A stretch of DNA of 64,000 nt. Source: Candidatus Multivorans sp. (GTDB taxonomy: Bacteria; Acidobacteriota; Thermoanaerobaculia; Multivoradales; Multivoraceae). The translations under genes were made by a program, and so were the position numbers. Positions 1-64,000 of the stretch are shown here, piece by piece. Under the pieces are notes generated by a model that saw only the letters and a list, made by a program, of their open reading frames with translations, had not been told where the DNA came from and did no database searches. The stretch spans positions 4,064,001-4,128,000 of the forward strand of contig OZ245033.1 in assembly GCA_965224025.1 (NCBI GenBank). The letters are read 5' to 3'. Every line of letters begins with the position of its first letter. Positions within the stretch are counted from its first letter, which is position 1.

Positions 1-1072
1 GGCGGTAATGGTCGAAGCCGGCATCTCGGTCCCTCGCGCCGAGACCCTGGAACGAGTCGAGATCTACCGCACGGAACAGCTCGTCGCGGCCTTCGACGAC
101 TTCGAAGGAGAGGCCGGGCCAAGCGGAGTCCGCAACGTCAGCGCCGACGTGCCCACCTCCGGCGTCTCGCCCCAGGACTTCGTCCGCGTGGTGGCGCGCC
201 TCGGCGACGGCCGTGAACTCGAGGATGTCGAACTGCTCCAGAACGCGGAGTTCAGCAGCGAGATCGATGTCCAGCTCGTCCAGTTGCAGGTTCTGATCGT
301 CGACCGCGGCGGCAACCCGGTCGCCGGCCTCCGGCCCGAGGATTTCGAGGTCCGCGAGGACGGCGAGCCCCGCCAGGTGGACAAGCTCTACGTCTCGAAC
401 GACGTGCCGCTCTCCCTGGGTCTGGCCATCGACTCCTCCGGCAGCATGGAGCCCATCTGGCGCCAGACGAACGTGGTCGCCGGGGCGTTCTTCAACGGAG
501 CGCTGACCGGGCGGGACCAGGCGTTCCTGGTCGATTTCGACTCCACGTTGCGCCTCGTGCAACCGCTGACGGGCAGCAAGCCGCTTCTGGCGCGCGGTCT
601 CGATCGCCTCTACCCCCAGGGCAACACCGCTCTCTACGACGCCATTCTGTTCTCGCTGCTTCAGTACGGCGACGCGCCGGGCCGGCGAGCCCTGGTCGTC
701 GTCACCGACGGCTTCGACTCGGACAGCCGCGCCGATCCCACCCGGACGATCGATTTCGGCAAGCGCCTCGGCGTCCCCGTCTATGTCGTCGCCATGCGCT
801 CGCTCGGCTTCGGCCCGACGACGATGGAGGACGCGAACCTGCGCAACAGCATGCGCCTGATCACGGGGGCCACGGGCGGCCGCCTGTTCCAGATCGAGTC
901 GATCGACCAGATGGCCAACGTGTTCGACCACATCGAGGAGGAGCTTCGCCGCCAGTACGTGCTGACCTACTACAGCGAACGCCCAATCGGCAGTGCCGTG
1001 GAACCCGACGTGCGCGTGAAACGGAAGGGGCTCAAGGTGCGGAGCGCCCTGCCGCTCGATGCGATCGAGTAG
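1..1072 (+). CDS. VWA-domain protein (Acidobacterial VWFA-related family), 5'-truncated by the window edge
   Basis: MIDAS DSSGS motif, TALYDAI, VVVTDG and a C-terminal LRRQYVLTY. The reading frame is open from the window start and is homologous to the paralog at 2927-4994. Confidence 0.85.
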   Translation, partial: AVMVEAGISVPRAETLERVEIYRTEQLVAAFDDFEGEAGPSGVRNVSADVPTSGVSPQDFVRVVARLGDGRELEDVELLQNAEFSSEIDVQLVQLQVLIVDRGGNPVAGLRPEDFEVREDGEPRQVDKLYVSNDVPLSLGLAIDSSGSMEPIWRQTNVVAGAFFNGALTGRDQAFLVDFDSTLRLVQPLTGSKPLLARGLDRLYPQGNTALYDAILFSLLQYGDAPGRRALVVVTDGFDSDSRADPTRTIDFGKRLGVPVYVVAMRSLGFGPTTMEDANLRNSMRLITGATGGRLFQIESIDQMANVFDHIEEELRRQYVLTYYSERPIGSAVEPDVRVKRKGLKVRSALPLDAIE

Positions 1073-1093
1073 CCCGACCGGTTAGCGACGCCA

Positions 1094-2220
1094 GTGAACA
1101 CCGGCCCTCGACGTCTGGCTGACGGACCCTGGACCGTTGCCACCCTCGCTCCGGTCCTGGTCCTGGGGCTGGCGGCCCTCGAACGGATCCACGCTCAGGA
1201 TCATGGCGCCGCAGACCCTTCGACAACTGGCGCCGTCCTTGCCGCCGGCGTGCTGGGGCCCTGGATCCTGAACGAAGAACTCAGCGAGAACCCGGTGCTC
1301 AGGGCCGGGCAGGCGGGTTCCGGCGACACGCTCTCGATCGAAACCGTCGCGAAGGAGTGGCTCGGAGTCGACACGTTCGTCGGTGAGCAAGACCAACTGG
1401 TGCGCACCACCGACCTGCGAAGCCGCGGACTGGCCAATGTCGGGGTGAGGTTCCGCACAGTCTACGATCGCCCGGCGGTCGACTCGGCATCGGACCATCC
1501 ATTCGTCGACACGGCGGGCGGCTTCGCCCGGCCGGCGACCATCCTCATCGTGCCGCCGGAACGCGGCTACCGCCAGTTGCTCAGCGGCAGGGTCGGGTTC
1601 CAGATGCTGGTCATCGATCCGGCGGTTGCCGCCGTCGAGTACCGCCTCGACGGTCGCCCCCGAAGCGGATCAGGCAGCCACGCCATCGTACGTACATCGA
1701 ACTCCACGATCCGCCACGCGAGCAGACGCTCAAGGTCTTCGCGTACGACGCCCAACACGAACTCCTGGGCGCCGACGGGATCGGAGCGTGCGGCAATCCG
1801 CCTCGTGCGGCGAACTTCCTCGACGTGACGTTGGCGCCAGCCGACAGGGCTTTTCTGGTCGACTTCGACGACACGGTGAGCCTGCGGCAGCCACTCACCC
1901 AGGACAAGGCGCTGCTCCTGCGGGGCATCGATCGACTCATCCCCTTCGGCGGCACCGCGATCAACGACGGGATCCTGTTCTCGCTCCTGCAGTACGGGCG
2001 TGAGCCCGGCCGCCGCGCCCTCGTGGTGGTGACGGACGGTGACGACGAGCACAGCCGCTCACGGCCCGAACAGTCCGCGGACTACGCGGCGCGTCTCGGC
2101 CTGCCGATCTACTTCATCGAACTCGACCCGACCGCCACGCGGACCGAGGCGAAAGACGGCTGGGTTGTTACCGATGTCTCAGCGGCGTTGCGGCGCAAGA
2201 AGGCACGGAAACGACTCGAG
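1094..2220 (+). pseudogene. Degenerate VWA paralog (frameshifted, internally deleted, C-terminally truncated)
   Basis: Signal peptide and GPWILNEELSENP motif. A frameshift near 1660 moves the frame to ...HDPPREQTLKVFAYD. It then jumps directly to the VWA core (DRAFLVDFD, GGTAINDG, VVVTDG) and breaks off at ARKRLE (~2220). Confidence 0.7.
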
Positions 2221-2895
2221 CCCGGCGAAGGTCATCAGGGCGATCGTCCCCGCCGTCGTTGCCTGGACACTCTTGCTGACCACCGTCGGCCCGGTCGCCG
2301 CCCAGAACGCACCGGCCACCAGCTACGTCGTCCAAGGCGGCTCCACACCCGAAGCCGACCCCGCGCTGGCCCACCTCCTGGGGCCGTGGATACGAAATGA
2401 CTCGCTCAGCGAGGATGCAGTACTCAAGAACGAGAGCATGTGGCGCAGCCCGGAGGTCGTCGCGCCCGCCATGCGGGACATCGCCAGCAGCGCGGCCGCG
2501 CGCCTCGGCGCCGTCGAGATTCGCCTCGACGGCGAGCACGTCCTGTTCAGGACGCCAGAGACGAATTCGCCGAGCGCCTAGGCCTGCCAATCTGCTTCAT
2601 CCAACTCGACCCAAGCGGGCTACGGTTCAAGAACGCAAGCCTTGCGCCATCGGCATCGCCCGGCCCGCGGCTCCGCCGGATCAGCCGCAAGACCGGCGGG
2701 CGGCTGTTCACGATCGAACTCTCGCCCGACACGGCGGCCTGGACGGCGAAAGTCCGGGCGGCGTTCGACAACGATCTGAGGCGCCAATACGTACTCACCT
2801 ACTACAGCAACCAACCGCCTGGCGCCGCTATCGCGCCGGATGTCCGGGTGGCCCGGCGTGGACTCACGCTGCGAAGCGCCGTGCCGCTCGAGTAG
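2221..2895 (+). pseudogene. Internally deleted VWA paralog (N-terminus joined out of frame to C-terminus)
   Basis: The N-terminal part (signal peptide, GPWIRNDSLSED) is joined near 2560, in another frame, to the C-terminal FAERLGLPI...TGGRLF...LRRQYVLTYYS...LRSAVPLE*. Confidence 0.7.
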
Positions 2896-2926
2896 ACGGC
2901 ATGAGAGTCCTCCCGTGAGAGTCGCC

Positions 2927-4994
2927 ATGCCATTCCGAACCAGCCCTATCGTTCCGACCGTCATCGCGCTGACGGTCTGGTGCTCCAGCGCGCAACCCAC
3001 AAGCGCCCACGAGGGTCGTGGCCAGGAAGAGCAGATTCTCGAAACGGAAGGTCCTCCCGGCAACCTGCGCGGTCCGTGGATGAGGAACGCAGAGCTCAGC
3101 GAAGATCCCATCGCGAGAATCGCGAGCGTCTGGCCCGAACCGGAACTGGTTCCGCGAGTCCTGCGGGAATCCACGGAGGGCCTCGACGACCGTCTCGCTA
3201 CGGTTCTGATCAAGTTCAGCGGGGACTTGCTCACCGTGCTGGACGGCCGGGGCGAATTCAGGTCCTTCAGCCCGGAGGAAGTGGGAGACCGGCTACGGCG
3301 CCGCCTCCGTTCGGCTTCCCCGTACGCGACGTTGACGGGCGACGGCTTCCGAATCGAGAGATACATCGTCGGGTGGACCTGGAGCGACGACTTCACGCGG
3401 CAGGGCGACCAGCTCGTCCGGACGACCACGATTCTGGGCGGCTCGGCGCGCACGCTGGACATCCGAACGGTGTACAACCCGGTGGGAGACGAGCATCCCG
3501 CCGCCCGGGCAGCAGGTATTGCGAATCCATCCGCGCGGGCTGCTGTGATCCGTATCCTGCCGCCTGGGCGCGAGTACCGCGAACTCCTGAGCGGTCGTGT
3601 CGAGATCCGGACCCTGGTCACCCATCCGGGCATCCGAACGGTCGAGTTCCTGCTGGACGGCACGCCGGCGCAGCGGAAACGACGGCGGCCCTTCAGGGCC
3701 CGGCTCGACCTGGCGGACCCGCCGCGTGAGCAAACGCTTGAAGTCCGCGCCTACGATGCGGAAGGTCGGTTAGCCGCCGGCGACAGAATGATCCTGAACC
3801 GGATCGAGACACCCTTCGGGGTCCGCATCACCGCGCTTCGGGGCGAGGAAGTGGATGGGGAACCCGCGGTTCGGGTCGCGGCCGATGTCTCGCTGCCGCG
3901 GGCCGCGGTTCTTGAGAGCGTGGACTTCTACCGCAGCGAAGACCTGCTGGTGGGGCGGGGCGACTTCCACTCAGGGCCCAATGCGGGTGCGACCCGCGCC
4001 ATCTCGGTCGAGGCGCTGGTCAGGAACGTGTCGGCGAGCGATTTCGTCAGGGTAAGGGCCAGGCTGGCCGATGGCCGCGAGCTGGAAGACGCGCAGCTCC
4101 TCCAGGGCGCCGACTACCAGGACGAGATCGATGTCCAATTGGTCCAGCTTCAGGTACTCGTCGTGGATGACAGGGGCAGTCCGGTCTCGCGCCTGGAGCC
4201 GGACGACTTCGAGATACGTGAGGGTGGCGCGAGGCTGTCTGTCGAGGCCCTCTACACCGCGACCGACGTCCCCCTGGCGCTTGGGTTTGCGCTCGACTCA
4301 TCGGAGAGCATGCTTCCGATCTGGCGCCAGTTGAAGTACGCGGCGACGAGCTTCCTCGACGAGACCCTGACGCACAGGGACAGGGCCTTCCTGGTCGACT
4401 TCGATCAGTCGGTACGGCTGCTGCAACCCCTGACCGGCAACAAAGGCCTACTCGCACGCTGGCTGGACCAGGTCACACCCTGGGGAGGAACAGCCCTGAG
4501 CGACGGTCTCCTCTTCTCGCTCCTGCAATACGAAACGAACCGGGCCGCCGTGCCCTGGTCATGGTCACGGACGGCGCCGACCTGCACAGCCGCAAAGGGC
4601 CGGAAGACCCCGCCGACTTCGCGCGGCGGTTGGGGCTTCCGATTTACTTCGTGGAGATGAACAACCCGCTCACGAAGCTCGTGAACGGTCCGAACGGCGG
4701 AACCCTGACCAGCCGCAATACCCACTCGCAGGCTCGCAAACGGATCCGCCGGATCAGTGAAGAGACGGGAGGCCGTCATTTCGCCATCGACTCGCCATCG
4801 ACCCTCTCGCCGACGACCCGCCCTGGACCGAACGGATCAAGCAGGTCTTCGACCAGATCGAGGAAGACCTGCGTCATCAGCACGTGCTGACGTACTACAG
4901 CAGCCAGCCGCGCGCCCCGATCAGACCCGAGGTTCGGGTCACATAGCCTGGGCTCAAGCTGCGCAGCGCGGTGCCGCTCGAGGCCATCGAGTAA
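2927..4994 (+). pseudogene. Full-length Ig-like + VWA paralog with three lesions near its 3' end
   Basis: DSSES MIDAS motif. Lesions are a 1-nt loss near 4533 (QYE-NEPGRR), an 11-bp tandem duplication at 4781-4802 and an in-frame TAG at 4944-4946. The homologous end LRSAVPLEAIE-TAA lies at 4992-4994. Confidence 0.75.
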
Positions 4995-5018
4995 CGCCGG
5001 CCGGGGGGGAGGCCGCGC

Positions 5019-5285
5019 CTACTGGCCGCCGGTGGCCGCCGCCTCCCGCTCCTGGGCGCGGGCGCCGGAGAGGATGTTCGTCAGGCCGTAGTTGCCCTCG
5101 TGGCACGCGTACTCGAAGATCGGGTCCTCGGTGCGGGCGAGCCGGATCATCATCGTCCAGGGCCGGACCCAGGTTGCTTCGTCCTCGTAGCTGATCTGCC
5201 ACTCGATCACGTCGGGCCCGGAGCGGGTGAAGCGCTCAACCACAGTAAGGCCCTCGGTCGCCCCCGATCTGGAACTACCCTCCGC
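5019..5285 (-). pseudogene. C-terminal remnant of a conserved hypothetical protein (FEYACHEGNY family)
   Basis: ...[18 protein letters not shown]...PWT...IFEYACHEGNYGLTNILSGARAQE* resembles the C-terminus of a larger secreted protein family. There is no start codon or N-terminus. Confidence 0.6.
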
Positions 5286-5287
5286 GC

Positions 5288-7064
5288 GGACTCGAGATGG
5301 CGATGGCGTGCCACTTCCGCGTGGCCGACCCGAGCGCGCGCCTGGGCCTGCCCGAAGTCAAGCTCGGCATCCTGCCAGGCGGCGGCGGCACCCAGCGGCT
5401 GCCCCGCCTGGTCGGCGTACCGAGGGCGCTCGAGATGATCACGAGCGGCGAGCACATCACCGCCGCGGAGGCGCTCGATCTGGGATTGATCGACGCCGTG
5501 GTCGACAGCGAACAGGAAGGCGGGCTCGAAGCCGGCGCGATCCGTTTCGTCCTGCGCGCCGTAGCGGAGGGCCGCGGCCTGCCCCGGGTTCGGGATATCG
5601 AGAGCCACCGCGACGCGGTGCGCAAGAACCCGGGTATCTTCGACGACTTCCGGCGCCGTATTGCACGCAGAACGCGGGGGTTCAACGCCCCCGGGGTCTG
5701 CATTCAGTGCGTCGAGGCGGCGGCCGCGCTGCCGTTCGACGATGGACTCAAGCGCGAGGCCGATCTCTCGCGGAAGCTCCACGCGGACCCGCAGTCGCGG
5801 GCACAGCGCTACTACTTCTTCGCCGAGCGCGCGGCGCGCAAGATTCCGGACATTCCGGCGGACACGCCGGTTCGGGAGATTGCCAAGGTCGGCGTGCTGG
5901 GCGCCGGCACGATGGGCGGCGGCATCTCGATGGCCTTCGCCAACGCCGGCCTGCCGGTTCAGGTCGTCGAGCAGAGCCGCGAGGCGCTCGCCCGCGGTCT
6001 GGCCACGGTGCGGCGTAACTACGACCGCAGCGCCTCTCGCGGACGGTTTACCCAAGACGAGGTCGAGGAACGGATGGGCCTTCTCCGGGGCGGCACGGAC
6101 CGGGACGCGCTCGCCGAATGCCATCTGGTGATCGAGGCGGTATTCGAGGACATGGAGCTGAAGAAGAAGGTGTTCGCGGGACTCGACCGGATCGTCAGGC
6201 CGGGCGCGCTGCTGGCAACGAACACCTCGTACCTCGACGTCAACGAGATCGCCGCCCAGACGGAACGGCCCGAGGACGTGGTCGGCATGCACTTCTTCAG
6301 CCCCGCGAACGTCATGAAGCTGGTCGAGGTCGTGCGCGGCGAGAAGTCCGCGCCGAACGCGATCGCGACCGCGATGTCGATCTCCCGGACGATCGGCAAG
6401 GTGCCGGTCCTGGTCGGCGTCTGCCACGGCTTCGTCGGCAACCGGATGCTCTTCCAGCGCCGCCTGCAGGCGGACCGCCTCGTGCTCGAAGGGGCACTGC
6501 CCTGGGACATCGATCGGGTGCTCTACGACTTCGGCATGCCGATGGGTCCGTTCCGGATGAGCGATCTGGCCGGGCTCGACGTGGGCTGGAACGCGGCGAC
6601 CTCGTCGTCGAGCACCTTGCGCGAGATGCTCTGCGAGCGCGACCGGCGCGGCCAGAAGACCGGCCGCGGCTACTACGTCTACGACGCCGCCACCCGCGCC
6701 GCGGCGCCGGACCCGGAGGTCATGGATCTGGCCCGCGAACTCGCGGACCGGCTCGGCATCGAACAGCGCGAGATCGACGACGAGGAGATCCTGAACCGCT
6801 GCCTGCTCTCCTCCGTCAACGAAGGAGCGAAGATCCCTCGAAGAAGGCATCGCCGTCCGCGCCAGCGACATCGACGTCATCTGGATCAACGGCTACGGCT
6901 GGCCCGTCTACCGGGGCGGCCCAATGTTCTGGGCCGACGAGTTCGGCCTCGACAACATCACAGGCATCCTCGACGACTACGCCGCCCGCTTCGACCCCGA
7001 CCAGTGGCGGGCGGCGCCGCTGCTCCGCGAGACGGCCGCCGCCGGCGGGCGGCTGAGCGGCTAG
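5288..7064 (+). pseudogene. Enoyl-CoA hydratase/3-hydroxyacyl-CoA dehydrogenase (FadB/FadJ-like), N-terminally truncated and frameshifted
   Basis: Begins in the middle of the crotonase domain at GLEMAMAC...[22 protein letters not shown]. It has [13 protein letters not shown] and GMHFFSPA. An extra C near 6835 shifts the frame; the corrected frame continues ILEEGIA...[11 protein letters not shown] to TAG at 7062-7064. Confidence 0.8.
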
Positions 7065-7095
7065 CGCCGCGGCGGCGGGCTCACCCGACCGTCTT

Positions 7096-7255
7096 GGGTC
7101 AGGAGGGGTCGGCTCGCAGCTGGCGTTCGCGCTCGAGAGGAGATGTGAGGAGTTGCGCTCACTCCGCTTCACTCGCTCCGGTTCCGTTTCTTTCAGTGCA
7201 ACGTCGTCAAGCGTCGCTCGTTCAGAGGCACCTGCGAGCCGACCCCTCCTGACCC
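7096..7255. mobile_element. 160-bp MITE-like element with perfect 24-bp terminal inverted repeats
   Basis: GGGTCAGGAGGGGTCGGCTCGCAG (7096-7119) has its exact reverse complement at 7232-7255. The interior is non-coding and I saw no clear target-site duplication. Confidence 0.55.
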
Positions 7256-7438
7256 GACCGGGCTGAAGGTCGGTGCCGGGAGTGCTGACTCTCAAGGCAA
7301 AGCACCGAGTTGTCTCTTTGGGGGCCGCGTCGGACGTCGCTCGCTTCGAGCCCGCTGGGTCCCTTACCCCTCAGAGGCCCTGCGCAGGCTGGACGGTGTC
7401 GGCGGACCGAGGCGAGACTTCGCTGCTACTGTCCCCCG

Positions 7439-9524
7439 ATGCTTGGCCAGAGGCGTTGTCGGGATCTGAGGTGGCTACCGGTCGGGCTGACGTTGGCGCT
7501 GGGCGTCGCGACTTCGGCGCAGGAGCCTGCAGACACCGACTGGTCGGTCGTTACCGGCAACAACGCGAGTCAGCGGTACGCGCCGCTTGAGCAGATCGAT
7601 CGGGACAACTTCGGAGAGCTCGAGGTCGCCTGGCGATGGTCGTCGCCGGACAATGAGTTGATGACCGGGGATGGTGGAACTAGCGGGCGGCGCATGGTGC
7701 CACGGAACCATGAGGCGATTCCGATCAAGGTGGGTGACCGGCTCTATGTGACGACCGGCTACGGGCAGATCGCGGCGATCGATATCGAGCAGGGGAAGAG
7801 CTCCTGGACCTACGACCCGCAGGCCTATGTTCACGGCCGGCCGACGAATCTCGGCTTCACGCACCGGGGCGCCGCGTACTGGAAGGACCCGGACCTGCCC
7901 GGCGAAGGCGGCCGGCTGGTGTGGGCTGGAGGCGACTCCTTCCTGCGTGCAGTGGACACGCTGAGCGGCGAACCGATCGAGTCGTTCGGAGACGGCGGCG
8001 GGGTCGACCTGACCCTCGGTCTGCACCGCGAGGTGTCGCGCCGGGTCTACAGCGTGAGCTCGCCGGCCACGCTGTGCCGGGACGTGGTGATCGTCGGTTC
8101 CTCGATCTCGGATGGTCCGCGCGCGCCGGAGGCGCCGCCGGGGGACGTGCGCGGATTCGATGTCCGCACCGGCGAGCAGCTCTGGACGTTCCACTCGATC
8201 CCGCAGGAAGGGGAGCCCGGGCGCGATACGTGGGAGACCGGTTCGTGGAAGGTCAGCGGCAACACGAATGTGTGGACCCTGATGAGCGCCGACTCGGAGC
8301 TAGGGCTCGCCTACCTGCCGTTCGGCACGCCGACCAACGACTGGTACGGCGGACACCGCCTGGGCGACAACCTCTACGCCGAGTCGCTCGTCGCCGTCGA
8401 CTGCGAGACCGGGGAGCGGCGCTGGCACTTCCAGACGGTCCACCACGGCCTGTGGGACTACGACCTGCCGACTCCGGCGATCATCGGCGACATCGAGGTC
8501 GAGGGCCGCTCGATCCGCGCCGCAATGCAGCTCTCGAAGCAGGGCTTCCTCTACGTCTTCGACGCCCGCACCGGCGAAGACGTATGGCCGATCCTGGAGC
8601 GCGAGGTGCCGCAGACCGGCATCGTCGGCGAGCGGACGTCGCCGACCCAGCCCTTCCCCACTAGGCCGCCGGCCTTCGAACGCCAGGGCATCGGCCCGGA
8701 CGATCTGATCGACTTCACGCCGGAACTGCGCAGCGAAGCGCGGGCCATCCTCTCGCGCTACCAGTACGGCCCGATCTTCACGCCGCCCACGGAACGCGGC
8801 ACGTTTCTGATGCCCGGCTATGGCGGCGGCGCGAGCTGGCCCGGCGGCGCCTTCGACCCGGAGACGGGCATGCTCTACGTGCCGTCCTTCACCTGGCCCG
8901 TGGTCAACACGCTCCGCAAGCCGGACGCGAGCCGCTCGTCCTTCGACGACGTCGGCCGCATCAACAGCGATGTCCGCGGACCGCGCGACCTGCCCCTGGT
9001 CAAGCCGCCCTACTCCCGGATCACCGCCTACGAGTTGAACCGCGGCGAGGTCGCCTGGACCGTGCCTCTCGGCTACGGCCCGCGCCGGCATCCGGATCTT
9101 GCCGCGCTCGACCTGCCGCCGCTCGGTTCCGGCGCCCGCGGCCACGTCGTGGCGACGAAGACACTCCTGTTCGTGACCTCCGGCCGGTCGCTCGCCTCCC
9201 GCGGGATCGACCGGGAGGCCACGGCCGAGGGCGCGGGACGCGACGACTGGCGCGTCGAGACCCCGGCGCTGCGTGCGTTTCGACAAGGCGACCGGCGAAC
9301 TCGTCGGCGAAATCGAGTTGCCCGCGCACACCGACGGCAGTCCGGTCACCTTCCTGCATCGCGGCCGGCAGTACCTGGTGTTCGCGCTCGGCGGACGAGG
9401 AGCGCCGTTCGAGCTGATCGCCTACCGGCTGCCGGTCTGGCCCGCTCGCGCCCTGGCAACCGCTCCGGGCACACCGCATCGCGGCCAACAAGACCGAAGA
9501 GAAGCACGAGGAGAATCAAGATGA
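7439..9524 (+). CDS. PQQ-dependent glucose/quinate-type dehydrogenase, exported, with one frameshift near 9278
   Basis: Signal peptide, PGDVRGFDVRTGE, WHFQTVHHGLWDYDLP and SPTQPFP motifs. An extra T in GCGTTTCGAC shifts the frame; the proper C-terminus FDKATGELV...GSPVTF...QYLV is in the 9273-9524 frame. Confidence 0.8.
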
Positions 9525-11470
9525 GAACCGGGACCCACCTCCACCGCCACGCCCTCGGCCTGATGACGGCGGCAACCCTCGTCTCCCTTGCCGCATGCGC
9601 ACCCGGCGGCGATCCGACGTCGACCCACGAGGAAGCGCCAAGCAGTTTCGGCGCCTACACGCGGGACGCGACCCACGACGGCGCCAACCGCTACTCCGTC
9701 TACGTGCGGATGCCGGACGGCATCCGCATTTCGGTCGACTACTTCATCCCGACCGCCGGCGGCACGGAAGCGTCGGAACCGCTGCCGACCATCCTCCACT
9801 ACACGCGCTACACCCGCGCCTTCCTGATCGAGGACGAGAACGGCGAGCCCCGGCTCATCGCCACGGGCGAAACGGACCCGGTCCTCCAGCACATGCTGCA
9901 CCGCGGCTACGCCGTCGCCGTCGCCGACGCCCGCGGCACCGGCGCCTCCTTCGGCGTTCACAACGGCGCCTTCTCGATCGAGGAAACCGCGGACTCGTTC
10001 CACATCATCGAGTGGATCGCGGCGCAGCCCTGGTCGGACGGCAACGTCGGCATGCACGGGCGTTCCTACCCCGGCATGACCCAGTACCAGGCCGCGACCC
10101 AGGCGCCGCCGGCGCTCAAGGCGATCTTCGCCGAGATGGCCGGACCGACGCCCTACGACTTCGTGTTCCGGGGCGGCACCTACAAGAACGAGTTCATCGA
10201 CACCTGGGGGTCGGGCACCATGCAAGCGGATCTGTCGACTGCTCCCGCCCCTGTCGACGAGGACCCTGACGGCGCGTTGCGCGACGCCGCGGTGGCCGAA
10301 CACGCCGCCAACCTGTGGGCGCAGGACCTCGTCGGCACCGAGGCAGCCTCCCTGCGCGACTGGACCTACGAGACGGAGAATGCCCGTGCGGACTGGGACA
10401 CCACCGGCACGATCGACGACCTGGAAGCGATCGACGCTTCGGGAATCGCGATCTACCACCTCGTCGGCTGGTACGACATCTACACGTCGCAGCAGCCGAT
10501 GCTCTACGCCAGCCTGGAGGCCGCGCCCCAGAAGATGGTCATCGGCCCCTGGGTGCACAGCGGCGGCTACGGCGGCGTCGTCCACAAGACCGAATTCCTG
10601 CGCTGGTACGACCACTGGCTCAAGGGCATCGAGAACGGCGTGATGGACGAGCCACCCGTCCACTACTACGTCATGGAGGGCGACCACACCCTGCCCGACG
10701 ATCCGGCGGTCGAAGCCAGTCTCGACGAGGAACGGAGCGAAGACGGCTCGACGTGGGTCGGCACGCACACCTGGCCGCCCGAGGGACTGGCCACGCGCCG
10801 CTTCGGAGTCGCCGCGGATTCGGTCCTCGCCAACTCCGCCAGCGATCCCGGTCAGGACGAGTACACGGTCGACTACAGCTCGGCCATGGGCTCGTTCTCC
10901 CGCTGGATGAACGGCCACGGTTCCCGGCGCCAGGACCGGCGCGGAACCACCTTCTTCGACGAGCGGTCGGCCGAGAATGAGAAGGCTCTCACCTACACGA
11001 CCGAAGCGATGGCGGAAGCGATGACGATCGTCGGATATCCGGTGCTACGGCTCAACGTGACCTCCACCCACGACGACGGCGACTTCTTCGTCTACCTGGA
11101 GGAGATCGACGCGGACGGACGCTCGCACTACGTCACCGAAGGGGCGCTTCGCGCCTCCTACCGAGTGGTCGGCGACGCGCCATGGGAGGACTTCGGCCTC
11201 CCCTTCCACCGCGGCCACGCGGAGGACCTCGAGCCGCTCCCGGACGAGCCCGCCGAACTCCTGATCGACCTGATGGGGACCGCGATCACGATCGACGAGG
11301 GCCACCGCCTGCGCCTGACGATCGCCGGCGCGGACGCCGCGAACCATGCGCTGTACCCCGACCCCGAAGGCGTTGACGCGCCGACCGTGACGGTCCACCG
11401 CGGCGGCGGCGACGATGGCTCCTGGCTGGACCTGCCGGTGGCCGCCGAACCCTTGAAGTCAACCTCGTAG
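9521..11470 (+). CDS. CocE/NonD family hydrolase (S15-like), lipoprotein
   Basis: Own RBS (GAGGAG) and ATG at 9521, lipobox LAAC, MPDGIRISVD, DARGTGASFG, nucleophile GRSYPG, GWYD and IGPWVH. Confidence 0.88.
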   Translation: MRTGTHLHRHALGLMTAATLVSLAACAPGGDPTSTHEEAPSSFGAYTRDATHDGANRYSVYVRMPDGIRISVDYFIPTAGGTEASEPLPTILHYTRYTRAFLIEDENGEPRLIATGETDPVLQHMLHRGYAVAVADARGTGASFGVHNGAFSIEETADSFHIIEWIAAQPWSDGNVGMHGRSYPGMTQYQAATQAPPALKAIFAEMAGPTPYDFVFRGGTYKNEFIDTWGSGTMQADLSTAPAPVDEDPDGALRDAAVAEHAANLWAQDLVGTEAASLRDWTYETENARADWDTTGTIDDLEAIDASGIAIYHLVGWYDIYTSQQPMLYASLEAAPQKMVIGPWVHSGGYGGVVHKTEFLRWYDHWLKGIENGVMDEPPVHYYVMEGDHTLPDDPAVEASLDEERSEDGSTWVGTHTWPPEGLATRRFGVAADSVLANSASDPGQDEYTVDYSSAMGSFSRWMNGHGSRRQDRRGTTFFDERSAENEKALTYTTEAMAEAMTIVGYPVLRLNVTSTHDDGDFFVYLEEIDADGRSHYVTEGALRASYRVVGDAPWEDFGLPFHRGHAEDLEPLPDEPAELLIDLMGTAITIDEGHRLRLTIAGADAANHALYPDPEGVDAPTVTVHRGGGDDGSWLDLPVAAEPLKSTS

Positions 11471-11556
11471 GGGGCTGCACACCCGCCAGGTTCCTCTCCA
11501 GGCGAGGCGTATCGCCAGCAAAGCCGAGGCAGCAACGCTTGTCCGGCCGCTCCGCA

Positions 11557-12039
11557 TCACGAGAGCAGCCGTCGATCCCACCACACGGGCGTCTCCAGCC
11601 CGACCTCGATTCGCAGACCCTCGTACTCCGGGTGGCGGGTGTTGATCACCACGTTGCGCTCCATGCGCGCGACGACCGACGGCACGACGAGGACGACGCT
11701 GCGGCGCTCCCGGTACCACGCGCTGCCGAAGCGCCGGGCCGCGTCCTCGTCGGGATGGAAACACTCCGGCAGAACGTCGGGCGTGACGACCTCGTAGCTG
11801 GTTCCCGCGGGTATGGCAGCCTCCACGAAGTGCTGGTTGCGCGGCGTCGTGAGGTGCCAGCGCGCGAGCACCTCGAGCAGGGCGGTCGAGTAGCTCGCAG
11901 AGGCGTAGATCACCTCGGCGCCGTACTCGTGCCATCGGCCCGAGGAGCGACGAGCCCCGTCCGCGCCCCACACCGGGAACACTCCGTTCGCGTCGCCGAC
12001 GCGAAAGACGCGCATCGGCGCCGCCAGAACAGGCGCCAT
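11557..12039 (-). CDS. RES-domain toxin (NAD+ phosphorylase family)
   Basis: R-E-S residues present (FRV...GRW...IYASASYSTALLE...VPS...NVVIN). TGATG overlap with the upstream antitoxin. Confidence 0.85.
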   Translation of the reverse strand: MAPVLAAPMRVFRVGDANGVFPVWGADGARRSSGRWHEYGAEVIYASASYSTALLEVLARWHLTTPRNQHFVEAAIPAGTSYEVVTPDVLPECFHPDEDAARRFGSAWYRERRSVVLVVPSVVARMERNVVINTRHPEYEGLRIEVGLETPVWWDRRLLS

Positions 12040-12527
12040 CAGACGGGAATGCCGGCCTGGGCCCTGCGAATCAGCTTCAGCACGGCCCGCGCGCCCGCGG
12101 CGCCGGAGCACGCCACCTCGAGCGGCGCCCGGTTCTCCAGCAGAGGATGCCGATTGGTCAGAAAGGCCTCGATCAGTTCCCGCTCCCCGTGGTACGCCCG
12201 GCTCAACACGTCGACGACGCGTACCAGTTCGTAGAGCCTCTCGCTCATCTCTCTCGACAGCGGCTTGCCCGCGTTGCGGGCGCGCCGCAGCGTCGCCTCG
12301 GGAATCACCGGTCCCACGACGTTACTCCGGCCGAGAACGTCGACCAGCACCGAGGCAGCCTCCGGGTGCAATCCGCGGCCGACGCGGTCCGCGAGCTGAA
12401 CGTCGCTCAGCACTTCGGCGGCCTCGATCCCGAGGAGCGCCGCCACGCGGCCAGTCTCCGTTAGCGGGAGGTCCGCCGGGGCGGCGTAGGACTCGAGTAC
12501 GGCTGCTTTCTCGGCTTGACTCGTCAT
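12039..12527 (-). CDS. Xre/MbcA/ParS-type antitoxin
   Basis: HTH-like ATLRRAR...LSREMSERLY and a C-terminal FLTNRHPLLENRAPL...GARAV, directly upstream of the RES gene. Confidence 0.82.
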   Translation of the reverse strand: MTSQAEKAAVLESYAAPADLPLTETGRVAALLGIEAAEVLSDVQLADRVGRGLHPEAASVLVDVLGRSNVVGPVIPEATLRRARNAGKPLSREMSERLYELVRVVDVLSRAYHGERELIEAFLTNRHPLLENRAPLEVACSGAAGARAVLKLIRRAQAGIPV

Positions 12528-12559
12528 TCGACGAATCTAGGCCAGTCACCTGACGCCTG

Positions 12560-13312
12560 TCAAGAGCTCATCACCAGTGCCCAAAGTCGCCAGGTAGCGG
12601 CACCCCCCGAGCCGTCAGCATCGCATGTGATCGCGTACCAGCCAACGAGGGTTGCTACTACGCCCGCATCGCGGTCGAGCGTCGCACGGAGCCGCAGGTC
12701 TCCGCTGCGCTCCGTTCCCTCCGCGCCGTCCCGCCGTTCGAGTTCGACATCCGAGAACCCGAGCACCCGGCGGTGGATTGGAAACAGGGCCTTGTACACG
12801 CTCTCCTTGGCCGAGAACGCCAACGTGAACATCTCCTCCCTGGTCAGATCGCCGTTCTCGCCCCAGCGGAGATCCAGTTCCCGATCGGTCAACACCCGCG
12901 GTCCGAGACGCGAAGCCTGACCCGCCGAAACGACACGTTCCACGTCGACGCCGAGACCCCGGCAACGGCTCGCGGAGGCGACCGCCGCGAAGCCGAAGCC
13001 GGCGCCGTGGGAAATCGAACCGACCACCCCCTCCGGCCACAGCGGGACATCGTCGTCGTCCGCGGCGACATCGCCCTCGGCGACGGCAGTTCCCAACAGG
13101 TCCGACAGCGCGCGCCGCGCGCTGATGCGACCCGCCAGGTACTCCCGGCGACGCTTGTCGATGGCGCGTTCGAGGGAGGCGGGCAGAGCGATCCCCAGCC
13201 GAACCGCCTCGTCGTCGAGGTCCTCCAGTCGATCGATCCTGCGCGCGGCCGCGCTGATGCCGCGAGGAAGGTGGCGAGCCAGGCTCCCGGGAATCCCCGC
13301 GGCGGAGTTCAC
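12560..13312 (-). CDS. 4'-phosphopantetheinyl transferase (EntD-like)
   Basis: KRRREYLAGR, PLWPEGVVGSISH, GLGVDVE and FSAKESVYKA motifs. The GTG start overlaps the upstream TGA. Confidence 0.88.
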   Translation of the reverse strand: MNSAAGIPGSLARHLPRGISAAARRIDRLEDLDDEAVRLGIALPASLERAIDKRRREYLAGRISARRALSDLLGTAVAEGDVAADDDDVPLWPEGVVGSISHGAGFGFAAVASASRCRGLGVDVERVVSAGQASRLGPRVLTDRELDLRWGENGDLTREEMFTLAFSAKESVYKALFPIHRRVLGFSDVELERRDGAEGTERSGDLRLRATLDRDAGVVATLVGWYAITCDADGSGGAATWRLWALVMSS

Positions 13313-13797
13313 GCCAGGAAGTAGCGCCGCTGCTCCGGCGTCGGCACGGGGCACTCGGCCAACCGCCGCCCGACGCGGCGGCGGTTCCGCGCCACCAACC
13401 GGTAGCCCCAGTCCAGGACCGCCCGGGGCGCCACCCACGGAAGCAGTGCCAGCCAGCGCTCCGGCCCCCGCAACTGGGACGCCAGCCAGATCACCGCCTC
13501 GCTGCGCACCCGGATCTCACCCAGTGGAGACCCGGTTGAAGAAACGTCGTCGACCGCGTCGGCGGCCGCCGTGCCGGTCGCGGCGGGCAAGCTCTGGATC
13601 ACCATGCTGTCGAGCCCGGCGAGGTCGGGCCGCATCCCGGTCAGGCGCTTGAACAACTCACCGTCCCGAGGCGCGAAGCGGACCCCGGACGGTACTCCCC
13701 GAGCCAGACACCGGGCCACCGACCAGTTGCAGAGCGCACAGTCGCCGTCGTAGTAGACGATGACGCTGGCCGGCCAAGGCTCGTGACGCTCGTCCAT
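13309..13797 (-). CDS. DCC1-like thiol-disulfide oxidoreductase (DUF393)
   Basis: N-terminal YYDGDCALC, plus YRLVARNRRR and a C-terminal C-P-P...F-L pattern. Confidence 0.85.
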   Translation of the reverse strand: MDERHEPWPASVIVYYDGDCALCNWSVARCLARGVPSGVRFAPRDGELFKRLTGMRPDLAGLDSMVIQSLPAATGTAAADAVDDVSSTGSPLGEIRVRSEAVIWLASQLRGPERWLALLPWVAPRAVLDWGYRLVARNRRRVGRRLAECPVPTPEQRRYFLA

Positions 13798-13845
13798 GGC
13801 CTTCATTCTACGGTTGCGGCGTCACCGGACGACCGGTACGCGCAC

Positions 13846-14355
13846 CTACCTGTTGGCCGCTTCGTCGAGGACTCGCAGGAAGGTCCTGCCGCTCATCAGT
13901 TGCGGCGAACCGTCGACCATCTCCATGCGCTCGACGTACGAAGCGGTCCGGCCGTCTGCGCTGTACATCACCAGAGTCGGATAGCCGCGCACTCCGAACT
14001 GCCGGGCCAACTGGCTCTCGCGGCCGCCCGACTCGGGGTTGAGACGCACGGCGACCACCGCATCAAGGTAGCTGTCGACCTCGGAGTCCGAGAGCAGCTC
14101 CCGCTCGAACTGCCCGCAGTAGGGGCACCAATCGGTGTAGATGTAGAGGAACAGGGGCAGGTTGTCGCGCTGCCGCACCTCGAACGCCTCGGCCAGGCCC
14201 GCAGCTCCCTCGTACCAGCCCTCGAAGTCGGGGCGGCCGGGCGTGTCCGCCGCCGCTGCCGGGAGCGCTTGCGCGAGGAGCGCCACGAAAGCGGCCACGA
14301 CGAGAACCGCGAGCGCTCCCAGACCCCACCGCCGCATGCCGGGACAGGACGTCAT
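13846..14355 (-). CDS. Exported thioredoxin-fold protein
   Basis: Signal peptide, WCPYC and FGVRGYPT. The start could be 14355 or 14337. Confidence 0.8.
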   Translation of the reverse strand: MTSCPGMRRWGLGALAVLVVAAFVALLAQALPAAAADTPGRPDFEGWYEGAAGLAEAFEVRQRDNLPLFLYIYTDWCPYCGQFERELLSDSEVDSYLDAVVAVRLNPESGGRESQLARQFGVRGYPTLVMYSADGRTASYVERMEMVDGSPQLMSGRTFLRVLDEAANR

Positions 14356-14371
14356 GGCGAGCCAGAGGCTA

Positions 14372-16042
14372 TCACCCGGCCGCTGCCGCGCCGTGGTTCG
14401 TGGCGGCGCCCGGCAGCAGGGGCGTAGCCCGTCCCATCGCTTCCTCGGCACGCGCGATGAGCTGGTTCAGACCTGCCCGCGTGCGCGCGCTGACGCCGAT
14501 CGCGTCGAGCCGATCCGCCAGCAGCCGGGCGCGCTCCTCTGTCACCAGATCGCACTTGTTCAACACCACCAGGAGCGGCTTCGAGCTGAGCGACAGCTCG
14601 TCGATCAACCCTTCCACCGCCTCCGCCTTGGTGCGCCAAGCCGGATCGGAGGCATCGACGACGTGCAGCAGCAGATCCGCATCGCCGAGCTCCTCCAACG
14701 TGGCGCGAAACGCCCGCACCAGGTCGGGAGGGAGTTCGGCGATGAAACCGACCGTGTCGGTGATCACGACCTCGCCCTCCCTCGGAAAGCGAATCCGCCG
14801 GCTGGTCGGGTCCAGGGTCACGAAGAGCTGCGACGCGGTTTCCACCGAACTCCGGGTCAGCGCGTTGAGGAGCGTGCTCTTGCCGGCGTTCGTGTAGCCG
14901 ATCAGGGACAGCACCGGCACCCGCCGGTCGCGCCGCCGGCTGCGGGCAACGTCCCGCTGCCGCGACAGCCGTTCGACCTGCTTCTCGAGCTTGCGGATCC
15001 GGTCGCGAATACGACGGCGACCCACCTCGAGCACGGTTTCGCCCGGCCCTCGGCCGCCGATGCCTCCCGCGAGCCGGGACAGTCCCTTGTCTTTCTCGGT
15101 CAGCCGCGGCAGGGAGTACTGCAACTGGGCCAGTTCGACCTGCAGCTTGCCGTCCCGCGAGCGGGCACGCTGCGCGAACACGTCCAGAATCAGTTGGGTG
15201 CGGTCGATCGCCTTCAGGCCGGTCGCGTCCTCGAAAGCCCGAGCCTGCGCGGGCTTCAGGTCGATGTCGAAGATCGCGACCTCAGCGCCCGCGCGCATGC
15301 TCTGCAGCACGATTTCCGTCAGCTTGCCCCGCCCCACGACGGTCCGCGGATGAATACGCGAACGGCGCTGACGCATCACGCCCGCGACTTCGACACCGGC
15401 CGAGCGCACGAGCTCGACCGTCTCCCTGAAGTGGCCGTCGTCCGGCCGGACGCCGATCACGAGGGCACGCTCGCGCTGCGCTTCGCGGCCGCCGCGCCGC
15501 CGGCCCATTTCCCGTTCGACGGCCCGGATGGTCGCCGCGAAGTCGAGGTCCAGTTCGTAGACCTGCGGCGCGTCGACGCGAAGGAACTGCGCCGACCCGG
15601 CAGTGACGTCCGCGGCGGGTTCGGGCGCCAGGTAAGCCACTTCGATACCGCCCGCGGAACCGTCCTCGAGGGCCTGGACCACCGCGACCATGTCCAGTCG
15701 CAGCAGGGCCAGGTCGTTCAGGTCGTCGGCGGTCAGACTCTCGCCCCGCAGGTGGGTATGGACGAGACGCAGCCGCCGGAAGCGTCCCGGGCCTCCCCTG
15801 AGACGCCCGATGTCCGGAATCTCGAGCTGCCTGGCATCGCCGACGATCACCTTGCTGACCGCGCCGTCGCGGGTCAACAGCACGCCGACCTGACGTCCGA
15901 TCTCTCGGGACAGCGAGCACAGATGCCGGGCCAGCTCGGTCGACACCACCTGGTCCGGGCGGACCTTCCGCCGGTAGGTGCGCTCGAGAGCGCCTCGCTG
16001 CGCGGCCTTGAGTCCGCGAACGTCGCCGTGAAGGGGTCTCAT
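14372..16042 (-). CDS. hflX: GTPase HflX, long form
   Basis: [48 protein letters not shown] and NKCD. Confidence 0.95.
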
Positions 16043-16082
16043 TCGGGCCAACCGCCGGTCTTGAGTCGCAAAGTCAAGAAAC

Positions 16083-16442
16083 TGCTATGCTTGCCGCCTC
16101 GGCGGCGACGCTGGCCCCACTTGGCACGCGCCGCGCACTCGACAGTACGAGTCAGCGCTTGGCTTCAGCCTTTGTCCTTTAGACAGTCCGTCCATTCAGA
16201 GACGACTCAGGTCGCCCGAGGGCCGTCTAGACAGCCCGTGGTGCACTCAAGGCTACACCCGCCGCCGACTGGAATGACGATCCGGTTCTTCAAGCTTCTC
16301 GCGCAGGTGGAACTGCAGCGAACGCGGGACAGCCGCCCAGCGGATTCCGTTCACGGAATCCCGCCGTGGCCCGGCGCCCGCGCAACCGGAAGCGTCCCAC
16401 CCGATTCAACCGACGGCGCACTCGCCGTCACCCGGAGACTTT
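16083..16442 (+). promoter_or_regulatory. Putative extended -10 promoter and ~345-nt structured leader of the RNase E/G gene
   Basis: TGCTATGCT at 16083-16091, hairpins at 16342-16361 and 16412-16429, and no convincing ORF. Confidence 0.45.
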
Positions 16443-18410
16443 GTGACCCGAAGAATGCTCATCAACGCGCAGAGCTCGACCGAGCTCCGCATCGCCATCG
16501 CCAACGACTCGGTACTCGAAGACCTGAAGGTCGAGATCGCCGAGCGGGGCCTGACCCGCGGCAACATCTACTACGGCAAGATCGCCAACATCGAGCCGAG
16601 CCTGAACGCCGCCTTCATCGACTACGGCGCCCCCAAGCACGGCTTCCTGGCCATCCAGGATGTCGTGCCCGACGCGTACTACCAGGCGGCGTCTAAGTCC
16701 CATCGACCCAAGATCGAGGACGTACTCGTCCGCGGCCGCCCGATCGTGGTTCAGATCACGCGCGAGCCGGAGGGTGCCAAGGGCGCTGCCCTGACCACGA
16801 ACCTGAGTCTGGCGGGGCGCTATCTGGTGCTTTCGCCCTTCGACAAGACCAGTGGCGTTTCCCGAAAGGTCGACACCGAGGAGGTTCGCCTCAAGCTGAA
16901 GGCGATGGCGGAGTCGCTGCCGGTGCCGGACGGCGGCGGCGTGATCGTGCGCACCAACGCCCTGGGCCAGACGAAGACGGCCCTCAGCCGGGACATGAAC
17001 GCACTGCTCCGGCTATGGAAGCGCATCTCCCGGGACGCCCGCGATTCCAAGGGCACGAGGCTCCTCTACAGCGATCAGGACATCGTGCTGCAGGGGCTGC
17101 GCGACTATCTCGACAGCGCGATCGAGGAGGTCTGGGTCGACGAAGACACCGCCCACGGACGCGCCGAGCAGTACATGCGCGCCTTCATGCCGCGCAGCAA
17201 GACGGTGCTGCACCGCTACACGGGCCGCAAGCCGCTGTTCTCGGTCTACGAATTGGAGCCTCAGATCGAGAACATCTTCGAACGCCGGGCGGACCTGCCC
17301 TCGGGCGGCTCGATCGTGATCGATCCGACCGAGGCCCTGACCGCCATCGACGTCAACTCGGGCCGCTCCAAGAAGGCGTCGAGCCAGGAGGAGACGGCGG
17401 CGAACACGAACGTCGAGGCCGCGGCGGAAGTCGGCCGGCAACTCCGCCTGCGGGACATCGGCGGCCTGATCGTGGTCGATTTCATCGACATGCGCAGTCT
17501 GCGCAACCGGCGCAAGGTCGAGAAGGCGATGAAGGACGCGATGAAGGCGGACAAGGCGCGCTCCAGTGTCGGCCGGATCAGCGCCAACGGACTGCTCGAG
17601 ATCAACCGCCAACGGATCCACCAGGCGCTCCAGTTGCGCACCCACGGCGACTGCCCCAACTGCGCCGGCACCGGCCGCGTCGCCAGTCCGGACCTGGTCG
17701 CCCTGCGCCTTCTCCGCAACATCGAGTCCCACGGCGCCGGCGGCTACATGCGGGGCGTGCAGATCGCCCTGCAGCCGGAGCTTGCCAACTTCCTCCAGAA
17801 CCGGCATCGCGAGGCACTCGTCAATCTGGCCAGGGAATTCGATATCGAGATCGAGATCGCAGGGCAGCCGCAAATGGAGGGCCGTGAGCCGGAGATCAGT
17901 TGGATCGCCCGCGACCTGGCCGAAGTGAAGAAGAGGGAGAAGGAAGAGGCCAAGGAGAAGAGGCTGGAGCAGGAAATGCTCGCCACTCCCTCGATCGGCG
18001 ACACCGACGAAGAAGGCGAGGCGGCCGCCGGCGACAGCGCGGCCGAAGGCGCACCGAAGCGCCGCCGGCGCCGGGGCGGACGCAGGCGGCGGTCCGGGAC
18101 CGCGCGCAAGGGGAAGGCGAAGGACGAGGCCCGCAAGAAGGACGGCGCCGCCAAGCAGGCGAAGAAGAGCGAGAAAGCACCCGCCAAGGCGAAGAAGACG
18201 GCGGGGACGGCCGCAATCAAGGTCCCCGGCATCGACACTCCGGCGGCGGACGCAGCGCCCGGCGGAAACGGCAAGGCCGGCGACGCAGCCGCGGCGAGCG
18301 GCAACGGCGCGCCCCGCACGACCAAGCGGCGGCGACGCCGACGCCGGCCCCGCCGGCCCCAGGCCGCCGCGGCAAGCGGTGAGTCACCGCCGGCCGAGAC
18401 GAGTCCCTGA
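16443..18410 (+). CDS. rne: Ribonuclease E/G family (Rne/Rng)
   Basis: S1 domain (GNIYYG, AAFIDYG), IDVNSG, RQLRLRDIGGLIVVDFIDM, Zn-link CPNCAGTG and an Arg/Lys-rich disordered C-terminus. Confidence 0.9.
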   Translation: MTRRMLINAQSSTELRIAIANDSVLEDLKVEIAERGLTRGNIYYGKIANIEPSLNAAFIDYGAPKHGFLAIQDVVPDAYYQAASKSHRPKIEDVLVRGRPIVVQITREPEGAKGAALTTNLSLAGRYLVLSPFDKTSGVSRKVDTEEVRLKLKAMAESLPVPDGGGVIVRTNALGQTKTALSRDMNALLRLWKRISRDARDSKGTRLLYSDQDIVLQGLRDYLDSAIEEVWVDEDTAHGRAEQYMRAFMPRSKTVLHRYTGRKPLFSVYELEPQIENIFERRADLPSGGSIVIDPTEALTAIDVNSGRSKKASSQEETAANTNVEAAAEVGRQLRLRDIGGLIVVDFIDMRSLRNRRKVEKAMKDAMKADKARSSVGRISANGLLEINRQRIHQALQLRTHGDCPNCAGTGRVASPDLVALRLLRNIESHGAGGYMRGVQIALQPELANFLQNRHREALVNLAREFDIEIEIAGQPQMEGREPEISWIARDLAEVKKREKEEAKEKRLEQEMLATPSIGDTDEEGEAAAGDSAAEGAPKRRRRRGGRRRRSGTARKGKAKDEARKKDGAAKQAKKSEKAPAKAKKTAGTAAIKVPGIDTPAADAAPGGNGKAGDAAAASGNGAPRTTKRRRRRRRPRRPQAAAASGESPPAETSP

Positions 18411-18558
18411 CAGGCGCCGGCAGCGCCTCGCACCTGGGAACGCTGGCATCCTGCCCGCACCCGGCGCGAAGCGACGATCCGCGACGCCGGAGATTCCGGC
18501 AACGCCTCGCACCGCTGGCCTACCTACTTAGCTACTAACCCCCTGAAAACACGGAGGT

Positions 18559-18588
18559 TTGACAAGGACCCGGCGAATCCATAACTAT
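18559..18588 (+). promoter_or_regulatory. Sigma70-type promoter
   Basis: TTGACA (18559-18564), a 17-bp spacer, then TAACTA(T). The -35 is perfect and the -10 is imperfect. Confidence 0.55.
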
Positions 18589-18716
18589 CGCGTCGTAGTC
18601 GTTCCGCTCGCGTCGCGAGGCGTTGGCGGCGGTTTCGGGGTCAATCGGGGCGATCCCGCGACTGGGTGGGGTGGGACCCACCACTTTGTGGATGTGCCCG
18701 GAAAGGAGGTGGTCTA

Positions 18717-18761
18717 GTGGAGTACTGCAGATGCGGCTTGATGGAGGTGGCGGCTCCCTAG
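18717..18761 (+). CDS. Putative 14-aa small peptide MEYCRCGLMEVAAP
   Basis: Near-perfect SD GAAAGGAGGT (18701-18710) lies 6 nt before the GTG start; the stop is TAG. Confidence 0.5.
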   Translation: MEYCRCGLMEVAAP

Positions 18762-18831
18762 GTAACCCCTGTTTGGCGTAGGGCATCTCCTTCGGGAAGC
18801 ATTCCCACGCCATCCCATCGGCCAAAAGCCC

Positions 18832-18967
18832 GGGTGGCGCGATCGGCGCCATCCGTGAAACAGTCCATGCGTCCGTCAGCGGACGCTTGGATGACACCAG
18901 GGTGGCGCGATCCGCGCCACCCGTGAACCGATCCGGGCACCCGTCATCGGGTGCACGGCTGGCACGC
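18832..18967 (+). repeat. Tandem 2 x 68-nt repeat, each unit forming two hairpins
   Basis: Units start at 18832 and 18900. Each reads GGGTGGCGC-GATCS-GCGCCAYCC-GTGAA followed by a second hairpin with a TCAK loop. Confidence 0.85.
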
Positions 18968-19006
18968 TTGACCGAGCTGCGGATACCGCGGTCCAAGAGC
19001 GTCGAC

Positions 19007-19047
19007 GGAGCCCCGAGGCGCATCCGCCCTCGGGGCTCCTTTTCTTT
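19007..19047 (+). terminator. Rho-independent terminator
   Basis: 12-bp stem GGAGCCCCGAGG/CCTCGGGGCTCC followed by TTTTCTTT. Confidence 0.85.
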
Positions 19048-19127
19048 CCGGTTCAGCGTCGCCTCTTCCCCTCAGCCCGCGGTTCCGTACAATCGCCCAC
19101 CTCACCTTCCAACGGCGGAGACTGAAC

Positions 19128-21389
19128 ATGGCGGCGATCGGCACCCCAACCAAACTGCTCGAGGGCAAACCCAAGGTCAAGGGCTCGCTGCGCTACTGCG
19201 GCGACCTCGAACGGCCCGGGCTGCTCCATGCCCGTCTGGTCACCAGCCCACACGCGCACGCCGAGGTGCTGAGCATCGATACCGCGGCGGCCGAGGCCCT
19301 GCCCGACGTCGCCGCCGTCATCACGGCAGCAGATCTGCCCGAGCTCCCGGCCAACAGCCGGGCGATGCTCATGCTCGCCCGCAAGCGGGCGATCTTCGTC
19401 GGCCATCCGGTCGCCCTGGTCCTGGCCGAAAGCGAGGCCCGGGGCGCGGATGCAGCAGAAGCGGTCGAGGTCGACTACCGGCCGCTCGACGCCGCGGTCA
19501 CACTGGAACAGGCCGAGATGCCTTCGGCGCCGCCGGTGTGGCCCAACGGCCTGCCCGGCCAGTCCGCGGAGGCGGCGGCGCACGGCGCCGGGGGCGCGGG
19601 CGACGACGGCGGCGAGGGTCCCTCGTCGCCCAACGTGACGAACCGCATGCGCTTCGACCGCGGCGACCTCGCCGCCGGCTTCGCCGCCGCCGACGCCGTG
19701 GTCGAGCGGAGCTTCACCACCGCGGCGGTTCACCAGTCCTACGTCGAACCGCACGTGGCTCTGGTCGATCCGGACCCGATGGGCGCCGGGATGACGATCT
19801 ACAGCTCCACGCAGGCGACGTTCTACATCCGGGACACGGTCGCCTACGTGCTCGGCCTGTCTCACGAGCAGGTGCGCGTCATCGGCACGCCGGTCGGCGG
19901 CGGCTTCGGCGGCAAGTTCCTTCTCTACGAACCGCTCCTGGCCATCGCCGCGACGCAGCTCCAGCGCCCGGTGCGACTGATGATGAGCCGAACCGAGGAG
20001 ATGCTGGCCGCTACACCGGCGCCCTCGACCCGGATCACGATCCGCGCCGGCGCCAGACGGAGCGGCGAGCTGACGGCGCTGGAAGCCGAGTTGGCGATGG
20101 ACTGCGGCTGCTTCCCATCGTCCATGACCGCACTTGCCGGCACCCTGCTCGGCAGTTCCTACCAGACGCCGAATCAGTCCGTCGGCGGCTACGAAGTGGT
20201 CACGAACAAGCCCTCCATCGGCGCCTATCGCGCGCCGCTGGCGCCGCAGGCGGCGTTCGTGGTGGAGACCGTGCTCGATCAACTGGCCCAGGCGCTGGGG
20301 ATCGACCCGCTCGAGATGCGCCTCGTGAACGCCTCGGAGTCCGGCCAGCCGATGGCCTCCGGGATGCCCTGGGCCGGCATGGGCCAGCGCCAGGTGCTGG
20401 CGGCGCTGCAGGCCCACCCCTCGTGGCAGAACCGCGAGCAGGCGCGGGCGGAAGGCCGCGGGGTCGGCATCGCGCTCGGGGCTTGGCCCGGCGGCACGGA
20501 GCCCGCCGCGGCCGCCTGCGCGCTCCAGGGCGACGGTACGCTCAAGGTTCACATCAGTTCGGCCGACATCACCGGCACGAACACGAGTCTGGCCCTGATC
20601 GCGGCCGAGGCCTTCGGCGTCGAACCGGAACGGGTCACGATCGCCACCGGCGATACCTCGAGCGGTCCCTTCGCCGGCTCCTCCGGCGGCAGCAAGATCC
20701 TCTACACCGTCGGACCGCCGGTGATCCAGGCCGCCCGTGAGGCCCGGCAGCAGACCCTGGAACTGGCCGCGGCGACTTTTGAGGCCGCGCCGGAAGACCT
20801 GGAGATCGTGGATGGCGAGGTCCGGGTCAAGGGATCGCCCGACAAGGCCATTCCGCTCAAGAAGATTGCTCAGCGGACCATGCGCTTCGGCAGCCGGCAG
20901 GCACCGGTGTTCGGCCACGGACGCCATGCCCAGACCGGCCAGGCGCCCGGCTTCTGCGCCCAGCTCGCCGAGGTGGCGGTCGACCGGGAAACGGGCCGGG
21001 TGAAGGTCGAGAAAGTGGTCGTCGTCCAGGACTGCGGACGCGCGATCAATCCGCCGGCGGTAGAAGGGCAGATGATGGGCGGCGCCATGCAGGGCATCGG
21101 TTGGGCGCTCTACGAGGAGATGGCCTACAGTGACGATGGCCAACTGCTGACGGCGACCCTGAACGACTACGCCCTGCCTCACTTCGTCCACGGACCGACC
21201 GAGGTCGAGACCGTGCTGGTCGAGGTCCCTTCGGACGCCGGTCCGTTCGGCGCCCGGGGCGTCGGCGAACCGCCGGTCATTCCTACCGCGGCCGCGGTCG
21301 CCAACGCGATCGCCGATGCCTGCGGCGCCCGTCTCACGGAGCTGCCGATGACGCCGCCGCGCGTCCTGGCTGCCATCAACGGAGCCTGA
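19128..21389 (+). CDS. Xanthine dehydrogenase/CoxL-family molybdopterin-binding large subunit
   Basis: VTSPHAHA, VGGGFGGK, AYRAP, AINPPAVEGQMMGG and GARGVGEPP. Confidence 0.9.
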   Translation: MAAIGTPTKLLEGKPKVKGSLRYCGDLERPGLLHARLVTSPHAHAEVLSIDTAAAEALPDVAAVITAADLPELPANSRAMLMLARKRAIFVGHPVALVLAESEARGADAAEAVEVDYRPLDAAVTLEQAEMPSAPPVWPNGLPGQSAEAAAHGAGGAGDDGGEGPSSPNVTNRMRFDRGDLAAGFAAADAVVERSFTTAAVHQSYVEPHVALVDPDPMGAGMTIYSSTQATFYIRDTVAYVLGLSHEQVRVIGTPVGGGFGGKFLLYEPLLAIAATQLQRPVRLMMSRTEEMLAATPAPSTRITIRAGARRSGELTALEAELAMDCGCFPSSMTALAGTLLGSSYQTPNQSVGGYEVVTNKPSIGAYRAPLAPQAAFVVETVLDQLAQALGIDPLEMRLVNASESGQPMASGMPWAGMGQRQVLAALQAHPSWQNREQARAEGRGVGIALGAWPGGTEPAAAACALQGDGTLKVHISSADITGTNTSLALIAAEAFGVEPERVTIATGDTSSGPFAGSSGGSKILYTVGPPVIQAAREARQQTLELAAATFEAAPEDLEIVDGEVRVKGSPDKAIPLKKIAQRTMRFGSRQAPVFGHGRHAQTGQAPGFCAQLAEVAVDRETGRVKVEKVVVVQDCGRAINPPAVEGQMMGGAMQGIGWALYEEMAYSDDGQLLTATLNDYALPHFVHGPTEVETVLVEVPSDAGPFGARGVGEPPVIPTAAAVANAIADACGARLTELPMTPPRVLAAINGA

Positions 21390-21447
21390 GCCCGCCGGCC
21401 CCGGTACCACGCCCGCGGCCGCGGTCGCCGCGGCCACCCTCGGAAAC

Positions 21448-21526
21448 CGCCGATGCCTGCGGCGCCAGACTGACCGAGCTGCCGATGACGCCGCCCAGAG
21501 TGCTGGCTGCCATCAACGGAGCCTGA
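21448..21526 (+). repeat. 79-bp synonymously diverged copy of the last 79 bp of the upstream gene (21311-21389)
   Basis: Encodes the same ADACGARLTELPMTPPRVLAAINGA* with 8 substitutions, all silent. Confidence 0.9.
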
Positions 21527-21563
21527 CCGACAGCATCCGAGCGCCGCTACACTGCGGGCGAAG

Positions 21564-23657
21564 ATGGTTCGCGGCGGCATCGAGACTTGGGCGTTGGCGG
21601 CCGCCGGGCTACTCGCCGCGGCGGCGCTCGGCGCGCCGCTCCTGGGCGTTGACGGGTGGCAGCCGTTGGGCGTGGGCGGCGCCGTGGCGCTGGGTCTGCT
21701 CTACGTCGTTTGCCGCGTTCTGGCGCTGGAACCGCTCCTCGACCGCTCCGCGGCCTCGAAGCGGCCGCCGCTCGTCTTCCTGCTCCTGCCCTTCGCCTTC
21801 TACCTGGCGCTGATTCCGTGGTCGATCGGTACGCGGGCGCCCGACGGCGACGAGCCGTGGTTCCTCCTCGCCACCCACAGCATGGCCTACGACGGGGACC
21901 TCGACCTCGCCAACAACTATGGCGACCAGGATTCGCTCGCCTTCATGCCCAGGGCGATTGAGCCGCAGCCCGGCGACCCCGAAAGAAGCGACGGCGCTAC
22001 CTACTCCCGGCACGGCTTCCTCCTTCAGGCCGTCATGGCGCCGGCGTACCGTCTCGGCGGCCGGGCTGGAGCGATGATCGTCATCGCCGCACTGGCCGCC
22101 GTCAGCGCCTGGCTACTGCTCGGCCTGACCTCGTTCAGCCGGGACACGCGGGCAAGGCTCATCGTCTATCTGACATTCGCCTTCGCGGCGCCGCTGCTCA
22201 TCTACAGCCAACAGATCTGGGCCGAAGTCGGCGCCGTCGTGCTCGCGGTCCTCGCGTACCGGTGGATCGTCCACCTCACAGCGGGCACGCAAGGCCGATC
22301 ACTCGACGCCTTCCGTGCGAACTGGCGCCTCTGGCTACTGCTCGCCGGAATTCTGGCCGTGCTGCCGGCGCTCAAGCTCCGATTCGTTGCGGTCAGCGCG
22401 ATGCTGGCTCTGATCTGCGTGCTCCGTCTCGGACCGGGCCTCCGCAACCGCGGCGCGGTGCTGCTGGCGACCGTACTGGCGCCTGCCGGCGCCCTGGTCC
22501 TGTGGCTGAACCGCAGCGTCTTCGGCACCGTCCTCGGCATGCACTCCTGGAGCGAACTGGCTCTCTACCGCGAGTCGGCAGCGAAACTGGCGCTGGGGTT
22601 GAACGGTCTCTTCTTCGATCTCGCCTACGGCCTCGTCGCCTGCGCGCCGATCTGGCTGCTCCTGTTCCCCGCCGCCGTGGTCGCCTGGCGGCGCGACCGG
22701 CGGCTGTTGTTCGAAGTCGCGCTGATCGCCCTGCCGACGCTGCTGCTGACCGCCGCGCGCCGCGAATGGTACGGCGGCTGGTCGCCGCCGTTTCGGTACG
22801 GCCTCGTCGTGCTGCCCTTCCTCGCCCTGCTGCTGGTGCCGCTGTTCGAACGAGGGGCGCGGGACACCGAAACCGCGCCGGCGACCGACGGAGGAGATGC
22901 CGGACTTTCGCCTGGGATCCGCACACTGGCCCTGGTGCTGGCTCTTCTTTCCGGCGCGCTGGCCGTGCTCTTCGTCGTGGAACCGGGCTGGACCTACAAC
23001 CTGGCCGACGGTCGCCACCACCTGATCCACTACCTGGAGGCCCGTAGTGGTCTCGACTTCGCGCGCTTCCTGCCTTCAGCCACGCGGCCCCGGACTGCGA
23101 CCTGGCCGGTCCCCATCGCGGCCGTCTGCCTCGCTCTCCTTGCGGGGCGCGTCCGGCACAAAGCGGTCGCGGCGGCGCTTGCCGGCATCCCCGTCCTCGC
23201 CCTCGCCGCCCTCCCGATCCTCGCCGGCGCCCTGCCGACGCGGTCCCTGGAGATCGAGAGCGCCGCAATTCAGCGGAGCGGCGGCAACCTGGACCCGGAA
23301 CGCTGGACAATGGACCGTACGCGGTACGCGGAAGCATGGGTGTTCGCGGAGGGCACGCGCGCCGAAGCGCCGGTGATCCCCGGTGGCAACGAGGTGGAGC
23401 TCACCATGACGGTCCGCCCCGTGCGGAACCGTCCCGCGCCGGTGACCCTGATCGCACGCTCCGGCAGCCGCGAGATCGGCCGCCTCATCTTCACCGATGA
23501 GGACGGCAGCGACCCGACCGGTTGGCAGACGCGCAAGCTGCCGGCCGCCCCGTGGCTCTCAGGCGCTCCCCTCGTCCTCGAAGTCCCCTACGGCGCCGGC
23601 GAAGCGCTGCCGCAGAACGGCGTGAAGATCGACCGGGTCGACCTGCGCTGGCACTGA
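21564..23657 (+). CDS. Polytopic membrane protein, probable GT-C-fold glycosyltransferase
   Basis: Many hydrophobic helices, an acidic DGDEPWF loop after the first helices, WYGGWSPPFRY and a soluble C-terminal domain. Confidence 0.6.
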   Translation: MVRGGIETWALAAAGLLAAAALGAPLLGVDGWQPLGVGGAVALGLLYVVCRVLALEPLLDRSAASKRPPLVFLLLPFAFYLALIPWSIGTRAPDGDEPWFLLATHSMAYDGDLDLANNYGDQDSLAFMPRAIEPQPGDPERSDGATYSRHGFLLQAVMAPAYRLGGRAGAMIVIAALAAVSAWLLLGLTSFSRDTRARLIVYLTFAFAAPLLIYSQQIWAEVGAVVLAVLAYRWIVHLTAGTQGRSLDAFRANWRLWLLLAGILAVLPALKLRFVAVSAMLALICVLRLGPGLRNRGAVLLATVLAPAGALVLWLNRSVFGTVLGMHSWSELALYRESAAKLALGLNGLFFDLAYGLVACAPIWLLLFPAAVVAWRRDRRLLFEVALIALPTLLLTAARREWYGGWSPPFRYGLVVLPFLALLLVPLFERGARDTETAPATDGGDAGLSPGIRTLALVLALLSGALAVLFVVEPGWTYNLADGRHHLIHYLEARSGLDFARFLPSATRPRTATWPVPIAAVCLALLAGRVRHKAVAAALAGIPVLALAALPILAGALPTRSLEIESAAIQRSGGNLDPERWTMDRTRYAEAWVFAEGTRAEAPVIPGGNEVELTMTVRPVRNRPAPVTLIARSGSREIGRLIFTDEDGSDPTGWQTRKLPAAPWLSGAPLVLEVPYGAGEALPQNGVKIDRVDLRWH

Positions 23658-23691
23658 GTCAACCCGCACACCGACGCCGGTGCGGGCCGAA

Positions 23692-24807
23692 TCAGGGCCG
23701 AACTTCGTAGTAGAGGTTCGCCGGGTCGTCGAAATCGTGCATCCGGAAGCGCGTGAAGCCGCCTTCACGCACCATGCGCTCCGCCACCACGGGGTTGAAG
23801 CCGAGGGTGCCGAGACCGAGGCCATCGGGTTCGGAAAGGGCGGACGACATGCAGGCCGAGACGGAGAAACCGTAGAGCAGCGCGAGCACCGGGTTGCGGA
23901 GGTTGTCCTCGAACCGGGGGCTGCTGCGGATGTCCTTGATCAGCCACGTGCCATCCTCCCGGATGGCGCGGCGGATCGCGGCGATCACGAGGTCCGGCCG
24001 CGTCATGTCGTGTACACAGTCGAAGGTAACGACCAGGTCGAAGGCCTGCTCGGCCGGCAGATCCTCGCCGCGTGCGATCCGCCACTCCGCGTTGTTCACT
24101 CCTGCTTCCCGGGTCCGCTCACGGGCTATTTCGATCGCATACTCGGAAGGGTCGATCCCTACGAACCGCGAAGCCGGAAAGGCGCGGGCCAGGGAGAGAA
24201 GCGCCACTCCTCCGCCGCAGCCGACGTCGACGACGTCGATGCCTGCACGCAGGCGTTCCTCGACACCGTCAAGCGCCGGGATGATCCGCGGCACCAGCGC
24301 CTGGCGGGTCCACGGGCCGAGCATCCGCTCGGTGCGATGGGCGGCACAGGGTCCGAGCCGCTGATAGGAGAGGCCGACACCGGTTTGGAACGCTTCCGCC
24401 AAACCGTCGATCACGTCGTGGCTGGGCGGATAGCCGAAGGCGCCGCCCGCGAAAGCAACCGATCTCTCCTCATCGGCTAGCACCGCGGCCGCCACGTCGC
24501 CGAACTCGAATCGCGGCTCGCCGCCATTCTCCGCCGCGTGGTAGTCAACCAATCCGGCCGCGGTCTGGCCTCGCAGCCATTCGAGCAGCCAGCGCTCCTT
24601 GAGTCCGCTCGCCTCGGCCAACTCCGCCGCGGTCACGGCCCCTAAGCCCTGGAGCGTCCGGTAGATGCCCAGACGGTCGCCGAGGTGGATCATCAGGGAG
24701 ACCAGCTCGCCCTGCTTGTACTTCCACACCTTCAGGGCGAAGGCGCTGACCTGTTCCGGGTCGAGCCGACCGTAGAGGCTCCGCGTGCCGCTGTCGTCGT
24801 CCGCCAT
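23692..24807 (-). CDS. SAM-dependent methyltransferase with N-terminal winged helix (Rv2258c-like)
   Basis: LGDRLGIY, ERWLLEWL, VDVGCGGG, FDCVHDM and GLGTLG. RBS GGGAGA precedes the ATG. Confidence 0.85.
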   Translation of the reverse strand: MADDDSGTRSLYGRLDPEQVSAFALKVWKYKQGELVSLMIHLGDRLGIYRTLQGLGAVTAAELAEASGLKERWLLEWLRGQTAAGLVDYHAAENGGEPRFEFGDVAAAVLADEERSVAFAGGAFGYPPSHDVIDGLAEAFQTGVGLSYQRLGPCAAHRTERMLGPWTRQALVPRIIPALDGVEERLRAGIDVVDVGCGGGVALLSLARAFPASRFVGIDPSEYAIEIARERTREAGVNNAEWRIARGEDLPAEQAFDLVVTFDCVHDMTRPDLVIAAIRRAIREDGTWLIKDIRSSPRFEDNLRNPVLALLYGFSVSACMSSALSEPDGLGLGTLGFNPVVAERMVREGGFTRFRMHDFDDPANLYYEVRP

Positions 24808-24968
24808 TCTTGTCTTCTCCCTTAACTTGGCCAGCTCATCGGAAGCCCGGCCCGGTATCGCCGGAGGCTCGAAAACGCGTTGCACGGTATCATCCGCGGT
24901 TCGCGTCAACGGCGGCACAATAGCGCCGTTCCGCGACATCTTGGACGACATCAGGAGGGAGTTTGTCG

Positions 24969-26765
24969 ATGCGAGCCAAGCCGTCTCAAGGGACAGGGCA
25001 CACCGGGACTGTGACGATGGGGCCAGGACTTCACCGGTGGCGCTCCGCGATCTCCGCGACGATCGGTCTGGCGGCTTTGGCGATCCCGCTCGCCGCTCAG
25101 GAAGAAGGCGTAGCCGCGGCGCCGCAAACCCACTGGACGGCCACCGCACCCGCCGGCGATGGCGCCGGTCCGGTCGAGCAATCGCTACTCGAGGCGGCGC
25201 CGACCAGGGACTCCTGGCTCCACTACGGCGGCAACTACGGAAGCTGGCGCCATTCGCCGATCACCGAACTGACGCCGGAGAGCGCCTCCAACCTGCGGCT
25301 GGCCTGGATCGCCCAGACTGGCGTTTCGGGCCAGCTCGAGTCCTCGCCCGTCGTCTACGACGGCGTCCTCTACCTGACCTCCTCGATGAACCGCCTGCTC
25401 GCCTATGACGCAAGCAACGGCGACCTGCTCTGGCGCTACGACCACCAGAACCCGTCCAATCTGATCATCTGTTGCGGTCCTGTGAACCGCGGCGTCGGCA
25501 TCGCCGGCGACCTGGTCATCATGGGCACCCTCGATGCCTATCTGCTGGCGTTCAACCGCAAGACCGGCGAACTGGCGTGGGATACGGAAGTCGCGCCCTA
25601 CGCCAGGGGCTTCTCCATCACGTCGGCGCCGTTGATCGCCGAGGGCGTGGCCGTCATCGGCATCGGCGGCGGCGAGTACGGCGTGCGCGGCTTCTTCGAC
25701 GGCTACGACGTGGAAACCGGCGAGCGGCTCTGGCGCCACCACACGGTGCCCGACGACGGCGAGCCCGGGGTCGAGACCTGGGCCGGGGAGTCGTACAAGA
25801 CCGGCGGCGCCGCCACCTGGGCAACCGGCAGCTACGACCCGGCGACAAAGACCCTGTTCTGGACCACCGGCAACCCGTCTCCCGACTGGAGCGGCGACAC
25901 ACGGGCCGGCGACAACCTCTACAGCGACAGCGTGCTGGCGGTCGACATCGAGACCGGAGAGCGCAAGTGGTACTTCCAGTTCACGCCCCACGACGTCTGG
26001 GACTACGACGGCAACTCCGAGGTCTGGCTGGTCGACGTCCAGGTCAACGAACAGACCATTCCCGCCCTCGTTCAGGCGAATCGCAACGGCTACTTCTATG
26101 TCCTGGACCGCCGTGACGGGAGCTTCCTGCACGCCAGCCAGTACGTCCACCAGTTGAACTGGGCGACGCTGGACGAGAACGGACGCCCGGTCGTCAACCC
26201 CGCGATGAAGCCGGCCGAGGAGCCGACCCAGCGGGTCTGCCCCGGCCTCGCCGGCGGCAACAACGCCGCCTACGCCGGCGCCTACAGCCCGGACACCGGT
26301 CTCGCCTATGTGCCGACCATCGAGAGTTGCATGATGTTCCGCAAGGGCGTCGTCGTCTTCATCGAAGGCGCCCCCTTCTTCGGCGGCGAGCCGATTCCGA
26401 CCGACACCGTCGAAGGCAAGTCCTACGGCCACCTCTCGGCCATCGACGTGAGCACGGGCGAAACGCGATGGGCCTACCGGGATCCGACGCCGATGCTCGC
26501 CGGAGTGCTCAGCACCGAGGGCGGCCTCGTGGTCACGGGCAACGCCAGGGGTCACCTGCTCGGCTTCAACGCCGAGACCGGCGAAGAGGTGTGGCGCTAC
26601 CAGACCGGCTCCGGCATCCGCAGCCACCCGATCGCCTACCAGTACGAGGGGCGGACCTATCTCGCCGTTGGATCCGGCGGCGGCGGCATCGTCCAGACAA
26701 CGGTTGGCAGCCCACCGCAGCTTCCCGAGGGCAGCGTTCTGCTGGTCTTCGAACTCGCGCAGTGA
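24969..26765 (+). CDS. PQQ-dependent alcohol dehydrogenase (methanol/ethanol family)
   Basis: Signal peptide, vicinal disulfide ICCGPVNRG, GGEYGVRG, TGNPSPD, WDYDGNSE and NRNGYFY. Confidence 0.9.
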   Translation: MRAKPSQGTGHTGTVTMGPGLHRWRSAISATIGLAALAIPLAAQEEGVAAAPQTHWTATAPAGDGAGPVEQSLLEAAPTRDSWLHYGGNYGSWRHSPITELTPESASNLRLAWIAQTGVSGQLESSPVVYDGVLYLTSSMNRLLAYDASNGDLLWRYDHQNPSNLIICCGPVNRGVGIAGDLVIMGTLDAYLLAFNRKTGELAWDTEVAPYARGFSITSAPLIAEGVAVIGIGGGEYGVRGFFDGYDVETGERLWRHHTVPDDGEPGVETWAGESYKTGGAATWATGSYDPATKTLFWTTGNPSPDWSGDTRAGDNLYSDSVLAVDIETGERKWYFQFTPHDVWDYDGNSEVWLVDVQVNEQTIPALVQANRNGYFYVLDRRDGSFLHASQYVHQLNWATLDENGRPVVNPAMKPAEEPTQRVCPGLAGGNNAAYAGAYSPDTGLAYVPTIESCMMFRKGVVVFIEGAPFFGGEPIPTDTVEGKSYGHLSAIDVSTGETRWAYRDPTPMLAGVLSTEGGLVVTGNARGHLLGFNAETGEEVWRYQTGSGIRSHPIAYQYEGRTYLAVGSGGGGIVQTTVGSPPQLPEGSVLLVFELAQ

Positions 26766-27580
26766 CCCGACTGGCGCCGCTCGCCGGTGCGCTGGTCGTG
26801 CTGCTCTGGGCGGTCGTTCCCGCCCACGCGGACGATCTTCGCGTCTGCCTGCTGGAAGACGACCTGCCGCGGGCCAACCGCGTCGACGCTTCCGGTTTCG
26901 ACCACGACCTGTTCAGAGAAGCGGCTCGGCGACTCCGGCGCAACTTCGTACCCGTATGGCGCCCGAACGCACTGCTCTACTCCGAGATCGACGACAGCGA
27001 TCTGCCGCTTGACGATCTGCTTGCCGGCGACTGCGACCTGGCGCCCTCCGTGCCGGGAGACCTGGCCTTGGGCCCGCTGCGCGCAGCGATCGACCTCAGT
27101 CCGCCCTACTACGCGGCCGCTTTCGAGATCTACATGCCGACGACGGACCGTCTCGAATGGACCGATCTACCGGAGATCGTAGCCGGCCGCAGGGTCGCGG
27201 TTCGCTTGCAGTCGCTCGGGCATTTCGCAGCCCAATGGGCGGGTCTCGACTGGACCTCACTGCCCACCGCGGCAGACGTGGCAGCGGCCGTGGATGACGG
27301 CCGGGCAGTGGCCGCGCTCATCTGGGGGCCGGCACTGGGGCGAGTCCAGAAGGAGCCCGCGCGTGATTTCGAACCACCGCCCGGCCTACGTTTCAACGAG
27401 CACGCCGCCATGCGCTCCGGCGACAGCCTTGCTCCCGCGATCGAGCGGATCCTTGACGAGCTGCGTCGCGACGGCACGCTGAAGCGGCTCGCCGATCGCT
27501 ACGGCATCTTCCGAACCGAACCCTTCCCCACCGTGTCCTCACCGGCCGCGATCCGAGCGCTCGGCGTGGGAGCCCAGTAG
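26762..27580 (+). CDS. MxaJ/XoxJ-like periplasmic solute-binding protein
   Basis: GTGA overlap with the dehydrogenase, signal peptide, LRVC, SGFD, LLAGDCDL, PPYY and ALIWGP. Confidence 0.7.
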   Translation: MTRLAPLAGALVVLLWAVVPAHADDLRVCLLEDDLPRANRVDASGFDHDLFREAARRLRRNFVPVWRPNALLYSEIDDSDLPLDDLLAGDCDLAPSVPGDLALGPLRAAIDLSPPYYAAAFEIYMPTTDRLEWTDLPEIVAGRRVAVRLQSLGHFAAQWAGLDWTSLPTAADVAAAVDDGRAVAALIWGPALGRVQKEPARDFEPPPGLRFNEHAAMRSGDSLAPAIERILDELRRDGTLKRLADRYGIFRTEPFPTVSSPAAIRALGVGAQ

Positions 27581-27607
27581 CAGCCCCAGGGAGCCGATAC
27601 CTCGTCC

Positions 27608-28105
27608 ATGACCACCCGAACACGCCTCGAGTCGCCCAGTTTCGCCAAGCGCGCGACGATCGTCGTGCCACTTCTGCTGGCGGCCTGTGCCACCGGCGGC
27701 GGGCCGTCGCCCGACCAGCCCGAAACTCCGGCCGCCACGGAGGCACAGGCCCCAGCCGCGGCGCAGCCGGTAACCGTCGACGAAGCGTCCGCCGCTGAAC
27801 CCGCCGCAAGCCGCTCGCCGGTCGCCGCCTATCTCGAGGATCCCGAGGCGATCACCGCCGGTCGGCGTATGTTCCGGGCCGTCTGCACCGGCTACTGCCA
27901 CTCCACCACGGCCGGCGTGACCAAGGACGCGCCCAACCTCTTCGACTGCGACTGGACGCACGGAAGCGGCGACGCCGATCTCTTCCGCGTGATCACGAAG
28001 GGTGTTCCCGACACCGAGATGCTCCCGTTCGACGGCAAGATCCCGGAAGAGACGATCTGGCAAGTGATCGCGTACGTGCGCTCGAACAGCATGGACTGCG
28101 GCTAG
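27608..28105 (+). CDS. c-type cytochrome lipoprotein with atypical CX3CH motif
   Basis: Lipobox LAAC, AITAGRRMF, CTGYCH, APNL..WTHG and GVPDTEM (axial Met). Confidence 0.75.
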   Translation: MTTRTRLESPSFAKRATIVVPLLLAACATGGGPSPDQPETPAATEAQAPAAAQPVTVDEASAAEPAASRSPVAAYLEDPEAITAGRRMFRAVCTGYCHSTTAGVTKDAPNLFDCDWTHGSGDADLFRVITKGVPDTEMLPFDGKIPEETIWQVIAYVRSNSMDCG

Positions 28106-28132
28106 GCGGGCATCTCCCGAGAACGAAGGCCG

Positions 28133-29362
28133 ATGAGCAACAGCCGGGCAAGGCCAGTTCCAGTCGCGCGCAGGCAAGTAGTGGCGGCTGCAAGCGCGGC
28201 GGTGTTACCCGCCACCGCCTCGCCCATCCTCGGGATCCAGCTCACGGGAACAGCCGAACGTAAGCTGCGCGTCGAAGAAATGGAACTCACCTCCGTGCGA
28301 GTGACCGAACGCACCGCCTGGATGTTCGTTCACCTGCGCACGAACCTCGGACTCGCCGGACTTGGCGAGTGCTCGCTCGGCAACCGGCGCGAGCTGCCGG
28401 CTCTCGCTGCCGCCTTCGAAGCCGCCCGCGGCCGCTCGCCATTCGACATCGAGGCCTACCGTGCCGCCGGACGCGAGCGGGCCGCGAAGGGCGACATCTT
28501 CGAGGCGACCGCCTTCTCCGCGATCGAGCAGGCGCTCTGGGACCTGGTCGGCAAAGCCGTGGACGCACCCGTCCACCAGTTGACCGGCGGCCTGCTGGGC
28601 CAGAGTCTGTTCGCCTACGCGAACATCAACCGCGCCACCCGGGAACGCACACCGGCCGCCTTCGCCGCCAATGCGCGCGCCGCGGTCGGGGAGGGCTTCA
28701 CGGCGATCAAGGCCGCCCCGTTCGACGGCTTTCCAGCGCTCGATGCGCCCGCGTCCGAGGTGGCCGCGGCCACCGACCTCGGCGTCGCCTGCGTCGAAGC
28801 GATCCGAGCCGCGGTCGGGCTCGATATCGACATCCTGATCGACTGCCACAGCTTCTTCGATGTCGACCTGGCGATCGATGTCGCCGCGCGGCTGGAACCG
28901 CAGAACCTCGCCTGGTACGAGGAGCCGGTCGCCCCGACCGATGTCGCCGCGACAAAGGCGATCGAACGGAGCATCGAGCAGCGCATGTCCGGCGGCGAGT
29001 TCCTGTTCGGCATCGAGGGCTTCGGCCCGCTGTGTCGGGAACGCGCCGTCGACGTGATCATGCCCGACGTGAAGCACTGCGGCGGGCTCCACGAGGCCCG
29101 CAAGATCGCCGCCATCGCCGAACTCGACGGCGTCGCCGTATCACCCCACAACCCGAGCGGTCCGGTCGCCACCGCAGCTTCCGCCCAGCTCTGCGCCGGC
29201 CTGCCGAACTTCGAGATCCTGGAGATGCAGTGGGGCGAAGTCGGGTGGCGGGGCGACCTGGTCGAGCCGCCGGAACTCTTCGAGAACGGCTCGATCGCGG
29301 TTCCGGAAGGCCCCGGCCTCGGCGTCGAGTTGAACGAAGCGGTGGTCCGGGAACACGCCTGA
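28133..29362 (+). CDS. Mandelate racemase/galactonate dehydratase-like enolase-superfamily enzyme
   Basis: SAIEQALWDL, IDCH, WYEEP, GGE, MPDVKHCGG, PHNPSGP and PGLGVE. Possible Tat signal ARRQVV. Confidence 0.85.
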   Translation: MSNSRARPVPVARRQVVAAASAAVLPATASPILGIQLTGTAERKLRVEEMELTSVRVTERTAWMFVHLRTNLGLAGLGECSLGNRRELPALAAAFEAARGRSPFDIEAYRAAGRERAAKGDIFEATAFSAIEQALWDLVGKAVDAPVHQLTGGLLGQSLFAYANINRATRERTPAAFAANARAAVGEGFTAIKAAPFDGFPALDAPASEVAAATDLGVACVEAIRAAVGLDIDILIDCHSFFDVDLAIDVAARLEPQNLAWYEEPVAPTDVAATKAIERSIEQRMSGGEFLFGIEGFGPLCRERAVDVIMPDVKHCGGLHEARKIAAIAELDGVAVSPHNPSGPVATAASAQLCAGLPNFEILEMQWGEVGWRGDLVEPPELFENGSIAVPEGPGLGVELNEAVVREHA

Positions 29363-29364
29363 GT

Positions 29365-29726
29365 TCAAACGGCTCGGCGCCGATACCTGTTCTTCCCGTA
29401 CTCGTTGACCCAACGGCGGGAGCTTCGCCACCGGCCATCGGGGTCACGGACCGCTCCAGGTACTCGCGGAGTTCCTTGTTGCCAACCGCACGGCCCTTGG
29501 CAAGCAACACGTCCACCTGCTTGAGCACCAGGGTGTTCCCCTCTATGGCCGTCGAGTGATGCGCCTCCTCGTACCAGATGCCCCGCCAGATGTCGGCTGC
29601 CTCCAGGGGAGTCGGAAGGCCACCCAAGCGCCCTCGCAAGTCGGCGGCATCGTTGTGGAGACGTCGGTAAACCTCAGGTCGCGACGGCCTTCCACGGCGC
29701 CCTCCCGCCTCAAAGTGTTCGTTCAC
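29365..29726 (-). pseudogene. Fic-family remnant (N- and C-termini only)
   Basis: EAHHSTAIEGNTL...KELREYLE is joined out of frame near 29455 to AVRDPDGRWRSSRRWVNEY...RYRR*. The catalytic HPFxDGNGR motif is absent. Confidence 0.65.
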
Positions 29727-29919
29727 AGCGAGTTGAATAGCACCGTACAAATTGCCGGCGGCAGCACCGATAGTTGTTCGCTGGAGGAGAACCTAGATGA
29801 ACCGTACACTTCAGGCCGAATTCGAAGCTGGCCACCGCGCTTCGAGCGGCGGATATAGTCCCGTCCGCCTTCCACCCTCAGGCGCACACAAACGCGCTCA
29901 ACCGTCCGCGGAGAAGCCC

Positions 29920-30684
29920 GTGCTCGAGATCCAGACAATCCCCGTCCTGAGCGACAACTACTCCTACCTGCTCCACGAGACCGGGAGCGGCAAGACGGCG
30001 GTCGTCGACCCGCCGGAGACCGGGCCGATCGAAGCGGCACTCACGGCGCGCGGTTTCGGGATCGACTGGCTCGTGATCACGCACCACCACATGGACCACA
30101 TCGCCGCGGTGCCGGCGCTGAAGGAGAAGTACGGCTGCCAGGTGGTCGGCCCCGCCGCCGACGAGCACCGGATTCCGGGCCTCGACCTGACCGTCACAGA
30201 AGGCGACCGCTTCCAGCTCGGCGAGGCCGAAGCGGAGGTCCTCGACACGCCCGGGCACACCACGGGGCACATCAGCTACTGGTTCGAGGGCGACCGCGCG
30301 CTGTTCTGCGCCGACACCCTGTTCGCGCTCGGCTGCGGCCGCGTCTTCGAGGGCACGATGGAACAGATGTGGTCGTCCCTGGCCAAGCTGCGCGCCCTGC
30401 CCGACACAGCACTCGTCCACTGCGGCCACGAGTACACCCTCTCGAACGCGCGCTTCGCCGTCACCGTCGACCCCGACAACGAGGAACTGATGGAACGGGT
30501 CGCCGAGATCGAGCAACTGCGGGCGGATGGCAAGCCCACGGTGCCCTCGGGCCTGGGACTCGAGAAGCGTACCAACCCCTTCCTGCGCCCCGACGATCCG
30601 GGCATCCGCGCGCTGCTCGGCATGGCCGGCGCCTCCGACGCCGAGGTCTTCGGCGAGATTCGAACCCGCAAGGACAACTCCTGA
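29920..30684 (+). CDS. gloB: Hydroxyacylglutathione hydrolase (glyoxalase II)
   Basis: DNYSYL, THHHMDH, TPGHTTGH, DTLFALGCGR, CGHEYT and TNPFLR. Confidence 0.93.
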   Translation: MLEIQTIPVLSDNYSYLLHETGSGKTAVVDPPETGPIEAALTARGFGIDWLVITHHHMDHIAAVPALKEKYGCQVVGPAADEHRIPGLDLTVTEGDRFQLGEAEAEVLDTPGHTTGHISYWFEGDRALFCADTLFALGCGRVFEGTMEQMWSSLAKLRALPDTALVHCGHEYTLSNARFAVTVDPDNEELMERVAEIEQLRADGKPTVPSGLGLEKRTNPFLRPDDPGIRALLGMAGASDAEVFGEIRTRKDNS

Positions 30685-30748
30685 CCCCCAGATCCGGAAC
30701 ATGGGCCCAGGACCGCCTCCCGCTTTCACGAAGGTAGGAATCACTCGA

Positions 30749-31747
30749 ATGAATGAACAGGAAGCGGCCTGGCTGGCCCGAAGGCAGGAAGAGCCGATCG
30801 ACCCGGACCGGGAGATCTGCGACCCGCACCACCACCTCTGGGACTACCCGGAGTCCCGGTACATGCTGGACGAGCTGCACGGAGACACCGGCGCCGGGCA
30901 CAACGTGACCTCGACCGTGTTCGTGGAATGCGCCTCCGGCTACCGCGACGAGGGTCCCGAAGAAACGCGGGTCGTCGGCGAGACGGAGTTCGTGCTCGAG
31001 GTCGCCGAACGAAGCGATTCCGGAGGCGCGGCCATCGCCGGCATCGTCAGTCACGCCGACATGCTGCTCGGAGATCGCGCCAAGGGCGTGCTCGAGGCGC
31101 ACATCGAAGCCGGCGGCGGGCGCTTCCGCGGCATCCGGCACTCCGCCGCCTTCGACCCCAGCCCGCATATCCGGGTGTCCCACTCCAAGCCGCCGGAGGG
31201 CATGCTGCTCCGTTTCGACTTTCGGCGCGGTTTCGCCTGCCTGGGGCCCCTGGACCTCTCTTTCGACGCCTGGCTCTACCACCCGCAGATCGACCAGTTG
31301 ACCGACCTCGCCCACGCCTTCCCGGACACCCGGATCATCCTCGATCACGTCGGCGGTCCGCTCGGAATCGGGCCCTATCGCGGCCGGCGGCGCGAAGTCG
31401 AGGCGGACTGGCGCAAGTCGATCACCGAGCTCGCCCGCTGCGACAACGTCGTTGTCAAGCTCGGCGGGCTGCCGATGAAGATCTGCGGCTTCGGCTGGCA
31501 CAAGCAGGACGCGCCGCCGTCCTCGGCCAAGACCGCGGAGGCTCATCGCCCGTACTACCTCCACTGCATCGACCGTTTCGGCGTCGACCGCTGCATGTTC
31601 GAATCGAACTTCCCGGTCGACCGGGCGGGCGGTTCCTACACCCTGCTCTGGAACTCCTTCCAGCGCATCGTGGCGGACTTCTCCGAGGACGAGAAGGCGG
31701 CGCTGTTCCGCGACACGGCTCGTCGCGTCTACCGCCTGGGAGACTGA
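30749..31747 (+). CDS. Amidohydrolase family protein (amidohydro_2)
   Basis: DPHHHLW, FRGIRH, ILDHVGGP and MFESNFPVD. Confidence 0.88.
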   Translation: MNEQEAAWLARRQEEPIDPDREICDPHHHLWDYPESRYMLDELHGDTGAGHNVTSTVFVECASGYRDEGPEETRVVGETEFVLEVAERSDSGGAAIAGIVSHADMLLGDRAKGVLEAHIEAGGGRFRGIRHSAAFDPSPHIRVSHSKPPEGMLLRFDFRRGFACLGPLDLSFDAWLYHPQIDQLTDLAHAFPDTRIILDHVGGPLGIGPYRGRRREVEADWRKSITELARCDNVVVKLGGLPMKICGFGWHKQDAPPSSAKTAEAHRPYYLHCIDRFGVDRCMFESNFPVDRAGGSYTLLWNSFQRIVADFSEDEKAALFRDTARRVYRLGD

Positions 31748-31766
31748 GCCCGAGGTCCGGTCCCGC

Positions 31767-32816
31767 ATGTCGCGACTCGAGAAGACGCTGGACGAGGTCC
31801 GCGGCCTGATCGCGGAAGACGGCATCGCGTCCGAACTGCACGGAGACGGCGGGTTCCTGTGCCGCTCGGTCGCTTCCCTGGATCAGGCCGGCCCGGACCA
31901 GTTGTCGTTCGCCAAGAACGAGCGGACGCTTGGAGCCACGGACACCCGCGCCGGCGCCCTCGTCGTGCCGGCCGTGACCGGCCGGCTTGCGGCCCACCAA
32001 CTCGTGGTCGACGATCCCTTCCTCGCTTTCGTCACCGTGCTCCGCCATATCGACGACCGGCGCGGGCGCGAAGCCGTGGGAGTTCATCCGACCGCCGTCG
32101 TCGCCGACACCGCCGCGATCGGCGCAGAGGTCTCGATCGGCGCCGGCGTCACGGTGCGGGCCGGCGCCTCGATCGGCGATCGCACGGTGCTCCACGCGAA
32201 CTCCTACGTCGGCCGCCGCAGCCGGATCGGCCCCGATTGCGTCCTGTTTCCCGGCGTCGTGGTGATGGAGGACGTGACCGTCGGTGCGCGCGTTACCGTC
32301 CACGGCGCCACGGTGATCGGCTGCGACGGCTACGGGTATCTGCAGCGCGGCGGCCGTCACCTCAAGATTCCCCAGGTCGGCACCGTCGAGATCGGAGACG
32401 ACGTCGAGATCGGCGCCCAGGTCACGATCGACCGCGCCGCGCTCGACGCCACGGTGATCGGCCTCGGCTGCAAGATCGGTGACCTGGTTCACATCGCCCA
32501 CAACGTGACGATCGGCGAGCACACCCTGGTCGTGCCAACGGTCAGGATCGCCGGCAGGGCGGCGATCGGCAGCGGCGTGGTGCTCGCGGGCGGCGCCGGC
32601 GTCGCGGACGGCGTTGTGGTCGGCGACGGCGCGGTGCTCAGCGGCACCACGGTGGCCTACCGCGACGTGCCGGCCGGCGCCGTGCTCTACGGCGATCCGG
32701 CGCGGCCGAAGACGCACCAGTTGCGCATTGAGGCCGTGCTCAACCGCCTGCCCCAGATGGAGCGCGACCTGCGCGCGCTGTTACGGCGAATAGAACGTCG
32801 AGGCGAGACCGACTGA
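31767..32816 (+). CDS. lpxD: UDP-3-O-(3-hydroxyacyl)glucosamine N-acyltransferase
   Basis: Hexapeptide repeats, IGCDGYGY, KIPQVG, IDRAAL and HIAHNV. Confidence 0.85.
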   Translation: MSRLEKTLDEVRGLIAEDGIASELHGDGGFLCRSVASLDQAGPDQLSFAKNERTLGATDTRAGALVVPAVTGRLAAHQLVVDDPFLAFVTVLRHIDDRRGREAVGVHPTAVVADTAAIGAEVSIGAGVTVRAGASIGDRTVLHANSYVGRRSRIGPDCVLFPGVVVMEDVTVGARVTVHGATVIGCDGYGYLQRGGRHLKIPQVGTVEIGDDVEIGAQVTIDRAALDATVIGLGCKIGDLVHIAHNVTIGEHTLVVPTVRIAGRAAIGSGVVLAGGAGVADGVVVGDGAVLSGTTVAYRDVPAGAVLYGDPARPKTHQLRIEAVLNRLPQMERDLRALLRRIERRGETD

Positions 32817-32826
32817 GGAGCGCGGC

Positions 32827-32973
32827 GTGAGCTGGAAGCCCGAGATCGACGAACTGAAGCGCCGCCGGGCACTGGCGCGGGAAACGGGCGGCGCCGAGAA
32901 GGTCGAGCGCCAGCACCACTTCGGCAAGCTGGCCGACTGGGTGCGCCGGCGTCCCCGCCAGCAACTAGACTAG
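32827..32973 (+). pseudogene. Acyl-CoA carboxylase carboxyltransferase remnant (48 aa)
   Basis: RBS GAGGAG, then MSWKPEIDELKRRRALARETGGAEKVERQHHFGKL, which resembles the family N-terminus and stops before the usual TxRERI. Confidence 0.65.
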
Positions 32974-32999
32974 GACACCCAGCCCCGGGGCGACGCACC

Positions 33000-35660
33000 A
33001 TGCGCAGCAACGTCCTCACCAAAGCCCTTCTGATCGCCGCCGCCCTGGCTCTCCTGGCCGCCGGCGCGGCAACCGCCGCCAAGAAGCGCCCCCCCTGCAA
33101 CGACGGCAGGCAGCCCGATCCGAACACCCTGCCGACCCACCACCGCCAGTGGACCGAGGAGGCCGCCCTGCTGCTCACGGACGACGAGATCCAGTCGTTC
33201 CTCTGCCTGTCCCAGGACTACCAGCGGGACGCCTTCATCGCCGAGTTCTGGAAGGCGCGCGACCCCTACCCCGAGACCGCCCGCAACGAGTTCAGGGAGC
33301 ACTGGAGCGAACGGCTCTCCATGGTCCGCCAGTTGTTCGACAGCACGGGAGACGAGCGGGCCCGCTACTACCTCCTCAACGGACCGCCCGACATCCACGT
33401 CGACATCTGTCCCCGGCGCTCCGCCACCAAGATCGAAGCCTGGTTCTACGGTTTCCAGGACATGAGCGACGTGATCGGCGCGCTCTACAGCCGCCGGCTG
33501 CGGCCCGACCAGTACGCGGTCATCTTCTACCGGCGCCTGGGCGTCGGCGCCTGGCGGGCCTGGCTGCCGAGCGAAGAGCTCGGTATCAGCATGCTGCAGC
33601 CGGGCGGCCGGACCGACCTGCCCGGCGGCCGGATCGGCGGGCTCGGCAGAGAGGACCTAGGCGCCGGCTGCAAGGAGGAGGAACTCGGTTACGCGCTCGG
33701 CATCATCAAGATCCTGAACGACTGGGGCGGCGCGCTCGGCTTCTTCTACGAGCGGATGATCGGCGAGAAGCTGGAGCCGATCGAGGCGCCCTCCAACGAG
33801 TGGCTGCGCACCTTCGAGTCCTACTCCACGGATCTCCCCTCCGGCGCGCCGCAGCTCGAGGCCTCGCTCGACGTGACCTTCCCGGGCCGCAAGGAGAGCC
33901 GCACCGTGGTCCAGACCCTGGTCCAGGTCGAAGCGGCAAGCGCAAGTCTCGCCGACCTGGCTGGCGCCCGGTCCTACGGCTTTGAACTGATCGGGGAGAT
34001 CCTGCGCGCGGACGCGGACACCGGCGCCGACCGCCTGTTCGAGAGCTTCCGCTACCGCTTCGAGTTCCCGGTCGAGGAGACCGATGTCGCCGGCGGCGAC
34101 GGCGGGCTGCCGGCCATGCCCCTGGTCGCCCAGCGCTATCTGCGACCCGGAAACTTCAAGCTCATCCTGCGCGTCGACGATCTGAACGGCGACGCGGTCT
34201 GGCGCCACGCCCAACCCCTCGAAGTGCCTCGGGTCGAAGAGGCCGCCGGCTGGACGGAAGCCGACCTCGAGCCGATCTTCGCCGAGGCGAACCGCGCGCT
34301 GGCCGCCGGCGAACCGTCGATCCGGATCATCTCGCCGGGCGGCGACCTCGTCTCCGGCTATCTCCGCTTCGACACCGCCGTCACCGGACCCGTCGAGAAG
34401 GTGCGGTTCACCCTGGACGACAAGGACCTGTTCACCACCAAGCGGGCGCCCTTCAGCGTCGACGTGCGGCTGGGCGAACTGCCCCGCAGCCAGATGCTGC
34501 GCGCCATCGCCTACGACGTGGGGGGCAACCAGATCGCCAGCGATTCCTACCTGATCAACGGCTCCCCCCACCGCTTCGACGTCCGCATCATCGAGCCGAT
34601 CCCCGGCAACCGATACAACGACAGCGTCCGCATGCGAGCCCAGGTCACGGCGCCCGAGGGACGGAGCCTCGAGGAGCTCCAGGTCTTCCGCAACGACGAC
34701 CAGGTGGCGACGCTCTACGAAGAACCCTTCACCGTCCCGATCGAACTGCCCGACGGACCCGCGCTGACCATCGTCCGCATCGTCGGCAAGCTGCTGGACG
34801 CCGAGGGGCCCGCCGCCTTCGTCGAGGACACGGCGATCATCAACGGGCCGGCCACCCTTGAAGAACTCCAGGTCGACTTCGTGGAGCTCTACACGACCGT
34901 CGACGACCGCGATCGCCGTCCCTTGCTCGACCTCGGGGAGGACGCATTCCAGGTGCTCGAGGACGGCGTGGCGCAGGAGATCGTCCGCTTCGAACGGGTC
35001 GACGACACGCCGCTCATCGGCACCATCCTGCTCGACGTGTCGGCGTCGATGGAGGAACGCCTGCGGCAATCCGTCCAGGCCGCCGCCGACTTCTTCCAGC
35101 AGGTGATCACCGAGCGCGACGAACTCTCGATCATCACGTTCAACGACCGTCCCCACCTGGCGGCGCCCTTCACCCGCGACCGGATCGAGTTCGCCAAGGG
35201 CCTGATGGGCCTGCGCGCCGAGCGCGGCACGGCGCTCTACGACAGCCTCATCTTCACCCTCTACCACCTGAACGGGCTGCCCGGACAGCGCGCGGTGCTG
35301 CTGCTCTCCGACGGAGTCGACGAGCACAGCCGCTACGACCTCGACGACGCCCTCGAGTACGCCCGCCGCTCAGAAGCGGCGATCTACGCGATCGGCCTCG
35401 CGCTGCCGCGCAAGGCGAAGGAGAACCCGAGAAAGGTGCTGGAGCAGTTGGCGACCGAAACCGGGGGCCGCGCCTTCTTCGTCGACGATCCGAGTCAGCT
35501 CGGCGCCGTCTACGACCAGATCGCGCTGGAGCTGCGTTCGAAGTATTTCCTCGCCTACCAGTCGTCGAGTACCCAGCCGAGCGACGCCTTCCGCCGGGTC
35601 GAGGTCGTGGTCGACGCCAAGGGCGCCAAGGCGCGGACGATCCGCGGCTACTACCCGTAG
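33000..35660 (+). CDS. Secreted GWxTD-domain + Ig-like + VWA protein
   Basis: FIAEFWKARDPYPETARNEF...YLLNGPPD (GWxTD domain), Ig-like repeats, MIDAS DVSAS, TALYDS and LLSDG. Confidence 0.85.
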   Translation: MRSNVLTKALLIAAALALLAAGAATAAKKRPPCNDGRQPDPNTLPTHHRQWTEEAALLLTDDEIQSFLCLSQDYQRDAFIAEFWKARDPYPETARNEFREHWSERLSMVRQLFDSTGDERARYYLLNGPPDIHVDICPRRSATKIEAWFYGFQDMSDVIGALYSRRLRPDQYAVIFYRRLGVGAWRAWLPSEELGISMLQPGGRTDLPGGRIGGLGREDLGAGCKEEELGYALGIIKILNDWGGALGFFYERMIGEKLEPIEAPSNEWLRTFESYSTDLPSGAPQLEASLDVTFPGRKESRTVVQTLVQVEAASASLADLAGARSYGFELIGEILRADADTGADRLFESFRYRFEFPVEETDVAGGDGGLPAMPLVAQRYLRPGNFKLILRVDDLNGDAVWRHAQPLEVPRVEEAAGWTEADLEPIFAEANRALAAGEPSIRIISPGGDLVSGYLRFDTAVTGPVEKVRFTLDDKDLFTTKRAPFSVDVRLGELPRSQMLRAIAYDVGGNQIASDSYLINGSPHRFDVRIIEPIPGNRYNDSVRMRAQVTAPEGRSLEELQVFRNDDQVATLYEEPFTVPIELPDGPALTIVRIVGKLLDAEGPAAFVEDTAIINGPATLEELQVDFVELYTTVDDRDRRPLLDLGEDAFQVLEDGVAQEIVRFERVDDTPLIGTILLDVSASMEERLRQSVQAAADFFQQVITERDELSIITFNDRPHLAAPFTRDRIEFAKGLMGLRAERGTALYDSLIFTLYHLNGLPGQRAVLLLSDGVDEHSRYDLDDALEYARRSEAAIYAIGLALPRKAKENPRKVLEQLATETGGRAFFVDDPSQLGAVYDQIALELRSKYFLAYQSSSTQPSDAFRRVEVVVDAKGAKARTIRGYYP

Positions 35661-35693
35661 CTGCCGGATTCGGCTCGCGGAACGAAGACAGGA

Positions 35694-36290
35694 ATGACCC
35701 GGACACGCTGCGGCTGGGTCAACGACGACCCTCTCTACCTCGCCTACCACGACGAGGAATGGGGCGTTCCGGTCCGCAACGACCGCCGGCTCTTCGAGAT
35801 GCTGGTGCTCGAAGGCGCCCAGGCCGGCCTGAGCTGGTACACCATCCTGAGGAAGCGCGAGGCCTACCGCCGCGCCTTCGACGGTTTCAACCCCGACGTC
35901 GTCGCCCGCTACGACGAACGGAAGATCACGTCCCTGCTGGCCGACCCGGGCATCGTCCGCAACCGCCTCAAGGTCCGCGCCGCGATCGGCAACGCGCAGG
36001 CCTGGCTCCAACTCCGCACCACCGGCCGCGCCCCCTCGGAGTTCCTGTGGCAGTTCACCGACGGCGAACCCATAACCAACGCTCCCGGCAGCCTCGAGGA
36101 CGTCCCCGCCTCGACTCCGGCCTCCGAAGCGATGAGCAAGGCCCTGAAACAACACGGTTTCCGCTTCGTCGGCCCGACGATCTGCTACGCCTTCATGCAG
36201 GCCGTCGGGATGGTCAACGACCACACGACGACGTGCTTTCGGTGGGAGGAGTGCAGGAATGTCGGGGAGGGAACCGAGGGCAGCAAGTGA
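35694..36290 (+). CDS. tag: DNA-3-methyladenine glycosylase I
   Basis: RCGW, YHDEEWG, LEGAQAGLSW, GFRFVGPTICY and NDHTTTC. Confidence 0.93.
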   Translation: MTRTRCGWVNDDPLYLAYHDEEWGVPVRNDRRLFEMLVLEGAQAGLSWYTILRKREAYRRAFDGFNPDVVARYDERKITSLLADPGIVRNRLKVRAAIGNAQAWLQLRTTGRAPSEFLWQFTDGEPITNAPGSLEDVPASTPASEAMSKALKQHGFRFVGPTICYAFMQAVGMVNDHTTTCFRWEECRNVGEGTEGSK

Positions 36291-36724
36291 AGTACAAAAG
36301 GGACGTGATCCAATGGCGCGAGCCCAAAGCGTTTAGCGGGCCCGACAACAGCGAGAAGGCGATCAAGTACGTGGACGCGATCAAGCCCACCGAGTCCGTC
36401 CTTACGCGGATGTACCTCCGGGCCGTCGCGATTGGCATGAACGAGGCCCAACCGGGTGACGAGGGTCAGTTCGCGTACGCTCTCTCAACCGCAACGGACT
36501 TCTGGCGAAGCCACGTCATCTGGGTTCGCACTGGTACCGCGCATCCCCTTGTCCGGGCGTTCGTCCGTCGCCAGGAGCGTGAACGGCAAGTGGATCGGCG
36601 ACGCGGTGCCGATGCCGCTCGGCTATGTGGCCGCGCTATCGGCTCTCGGGCCCGACCTGCCCCTCGAAGATCGATCTCACTCATCCGCGGCGGGAGAAGA
36701 CAACATCGGGCCGTGCCAAAGTGA
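36287..36724 (+). CDS. Hypothetical protein, possibly frameshifted remnant
   Basis: GTGA overlap with tag. The first ~90 aa look protein-like and the tail is unclear. Confidence 0.3.
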   Translation: MKYKRDVIQWREPKAFSGPDNSEKAIKYVDAIKPTESVLTRMYLRAVAIGMNEAQPGDEGQFAYALSTATDFWRSHVIWVRTGTAHPLVRAFVRRQERERQVDRRRGADAARLCGRAIGSRARPAPRRSISLIRGGRRQHRAVPK

Positions 36725-36824
36725 CGTCTGGGAAGTCTGCGTATTCCAGCCCTTCAGCGAATGAGACCGCGTCCCTCGCAGATTCCAGCATGTCCAGCAG
36801 GAGTGCGGCCTCGTCACGCGGCAT
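36681..36824 (-). pseudogene. Truncated HEPN/DUF86 toxin (HepT-like)
   Basis: MPRDEAALLLDMLESARDAVSFAEGLEYADF resembles the DUF86 N-terminus. It ends before the RX4-6H motif. Confidence 0.7.
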
Positions 36825-37170
36825 AGACGACCCGAAGGGAATCGAGAATCGCCCGCCGACGGATGTAGTTCCTGCTGTTCTCGATCGCGTCACGAGTCAA
36901 GAGGTCGACCGGACGGCCGAACAGCCCGGCGAGTTCGTCCTCCATGCGCACAAGTCCGAACAGGCCCGGTGTTGGCTCTGCAGCGAACCGGATCAACACG
37001 TCAATGTCACTGTCCGTGCGGAAGTCGTCCGTGAGGATGGAGCCAAAGAGTGCCATCTCCTCCACCTCCCAGCGCCGGCAGAACGCGGCGGCATCCTCAG
37101 CGGACGCTTTCAGATGAGGGTGAATCCGCCCTACTCCTTCACCGATCGACACTGTGTTCTCTTCAGTCAT
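36814..37170 (-). CDS. Minimal nucleotidyltransferase (MntA-like antitoxin)
   Basis: LFGSIL...DSDIDVL...GRPVDLL, overlapping the HEPN start. Confidence 0.85.
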   Translation of the reverse strand: MTEENTVSIGEGVGRIHPHLKASAEDAAAFCRRWEVEEMALFGSILTDDFRTDSDIDVLIRFAAEPTPGLFGLVRMEDELAGLFGRPVDLLTRDAIENSRNYIRRRAILDSLRVVYAA

Positions 37171-37391
37171 CAGGGGCCCCCCGGGTCTCAGAATCTGAGG
37201 CTCTCCCCCGGTTGTCCATGATCATAGTCTTGGCCGGAGCTCTCGCTACCGCATTGTCCGATGTTGCCACCAGGAGGTCTACCCCGTCGTCCCTTGGCCG
37301 CACTCGATAAACCCTGAGCCGCCGCTACACGGCCGCGCCCCGAGGGCGGCTCGCTCCAGACTGCGGCCTGTTCGATCCGAACCGGCGCGGG

Positions 37392-37483
37392 AGGCGACCA
37401 ATCTGCCGGCGGATGACAGCCGTTCCTGCCGGTCAATGGCAGCCATTCATGCCGTTGAGAGGCCGCCGAATCTGCCGTTGAAC
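37392..37483 (+). repeat. Four degenerate 23-bp direct repeats
   Basis: Invariant TGCCG at 37404, 37427, 37450 and 37473, an exact 23-bp period. Confidence 0.7.
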
Positions 37484-37550
37484 CTCCCGTAGACCTTCGC
37501 GGCTGCTATCTTTCCGGCCACCGTCGACGGCTCGGACGATGGTGGACTCG

Positions 37551-37785
37551 ATGACCTGCGAGCCCAGAATCCTGGAGCGCGAACTGGCCGCCCAGCTTGA
37601 GGCGATCGGAGCGGTCGTCGTGGAAGGGGCAAGAGCCTGCGGCAAGACGACTACCGCTCGGAGCGAAGGTGGACCGGGAACGGATGGGGGCGCCAGCCGC
37701 GCTGGGCGTGATCACAAGCAGCGGCTACGGATACACACGGGAGGACGGCGTGGCGGTGATCCCGGTCGGGGCGTTGGGCCCGTGA
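37551..37785 (+). pseudogene. AAA_14/DUF4143 ATPase remnant (N- and C-termini only)
   Basis: PRILERELAAQL...VEGARACGKTTTA (Walker A) is joined near 37660, out of frame, to KVDRERMGAPAALGVIT..GYGYTREDGVAVIPVGALGP*. Confidence 0.75.
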
Positions 37786-39029
37786 AGGTGTACCGGTTCA
37801 TCGCGGTGCCGGTGCTCGCGGCGGCCGCGGCCCACGCCGGCGACTGGCCGCAGTTCCGGGGGCCGACCGGGCAGGGACACGCGCCCGGCGAGGCGGTTCC
37901 CCTGACCTGGAGCGAGACGGAGAACGTCACCTGGAAGACGGCGGTTCCCGGCCGGGGCTGGTCGTCGCCGGTGATCGCCGATGGCCTGGTCTGGCTTACG
38001 ACGGCGGTCACCGACCGCGACGCCGGCACGACTTCGCTGCGTCTCCTGGCCTACGATGTGAGCAGCGGCGATGCCGCGAGGGACGTCGAGGCGTTCGCCA
38101 TCTCCGACACCACGCTCCTGAACCAGAAGAACAGCTTCGCGTCGCCGACGCCGGTCATCGATCCGGACGCCGAGCGGGTTTACGCCCACTTCGGCGCCCA
38201 GGGCACCGCGGCCGTCGCCGCGGGCGGCGAGTCGGCCGGCGAGGTTCTCTGGCGAACCCGGTTTGCCTACACCTCGCAGCATGGGAACGGCGGTTCGCCG
38301 ATCCTGCACGAGGGGCTCCTCATCGTGAGCATCGACGGCTACGACACGGCCTTCCTGGTCGCCGTCGACGCGGCAACCGGCGAGGAGCGCTGGCGATCGG
38401 TTCGGCCGACGCCGATCTCGCAGGCCTACTCCACGCCGCTTGCGATCCAGGTCGGCGACGCCGAACAGATCGTCAACGTGAGCGCGTTCCGCACGACGGC
38501 TCACGAACCTGCCACCGGCCGCGAGATCTGGCGGGTCGAATACCCGGGGGGCTTCTCCAACGTTTCCCGTCCGGTCTACGGCCACGGGCTCGTCTATCTC
38601 TCGACCGGCTTCAACGAGCCGGTCCTGCTCGCCGTGCGGCCAACCGGCGAAGGCAACGTCACGGAGTCGGAGATCGCCTGGCGGCTCCGCCGCGGCGCCC
38701 CGCTCACGGTGTCGCCGATCCTCGTCGGCGACGAGTTGTACACGGTCACCGACACGGGCATCGCCACCTGTATCGATGCCCTGACGGGCGCCATCCACTG
38801 GCAGCATCGGCTCGGCGGCAACCACTCCGCCTCGCCGATCTTTGCCGGCGGCCGGATCTACTTTCAGAACGAAGAAGGGCTAACAACGGTCATCGCACCC
38901 GGCCCGGAATTCGAGCAGTTGGCGCGCAACGAACTCGACGGTTCGACTCTCGCCTCGATCGCGGTATCCGACGGCGCCTTCTTCGTTCGCACCGGCACGC
39001 ACCTGTACCGAATCGAGGAGTCGCCTTGA
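37782..39029 (+). CDS. Secreted PQQ-like beta-propeller protein
   Basis: Signal peptide, DWPQFRGP, PGRGWSSPV and repeated propeller-blade motifs. Confidence 0.85.
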   Translation: MKVYRFIAVPVLAAAAAHAGDWPQFRGPTGQGHAPGEAVPLTWSETENVTWKTAVPGRGWSSPVIADGLVWLTTAVTDRDAGTTSLRLLAYDVSSGDAARDVEAFAISDTTLLNQKNSFASPTPVIDPDAERVYAHFGAQGTAAVAAGGESAGEVLWRTRFAYTSQHGNGGSPILHEGLLIVSIDGYDTAFLVAVDAATGEERWRSVRPTPISQAYSTPLAIQVGDAEQIVNVSAFRTTAHEPATGREIWRVEYPGGFSNVSRPVYGHGLVYLSTGFNEPVLLAVRPTGEGNVTESEIAWRLRRGAPLTVSPILVGDELYTVTDTGIATCIDALTGAIHWQHRLGGNHSASPIFAGGRIYFQNEEGLTTVIAPGPEFEQLARNELDGSTLASIAVSDGAFFVRTGTHLYRIEESP

Positions 39030-39066
39030 GCGGCACGGAATTAGGCGTTGCTGTATACTGCGCTGT

Positions 39067-39312
39067 ATGTCGGCAACACGCACCCAGATCTACCTCCAGC
39101 CGCTACAGCGCCAGCGGCTCGACGAGATAGCCGGAGCGCGAGGCCTGAGTCTCGCCTCGGTGATCCGTGAAGCGGTGGACCTCTACCTCGCCAAGGCGCC
39201 CACTGACGCGACCGCCGCCCTCAAGAACACGTTCGGCGCCGCGCCCGACGCGCGGTTCCCTGCGCGCGACGAATGGGACTCTCGCGACGAGAGGCTCAAG
39301 CCCTTCGATTGA
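39067..39312 (+). CDS. Ribbon-helix-helix (CopG/VapB) antitoxin
   Basis: RTQIYL...SLASVIREAVD. TATACT (39054-39059) lies 7 nt before the ATG, suggesting a leaderless transcript. Confidence 0.8.
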   Translation: MSATRTQIYLQPLQRQRLDEIAGARGLSLASVIREAVDLYLAKAPTDATAALKNTFGAAPDARFPARDEWDSRDERLKPFD

Positions 39313-39315
39313 TCC

Positions 39316-39675
39316 GTGGCCAACTACGTCGTCGATTCCGATGTCTTCATCGATCATCTACGCGGATTCCGGGAGCTGAGGCCCGGACGGAACCGCCTCC
39401 ACTACTCCGTCGTCACGCGATGCGAGCTGTTCTCGGGCACGGTCGAAACCGAGCGGATTCAGAAACTGCTCGGCTCGTTCAGGGAACTGACGGTGGACCG
39501 GGCGGTGGCCGAAAGGGCCGGCCGGATCCGCCGCGAGGTCCGCATCGGAACGCCCGACGCCCTGATCGCCGCCACTGCCATCGAGCACCGGATGACTCTT
39601 GTGACCCGCAACCTGAGGCACTTCGAGGCCGTCAGGCAGTTGCGCATCAGACAACCAAGAGGGGGGGCCCCGTGA
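39316..39675 (+). CDS. vapC: PIN-domain VapC toxin
   Basis: VDSDVFID, CEL, DALIAATA and TRNLRHF. Confidence 0.88.
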   Translation: MANYVVDSDVFIDHLRGFRELRPGRNRLHYSVVTRCELFSGTVETERIQKLLGSFRELTVDRAVAERAGRIRREVRIGTPDALIAATAIEHRMTLVTRNLRHFEAVRQLRIRQPRGGAP

Positions 39676-41132
39676 CCGTGCTCCGGACTCCGAATCTCGT
39701 CAAAGCGACCGCGCTCGTCGTCGCCGTGTCTGTTCTCCCCGCTGTCGCGCCGCTTGCCGCGCAGACGGCCGACGCTGTCGGCCATTGGGAGGGTTCGATC
39801 GAGGTCCCCGGCCAGCCCTTGGTGGTCCAGGTCGACCTGGAGCAGACGGACGGCGCCTGGTCGGGGACGATCGACATTCCCGCCCAGGGCGCCGACGATC
39901 TTCCTCTCTCCGACGTGTCGGTCGACGGCGAGGCGGTTCAGTTCACGATCAGCGGCGTACCCAGAGAACCGACCTTCGAAGGCACTTTGGCCGGCGACGA
40001 AATCACCGGCGAGTTCCGCCAGGGGCCGGCCCGACTCCCGTTCAAGCTCGACCGCGAGGCGGTGGAGGTCGAAGCGCCGCCAAGACCGCAGGAGCCGAAG
40101 CCGCCCTTCCCCTACGACGCCGAGGAAGTCGAGTATGAGAACGGAAGCGTGACGATCGCCGGCACACTGACCCTGCCGCCCGGCGAGGGACAGGTCCCCG
40201 CCGCGCTGTTGATTTCGGGCAGCGGCGCCCTGAACCGCGATCTCGGACTCTTCGGCCACAAGAGTTTCCTGGTGCTCGCCGACCACCTGACGCGACTCGG
40301 CGTCGCGGTGCTCCGCGTCGACGACCGCGGCGTCGGCGGGTCGACCGGCAGCACGATGAACTCGACCTCGAGAAACAAAGCGGACGATGTTCTTGCCGGC
40401 GTGCGCTTCCTGCACGCCCACGATCGGATCGATCCGGCGAGGGTGGGCCTGATCGGCATCTCCGAGGGAGCCCTGGTCGCGCCGCTGGCGCTCAACCGGG
40501 TCGATCCGGGCGCCATCGCGTTCGCCGTTCTGCTGGCCGGCCCGGGCGTTCCCGGCGGCGACCTGTTGCGCCAGCAACTCCGGCGCGTCGCCGCAGCCAA
40601 CGGCGCCACGGCCGAGATGATCGAGGAAGCGGCGGCGCTGCAGAGCCGGGCGCTCGATATCATTGGCTCGGGGATGGCCGCCGCGGAGGCCGAGGCGGCG
40701 CTGCGGGAGGTCGTCGTCGAGCAGTTGGCCGCTTCGCCCGAGACGGCGCAACTCAGCGGCGAGGCTCTGGAATCCGCCGTGTCGGCCGCCGTCGAGTCCA
40801 ACCTTACTCCCTGGTTCCGGTTCTTCATCCGCTACGACCCGCAGCCGGCTCTCGGCGGCCTCGCCGTGCCCACGCTGGCTCTATTCGGCGGCAAGGACAC
40901 GCAGGTGGACGCCGATCAGAACCAGTCCGCCATGGAGGCCGCGTTCGCCGCCTCCGCGAACGGAGACATCACGGTGCGACGCTTCCCCGACATGAATCAC
41001 CTGTTCCAGACTGCCGGAACCGGCTCGCCGGCCGAGTACGGGATGATCGAGGAGACGATGGCGCCCGAAGCGCTCTCGACGATCAGCGGCTGGATTCTGG
41101 AACGCTTCGGCGACCAGGAGCCTGCGCCCTAG
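39672..41132 (+). CDS. Secreted alpha/beta hydrolase
   Basis: Signal peptide, RPQEPKPPFPY, DDRGVGGS, GISEG, GKDTQV and NHLFQ. Confidence 0.85.
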   Translation: MTVLRTPNLVKATALVVAVSVLPAVAPLAAQTADAVGHWEGSIEVPGQPLVVQVDLEQTDGAWSGTIDIPAQGADDLPLSDVSVDGEAVQFTISGVPREPTFEGTLAGDEITGEFRQGPARLPFKLDREAVEVEAPPRPQEPKPPFPYDAEEVEYENGSVTIAGTLTLPPGEGQVPAALLISGSGALNRDLGLFGHKSFLVLADHLTRLGVAVLRVDDRGVGGSTGSTMNSTSRNKADDVLAGVRFLHAHDRIDPARVGLIGISEGALVAPLALNRVDPGAIAFAVLLAGPGVPGGDLLRQQLRRVAAANGATAEMIEEAAALQSRALDIIGSGMAAAEAEAALREVVVEQLAASPETAQLSGEALESAVSAAVESNLTPWFRFFIRYDPQPALGGLAVPTLALFGGKDTQVDADQNQSAMEAAFAASANGDITVRRFPDMNHLFQTAGTGSPAEYGMIEETMAPEALSTISGWILERFGDQEPAP

Positions 41133-41310
41133 AACACAGCGAAGCAAGTTCTGCGACGCAGGGTGCTGGTGAGGTGGGGGCTGGGCCAAACACGGAGTCT
41201 GCGACGGGTTTGGCGGCGCTGATCGGCCCCCGCGCCTCCCTTCGACTAGACTCCCCGACCGTCGGCCAAGCGCTCCGCGGCCCACTTGCGACGAGGAGAG
41301 ACAGCCGCCA

Positions 41311-41634
41311 ATGCCCAAGATCACGTACATAGCCCAGGACGGCAGTTCGCGCGTCGTCGAAGCGCTGGTCGGGGGCACCGTGATGGAGAGTGCGCTCGAC
41401 AATGACGTGGACGGCATCGTCGCCGCGTGCGGCGGTTCCTGCTCCTGCAGCACCTGCCATGTCTACATCGACGAGTCCTGGATCGAGGCCGTTGGTCCTC
41501 GCCATGTTGACGAGGACTTCGTCCTCGAGCAGGGCATCGACGTGCGTGCCAACAGCCGTCTGAGCTGCCAGATCGACGTGACCGAAGCCCTCGACGGCCT
41601 GGTCGTCCACTTGCCCGCCGAACAGGCCGACTAG
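41311..41634 (+). CDS. 2Fe-2S ferredoxin (adrenodoxin/putidaredoxin type)
   Basis: CGGSCSCSTCHVY...SRLSCQ. Confidence 0.92.
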   Translation: MPKITYIAQDGSSRVVEALVGGTVMESALDNDVDGIVAACGGSCSCSTCHVYIDESWIEAVGPRHVDEDFVLEQGIDVRANSRLSCQIDVTEALDGLVVHLPAEQAD

Positions 41635-41689
41635 AGGTCGCTTTCGCCGCGGGTCCTCCATTTCCGCCATCCCAAGGAGACAGCACGCC

Positions 41690-42358
41690 ATGACCTTCGA
41701 GCTCACCTTCCTCGGCCATTCCGGTTTCCTGTTCCGCTCCGGCGAGCACGCGCTTGCCGTCGACCCCTTCCTCACCGGCAATCCAGTGGCCACGATGGCA
41801 GCCGGGGATGTCGAGTGCGGCCATATCGCCCTCACCCACGGCCACTCCGACCACTTCGGCGACACGCTGGCCATCGCGCAGGCCAACGGCGCCAACGTGA
41901 TCGCCGCGTTCGAGATGTGCAACTACCTGCAGGAGCTGGGCCACGACAACGTGAATCCGGGCAATCCGGGAGGCCGCATCGACACCAAGTTCGGCTGGGT
42001 CGCGTTCACGCACGCCTTCCACTCGTCCTCGTACGAGGGCCGGTACATGGGCATGCCCTGCGGCCTCGTCGTGAACATGGGCGGCAAGACGGTCTACCAC
42101 TGCGGCGACACCGGCCTGTTCGGCGACATGAAGCTGATCGGCGAGATCTACCGGCCCGACGCCGCCTGCGTCCCGATCGGCGACCGCTTCACGATGGGTC
42201 CGGAGCTCGCTACTCGGGCCGCCGAGATGATCGGAGCGCCGGTCGCGATTCCGATCCACTACGGCACCTGGCCGCCCATCGCCCAGGATCCCACCGACTT
42301 CGCGCCCGCCGGCGTCGAAGTCAAGGTGATGGCGCCGGGCGATACGCTAGCGATCTGA
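41690..42358 (+). CDS. Metal-dependent hydrolase (UPF0173, MBL fold)
   Basis: DPFLTGNP, THGHSDHFGD, YHCGDT and PIHY. Confidence 0.88.
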   Translation: MTFELTFLGHSGFLFRSGEHALAVDPFLTGNPVATMAAGDVECGHIALTHGHSDHFGDTLAIAQANGANVIAAFEMCNYLQELGHDNVNPGNPGGRIDTKFGWVAFTHAFHSSSYEGRYMGMPCGLVVNMGGKTVYHCGDTGLFGDMKLIGEIYRPDAACVPIGDRFTMGPELATRAAEMIGAPVAIPIHYGTWPPIAQDPTDFAPAGVEVKVMAPGDTLAI

Positions 42359-42444
42359 CGACGCGCTCCCGCTTCTGCGCCGCGGGCGTGATCCAGCCGC
42401 AACAAGCGCCGCACCGTTCCGTAACAGGAATACAGCAGCCACCC

Positions 42445-43299
42445 ATGCTTCTGTTCGACCATGTCAGCAAGTGCTTCGGCGACCTGCGCGCGGTCAACGA
42501 CCTGTCGTTCGAGCTCGAGGCCGGCGAGGTCTTCGGGCTGCTGGGGCCGAACGGCGCCGGCAAGACGACCGCGATCAACATGGCGGTCGGCCTGCTCGAG
42601 CCGGACGAAGGCGTGGTCCGCTTCCTCGGCTCGACGATCGACCTGGACCCCACCGAGGCGGACAACCGTCGGGCGCTGGGGTTGGCGCCGCAGTCGATCG
42701 CTCTCTACGAAGAGATCAGCGGCGCCGACAACCTGCGCTTCTTCGGCCGGTTGCACGGCCTCAGGGGATCCGACCTGGAAGCGCGCGTCGCCGCCTGTCT
42801 CGACTTCGCCGATCTGACGGACGTCGGGAAGAAAGCAGTCTCCAAGTACTCCGGCGGCATGAAGCGCCGCCTGAACCTGGCGGTCGCCATCATCCACGAT
42901 CCAGACCTGGTGTTGCTCGACGAGCCCACCGTCGGCGTCGACCCCCAATCGAGAAACGCAATCTTCGATCGGGTCGAGCAGCTTCGTGACGACGGCAAGC
43001 AGGTCGTATACACGACTCACTACATGGAAGAGGCGCAGCGCCTATGCGACCGGGTCGCGATCATCGATCGCGGCCGGCTGATGGCGCTCGACGCGGTGCC
43101 GGCCCTGATCGAGGCGCACGGCGGACCGGGCAAACTGGTGGTTCACACCGCCGACGGGGAGACCAGCTTCGAGACGACCGATCCGCTTGGAACGCTCGCC
43201 GAACTCCAGGAGCGGCAAGCGGTCGAGCACTTCCAGTACCGCCCGCCGGACCTCGAGACGGTGTTCTTGAACCTCACTGGCCGCGCCCTGCGGGACTAG
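42445..43299 (+). CDS. ABC-2 exporter ATP-binding protein
   Basis: GPNGAGKT, YSGGMKRR, LLDEP and TTHY. Confidence 0.92.
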   Translation: MLLFDHVSKCFGDLRAVNDLSFELEAGEVFGLLGPNGAGKTTAINMAVGLLEPDEGVVRFLGSTIDLDPTEADNRRALGLAPQSIALYEEISGADNLRFFGRLHGLRGSDLEARVAACLDFADLTDVGKKAVSKYSGGMKRRLNLAVAIIHDPDLVLLDEPTVGVDPQSRNAIFDRVEQLRDDGKQVVYTTHYMEEAQRLCDRVAIIDRGRLMALDAVPALIEAHGGPGKLVVHTADGETSFETTDPLGTLAELQERQAVEHFQYRPPDLETVFLNLTGRALRD

Positions 43300-43321
43300 G
43301 CCCAAGCGCCGGGAGAACGCC

Positions 43322-44605
43322 GTGAGAACTATCGTCGCCATGGCCGCGAAGGACATCAAGATCCTCTTCCGGGACAAGCTGGGCTTCTTCTTCATGGTCT
43401 TCTTCCCGTTGATGATGGCGATCTTCTTCGGCGCCATGTTTGCCAACCTGAGCCGCGGGCCGGCGAGCATTCCGGTCGCGCTCGTCGACGAGGACCGGAC
43501 CTCCGGTTCGGAACGCTTCGTCACCCGGCTCGAAGGCGCCAGCGGGCTCGATCTGGAGCAGATTCCACGCGAGCAGGCCCTCAACCAGGTTCGTCGCGGC
43601 CAAACCGCCGTCATGGTCACCCTGAGTCCCGGGTTCGGGGCCGCGCTGGACAACCCATTCCAGACGACTCCCCAGGTCGAACTCACCGTCGATCCCACGC
43701 AGTTCGCCGCTGCCGGGATGCTCCGCGGCATCCTGCTCGAGGCCGCAGGAGCGGAGTTGCAGGCGCTGATGAGCGACCCTACGCGCATCCAGACAGCCAA
43801 CGAACAGAACAGCCGCCTTATCCAGCAGTTCTCGCCCCCTTCGCCCGCGCGCGACGACTTCCTGACCTTCATCAACCTCTCGTCCCGCGTGCCGTCGCTG
43901 ATCGAACAACTCGGTCTGGACGGCGCCACGACCGACGCCGTCACCGGTGCGTTCGGCCCCCCTCTCGAGGTCGAACAGACCCAAGTCCAGGCGGAGCAAC
44001 GCGGCCCAACCAACTCCTACGCCACGTCCTTCGCGCAGGCAATGCTCTGGACGCTGATCGGCGGATCCGTGTCCTTCAGCATGTCGATCGCGATCGAACG
44101 CAGTCGCGGCACGCTGATGCGCCTGCTCGTGTCCCCGATCACCAACCGTCACCTGCTGGCGGCGAAGGGCCTGGCCTGCCTGGCCACGATCCTGACGACC
44201 AGCACCGCCATGATCACGCTCGGGATCACCGTGTTCGGGGTGAAACCCACCTCCTATCCCTTGCTGGCTCTGGCGCTTCTGTGCGGTTCGATCTGCTTTT
44301 GCGGCATCATGATGGCCTTGAGCGTGATCGGTCGCACGGAACAGGTGGCGGCCGGAGTCGGTTGGGGTCTTTCGCTCCCGCTGTCCATGCTCGGCGGCGG
44401 CATGGTTCCCCTGTTCCTGATGCCCGAGTGGATGCAGCGCCTCGGCAGCGTCAGCCCGATGAAGTGGGCGTTGGTAGCGTATGAGGGCGCGATCTGGCGC
44501 GGCTTCACCATGAACGAGATGCTGCTGCCCTGCACGGTGCTGGTGGTCATCGGAGTCGTCGCCTTCACCATCGGCGCCAGGTACCTGCGCTGGGAGACCG
44601 GCTGA
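43322..44605 (+). CDS. ABC-2 exporter permease
   Basis: N-terminal TM helix, periplasmic loop, ERSRGTLMRL and five C-terminal TM helices. Confidence 0.88.
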   Translation: MRTIVAMAAKDIKILFRDKLGFFFMVFFPLMMAIFFGAMFANLSRGPASIPVALVDEDRTSGSERFVTRLEGASGLDLEQIPREQALNQVRRGQTAVMVTLSPGFGAALDNPFQTTPQVELTVDPTQFAAAGMLRGILLEAAGAELQALMSDPTRIQTANEQNSRLIQQFSPPSPARDDFLTFINLSSRVPSLIEQLGLDGATTDAVTGAFGPPLEVEQTQVQAEQRGPTNSYATSFAQAMLWTLIGGSVSFSMSIAIERSRGTLMRLLVSPITNRHLLAAKGLACLATILTTSTAMITLGITVFGVKPTSYPLLALALLCGSICFCGIMMALSVIGRTEQVAAGVGWGLSLPLSMLGGGMVPLFLMPEWMQRLGSVSPMKWALVAYEGAIWRGFTMNEMLLPCTVLVVIGVVAFTIGARYLRWETG

Positions 44606-44609
44606 GCCC

Positions 44610-45533
44610 TTGACCGCACCCCTGCTCGTTATCGGCTCGGTCAACTACGACCTGATCTTCCGGCATCCGCGGCTGCCCCGGCAGGGCGAGACGATCGCGG
44701 GCGCGGAGCTCTTCGAATCCTGCGGCGGCAAGGGGGCGAACCAGGCGATCGCCGCCGTCCGCAGCCGCGGAGCACTCGGCGAGGCGGCGAGCCCCGTCTC
44801 GTTCGTTGGCGCCGTCGGCGACGACGCCAACGGCGGCGCCCAACGCTCGGTGTTCGCCGAGGATGACCTCGACACCCAACACCTGCTGGTCCTCGACGAC
44901 ATCCACACCGGCCTGTCCGCGGTCTGGGTCGAGGCCGGCAGCGGCGACAACCGGATCATGAACTCGCCGGGGGCCAACACCCTGTTGACTGCCGAGGCCC
45001 TGGCCGCAGTCCCGATCGAAGAGGCAGGGCTGCTCCTGCTCCAGAACGAGACGCCAGCCGACGGCGTCCGCAGCGCCGTCAAGCGAGCCGCCCGCGCCGG
45101 CGTGCCGGTGATCTGGAACCCGGCGCCCATCGACGAGCGGAACGACCCCGGTCTCGACCTGGGCCAGATCGCCTGGGTGACACCCAACGAGGTCGAATGC
45201 GCGGTGCTTCTCGGCCGGGCGGGCGAGCGGATCGATGCCCGCAGCGCCGCCGATGCCGCCGCGGAGCTGCTGGCGATGGGCTACGGCGGCGCTGCTCTGA
45301 CCCTGGGCGCCGCCGGCGTGATGTTGGCGGAACCGGGAACGGCCCCGACTTTGATTGCTGCGCCGGAAGTCGAGGCCGTCGACACGACCGGCGCCGGCGA
45401 CGCCTTCAACGGCGCGTTTGCCGCGGCCCTGCTGGTGTCTTCCGACAGCCGCAAGGCCGTGGATTTCGGTGTCCGCTACGCGAGCGACTCGGTGACCCGG
45501 CACGGGACCCAAACCTCCTTCGCGCGCTGGTAG
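44610..45533 (+). CDS. Ribokinase-like PfkB sugar kinase
   Basis: GGKGANQA, PNEVE and DTTGAGDAF. Confidence 0.88.
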   Translation: MTAPLLVIGSVNYDLIFRHPRLPRQGETIAGAELFESCGGKGANQAIAAVRSRGALGEAASPVSFVGAVGDDANGGAQRSVFAEDDLDTQHLLVLDDIHTGLSAVWVEAGSGDNRIMNSPGANTLLTAEALAAVPIEEAGLLLLQNETPADGVRSAVKRAARAGVPVIWNPAPIDERNDPGLDLGQIAWVTPNEVECAVLLGRAGERIDARSAADAAAELLAMGYGGAALTLGAAGVMLAEPGTAPTLIAAPEVEAVDTTGAGDAFNGAFAAALLVSSDSRKAVDFGVRYASDSVTRHGTQTSFARW

Positions 45534-45542
45534 CGTCACGCG

Positions 45543-46838
45543 GTGGTCAGCCGCTCCGCCGCCGAACTCGCCCTGCTGGGGGGCACTCCCGTCCGCAGCA
45601 AGCCGTGGCCCCAGTGGCCAGGACGCGGGCCGGAAGAGGAACGCGCCGTCATCGCCGCAATCCGCGAAGGCGACTGGGGCGGCTTCCCGCTTCCCAACGA
45701 TCGCGCCGAAGCCTTCGGCCGGGCGTTCGCCGATCGCCACGACTGCGCTCATGCCCTGTGCGTCGCGAACGGCACGGTTTCCCTCGAAGTAGCGCTCCAG
45801 GCGATGGGCGTCGAGCCCGGCGCCGAGGTCATCGTGCCCGCCTACACCTTCGAAGCGACCGCCTCGGCGGCCCTGTTCGCCGGCTGCGCGCCCGTGTTCG
45901 CCGACATCGACCCGAACAGCTACTGCATTGACGTCAGCGCGGCGGAGGCCCTGATCACGGAGCGCACGCAGGCGATCGTGCCGGTCCACCTGGCGATGAC
46001 CGTCGCCGATCTGGGCTCGATAGGAGCGCTCGCCGAGAAGCACGGACTCGCCGTTCTCGAAGACTGCGCCCACGCCCATGGCGCCCGCTGGCGGGGCCGC
46101 GGCGTCGGTTCCTGGGGCGACGCGGGGTCGTTCAGCTTCCAGAGTTCGAAGCTGATGACCGCGGGTGAAGGCGGCATCGTGACGACTTCCGATGATGCGG
46201 TCCTGGACCGTCTGCACGCCCTGGTGAACTGCGGCCGGCAGCGACCGGGGGCTGCAGCGACCGCCGCCGTGATCGGGCACAACTACCGGATGACCGACGT
46301 TCAGGCCGCAATCCTCGATGTTCAGCTCCGACGGCTCGACCGCCAGCACGAGATCCGGACGGCCAATGCCGAGCGCCTACGAGCGGCCATCGACGAGATC
46401 CCGGGGCTCACGAACCTGCGGATCGATCAGCGCGTCACCACCCAGGCCATCTACCAGTTCGTCTTCCGGTTCGACGGCGGCGCGTTCGCCGGCATCGATC
46501 GAGACGTCTTCGTCGCCGCGCTCGAGGCCGAGGGCGTACCGGCCGACGGCCGCTTCTATGAGGCGTTGCCCAGGAGCGAGCTCCTCCGGCCCGACGCGGC
46601 CCGCTACCCGGCGTGGAGCGCGGCCCTCGCCCGAACGCCGCCCGCGGATTGCCCGAACGCCGTGCGCGCCGCCTACCGGGAGTCCGTCTGGCTACCCCAC
46701 CAGCTCCTGCTGGGGAATGCCGACGATGTCGACGACATCGTCGAGGCGGTGCTCAAGGTGCAGAACGGCGCCGCCGGTCTGGCCGGTGTCGAGGCGGCCG
46801 AGATCGAGCGGCGCCGGCAGGCAAGATCGGCGCGGTAG
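45543..46838 (+). CDS. DegT/DnrJ/EryC1/StrS PLP aminotransferase
   Basis: NGTVSL, EDCAHAHG, SFQSSKLMTAGEGG and NYRM. Confidence 0.9.
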   Translation: MVSRSAAELALLGGTPVRSKPWPQWPGRGPEEERAVIAAIREGDWGGFPLPNDRAEAFGRAFADRHDCAHALCVANGTVSLEVALQAMGVEPGAEVIVPAYTFEATASAALFAGCAPVFADIDPNSYCIDVSAAEALITERTQAIVPVHLAMTVADLGSIGALAEKHGLAVLEDCAHAHGARWRGRGVGSWGDAGSFSFQSSKLMTAGEGGIVTTSDDAVLDRLHALVNCGRQRPGAAATAAVIGHNYRMTDVQAAILDVQLRRLDRQHEIRTANAERLRAAIDEIPGLTNLRIDQRVTTQAIYQFVFRFDGGAFAGIDRDVFVAALEAEGVPADGRFYEALPRSELLRPDAARYPAWSAALARTPPADCPNAVRAAYRESVWLPHQLLLGNADDVDDIVEAVLKVQNGAAGLAGVEAAEIERRRQARSAR

Positions 46839-46962
46839 GCCGCTTCGCCGCAGCGCTATGCCGGCGAGCCGCCCGCGTCCCCGGGGATCACGGATGCCGG
46901 CCAGGAGGCCGGCGCACGCAGCAGGGCGCGATCCGACCTCAACCCAGGCCGGCGATGGCTCG

Positions 46963-48231
46963 TTACGCCCAGATCAGCGTGCCGGTGCTCTGCCCGAACG
47001 CGTCCGTCTCGACGCCGATGCCCTGCAGCATGGTCACGTACAGGTTGCACAGCGGCGCGTTGTGCTTGCCTTCGTGGACGATGTGCCGGCCGTGGCTGAA
47101 GCCGCCGCCGGCGACGAGGATCGGCAGGTCCTTCGGCTCGTGCGAGTTCGCGTTGCCCAGGTTGCTGCCGAACAGGACCGTTGTCTGGTCGAGGAGCGAA
47201 CCGTTGCCGTCGCTGCGCTCGCCGAGGTCGGTCAACAGGTCGGAGAAGCCCTCGACGATCCCGGTCTCGATCTTCTTGAGCTGTGCGATCTTCGCCGGGT
47301 CCTGGCCGTGATGCGACAGGCTGTGCTGGTCGAAGTTCACGCCCGGAACGTCGATCACGACGCCGTGATCCTGGATCATCAGGCTGATGACCCGGGACGA
47401 GTCGGTCTCGAGGATCAGCGGGATCATCCGGAACATGAGCTTGACGCGGCCGATCAGGTCGGAGCGGGAGGGAATGTCGGTGGGCGCCTGCGCATCCACC
47501 ACCGGCTTCGGCTTCTGCCGCCACGCCTGGACCTCGGCGAGGTCCAGTTCGGCTGTGCGCACCGCGTTGTAGTACGCGTCCAGTTTCGTCTGATCGGCCA
47601 GACTCACCCGCCGGCGCAGCGACGCGGTCTGCGACTTGAGCCGGTCCAGGATGCTGCCGCCATCGTTCAGGCTCTGCTTCTCGCGCTGGACTTCCTCGGG
47701 CGTGCCCTGCAGGAACAACTGGCGGAACAGGTTCTCCGGGCTGGTCTCCGCCGGCACCATGGCGCCGCTGCTGGTGTACGACTGGCTCTGTTGCGCCGCC
47801 GTGCCGAGCACGACCGACGGGAAACGGGTGGTGTAGCCCAGATGACTTGCCGCCACCTGGTCCATCGAGATCGTGTTGCGGAACCCGTCGAGGCCGGGGC
47901 GGCGAGCCGCGGTCAGGAACGTGACCTCCGAGTTGTGCGGCTGCCGTCCCGTCTGGTCCTCGTGCGAGAAGCCCGTAAACAGAGTGAAGTTCGAGCGGTG
48001 CTTCTCGAGCAGCGACAGGTACTCCGTCGTCTCGTAGCCGTCTCCGGCGGTCTTGGGGAACCAGGCCTCGCGGTACAGACCGAGGGTGTTGCAGATGTTG
48101 ACCATCCGCCGCGGCCCGGTGGCCGCGGCATGGGCCAGCCTCGGGGTCATCGACTCGAGCATGGGCAAGGCGAGAGCCACGCCCGAGGCGCGCAGGAAGG
48201 TGCGGCGGTCCAGAGGTCGGGTCAGGTTCAT
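46963..48231 (-). CDS. DUF1552 protein with Tat-like signal
   Basis: DRRTFLRASGVALALPMLESM, ISMDQ, HSLSHH, SLLDQT and ANSH. Confidence 0.85.
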   Translation of the reverse strand: MNLTRPLDRRTFLRASGVALALPMLESMTPRLAHAAATGPRRMVNICNTLGLYREAWFPKTAGDGYETTEYLSLLEKHRSNFTLFTGFSHEDQTGRQPHNSEVTFLTAARRPGLDGFRNTISMDQVAASHLGYTTRFPSVVLGTAAQQSQSYTSSGAMVPAETSPENLFRQLFLQGTPEEVQREKQSLNDGGSILDRLKSQTASLRRRVSLADQTKLDAYYNAVRTAELDLAEVQAWRQKPKPVVDAQAPTDIPSRSDLIGRVKLMFRMIPLILETDSSRVISLMIQDHGVVIDVPGVNFDQHSLSHHGQDPAKIAQLKKIETGIVEGFSDLLTDLGERSDGNGSLLDQTTVLFGSNLGNANSHEPKDLPILVAGGGFSHGRHIVHEGKHNAPLCNLYVTMLQGIGVETDAFGQSTGTLIWA

Positions 48232-48233
48232 CG

Positions 48234-50672
48234 CTAGCGGCTCCTGAAGAGGTCGCTCTGCGTGACCTCGTGAATCATCGTTCTGAACGGGTACCCGCCG
48301 CCGAGCTTCGCCACGACTTCCTCGACGCCGTCCCGGTCCGCGAACTCGATCTCGGCGCCGGTCGAGTAGACGAGGAGCTGGGACACGAAGTGGCGCGCCA
48401 CCTGCTCCACGTCCCTGCCAAGCAGCCGCTTGTACTCCTCGATCCCGGTGAAGGGCTCGCCGTCGGCCGTGACGCCGGTGGCATCGACCGGGAGTCCCTG
48501 CTTGTACGGCAACGCGTAGCTGTACCCATCCGGGGTCGTGCCTTCGCCGCCAGCCGCCCGGTAGCGGGTGCGGAAGCCGCCGATCGGGTCGAAGGACTCG
48601 AGCGCGAACCCGGGCGGATCGATCACCCGGTGGCAACTGTTGCAGACCGGCTCGTTGCGATGCTTCGCCAACTGCTCCCGGATCGTCGTCGCCCCGCGCG
48701 TGTCCGGTTCGAGCGCGTTGACGCTCTCGGGCGGCGGCGGCGCCGGCTGTCCGAGCAGGTTCGCCAGCACGAAGTTGCCGCGCGGAATCGGCGAAGTGAT
48801 CGTGCCGTTGGCCGTGATCTTGTGGATGCTCGCCTGGGTGATGAGCCCGCCGCGAGCGCTGTCCGGCGGCAGCTTCACCTTGCGCATGTGCTGGCCCTCG
48901 ATCCCGGGCACGCCGTAGTGCTCGGCGAGACGCCGGTTGAGAAAGGTGAAGTCGGCGTCGATCAGGCGCCCCACGCCGTGGTCTTCGGCGACCAGTTCGG
49001 CCAGGAACAGCTCCGTCTCCTGGGCCATCGCCTTCCCCAGGCGGTCGTCGTACTCGGGATAGAGGCTGGCGTCGGGACTCGTCGCATTCAACTCGTAGAG
49101 TCGGAACGCCTGGCCCGCGAAGTCCTGGATGAATCGCTCGGCCTTCGGGTCGTCGAGCAGGCGGTCGACCTGGGACGCGAAGGCGGCCGGGTCGGACAGC
49201 TTGCCGTCGGCTGCTGTGGCCAGCAGTTCGCCGTCCGGCATGCTCCGCCACAGGAAGTAGGAGAGGCGGGACGCCAGCGCGAAGTCGTCCAGCCGTCCCG
49301 GGTCCCCTGCCTGGAAGAGGAAGGGCGGCGCGCTGAGGATGGCCCGGAGCGGAACGCGAACCGCGTCGATGAAGGGGCGGGAATCCCCCAGCATCGGCTG
49401 GGCCAGGCTCGCGTAGGCCTCGAGTTCGCCCTCCACGAGGGGGCGCCGGAACGCGAGAGGCGCAAAGCGCGCGACGATGTCGGCGATGTGCTCGTAGGGC
49501 GCCTTCGTGAGGCGCAACCCGCCCTCGTCATCGAACTCGACGCCGACCAGAAGTTCGCGGGTGCTCGGCGGCGGCCACGACTCGAACAGCGGCCCCTCGA
49601 TCGTCATCGAGCGGAGCGCGATCCCCTCGCCCTTGTAGTTCTCGACCGTGTGTTCCGGGGCGTAGTAGTTGGTGTAGTCGATTCGTTCCGCATCGGCCAG
49701 CGACGGAGCGAGGATGTCGTTGGGCCGCAGGTAGGTCTCGACCTGAACCGTCCGGGGCGTCTCGCCGATCAGATCGTAGGAGAGGAGCATCTCCTCGAGC
49801 GCGGCGGCGGCCGCCTGCTTGGTACCTCGATAGAGCGTGAGCGTCACCGGGGTATCCGCCTGATACGCCCACCCTTCGATCGTGGCGCGATAGCGGCCGG
49901 CATATGGCACGTTGTAGCCCTCGGTCTCACTGTGCATCAGGTATGTCGCGCCGCCATCGAAGAACATGACCGCCGCATCGTCGAGCATCTTGATGATCCC
50001 GCCGCCCAGGATCTCCGCCTTGCTCATGTACGTGAGATAGGTCGAGTCCGCGTAGGCGATCTCGCGCCGGCCGGCGGCAGGCCGCGGCCCGATCTTGATC
50101 GCCTCGTCCAGGGCCCGGTCCGCGGCTTCCAGGTAGCTCCGCACGTGGAGCGGCGACATGCTCTGGTTTGCCGCCACGGTGTCGAAACCACCCGAGTCGG
50201 CCTCGGCCGGCAGGGCCTGGCTCAGTTCCATGGCCGCCGCCTCGTCGATGGCGAGCAGATCCTGAATCGTGTAGGCGTACTCGAGCCGGGTCAGGCGCCG
50301 GAGCGGCGCACGCTGCCCACCGCGGCGCTCGAGATTCGCGTCTACCAGCGCCGTCTTGAGCGACGCAAGCGCGGCCTCGATCAGCTCGGGCTCGGGCTCG
50401 GGCGCCTCGGGAGGCGGCATCTCGCCGTTCGCAATCCGGTCGTGGATGCGCTGCCAGGCACGGAACGTCCTGGCGTCCGAGAGATCCTGACTGAGACGGG
50501 GAATGCTGAGCGGCGTCGCGGTACGGCCCCCGTGACACCGGATGCAGGAACGGTCGACCAGTGGCGCCACGCCCTCGAAGAACGTCGCGGCCTCTCCGGG
50601 GCCCTGGGCGAGGGCGACCGGTACGAAGACCAGGAGCGGCACGACGGCGGCCGCGAAACGTCTGGGGACCAT
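48234..50672 (-). CDS. DUF1587/1592/1588/1585-type protein with two CxxCH motifs
   Basis: CIRCH, RRLTRLEY, LASRLSYFLWRS, TSPIPRG and CNSCH..IDPPGFALE. Adjacent to the DUF1552 gene. Confidence 0.85.
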   Translation of the reverse strand: MVPRRFAAAVVPLLVFVPVALAQGPGEAATFFEGVAPLVDRSCIRCHGGRTATPLSIPRLSQDLSDARTFRAWQRIHDRIANGEMPPPEAPEPEPELIEAALASLKTALVDANLERRGGQRAPLRRLTRLEYAYTIQDLLAIDEAAAMELSQALPAEADSGGFDTVAANQSMSPLHVRSYLEAADRALDEAIKIGPRPAAGRREIAYADSTYLTYMSKAEILGGGIIKMLDDAAVMFFDGGATYLMHSETEGYNVPYAGRYRATIEGWAYQADTPVTLTLYRGTKQAAAAALEEMLLSYDLIGETPRTVQVETYLRPNDILAPSLADAERIDYTNYYAPEHTVENYKGEGIALRSMTIEGPLFESWPPPSTRELLVGVEFDDEGGLRLTKAPYEHIADIVARFAPLAFRRPLVEGELEAYASLAQPMLGDSRPFIDAVRVPLRAILSAPPFLFQAGDPGRLDDFALASRLSYFLWRSMPDGELLATAADGKLSDPAAFASQVDRLLDDPKAERFIQDFAGQAFRLYELNATSPDASLYPEYDDRLGKAMAQETELFLAELVAEDHGVGRLIDADFTFLNRRLAEHYGVPGIEGQHMRKVKLPPDSARGGLITQASIHKITANGTITSPIPRGNFVLANLLGQPAPPPPESVNALEPDTRGATTIREQLAKHRNEPVCNSCHRVIDPPGFALESFDPIGGFRTRYRAAGGEGTTPDGYSYALPYKQGLPVDATGVTADGEPFTGIEEYKRLLGRDVEQVARHFVSQLLVYSTGAEIEFADRDGVEEVVAKLGGGYPFRTMIHEVTQSDLFRSR

Positions 50673-50786
50673 CGTTCTACTCTCCAGCTTTGGCACACTC
50701 CAACTACGGCCGCCGGACGGCGGAACCACGATCTCTGGTACGCGAACTTGCGGAGGGAGTTTAGCAGCAGCCCGCCGAAGTCCCGG

Positions 50787-52217
50787 TCACCGCCCGAGTG
50801 CCGCGGCGGCGCCTCCCTCGACCGGCAGCACGCCCCCGACATGGTCCCGGATCCACTTCGCATCGAACCACTCCAACGGATTGACGGGCAGGCCGCCGAG
50901 CAGCACCGCGAAGTGCAGATGGTCGCCGCCGGCCATACCCGTCTGGCCGCTCAGGCCTAGCCGTTCGTCCGCCGCGACTTCCTGCCCCACCTCGACGTCG
51001 ATCCGCGACAGGTGTGCGTAGAGGGTCTGCAGGCCGTACCCGTGATCGACCACAACGGTGTTGCCGAAGATGCCGAAGTACTCCGCAAACACGACAACGC
51101 CCGAGTTCGCCGCCGGTACCTCGTCCTGCAGCCGCGATGCGAGATCGAAGCCCAGGTGATCCTGCGTGTCGACCACGCGGTCCTCATAGAGGTATTGCCT
51201 GCGGGTGGCGAACCGGTCCATGACCTGGGTGTTCCGCATCTGCCGGAAGGGTCCGCTCCAAAGCTGCCGCGACGCCGAGTCCGACGCCAACTCGACCAGC
51301 CGTTCGGCGTTCATCGTCCTGAGTTCGCCGTTCAGCATCAGGTAGTTGTCGAGCAGGCTGCCGCGGTCCGCGAGATCCGGTGTCTGGGCCATGATCGCCG
51401 GCACGACCCGGGCCATGAAGTTGTCGCTCAGCCGGATCGTCGACGACTTGAGCGGCGACGGTTCCACCACGCCCGGGAACGGGGCTCTCGCCTCGTTGCC
51501 GAGTTCGTCCCGCGCCACCAGCCGGAAGGCCGATGGATCGGCGCCGTCGTAGGGAACGCCGAACAGAGCGAAGCGGTCCCGGACGCTGCCTCCCGGAAAA
51601 AGGTAGCCGGGGAACCAGTACTCGCCGACCTCGACGCCGCTCTCCACGGCGCCTGCGCCGACGGTGTAGCGCAGCACGCCGCTGCCGGACTGCGTCGGCG
51701 TCGCCGTCACGCCGACTGAGCCGAGTTCCGGCGGGCGAAGCCGAACCGGCAGCGACAGTTCGGCGACACCCGGAGGCGGCCGCCGGAGCAAGGTGCCCGG
51801 CCGTTCGACCGTGACCCGCACCGTGGCCTCGCCCTCCACCAGGCTCGGCATCGACTCGCTGCCGACTTCGACCTCGACGACCGCCTCCCGGACCGGGTCG
51901 CCGCCGAACGACCAGGGCCCCGGCGGCCGGTGCGCTTTCTCTTCGAGCAGCAGCGATTCCCCGCCCTGCATCAGCTCGATCCCGATCGAGCCGAGGCCGC
52001 GGCCGCCCGCACGTGCCGTGGCCGTCAGCATCGTGCGCGGACCGATTCCGGGGAGGTCAGCGGTGATCGTAACGTCCGGTTCCGGAGCGACCCGGAACCA
52101 CAGGACCGACGCGGCTGCGGCGAGCACAACGGCCCCGGCCGCGACCACGGCAATCCAGGACAGCTCGCGGTCGCGACGCGAACCCAGCCGACCGGCTTCT
52201 CCCTCGCTGAACGGCAA
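50787..52217 (-). CDS. M23 family metallopeptidase (start uncertain)
   Basis: HLGFD, DHGYG..YAHLS, HLHF and an N-terminal TM helix. Confidence 0.85.
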   Translation of the reverse strand: MPFSEGEAGRLGSRRDRELSWIAVVAAGAVVLAAAASVLWFRVAPEPDVTITADLPGIGPRTMLTATARAGGRGLGSIGIELMQGGESLLLEEKAHRPPGPWSFGGDPVREAVVEVEVGSESMPSLVEGEATVRVTVERPGTLLRRPPPGVAELSLPVRLRPPELGSVGVTATPTQSGSGVLRYTVGAGAVESGVEVGEYWFPGYLFPGGSVRDRFALFGVPYDGADPSAFRLVARDELGNEARAPFPGVVEPSPLKSSTIRLSDNFMARVVPAIMAQTPDLADRGSLLDNYLMLNGELRTMNAERLVELASDSASRQLWSGPFRQMRNTQVMDRFATRRQYLYEDRVVDTQDHLGFDLASRLQDEVPAANSGVVVFAEYFGIFGNTVVVDHGYGLQTLYAHLSRIDVEVGQEVAADERLGLSGQTGMAGGDHLHFAVLLGGLPVNPLEWFDAKWIRDHVGGVLPVEGGAAAALGR

Positions 52218-52231
52218 GGCCCGGCAGTCCG

Positions 52232-52402
52232 TCAGCCGATCAGGCTCGTTCCGCGGAGCAGCCGGTGCATCGTGCCGCCGGGCATCGGAATCTCGCCCTG
52301 ATCCTCGAGCCCCAGGATGTCCCGGTAGAAGGGAAGCGCCGCCTCCGCGTCACCCGCCACGATGCCCAGATCGACCGAGTTCTTCGTCAGTTCTACGCCC
52401 AC
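52232..52402 (-). pseudogene. Truncated VOC/glyoxalase-family gene (56 aa)
   Basis: RBS GAGGAGG, then MGVELTKNSVDLGIV...FYRDILGL...MHRL..GTSLIG*. This is about half of a VOC domain. Confidence 0.65.
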
Positions 52403-52503
52403 AGAAGCCTCCTCTCGTCGTGGCGGCGGATACTAACCCCGATCCTGGGAACGCGTGCATCCTGCCCGCATTCGGCCACCGCGCCAAGGCGCGCGAAGGG
52501 CGA

Positions 52504-53121
52504 TCAGGCGTTGAAGCGGCGCGACTCGTTCCTCCTCTGCCGCGAAAGCACACCGCGGAACAGCAGGAACAGGCCAACCGCCATGACTGCGACGGGCCAG
52601 TAGTCAAGAACCTGATCCGCCCAGGCCCAGTTCGGGAAGCCCGCGATTACCAGGACGCCGCCGGGAACCAGCGGCCACCAACGGTTCGTGCGCTCGTAGA
52701 GCAGGGAGACCACGTAGATCAGGAGGAAGCCGACGCCGAGGCCGAAAGCGGCGCTCTCGTCGTCCGCGAACGGGCCTGAGTAGAGATCGTCGAACGCCAG
52801 ACCCGAGCCGAGCCCGATCAGGATCCCGCCCGGGATCAGGAATCCGTACGCCCTCTTGAAGAAGTAGCCCGCCGCGAAGACTCCGCCGACCAGGATCAGG
52901 AACAGGTGCTCGGCGTCGCCGTCGAGTCGCTCGAGCGCCAGCAACGCGCCGCCCAGGACGATGAGGGCCAGACCGGCGGCAACCTGACCGGCCAGGCCGG
53001 GCCCGGCGTCTTCGACCGGCGGGGCCGGCGGGTCGGCGACCGGCGGCGCCGATCCGGACTCGGCCTGTGCGGATGCTTCCGTTGTTTCGTGGTTCGTCTC
53101 GTCGTGTTCGTTCACGTTCAT
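52504..53121 (-). CDS. Integral membrane protein
   Basis: Several Gly-rich TM helices (LIPGGILIGLG, WWPLVPGG, YWPV) and RBS GGGAGG. Confidence 0.75.
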   Translation of the reverse strand: MNVNEHDETNHETTEASAQAESGSAPPVADPPAPPVEDAGPGLAGQVAAGLALIVLGGALLALERLDGDAEHLFLILVGGVFAAGYFFKRAYGFLIPGGILIGLGSGLAFDDLYSGPFADDESAAFGLGVGFLLIYVVSLLYERTNRWWPLVPGGVLVIAGFPNWAWADQVLDYWPVAVMAVGLFLLFRGVLSRQRRNESRRFNA

Positions 53122-53216
53122 CTCCTCCCTCTTGCACTCTACGCAGGACAGAGCTGCGAGGTTCCAGTCACCTCGTTTCGAAGGTCTCAGACCGACCTGG
53201 CTGCTACGCTAGCCCC

Positions 53217-53945
53217 ATGCCTGTCTTCGAGCGGGACGAGGTCCGAATTCACTGGTCCGAGGTCGGCGCCGGTTACCCGGTGCTGCTGTTTGCGTCTGGC
53301 GGCATGCGCTCCGCCGCCGATATCTGGGGGACCAGCCCGTTCGATCCGCGCCGCGCGCTGGCGCAGTCCTTCCGGGTCATCTCGATGGACCAACGCAATG
53401 CCGGCAAGTCGACGGCGCCGGTGACGGCCGCCGACGGCTGGCATACCTACGCCGCCGACCATCTGGCGCTGCTCGATCACCTGGGCATCGAGACGTGCCA
53501 CCTGATGGGCGGCTGCATCGGCTCCTCGTACTGCCTGGGCGTCCTTGAGGCCGATGCCTCGCGGGTCAGCGCCGCGGTGCTCCAGAACCCGATCGGGCGC
53601 CACCAGAACCAGGATCTGTTCTACGCCATGTTCGACACCTGGGCCGACGCGCTCATCGGCGAGCGCGACGACGTGGCCGCCGAATCCCTGCCCCCGTTCC
53701 GCGAACGCATGTACGGCGGCGACTTCACCTTCAACGTCGATCGCGACTTCGTCACCGGCATCGAGACGCCGCTCCTGATCCTGGCCGGAAACGACGATTA
53801 CCACCCTCGCCCGGTGGCCGAGGAGATCGCCTCGCTGGCGCCGAACAACGAGCTGATCCTCGAGTGGAAGAGTGACGACGCGGCGCCGGCTGCCGCGGCG
53901 AAGGTCAGAACTTTCCTCGAACGTCACACGCCCTCCAGCAGCTAG
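53217..53945 (+). CDS. Alpha/beta hydrolase with GGCIG elbow
   Basis: MDQRNAGKS, GGCIG and GNDDYHP. Confidence 0.8.
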   Translation: MPVFERDEVRIHWSEVGAGYPVLLFASGGMRSAADIWGTSPFDPRRALAQSFRVISMDQRNAGKSTAPVTAADGWHTYAADHLALLDHLGIETCHLMGGCIGSSYCLGVLEADASRVSAAVLQNPIGRHQNQDLFYAMFDTWADALIGERDDVAAESLPPFRERMYGGDFTFNVDRDFVTGIETPLLILAGNDDYHPRPVAEEIASLAPNNELILEWKSDDAAPAAAAKVRTFLERHTPSSS

Positions 53946-53958
53946 CGCTAAGTTGAAC

Positions 53959-55758
53959 ATGATCGGAGCGACTCTTCTCGGCCTGCTGCTGGTCCTCGGC
54001 GCTCCACCCCAACCGTCCGTCGTGCCCGAAGCCGGCCAGGACGCTCCGGTCGGCCGCGGGGTCGGCGACCTGACGGACGTGGTCGAGGTCACCGTGGTCA
54101 ACGTGGACGTCGTCGCCACCGACCGCAACGGGCGACCGGCCCGCGGTCTGACGCGGCAGAACTTCCGCGTCTTCGACAACGACAAGCCGGTCGAGATCGA
54201 CTACTTCGGCCGCGGAGGCGCCGGCGGCGAACCTGCCGCCGTGGAGCTGCTGCAGGAACCCCTGTCGATCGCCTTCTTCTTCGACAACACCCACCTCTCG
54301 GTCGCCAGCCGTGCGGCGGTCCTCGACCAGATCAAGGCCTTCGCCCGCGGTCAGCTCGAGGCGGACGGCGACGGCGCGCCGGTCTATGCCATGGTCGTCG
54401 CCTTCGACGGCGAACTGCGGCTGCTCCAGGACCTGACGACCGACTACTTCGCCCTGGCCCAGGGTTTGAACCGGGCCGAAGCCGCGCACCAGGTCTTCAC
54501 CGAAGCTCAGAACCTGAAGCGGCGATCCCAGGAGAGCTTCCTGCAGTTGATGGAACAACTGAACTCCGACCCCCGGCGCTCGGCCGGCAGCATCGGCGCG
54601 CTGCGCGCAACGCTCTCCGAGATGATTGCGTACGCCAGAGTCCTCCAGGAGGACAGCGCCCGCACCGCAGGCGCGATCGAGGACATCGTGGATTCCCTGG
54701 CGCTGGTCCCCGGGCGCAAGGCCTTCTTCCTGATCAGCGACGGCTTCGCGGCGCGCCCCTTCGACCGCCTCCTGCAGAACGTCCAGAAGCGCGTTGCCGG
54801 CCGACGCGAACAGACCGGCATCGAGTTGATGGAAAGCCGGTCCGTCGACGCCCCGGAGGGCTTCGACGCCCCGAACAACCTCTACACCCGGAACTCGAAC
54901 ATCCAGGGCACCGCGGCCCTCACGACCACTTCCTTCCAGCAGCGTCTTTCCGACTTCGACCTCAGCTCCCGCTTCAGCGAGATCGCCGCCCGCGCGAACT
55001 CGCACCGGGTCTCCTTCTACGCCTTCAAGCCTCCCGAGACCGACGTGGGCGCGGCATCGCTCTCCGAAAGAGTGGCCGACCAGCAGAAACTCACGTACTT
55101 GTCCGATCTGCGCGGCGTGCTTCACCAGCTCGCCGGCGACACCGGCGGCCGCGCTTGGGTCTCGGGACGCAATGTTGACGCGTTCTTCGACCAGGCGGCG
55201 GAGGATCTGCGCTCCTACTATTCGCTCGGCTATGTGCTCGACGATTTCATCGAGGGCTCCTTGCACCAGGTCCGCGTCAAGCCGCGGCCGCGGCACCTGC
55301 GCCTTAGGCACCGCACCAGCTACATAGCGCGCTCGTTGCGCGAACGGATCGCCGAGCGGACGGTCGGCGCCCTTCTGCTGGGCTGGACCGAGAACCCGCA
55401 CGCGCTGCACATCGACAGCATCGAATGGGACACCGGCGGCGGCGGTTTCTACGACGTCGACTTCACCGTCTCGGTACCCCTCGACAAGTTGGCGATGATC
55501 GAACAGGGCGGCAATCGCACCGACCAGGTCCGAGTCGTCGCCACGGTGCTGACCGAGGACGGGGAACAGTTGGCCCCCAGCCACATCGTCCTGCCTCTGA
55601 CCATTCCCAGCGGGGACTGGGCGCAGGCACAAGACCAGTTCTTCGCCGTGAACTTCGAGTACGCGATTCCGCGCGGCAACCACCGGGTGGCCATCGGGCT
55701 CTGGGACGAGAATGGCGGCAGCGGTTCGTACATCCGCCGAGAGTTCAACGTCCGCTAA
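53959..55758 (+). CDS. Secreted VWFA-related protein (Acidobacterial type)
   Basis: VEVTVVNVDVVATD..G.P..GL...F, PGRKAFFLISDG, LAGDTGG and SYYSLGY. Confidence 0.82.
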   Translation: MIGATLLGLLLVLGAPPQPSVVPEAGQDAPVGRGVGDLTDVVEVTVVNVDVVATDRNGRPARGLTRQNFRVFDNDKPVEIDYFGRGGAGGEPAAVELLQEPLSIAFFFDNTHLSVASRAAVLDQIKAFARGQLEADGDGAPVYAMVVAFDGELRLLQDLTTDYFALAQGLNRAEAAHQVFTEAQNLKRRSQESFLQLMEQLNSDPRRSAGSIGALRATLSEMIAYARVLQEDSARTAGAIEDIVDSLALVPGRKAFFLISDGFAARPFDRLLQNVQKRVAGRREQTGIELMESRSVDAPEGFDAPNNLYTRNSNIQGTAALTTTSFQQRLSDFDLSSRFSEIAARANSHRVSFYAFKPPETDVGAASLSERVADQQKLTYLSDLRGVLHQLAGDTGGRAWVSGRNVDAFFDQAAEDLRSYYSLGYVLDDFIEGSLHQVRVKPRPRHLRLRHRTSYIARSLRERIAERTVGALLLGWTENPHALHIDSIEWDTGGGGFYDVDFTVSVPLDKLAMIEQGGNRTDQVRVVATVLTEDGEQLAPSHIVLPLTIPSGDWAQAQDQFFAVNFEYAIPRGNHRVAIGLWDENGGSGSYIRREFNVR

Positions 55759-55773
55759 AGCCAGGAGAAGAGC

Positions 55774-56370
55774 GTGAAGGGAACCACAAGCGCGGCCGGC
55801 GGTCCGACCGCCGACGCCGCAGACCACCGCACCACTGCCGAGTTGGAGGCCGGCTTCGGCCACGTCCTCGACTCGCCCGCCGACGGCGGCAAGCTCGAGA
55901 TGATCGTCCGGCGACCGGGAGTGAACCACCGCGAGGCGGTCGAGGAAGGGCGGCTCACCTTCGAGGCCGGCCTCGAGGGCGACTCCTGGGACCGTCGCAA
56001 GGGTTACGTCACCGAAGACGGCTCCCCCGATCCGGACGCCCAACTGACGCTGACGAACTCTCGCTTCGCCGGCCTCATCGCCGGTAGCCGGGATCGCTGG
56101 CCCCTGGCCGGCGACCAGCTCTACGTCGACCTCGACCTCGGCGCGGAGAATCTGCCGACCGGCACCAAACTCCGCCTCGGCGAAGCGGTGGTCGAGATCA
56201 CCGCGCTCCCCCATACCGGCTGCAAGAAGTACGCTCAGCGCTTCGGTGCGGAAGCACTCAAGTTCACCGCCCAACCGGAAGGCCGCCGACGCAATCTCCG
56301 GGGCATCTACGCGCGGGTCGTCGTGCCGGGAACCGTGCGGGTCGGCGACACCGCGCGCAAGGTCCGCTGA
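55774..56370 (+). CDS. MOSC-domain protein
   Basis: GLEGD, LAGDQLYVD, PHTGCKK and RGIYARV. Confidence 0.85.
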   Translation: MKGTTSAAGGPTADAADHRTTAELEAGFGHVLDSPADGGKLEMIVRRPGVNHREAVEEGRLTFEAGLEGDSWDRRKGYVTEDGSPDPDAQLTLTNSRFAGLIAGSRDRWPLAGDQLYVDLDLGAENLPTGTKLRLGEAVVEITALPHTGCKKYAQRFGAEALKFTAQPEGRRRNLRGIYARVVVPGTVRVGDTARKVR

Positions 56371-56375
56371 TTTCG

Positions 56376-56783
56376 ATGGCGATCACCAAGGGCATACGAC
56401 AGCTCGTCGCGGAGGCCGACGCCGCGATCGAGACCGTGACGGTTGACGAAGCCCGGGAGCGTCAGGCTCAGGGAGCCGTCATCGTCGACCTGCGCGACAT
56501 CCGTGAGCGGGCCCGCGAGGGTTTCATCTCCGGTTCCTTCCACGCCCCGCGGGGCATGATCGAGTTCTGGGTCGATCCCGACAGCCCGTACTTCAAGGAC
56601 ATCTTCGGCAGCGGCAGCGAGTTCATCTTCCACTGCGCCAGCGGCTGGCGCTCCGCGCTGGCAACGAAGGCCGTCCAGGACATGGGACTGAAACCGGTAT
56701 GCCACATCGGCGGCGGCTTCTCGGCCTGGAAGAAGGCGGACGCGCCAGTCGACAAGACCGCGGACGGCCGCGAACCGAGGTGA
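56376..56783 (+). CDS. Rhodanese-like protein
   Basis: VDLRD, PRGMIEF, HCASGWRS and GGFSAW. Confidence 0.88.
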   Translation: MAITKGIRQLVAEADAAIETVTVDEARERQAQGAVIVDLRDIRERAREGFISGSFHAPRGMIEFWVDPDSPYFKDIFGSGSEFIFHCASGWRSALATKAVQDMGLKPVCHIGGGFSAWKKADAPVDKTADGREPR

Positions 56784-56810
56784 AGCTCCGGAGGGCGGAG
56801 GCCCGCCGGC

Positions 56811-56839
56811 TTGACAGCAGCGCGACTGTTCCTTAGCCT
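56811..56839 (+). promoter_or_regulatory. Sigma70-type promoter of the lys operon leader
   Basis: TTGACA (56811-56816), 17 bp, TAGCCT (56834-56839). Confidence 0.7.
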
Positions 56840-56874
56840 CTTCGACCGTTTCTCTGGACCGGGTCCGCACCGAA

Positions 56875-56970
56875 ATGCTCAGCCACTCTGCCCCCCACCC
56901 CGCTACCACCGTTCCCTGCCGCAAGGTCCGGGTGAAGGGCGCGAAGCGCCCGACGGACACTCCTGAGTGA
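56875..56970 (+). CDS. Putative attenuation leader peptide (31 aa, contains RKVRVKGAKR)
   Basis: ATG to TGA between the promoter and the terminator, with 3 Lys and 3 Arg codons clustered in 10 codons. No strong SD. Confidence 0.5.
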   Translation: MLSHSAPHPATTVPCRKVRVKGAKRPTDTPE

Positions 56971-57000
56971 CCTAGATCGAGAACGAGACCTTCTCTGAGC

Positions 57001-57039
57001 GGCCGGCCATCCAGGAGGATGAGCCGGCCCTTTGTTTTT
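57001..57039 (+). terminator. Attenuator-type intrinsic terminator upstream of lysW
   Basis: GGCCGGC-CATCC-AGGA-GGATG-A-GCCGGCC followed by CTTTGTTTTT. Confidence 0.75.
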
Positions 57040-57085
57040 GGATCAGTCGCTTGCTGAGCCTTCCCGCCAACCGAGGAGAACCGTA

Positions 57086-57271
57086 ATGGAACTGCAGACC
57101 GTAAGCACCCAGTCCGAGTGCCCCGAGTGCTTCGACGAGATCCGGCTCGAGGCCGTGATGCAAAACGAGATCGTCCAGTGCGCCGGCTGCGGCGTCGACC
57201 TGGAGGTGATCGAACTCGAACCCGTGGCCCTGGAACTGGCGCCTGAAGAAGAAGAGGACTGGGGCGAGTAG
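57086..57271 (+). CDS. lysW: Amino-group carrier protein LysW
   Basis: Two CxxC motifs, C-terminal EEDWGE and RBS GAGGAG. Confidence 0.95.
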
Positions 57272-57282
57272 CCGGGCAGGCG

Positions 57283-58176
57283 ATGCGCATCGGAGTCCTG
57301 TACAGCCGGGTCCGGCCCGAAGAGAAGCTCCTGTTCCGGGAGCTCGAGCGGCGGCGCGCGGACGTCGAACTGATCGACGACCGCAAGATCGTCCTCTCGT
57401 TTGGCGGCGCGAGCGCGCTGGAACCGGCCTTCGACTTCGATGTCGTCTTCGACCGTTCGCTCAGCCACAGCCGCGCCCTGGTCCACCTGCGGGTGCTGGC
57501 CGACCGCCGCGTACGGACGGTGAACCGGATCGACGTGGTCGAGAACTGCGGCGACAAGCTCCGCACATCCAGCCTGCTGCAGGCCGCCGGCGTGCCGACT
57601 CCCGACACCCGGGTCGCCTCGACGCCGGAGGCGGCGCTCCAGGCAATCGAGGAGCTCGGCTACCCGGTCGTGCTCAAGCCGACCGTCGGCTCCTGGGGCC
57701 GGTTGATCGCCCGCGTCAACGATCGCGACGCGGCCGAAGCGCTGATCGAGCACAAGACCACCCTCGGCGCCTATCAACACTCGATCTTCTACCTGCAGCG
57801 TTACGTGGACAAGCCGGAACGCGACATCCGCGCGTTCGTTGCGGGCGGCGAAACGATCTGCGCCATCTACCGCGAGGCGCCTCACTGGGTCACCAACACG
57901 GCGCGCGGCGCCTCGACCACGAACTGTCCGGTGACGCCCGAGCTGGCGACCCTGTGCCGGCGGGCGGCGGAGGCGGTCGGCGGCGGGCTGGTTGCGGTCG
58001 ACCTGGTCGAGGACGGAGACCGCGGGCCGCTGGTGCTGGAGGTCAACCACACGATGGAGTTCCGCAACTCCATCGAACCGACCGGTGTCGACATCCCGGC
58101 ACGCATGGTCGACTTCGTCGAGCGGGTGGCGAGCGTCGGCTGGGCCGCCGCCCAGCACGCCGAGGAGGGGACATGA
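57283..58176 (+). CDS. lysX: Alpha-aminoadipate--LysW ligase (ATP-grasp)
   Basis: [14 protein letters not shown]...HWVTNTARG and EVNHTMEF. Confidence 0.92.
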
Positions 58177-59255
58177 CCGCGCGCGCCAGCATCGTCGGCG
58201 GTTCCGGGTACGCCGGCGGCGAGTTGCTGCGTCTGCTGCTCGGGCACCCCGAATTCGAGGTCGCCCAAGTCACCTCGCGGCGGCTGGCGGGCGACTTCGT
58301 CCACTTCACGCACCCGAACCTTCGCGGCCACACCGATCTCCGATACTGCAGTCTCGACGAACTCGAGCGCTGCGACTTTCTCTTCCTCTGCGTGCCGCAT
58401 GGCAGCGCGGCCGGCGACATCGACTTCTACTCCGAACTCGCCCCACGGATCGTCGACCTGTCGGCCGACTTCCGGCTCCGCTCACCGTCGGCCTACGCCG
58501 ACTGGTACGGCGCTCCGCACCCCGCGCCCGAGTGGCTCGACCGCTTCGTCTACGGCCTGCCGGAGCTCGACCGCGACGGGGTCGCCGGCGCGTCCCACGC
58601 GAGCGGCGTCGGCTGCAACGCGACCGCCATCATGCTCGGCCTGCTGCCGCTGCTCGAACCCGAGCCCCTGGAACGAAACCTCGTCGACTGGCGCCGGGGC
58701 GTCGTCACCGAACTGAAAGTCGGCAGCAGCGAGGGCGGCGCGTCGTCGTCGGACGCCTCCCACCACCCCGAACGGTCCGGCGTCGTGCGTAGCTTCCGGC
58801 CCACCGGTCACCGCCACACCGCGGAGGTCGAACAGGCGCTGGCGGTGCGCGGCGTCGAGGCCGCCGGCCGCGTCCACCTGTCGGTCACGTCGGTCGAGAT
58901 GGTGCGCGGCGTCCTCGCCACCAGCCACCTGTTCCTGAATCAGCCCGACATCGGCAAGCCGACCGAACGGGACCTCTTCCGCACTTTCCGGCCGTTCTGC
59001 CGGCGGCAGCCGTTCGTTCGCCTGGTCAAGGATCGGCGCGGCATCCACCGCTACCCCGAACCGAAGATCCTCGCCGGCAGCAACCACGCCGAGGTCGGCT
59101 TCGACCTGGATCCCCGCACCGGACGCCTGGTCGTCATCTGCGCCATCGACAACCTGATGAAGGGCGCCGCCGGCAACGCGGTCCAGTGCGCGAACCTGAT
59201 GTGCGGATTCTCCGAGACCGAGGGCCTGGCCTTTCCTGGCCTGCATCCGGTGTAG
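58173..59255 (+). CDS. lysY: LysW-aminoadipyl-phosphate reductase (ArgC-like)
   Basis: [20 protein letters not shown] and [10 protein letters not shown]. Confidence 0.9.
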
Positions 59256-59265
59256 GCGGCAGCTC

Positions 59266-60192
59266 GTGCCCGAATCCCGCCCGACCGACGCTCCTCCCGG
59301 CCTTTGCCAGACCGGCCCCGCCCCGCTGGTCATCAAGGCCGGCGGCGGCAAGTCGCTGGACCTCGACGCGATCGCCGCCGACGTCTGCGAACTGTCGAAC
59401 TCCGGCCACGCGGTGGTTCTCGTGCACGGCGGCGCCGAGACGACCAACGAGGTCGCCGAGCAGTTGGGGCATCCGCCGCGGTTCGTGACCAGCGAGAGCG
59501 GCTACAGCAGCCGCCGCACCGACCGGCGCACGCTCGAGATCTTCGAGATGGTCTACTGCGGGCTGCTGAACAAGCGCTGGGTGGAGCTGCTGCAGCGTCA
59601 GGGCATCCGCGCGGTCGGGCTGAGCGGCCTCGACGGCCGCCTGTTCGAGGGCCGGCGCAAGGACAAGCTCCGCATCCGGCTCGGCGCCCGCCGTCTCGTG
59701 CTGCGCGACGACTGGACGGGCACGGTCGACCGGGTCAACGCGGACCTGCTGCGTCTGCTGCTCGGCGGCGGCTACCTGCCCGTACTGACCCCGCCGGGGG
59801 CGTCCTACGACGGAGAGGCGGTCAACGTCGACGGCGACCGCGCGGCCGCCGCCGTGGCCGCGGCCCTGGGTGCAAAGGCGTTGGTCTACCTGTCCGGCGC
59901 CCCGGGCCTGCTCGCCGACTTTCCCGACGAGGCCTCGCTGATCTCGCGCCTCGACGTCGCTCGCGACGACCTGACCGGCCCTGAAGCCCATGCCGGGCTC
60001 GAACCGCTGATGGAGGCGGCCCAGGACCGGATGAAGAAGAAGGTGCTGGGCGCCGCGGAAGCGCTGCGCGGGGGCCTGGAGCGAGTGATCTTCGCCGACG
60101 GACGCACCGGGCGTCCCGTCCAGGCCGCCCTCGACGGCGCCGGCACCCACGTCGTCGTCAGGCCGGCGAATCGGGAGGAGTACACGTCATGA
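59266..60192 (+). CDS. lysZ: LysW-aminoadipate kinase (ArgB-like)
   Basis: VIKAGG, VHGG, NVDGDRAAA and MKKK. Confidence 0.9.
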   Translation: MPESRPTDAPPGLCQTGPAPLVIKAGGGKSLDLDAIAADVCELSNSGHAVVLVHGGAETTNEVAEQLGHPPRFVTSESGYSSRRTDRRTLEIFEMVYCGLLNKRWVELLQRQGIRAVGLSGLDGRLFEGRRKDKLRIRLGARRLVLRDDWTGTVDRVNADLLRLLLGGGYLPVLTPPGASYDGEAVNVDGDRAAAAVAAALGAKALVYLSGAPGLLADFPDEASLISRLDVARDDLTGPEAHAGLEPLMEAAQDRMKKKVLGAAEALRGGLERVIFADGRTGRPVQAALDGAGTHVVVRPANREEYTS

Positions 60193-61382
60193 GTACCGAG
60201 GCCATGCAGAACATCGCAGGCGCCGAGGATCGACGCCTCGGCACCTGGGCGCCGCGCAAGTCGACACAGTCGATCGTCCGCGGCGAGGGCTGCGAACTGA
60301 TCGCGGAGAACGGCCACCGCTACCTCGACCTGACCGCCGGCTACGGCGTCTGCTGCCTCGGCTACAACCATCCGGCGATGGTCCAGGCATTGACGGCGCA
60401 GGCGGAGCGGCTCACCTACTGTCCGATGAACATGCCCAGCCGGGACCGGGCCGGGTACGTCGAGGCGCTGGCGAACGTACTCCCCGATTCCCTGGACCGG
60501 GTCTTCCTGTGCAACAGCGGCACGGAGGCGGTCGAGGGCGCGCTCAAGTTCGCCGCCCTGGTCACCGGGCGCAGCCGCACCGTCGCGCTTCGGAACAGCT
60601 TCCACGGCCGCACCCTGGGTGCGCAGGCGACGATGTGGAACCCCACCGCCCGCAAGCCCTACACCGGTCTGCTCCACGACAACGTCTTCGTCCAGCCTGA
60701 AGTCGAGGCGATCTACGAGGCGGTCGACGGGGAAACCGCGGCGCTGATCCTCGAACCGGTCCAGGGCGAGGGCGGGGTCAACGTGTTGAGCGACGACGTG
60801 CTCCACGCGGCGCGTCATGCCTGCGACCGGCACGGGGCGCTCCTCATCCTCGACGAGGTGCAGACCGGCTTCGGGCGTTGCGGAAGCTGGTTCGCCCACC
60901 AACAGACGCCCGGACTGGAACCGGACCTGATGCCGCTCGCCAAGGGCATCGGCGGCGGCTTCCCGCTCGGGGCGATCGCCTACGGCGAGCGCGTCGCGGC
61001 CACGCTCCGACCCGGTTGCCACGGCTCGACGTACGGCGGCAATCCGCTCGCCTGCGCCGCCGGTCTGGCCGTGATCCAAACCATGAAGGCACTGGACCTG
61101 CCGGCGAGAGCGGCGACGGTCGGCGCCCGCTTCCTCGACTCGCTGCACGACCGGCTGGCTGCGAACCCGCGGGTGCGGGAGGTGCGCGGCCGCGGCCTGA
61201 TGCTGGGCGTCGTCCTGCGCCAGCGCGCCGGCCGCCACCTCGCCCGCCTGACGTCGGAACACCGGATCCTGGCCCTGCCCGCCGGACGTAACGTGATCCG
61301 GATGCTGCCGCCGCTGATCGTCCGCGACGACGAACTGGAGCGCGCCGCCGACGCCCTGGACGCCGTCCTGCGGGAAGAATGA
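60189..61382 (+). CDS. lysJ: LysW-aminoadipate semialdehyde transaminase (ArgD-like)
   Basis: NSGTEAVE, FHGRT, EPVQGEGG, DEVQTG and AKGIGGG. Confidence 0.88.
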   Translation: MSTEAMQNIAGAEDRRLGTWAPRKSTQSIVRGEGCELIAENGHRYLDLTAGYGVCCLGYNHPAMVQALTAQAERLTYCPMNMPSRDRAGYVEALANVLPDSLDRVFLCNSGTEAVEGALKFAALVTGRSRTVALRNSFHGRTLGAQATMWNPTARKPYTGLLHDNVFVQPEVEAIYEAVDGETAALILEPVQGEGGVNVLSDDVLHAARHACDRHGALLILDEVQTGFGRCGSWFAHQQTPGLEPDLMPLAKGIGGGFPLGAIAYGERVAATLRPGCHGSTYGGNPLACAAGLAVIQTMKALDLPARAATVGARFLDSLHDRLAANPRVREVRGRGLMLGVVLRQRAGRHLARLTSEHRILALPAGRNVIRMLPPLIVRDDELERAADALDAVLREE

Positions 61383-62632
61383 CGATGGACACTGGCAGCA
61401 CCGGCCGGCGCAACGCCCCCCGCGACCGGGCCGAGATCGAACTCGTGCGCGGCCTCGTCGAGGTGCCGTCGCTCTCCCGCCATGAGGCAGCCGCCAGCGG
61501 CTGGCTGGCGTCCGAGATGGACGCTCGCGGCCTTGAGCGCTGTCAGGTCGACGGCGCGCTCAACGCGGTCGGCGAACTCGGCGAACCGGACGCCTCCCGC
61601 CTGGTCGTTCTGCTCGGACACATCGACACCGTACCGGGGAACATTCCGGTGCGGATCGAGGACGACGGATCGACCCACGGCATCCTTCACGGCCGTGGTT
61701 CGGTCGACGCCAAGGGACCGCTCGCGTCCTTCGTCGCGGCGGCCGCCCGACTCGGCAGCGACTGGGCGCGCGCGCACGACCTGCGGTTGATCGTCGCCGG
61801 GGCGACGGAGGAAGAGGCGGCCAGCTCCCGGGGTGCACACCATCTGCTCAAGAGGCTGAACGGCCGCGACGAACCGATGCCCGACTTCTGCATCATCGGC
61901 GAGCCCAGCCACTGGCACCGGGTCACGCTCGGCTACAAGGGGCGCCTCCTGATCGACCTGCTGGCCCGGCGGCCCAGCAGCCACACCGCCGGTCCGGAGG
62001 CCGGCGTCGCCATCACCGCCTTCGACCTCTGGCGGCGCATGGAAGCTGTGGCCGAACGAAGCGGCGGCAGAACCTCCTTCGAGCGCGTGCTGCCCAGCCT
62101 GCGCTCGATCAACACGACAAGCGACGGCCTCTACGACACGGTCCGCGCCGACTACGGCCTGCGGCTGCCGGTCGACTTCGATGTCGGCGCCCTCATAGGC
62201 GAGCTCGGGAACTGGTTCGGCGACGCCGCGGCGGACATCCACGGGCCGCTGTTCTCGGACCTGGACCCGGTCCGCGCCACCGGCACCATCCGCCGCGAGC
62301 AGGGAGACGCCAGCCTGGAGCTGAGCCTGCGCGGCTATGAAGTGGGCGTCCGCGCCGACCGTCACTCCGCCCTGGTGCGAGCCTTCCTGGGCGCCATCCG
62401 CACCGTCGGCGGTCCAGGGACCGCGCCCAAGTTCGTCGCCAAGACCGGGACCTGCGACATGAACATCGTCTGGCCGGTGTGGCGATGCCCCATCGTGGCC
62501 TACGGCCCGGGAGACAGTACACTCGACCACACTCCGAACGAGCACCTGGAACTGGACGAGTACCTGTTGGCCGTCGATACCGTGGAACTTGCGCTGAGGA
62601 ACCTGGCCGCCTCTCCGGCAGTCACGAGCTGA
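61379..62632 (+). CDS. lysK: LysW-lysine hydrolase (M20 family)
   Basis: GHIDTVPG, GRGSVDAKG, EEE, GEPS, KTGTCDMN and YGPGDSTLDHTPNE. Confidence 0.9.
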   Translation: MTMDTGSTGRRNAPRDRAEIELVRGLVEVPSLSRHEAAASGWLASEMDARGLERCQVDGALNAVGELGEPDASRLVVLLGHIDTVPGNIPVRIEDDGSTHGILHGRGSVDAKGPLASFVAAAARLGSDWARAHDLRLIVAGATEEEAASSRGAHHLLKRLNGRDEPMPDFCIIGEPSHWHRVTLGYKGRLLIDLLARRPSSHTAGPEAGVAITAFDLWRRMEAVAERSGGRTSFERVLPSLRSINTTSDGLYDTVRADYGLRLPVDFDVGALIGELGNWFGDAAADIHGPLFSDLDPVRATGTIRREQGDASLELSLRGYEVGVRADRHSALVRAFLGAIRTVGGPGTAPKFVAKTGTCDMNIVWPVWRCPIVAYGPGDSTLDHTPNEHLELDEYLLAVDTVELALRNLAASPAVTS

Positions 62633-62636
62633 CTGC

Positions 62637-64000
62637 GTGGTTCCCCGTGCACCACGCGTCGATCTGATCGCTTTCGGCGTCAGCGCCGGGCTGATCGCCC
62701 TCGTCTGCATTCCGCTCGCGCTGTCGCCCCAGACGGGCGGCGCCCTGGTCGTCCGCGCCTACGAGGCGCTGACGGAGCGCTTCGGACTGCTCTACCAGTG
62801 GGCGACGCTTCTGGTCACGGTGTTCCTGCTCTGGCTGGCCTTCAGCCGTCACGGAGCGAGACGGCTCGGGGACGAGGACAGCCGGCCGGACTTCAACATC
62901 TTCAGTTGGATGGCCATGCTGTTCTGCGCCGGCATCGGCGCCGGGCTGCTCTACTGGTCGACCATCGAGTGGGTCACCTACCTCGATGCGCCACCCTTCG
63001 GCCTGGCGCCCAACTCCACTGAGGCCATCGAGTGGGCGGCGACCTACGGCATCTTCCACTGGGGCATCTCGGCCTGGGCGCTGTACTGCTTCCCGGCAGT
63101 GGCGATCGCCATCCCCTACTACCGCCAGCACGCCCCGGCCCTGCGCCTGAGCACCGGCCTGCACGCCCTGATCGGCCGCGAGGGGTACGACCGCGCCCCC
63201 GCCCGCGTCGTCGACGTCCTGTTCATCCTCGCGCTCGTCGGCGGCACGGGGACGTCGCTCGGGCTCGGCACCCCGATGGTCGCCGCCTGCGTGAGCGAGG
63301 TCTTCGGCATCGAACAGAGCTTCGGACTCCAGGTCGGGATCCTCGTCGTCTGCGTCACTCTGTTCGCGGTCAGCGTCTACCTGGGACTCGAACGCGGCAT
63401 CAAACCCCTCTCCGACGGCTCCGTCATCGCGGCGATCGTCCTGCTGGCCTTCGTGCTGATGGTCGGCCCGACCAACTTCCTGCTGCGCACGGGCACGAAC
63501 TCGATCGGCCTGATGATCGAGAACTTCATCCGGCTCAACACATGGACCGACCCGGTGGCCAGGACGGGGTTCATCGAGGACATGACCGTCTTCTACTGGG
63601 CGTGGTGGATCGCCTACGGACCCTTCATGGGCCTCTTCGTGACCCGCATCTCGCGCGGCCGGACGGTGCGGCAGTTGATCTTCGGGATGCTGATCCTGGG
63701 TACCCTGGGCTGCGCCGTCTTCTACGGCGTCCTTGGCAACTACAGCCTGCACCTGGACCTGTCGGGGGCTCTACCGGTGCGCGAGATCGCCCAGGCTGCA
63801 GGAAACGAGAACGCGATCGCACAGACGATCGGCTTCCTGCCGCTCGGTACCGCGGCGCTCGCGATCTTCGCGCTCGTGGCCATCGTCTTCATCGCCACGA
63901 CCTACGACTCCGCTTCCTACTGCTTGGCCGCGTCGGCGACCCGCAACCTGACGGAAGGCACCCATCCCGCCCGCTGGCACCGCCTGTTCTGGGCCGTTGC
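62637..64000 (+). CDS. BCCT family transporter, 3'-truncated by the window edge
   Basis: SWMAMLFCAGIG, FHWG..AW..Y and TVFYWAWW..YGPFMGLFVTRISRGRTVRQ. It is not in the ORF track because there is no stop in the window. Confidence 0.9.
   Translation, partial: MVPRAPRVDLIAFGVSAGLIALVCIPLALSPQTGGALVVRAYEALTERFGLLYQWATLLVTVFLLWLAFSRHGARRLGDEDSRPDFNIFSWMAMLFCAGIGAGLLYWSTIEWVTYLDAPPFGLAPNSTEAIEWAATYGIFHWGISAWALYCFPAVAIAIPYYRQHAPALRLSTGLHALIGREGYDRAPARVVDVLFILALVGGTGTSLGLGTPMVAACVSEVFGIEQSFGLQVGILVVCVTLFAVSVYLGLERGIKPLSDGSVIAAIVLLAFVLMVGPTNFLLRTGTNSIGLMIENFIRLNTWTDPVARTGFIEDMTVFYWAWWIAYGPFMGLFVTRISRGRTVRQLIFGMLILGTLGCAVFYGVLGNYSLHLDLSGALPVREIAQAAGNENAIAQTIGFLPLGTAALAIFALVAIVFIATTYDSASYCLAASATRNLTEGTHPARWHRLFWAV

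Follow-up and report, generated by a model that had tools for sequence, protein, structure and literature searches.

Between rne, the gene for RNase E/G, and a gene for a molybdopterin-binding hydroxylase (Mo-hydroxylase in what follows), a spacer of 717 bp (18411-19127) holds a small transcription unit, whose features are collected in Table 1; positions refer to the window, that is, the whole stretch of 64,000 nucleotides that was analysed. A sequence-only reading of this DNA had proposed a self-contained transcription unit at this place, with a promoter, a strong Shine-Dalgarno (SD) sequence before a short GTG open reading frame, a structured RNA and a terminator. The comparison with related genomes bears out this outline, in the sense that promoter and terminator are conserved and that the SD and the ORF lie where they had been placed and are kept in all 36 same-genus genomes. 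This comparison shows the unit to be an independent gene, with a predicted σ70-like promoter and a predicted intrinsic terminator of its own.

The -35 hexamer is invariant at the 20 genus loci that were aligned (20/20), and the -10 box, formerly given as TAACTA (18582-18587) after a 17-nt spacer, is read here as AACTAT. A promoter of the form TTGACN-16..18-NANNNT was found at 78 of 93 loci, starting 140-159 nt 5′ of AGGAGGTG in 61 loci and about 44 nt 5′ of it in Eisenbacteria, where the 5′ domain of the RNA is absent. As to the terminator, it had been called a strong one, and it does have a perfect 12-bp stem (19007-19018 with 19028-19039) that is followed by TTTTCTTT and is conserved within the genus; terminator-like sites were seen at 56 of 93 loci, their median end being at +174 from AGGAGGTG. 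A simple consensus scan listed neither site, its promoter test needing four of six positions in the -10 box and its terminator search limiting the loop to 8 nt (9 nt here).

Other elements surround the unit. Just 3′ of the terminator there is a genus-conserved block, GGTTCCGTACAATCG (19081-19095, with TACAAT at 19088-19093), which probably serves the Mo-hydroxylase gene as its promoter. In one genome of the same genus (L057), a tandem array of ~19-nt units (GGAGACAGGCAGTCGAGCC...) lies directly 3′ of the terminator, from about +215 after the SD-ORF module described below. On the other side, the DNA from the rne stop codon to the promoter, which is not conserved in relatives, carries an 18-nt direct repeat (18417-18434 and 18496-18513, 94% identical and 79 nt apart). 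The statement that the unit contains no long credible ORF had overlooked a minus-strand frame of 162 aa (18535-19023) that overlaps it. A Pfam search of this frame gave no match, and since open frames over the module range measure 50-723 codons in 31 relatives, it was rejected as a conserved gene.

The length of ~450 nt attributed to the unit is right for this genome, but 136 nt of it are an insertion of two copies of a repeat. This REP/BIME-like element occurs in at least 39 further places in the genome (40 of 309 candidates scored) and is common in same-genus genomes; a single copy is found in one relative (L010) and in one RNA contig (run X5). Since the flanks of the insertion are contiguous in most relatives, the ancestral unit would have measured ~315 nt in the genus, not ~450 nt, and it is because of these 136 nt that the RNA is longer here than the ~280-315 nt of relatives. 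Judging from those flanks, the insertion is not part of the ancestral RNA.

Table 1. Features of the unit and its two flanking genes (window positions)
Feature	Position	Strand	Description
RNase E/G gene (rne)	16443-18410		Pfam RNase_E_G, E 5.6e-93
Promoter	18559-18588	+	-35 TTGACA 18559-18564; -10 AACTAT 18583-18588; 18-nt spacer
Helix P1	18630-18636 with 18658-18664	+	6 of 7 pairs changed on both sides; 94.4% of cells paired
Loop pairing (pseudoknot)	18647-18651 with 18696-18699	+	GGGGC (P1 apical loop) with GCCC; 3 of 6 pairs changed on both sides; 88.9% of cells paired
Hairpin P3	18665-18670 with 18677-18682	+	GGTGGG, loop GTGGGA, CCCACC; 4 of 6 pairs changed on both sides; 97.3% of cells paired
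Extended Shine-Dalgarno	18700-18718	+	GGAAAGGAGGTGGTCTAGT; 19 contiguous predicted pairs with the 3′ end of the genome's own 16S rRNA
Mini-ORF	18717-18761	+	GTG (18717-18719), 13 sense codons (MEYCRCGLMEVAAP), TAG (18759-18761)
Second SD-like run	18743-18752	+	GGAGGTGGCG; 9 nt 5′ of the stop codon; can pair with CGCCATC
Anti-SD-like run	18784-18793	+	CATCTCCTTC; could pair with the first SD
CGCCATC	18808-18814	+	part of the conserved block CCCA(A)CGCCAYC; partner of the second SD-like run
Insertion	18829-18964	+	two tandem copies (18829-18896, 18897-18964) of a 68-nt two-hairpin dispersed repeat (family D1)
3′ hairpin region	18965-19006	+	genus-specific; 5′ of the terminator; query positions 553-690 kept in same-genus genomes
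Intrinsic terminator	19007-19047	+	GGAGCCCCGAGG, 9 nt, CCTCGGGGCTCC, TTTTCTTT (to 19047)
Molybdopterin-binding hydroxylase gene	19128-21389		MoCoBD_1, MoCoBD_2, Ald_Xan_dh_C

Conservation, RNA contigs and structure

The core of the unit (18535-18825 and 18963-19100) is present at 80-94% identity throughout the genus (36/36 genomes), and its 5′ part, used as query, has matches in 85 of 151 same-order genomes (36 of 63 genera), a count that includes one genome flagged as unpublished (G165). Outside the genus, similarity is restricted to about 18660-18762, which comprises the hairpin, the SD and the ORF. Of 401 sampled genomes of the phylum, 27 contain the exact pattern of the two-SD module, each in a single copy, and none contains the reversed control pattern. 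A scan of named genome records with a module pattern yielded at least 56 stretches, three of them looking like chance, and since its gap was N{9,21} and the 14-codon form needs 23, it reaches the shorter variants only and under-samples the family. By their titles, with MAG labels as deposited, the records belong to Thermoanaerobaculia, Vicinamibacteria or Vicinamibacterales, Holophagales and other Acidobacteriota and, beyond this phylum, to Gemmatimonadota, Candidatus Eisenbacteria and Pirellulaceae or Pirellulales (Planctomycetota).

Short contigs from close relatives, in metatranscriptome assemblies of four studies, cover the unit. One of 270 nt (run X7) covers 18593-18857 and begins at the predicted start site, one of 312 nt covers 18607-18809, one of 253 nt joins 18664-18770 to 18987-19018 without the repeat and one of 283 nt carries a single repeat copy. 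They lend support, and only that, to the transcription of the unit: being assembled and coming from relatives, they cannot show strand, ends or level, DNA carry-over is possible, and those parts of the unit that no contig covers prove nothing. Not counted here is a further contig of 369 nt (run X5, depth 1465) that matches just 18688-18723 and probably represents a 16S rRNA 3′ end.

At gathering score, the 64-kb window has no match to any Rfam family; in E-value mode (E up to 10) there are only chance-level matches, the best of which (E 0.12) scores 24.4 bits where the cut-off is 196. ARAGORN found nothing in the unit, which has no tRNA-like domain, and RNase P RNA, two tmRNA genes and 6S RNA are located elsewhere in the genome. 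The earlier statement that the unit lacks the hallmarks of tmRNA and RNase P RNA is thereby supported, and 6S RNA was discarded on the same covariance-model search. The two tmRNA matches are both full-length and lie 3.4 kb apart (G000:C1 1078052-1078399 and 1081483-1081830; 134.2 and 132.3 bits); they may reflect a duplication, perhaps the remnant of an integrated element.

That the RNA is structured, as had been noticed, is supported by covarying helices in a set of 74 aligned sequences; the RNAalifold prediction for this set comprises P1, P3 and a helix in which the second SD-like run pairs with the 3′ CGCCAYC. Over the whole structure, 94.6% of the cells are paired and 13 pairs are changed on both sides, a level that none of 500 shuffles reaches, whereas slid controls are 36-49% paired. 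The comparison shows that the predicted 5′ domain (P1, P3 and the loop pairing) covaries and ends directly 5′ of the 19-nt SD, next to which the loop pairing sits; the latter is weaker in this genus (4 bp plus a bulge) than in other genera (GGGCG/CGCCC). The CCCACC of the upstream GACCCACCAC, for which a pairing with the SD region had been suggested, turns out to be the 3′ arm of the covarying P3. The helix between the second run and the 3′ block is paired in 97.3% of the cells and displays no compensatory change, both strands being nearly invariant.

The extended Shine-Dalgarno sequence and the mini-ORF

The 19 pairs of the SD comprise 15 Watson-Crick and 4 G-U pairs, with 11 as the longest strictly Watson-Crick run, and the duplex extends into the start codon, as G18717 and U18718 of the GTG also pair with the 16S end. 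GGAAAGGAGGT begins at 18700, and the genome's own 16S gene ends ...GGCTGGATCACCTCCTTTCT (read from L068), the end of the Rfam model match being taken as the mature 3′ end. In other genera the commonest form of the SD, AGAAAGGAGGTGGTCCAGTG, can make 17 Watson-Crick and 2 G-U pairs, and most of the 96 unique modules can form 18-19 contiguous pairs with the 16S 3′ end. The predicted accessibility of this first SD does not exceed the average of the RNA (mean unpaired probability 0.32 vs 0.33, pseudoknots ignored), and minimum-energy folds and unpaired probabilities together give no consistent picture of it.

The unique modules were obtained from 137 loci, once three that look like chance or unrelated matches (L109, L118 and L125) had been dropped. 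As the module pattern fixed [AG]TG and GGAGGTGGC, the invariance of these elements across the 96 modules is partly by construction; an independent figure comes from the 88 loci found by DNA-similarity searches or by re-finding the window's own locus, 84 of which match the pattern and start with GTG. The other four have GTG after a 3-nt insertion (CTA; one locus), ATG (two) or TTG (one), and the frame is kept in all of them.

The mini-ORF reads GTG-EYCRCGLMEVAAP-TAG in this genome. Its frame spans 11-15 codons and is open in every module (96/96), ending in TAG in 62, TAA in 30 and TGA in 4. From the start to the second SD-like run, no stop occurs at 722 in-frame codon positions, compared with 163 at 1422 out-of-frame positions, and the variants in length between GTG and the second run are whole codons (offsets 17, 20, 23, 26 and 29 in one frame class, 21 and 24 in the other). 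Within the genus there are synonymous changes (GAG>GAA, TAC>TAT, TGC>TGT). A test of the variable codons for third-position bias gave none.

The second SD-like run, whose presence inside the ORF had also been noted and is confirmed, has a fixed relation to the stop codon: GGAGGUGGC ends 8-9 nt before it in 94 of the 96 modules, in both frames, so that it is translated as E-V-A in 85 and as G-G-G in 11 (Eisenbacteria and Pirellulaceae). From this run to the last sense codon there are 5-6 nt, the same spacing as between the first SD and its GUG. On the 3′ side, a CUCC-type run follows the stop within 42 nt in 66 of the 96 modules, and in L013 and L120 minimum-energy folds pair the anti-SD-like run with the first SD. 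In 79 of 96 modules, vs 592 of 1920 shuffles, a small local hairpin has the stop codon in its loop, a feature that is absent from the window's own genus.

Does this frame matter at all? Both SD runs are nearly invariant in nucleotides and the peptide is not, the second run is pairable with the 3′ block in nearly every sequence, and translation of rreB, the experimentally studied RNA to which the unit is compared below, is described as weak in the accessible text on it (PMC5711450). All this would suit a purely noncoding regulatory RNA in which the SD-like runs serve as decoys, either for the 16S tail or for a protein that binds SD sequences, such as CsrA, or simply as helix strands, the frame being incidental. 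Such an RNA, however, would explain neither the total lack of in-frame stops nor the changes in length by whole codons, nor start codons changed to ATG or TTG without loss of the frame, nor a stop codon at a fixed distance in two different frames, which makes this explanation unlikely.

If the frame is kept, the question arises whether the peptide is the effector and the RNA merely its mRNA. A micropeptide gene, with a 14-aa product marked by the CxC or by a G-L-x-E-V-A motif, would agree with the conserved open frame, with the fair conservation of G at codon 7 (40/48) and L at codon 8 (30/48) in the 14-codon class, and with the RreB and RreR peptides, which are conserved within their clades according to the accessible text of PMC5711450. 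Against it, the second Cys of the CxC changes to S or N within the genus and the peptide is not conserved across families; E-V-A is what the invariant SD-like run encodes, and gives way to G-G-G in the groups named above; the last two codons covary with a downstream stem in most members; and about 200 nt of conserved non-coding structure would be left unexplained. This possibility is therefore judged quite improbable. The CxC micropeptide proposed by the sequence-only reading does not stand, and its idea of a novel dual-function RNA with such a peptide is only partly right. Its remark that the peptide is not hydrophobic like those of type I toxins is valid for MEYCRCGLMEVAAP, MIEGKHGSVEVASS and others, and a type I toxin mRNA was rejected for this reason. 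What the comparison of the modules shows, as a predicted effect of selection, is that the frame of the mini-ORF is kept open, not the sequence of its peptide.

Gene neighbours and interpretation

Within the genus, the Mo-hydroxylase gene is downstream of the unit at all 37 loci and rne upstream at 36, the remaining one (L025) having too little upstream DNA. Outside it, the Mo-hydroxylase gene adjoins the unit at none of 47 loci and no rne is within reach at 42 of them; rne adjoins at the other five, and the orientation of the neighbours varies. A Pfam tally of neighbours gave no enriched family, the commonest upstream one being RNase_E_G (5 of 90) and all others reaching at most 4 on either side; these tallies are rough, since a crude longest-ORF picker was used that got the frame of the window's downstream gene wrong. 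In the five loci with an adjoining rne (L061, L063, L070, L072 and L090, from other genera of the order), the unit lies ~380 nt upstream of rne and divergent from it, and in this genus the two share a strand, with the unit downstream of rne, so that the link to RNase E recurs in two arrangements.

A cis-acting element, belonging either to the Mo-hydroxylase gene (a leader, attenuator or riboswitch) or to rne (its 3′ UTR), would account for the constant neighbours within the genus and for the divergent rne of those five loci, but it is very improbable given the conserved promoter and strong terminator of the unit, the separate TACAAT block beyond the latter, the absence of the Mo-hydroxylase gene from all loci elsewhere and of rne from most of them, and the varying orientation of the neighbours.

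We consider it probable that the unit, a gene in its own right, encodes a structured small mRNA of the rre type, in which the engagement of the ribosome would matter and not the peptide. The long SD-anti-SD duplex would capture the 30S subunit very tightly, and initiation would be slow because that duplex covers the start codon. Once elongating, the ribosome would separate the second SD-like run from its partner, the 3′ CGCCAYC, and, on arriving at the stop codon, its 16S tail may pair again, this time with the second run, as the spacing suggests. Tight capture, a slow start and re-pairing at the stop would together make the engagement of RNA and ribosome, rather than the peptide, the relevant product, and by analogy with rreB the turnover of the RNA probably depends on translation. 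Compared with the RNAs already described, the novelty lies in the phyla, in the greater size of the RNA and in a second SD before the stop codon.

A broader proposal can be advanced tentatively, although we regard it as doubtful: these RNAs and the α-proteobacterial rre RNAs might form one ancient and widespread class of "ribosome-clamp" mini-mRNAs. In such a class, the 16S tail would be held in a full-length duplex at initiation and handed at termination to the second SD, one ORF-length downstream, so that one ribosome would stay on the RNA, either cycling or parked. In this way free 30S subunits, or the status of the 16S 3′ end, might be sensed or buffered by the RNA, whose own decay, perhaps through the neighbouring RNase E, would be the read-out.

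Genes so small escape annotation, and no library of RNA families includes this unit. Acidobacteriota and, to judge by record titles, three other phyla share its conserved layout, selection acts on the frame and not on the peptide, and the second SD keeps a fixed distance to the stop codon, which together suggest a general ribosome-centred function and not the oddity of one clade. Furthermore, the family provides a large natural alignment for the effects of very long SD-anti-SD duplexes on initiation and termination.

Comparison with known systems

An SD-like run close to a stop codon has a precedent in the frameshift site of prfB (encoding RF2), where such a run is located in frame just before the stop and the 16S tail pairs with it while the ribosome is at the stop codon. 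The mini-ORF shares with it the position of the run inside the frame, a few nucleotides before the stop. Unlike prfB, it has neither a slippery sequence nor a downstream frame, its stop is mostly UAG or UAA and not UGA, and the distance from run to stop is 8-9 nt, compared with a much shorter one in prfB.

The very short frame within a structured RNA, whose pairing may be remodelled by translation, also recalls leader peptides of the trpL type and dual-function sRNAs such as SgrS and RNAIII. The unit differs from these in having no conserved regulated gene downstream and no runs of regulatory codons, and no target-pairing seed was identified in it. With tmRNA, an abundant structured RNA that engages the ribosome and contains a short internal frame, the resemblance is limited by the tRNA-like domain, which the unit lacks, and by the SD and start codon, which it has.

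The closest likeness is to the rre ("ribosome-regulated expression") RNAs, on which there is a single experimental study, that of rreB, which leaves their function open (Hahn et al. 2016, RNA Biol; PMC5711450). According to the accessible text of that study, rreB of Bradyrhizobiaceae is an mRNA of 165 nt with a 14-codon frame and UAA or UAG stops, in which 17 nt, extending to the G of the GTG start, are complementary to the 16S 3′ end; it binds 30S subunits strongly, is weakly translated and is turned over in a manner that depends on the start codon. Its counterpart in Rhodobacterales, rreR, has 18 codons, and the analogues reported in the same text belong to four α-proteobacterial orders only (PMC5711450). 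A literature search for rre-type RNAs outside the α-proteobacteria, whose scope ended at subscription-only papers, found no description of one. The unit is consequently not the undescribed system that it had been taken for, since the same architecture is already published for rreB and rreR (PMC5711450, in the text accessible).

The unit has what defines membership of the rre group: at least 16 nt of 16S complementarity upstream of a small ORF (19 pairs here, G-U included) that extends to the GTG's first base, an open small frame ending mostly in TAG or TAA, and a small stand-alone transcript that has a promoter and a terminator to itself, with predicted ends, in a genomic context that is not conserved. 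Set against the accessible description of rreB and rreR (PMC5711450), both are stand-alone small transcripts with promoter and terminator; the complementarity runs into the GTG in both, over 16-17 nt there and 18-19 nt here; the frames have 14-18 codons there and 11-15 here, with UAA or UAG stops; and in both the context is not conserved beyond the family and the peptide only within clades. This likeness is one of layout and does not show common descent; what the sequences have in common is imposed by the 16S tail. The differences, taken from the same accessible description (PMC5711450), begin with the hosts, α-proteobacteria in one case and Acidobacteriota plus, by record titles, Gemmatimonadota, Eisenbacteria and Planctomycetota in the other. 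The RNA is larger here, ~280-315 nt vs the 165 nt of rreB, it has a covarying 5′ domain with the loop pairing before the SD, and a second, invariant SD-like run stands 8-9 nt before its stop codon, a comparison made with the text description of rreB.
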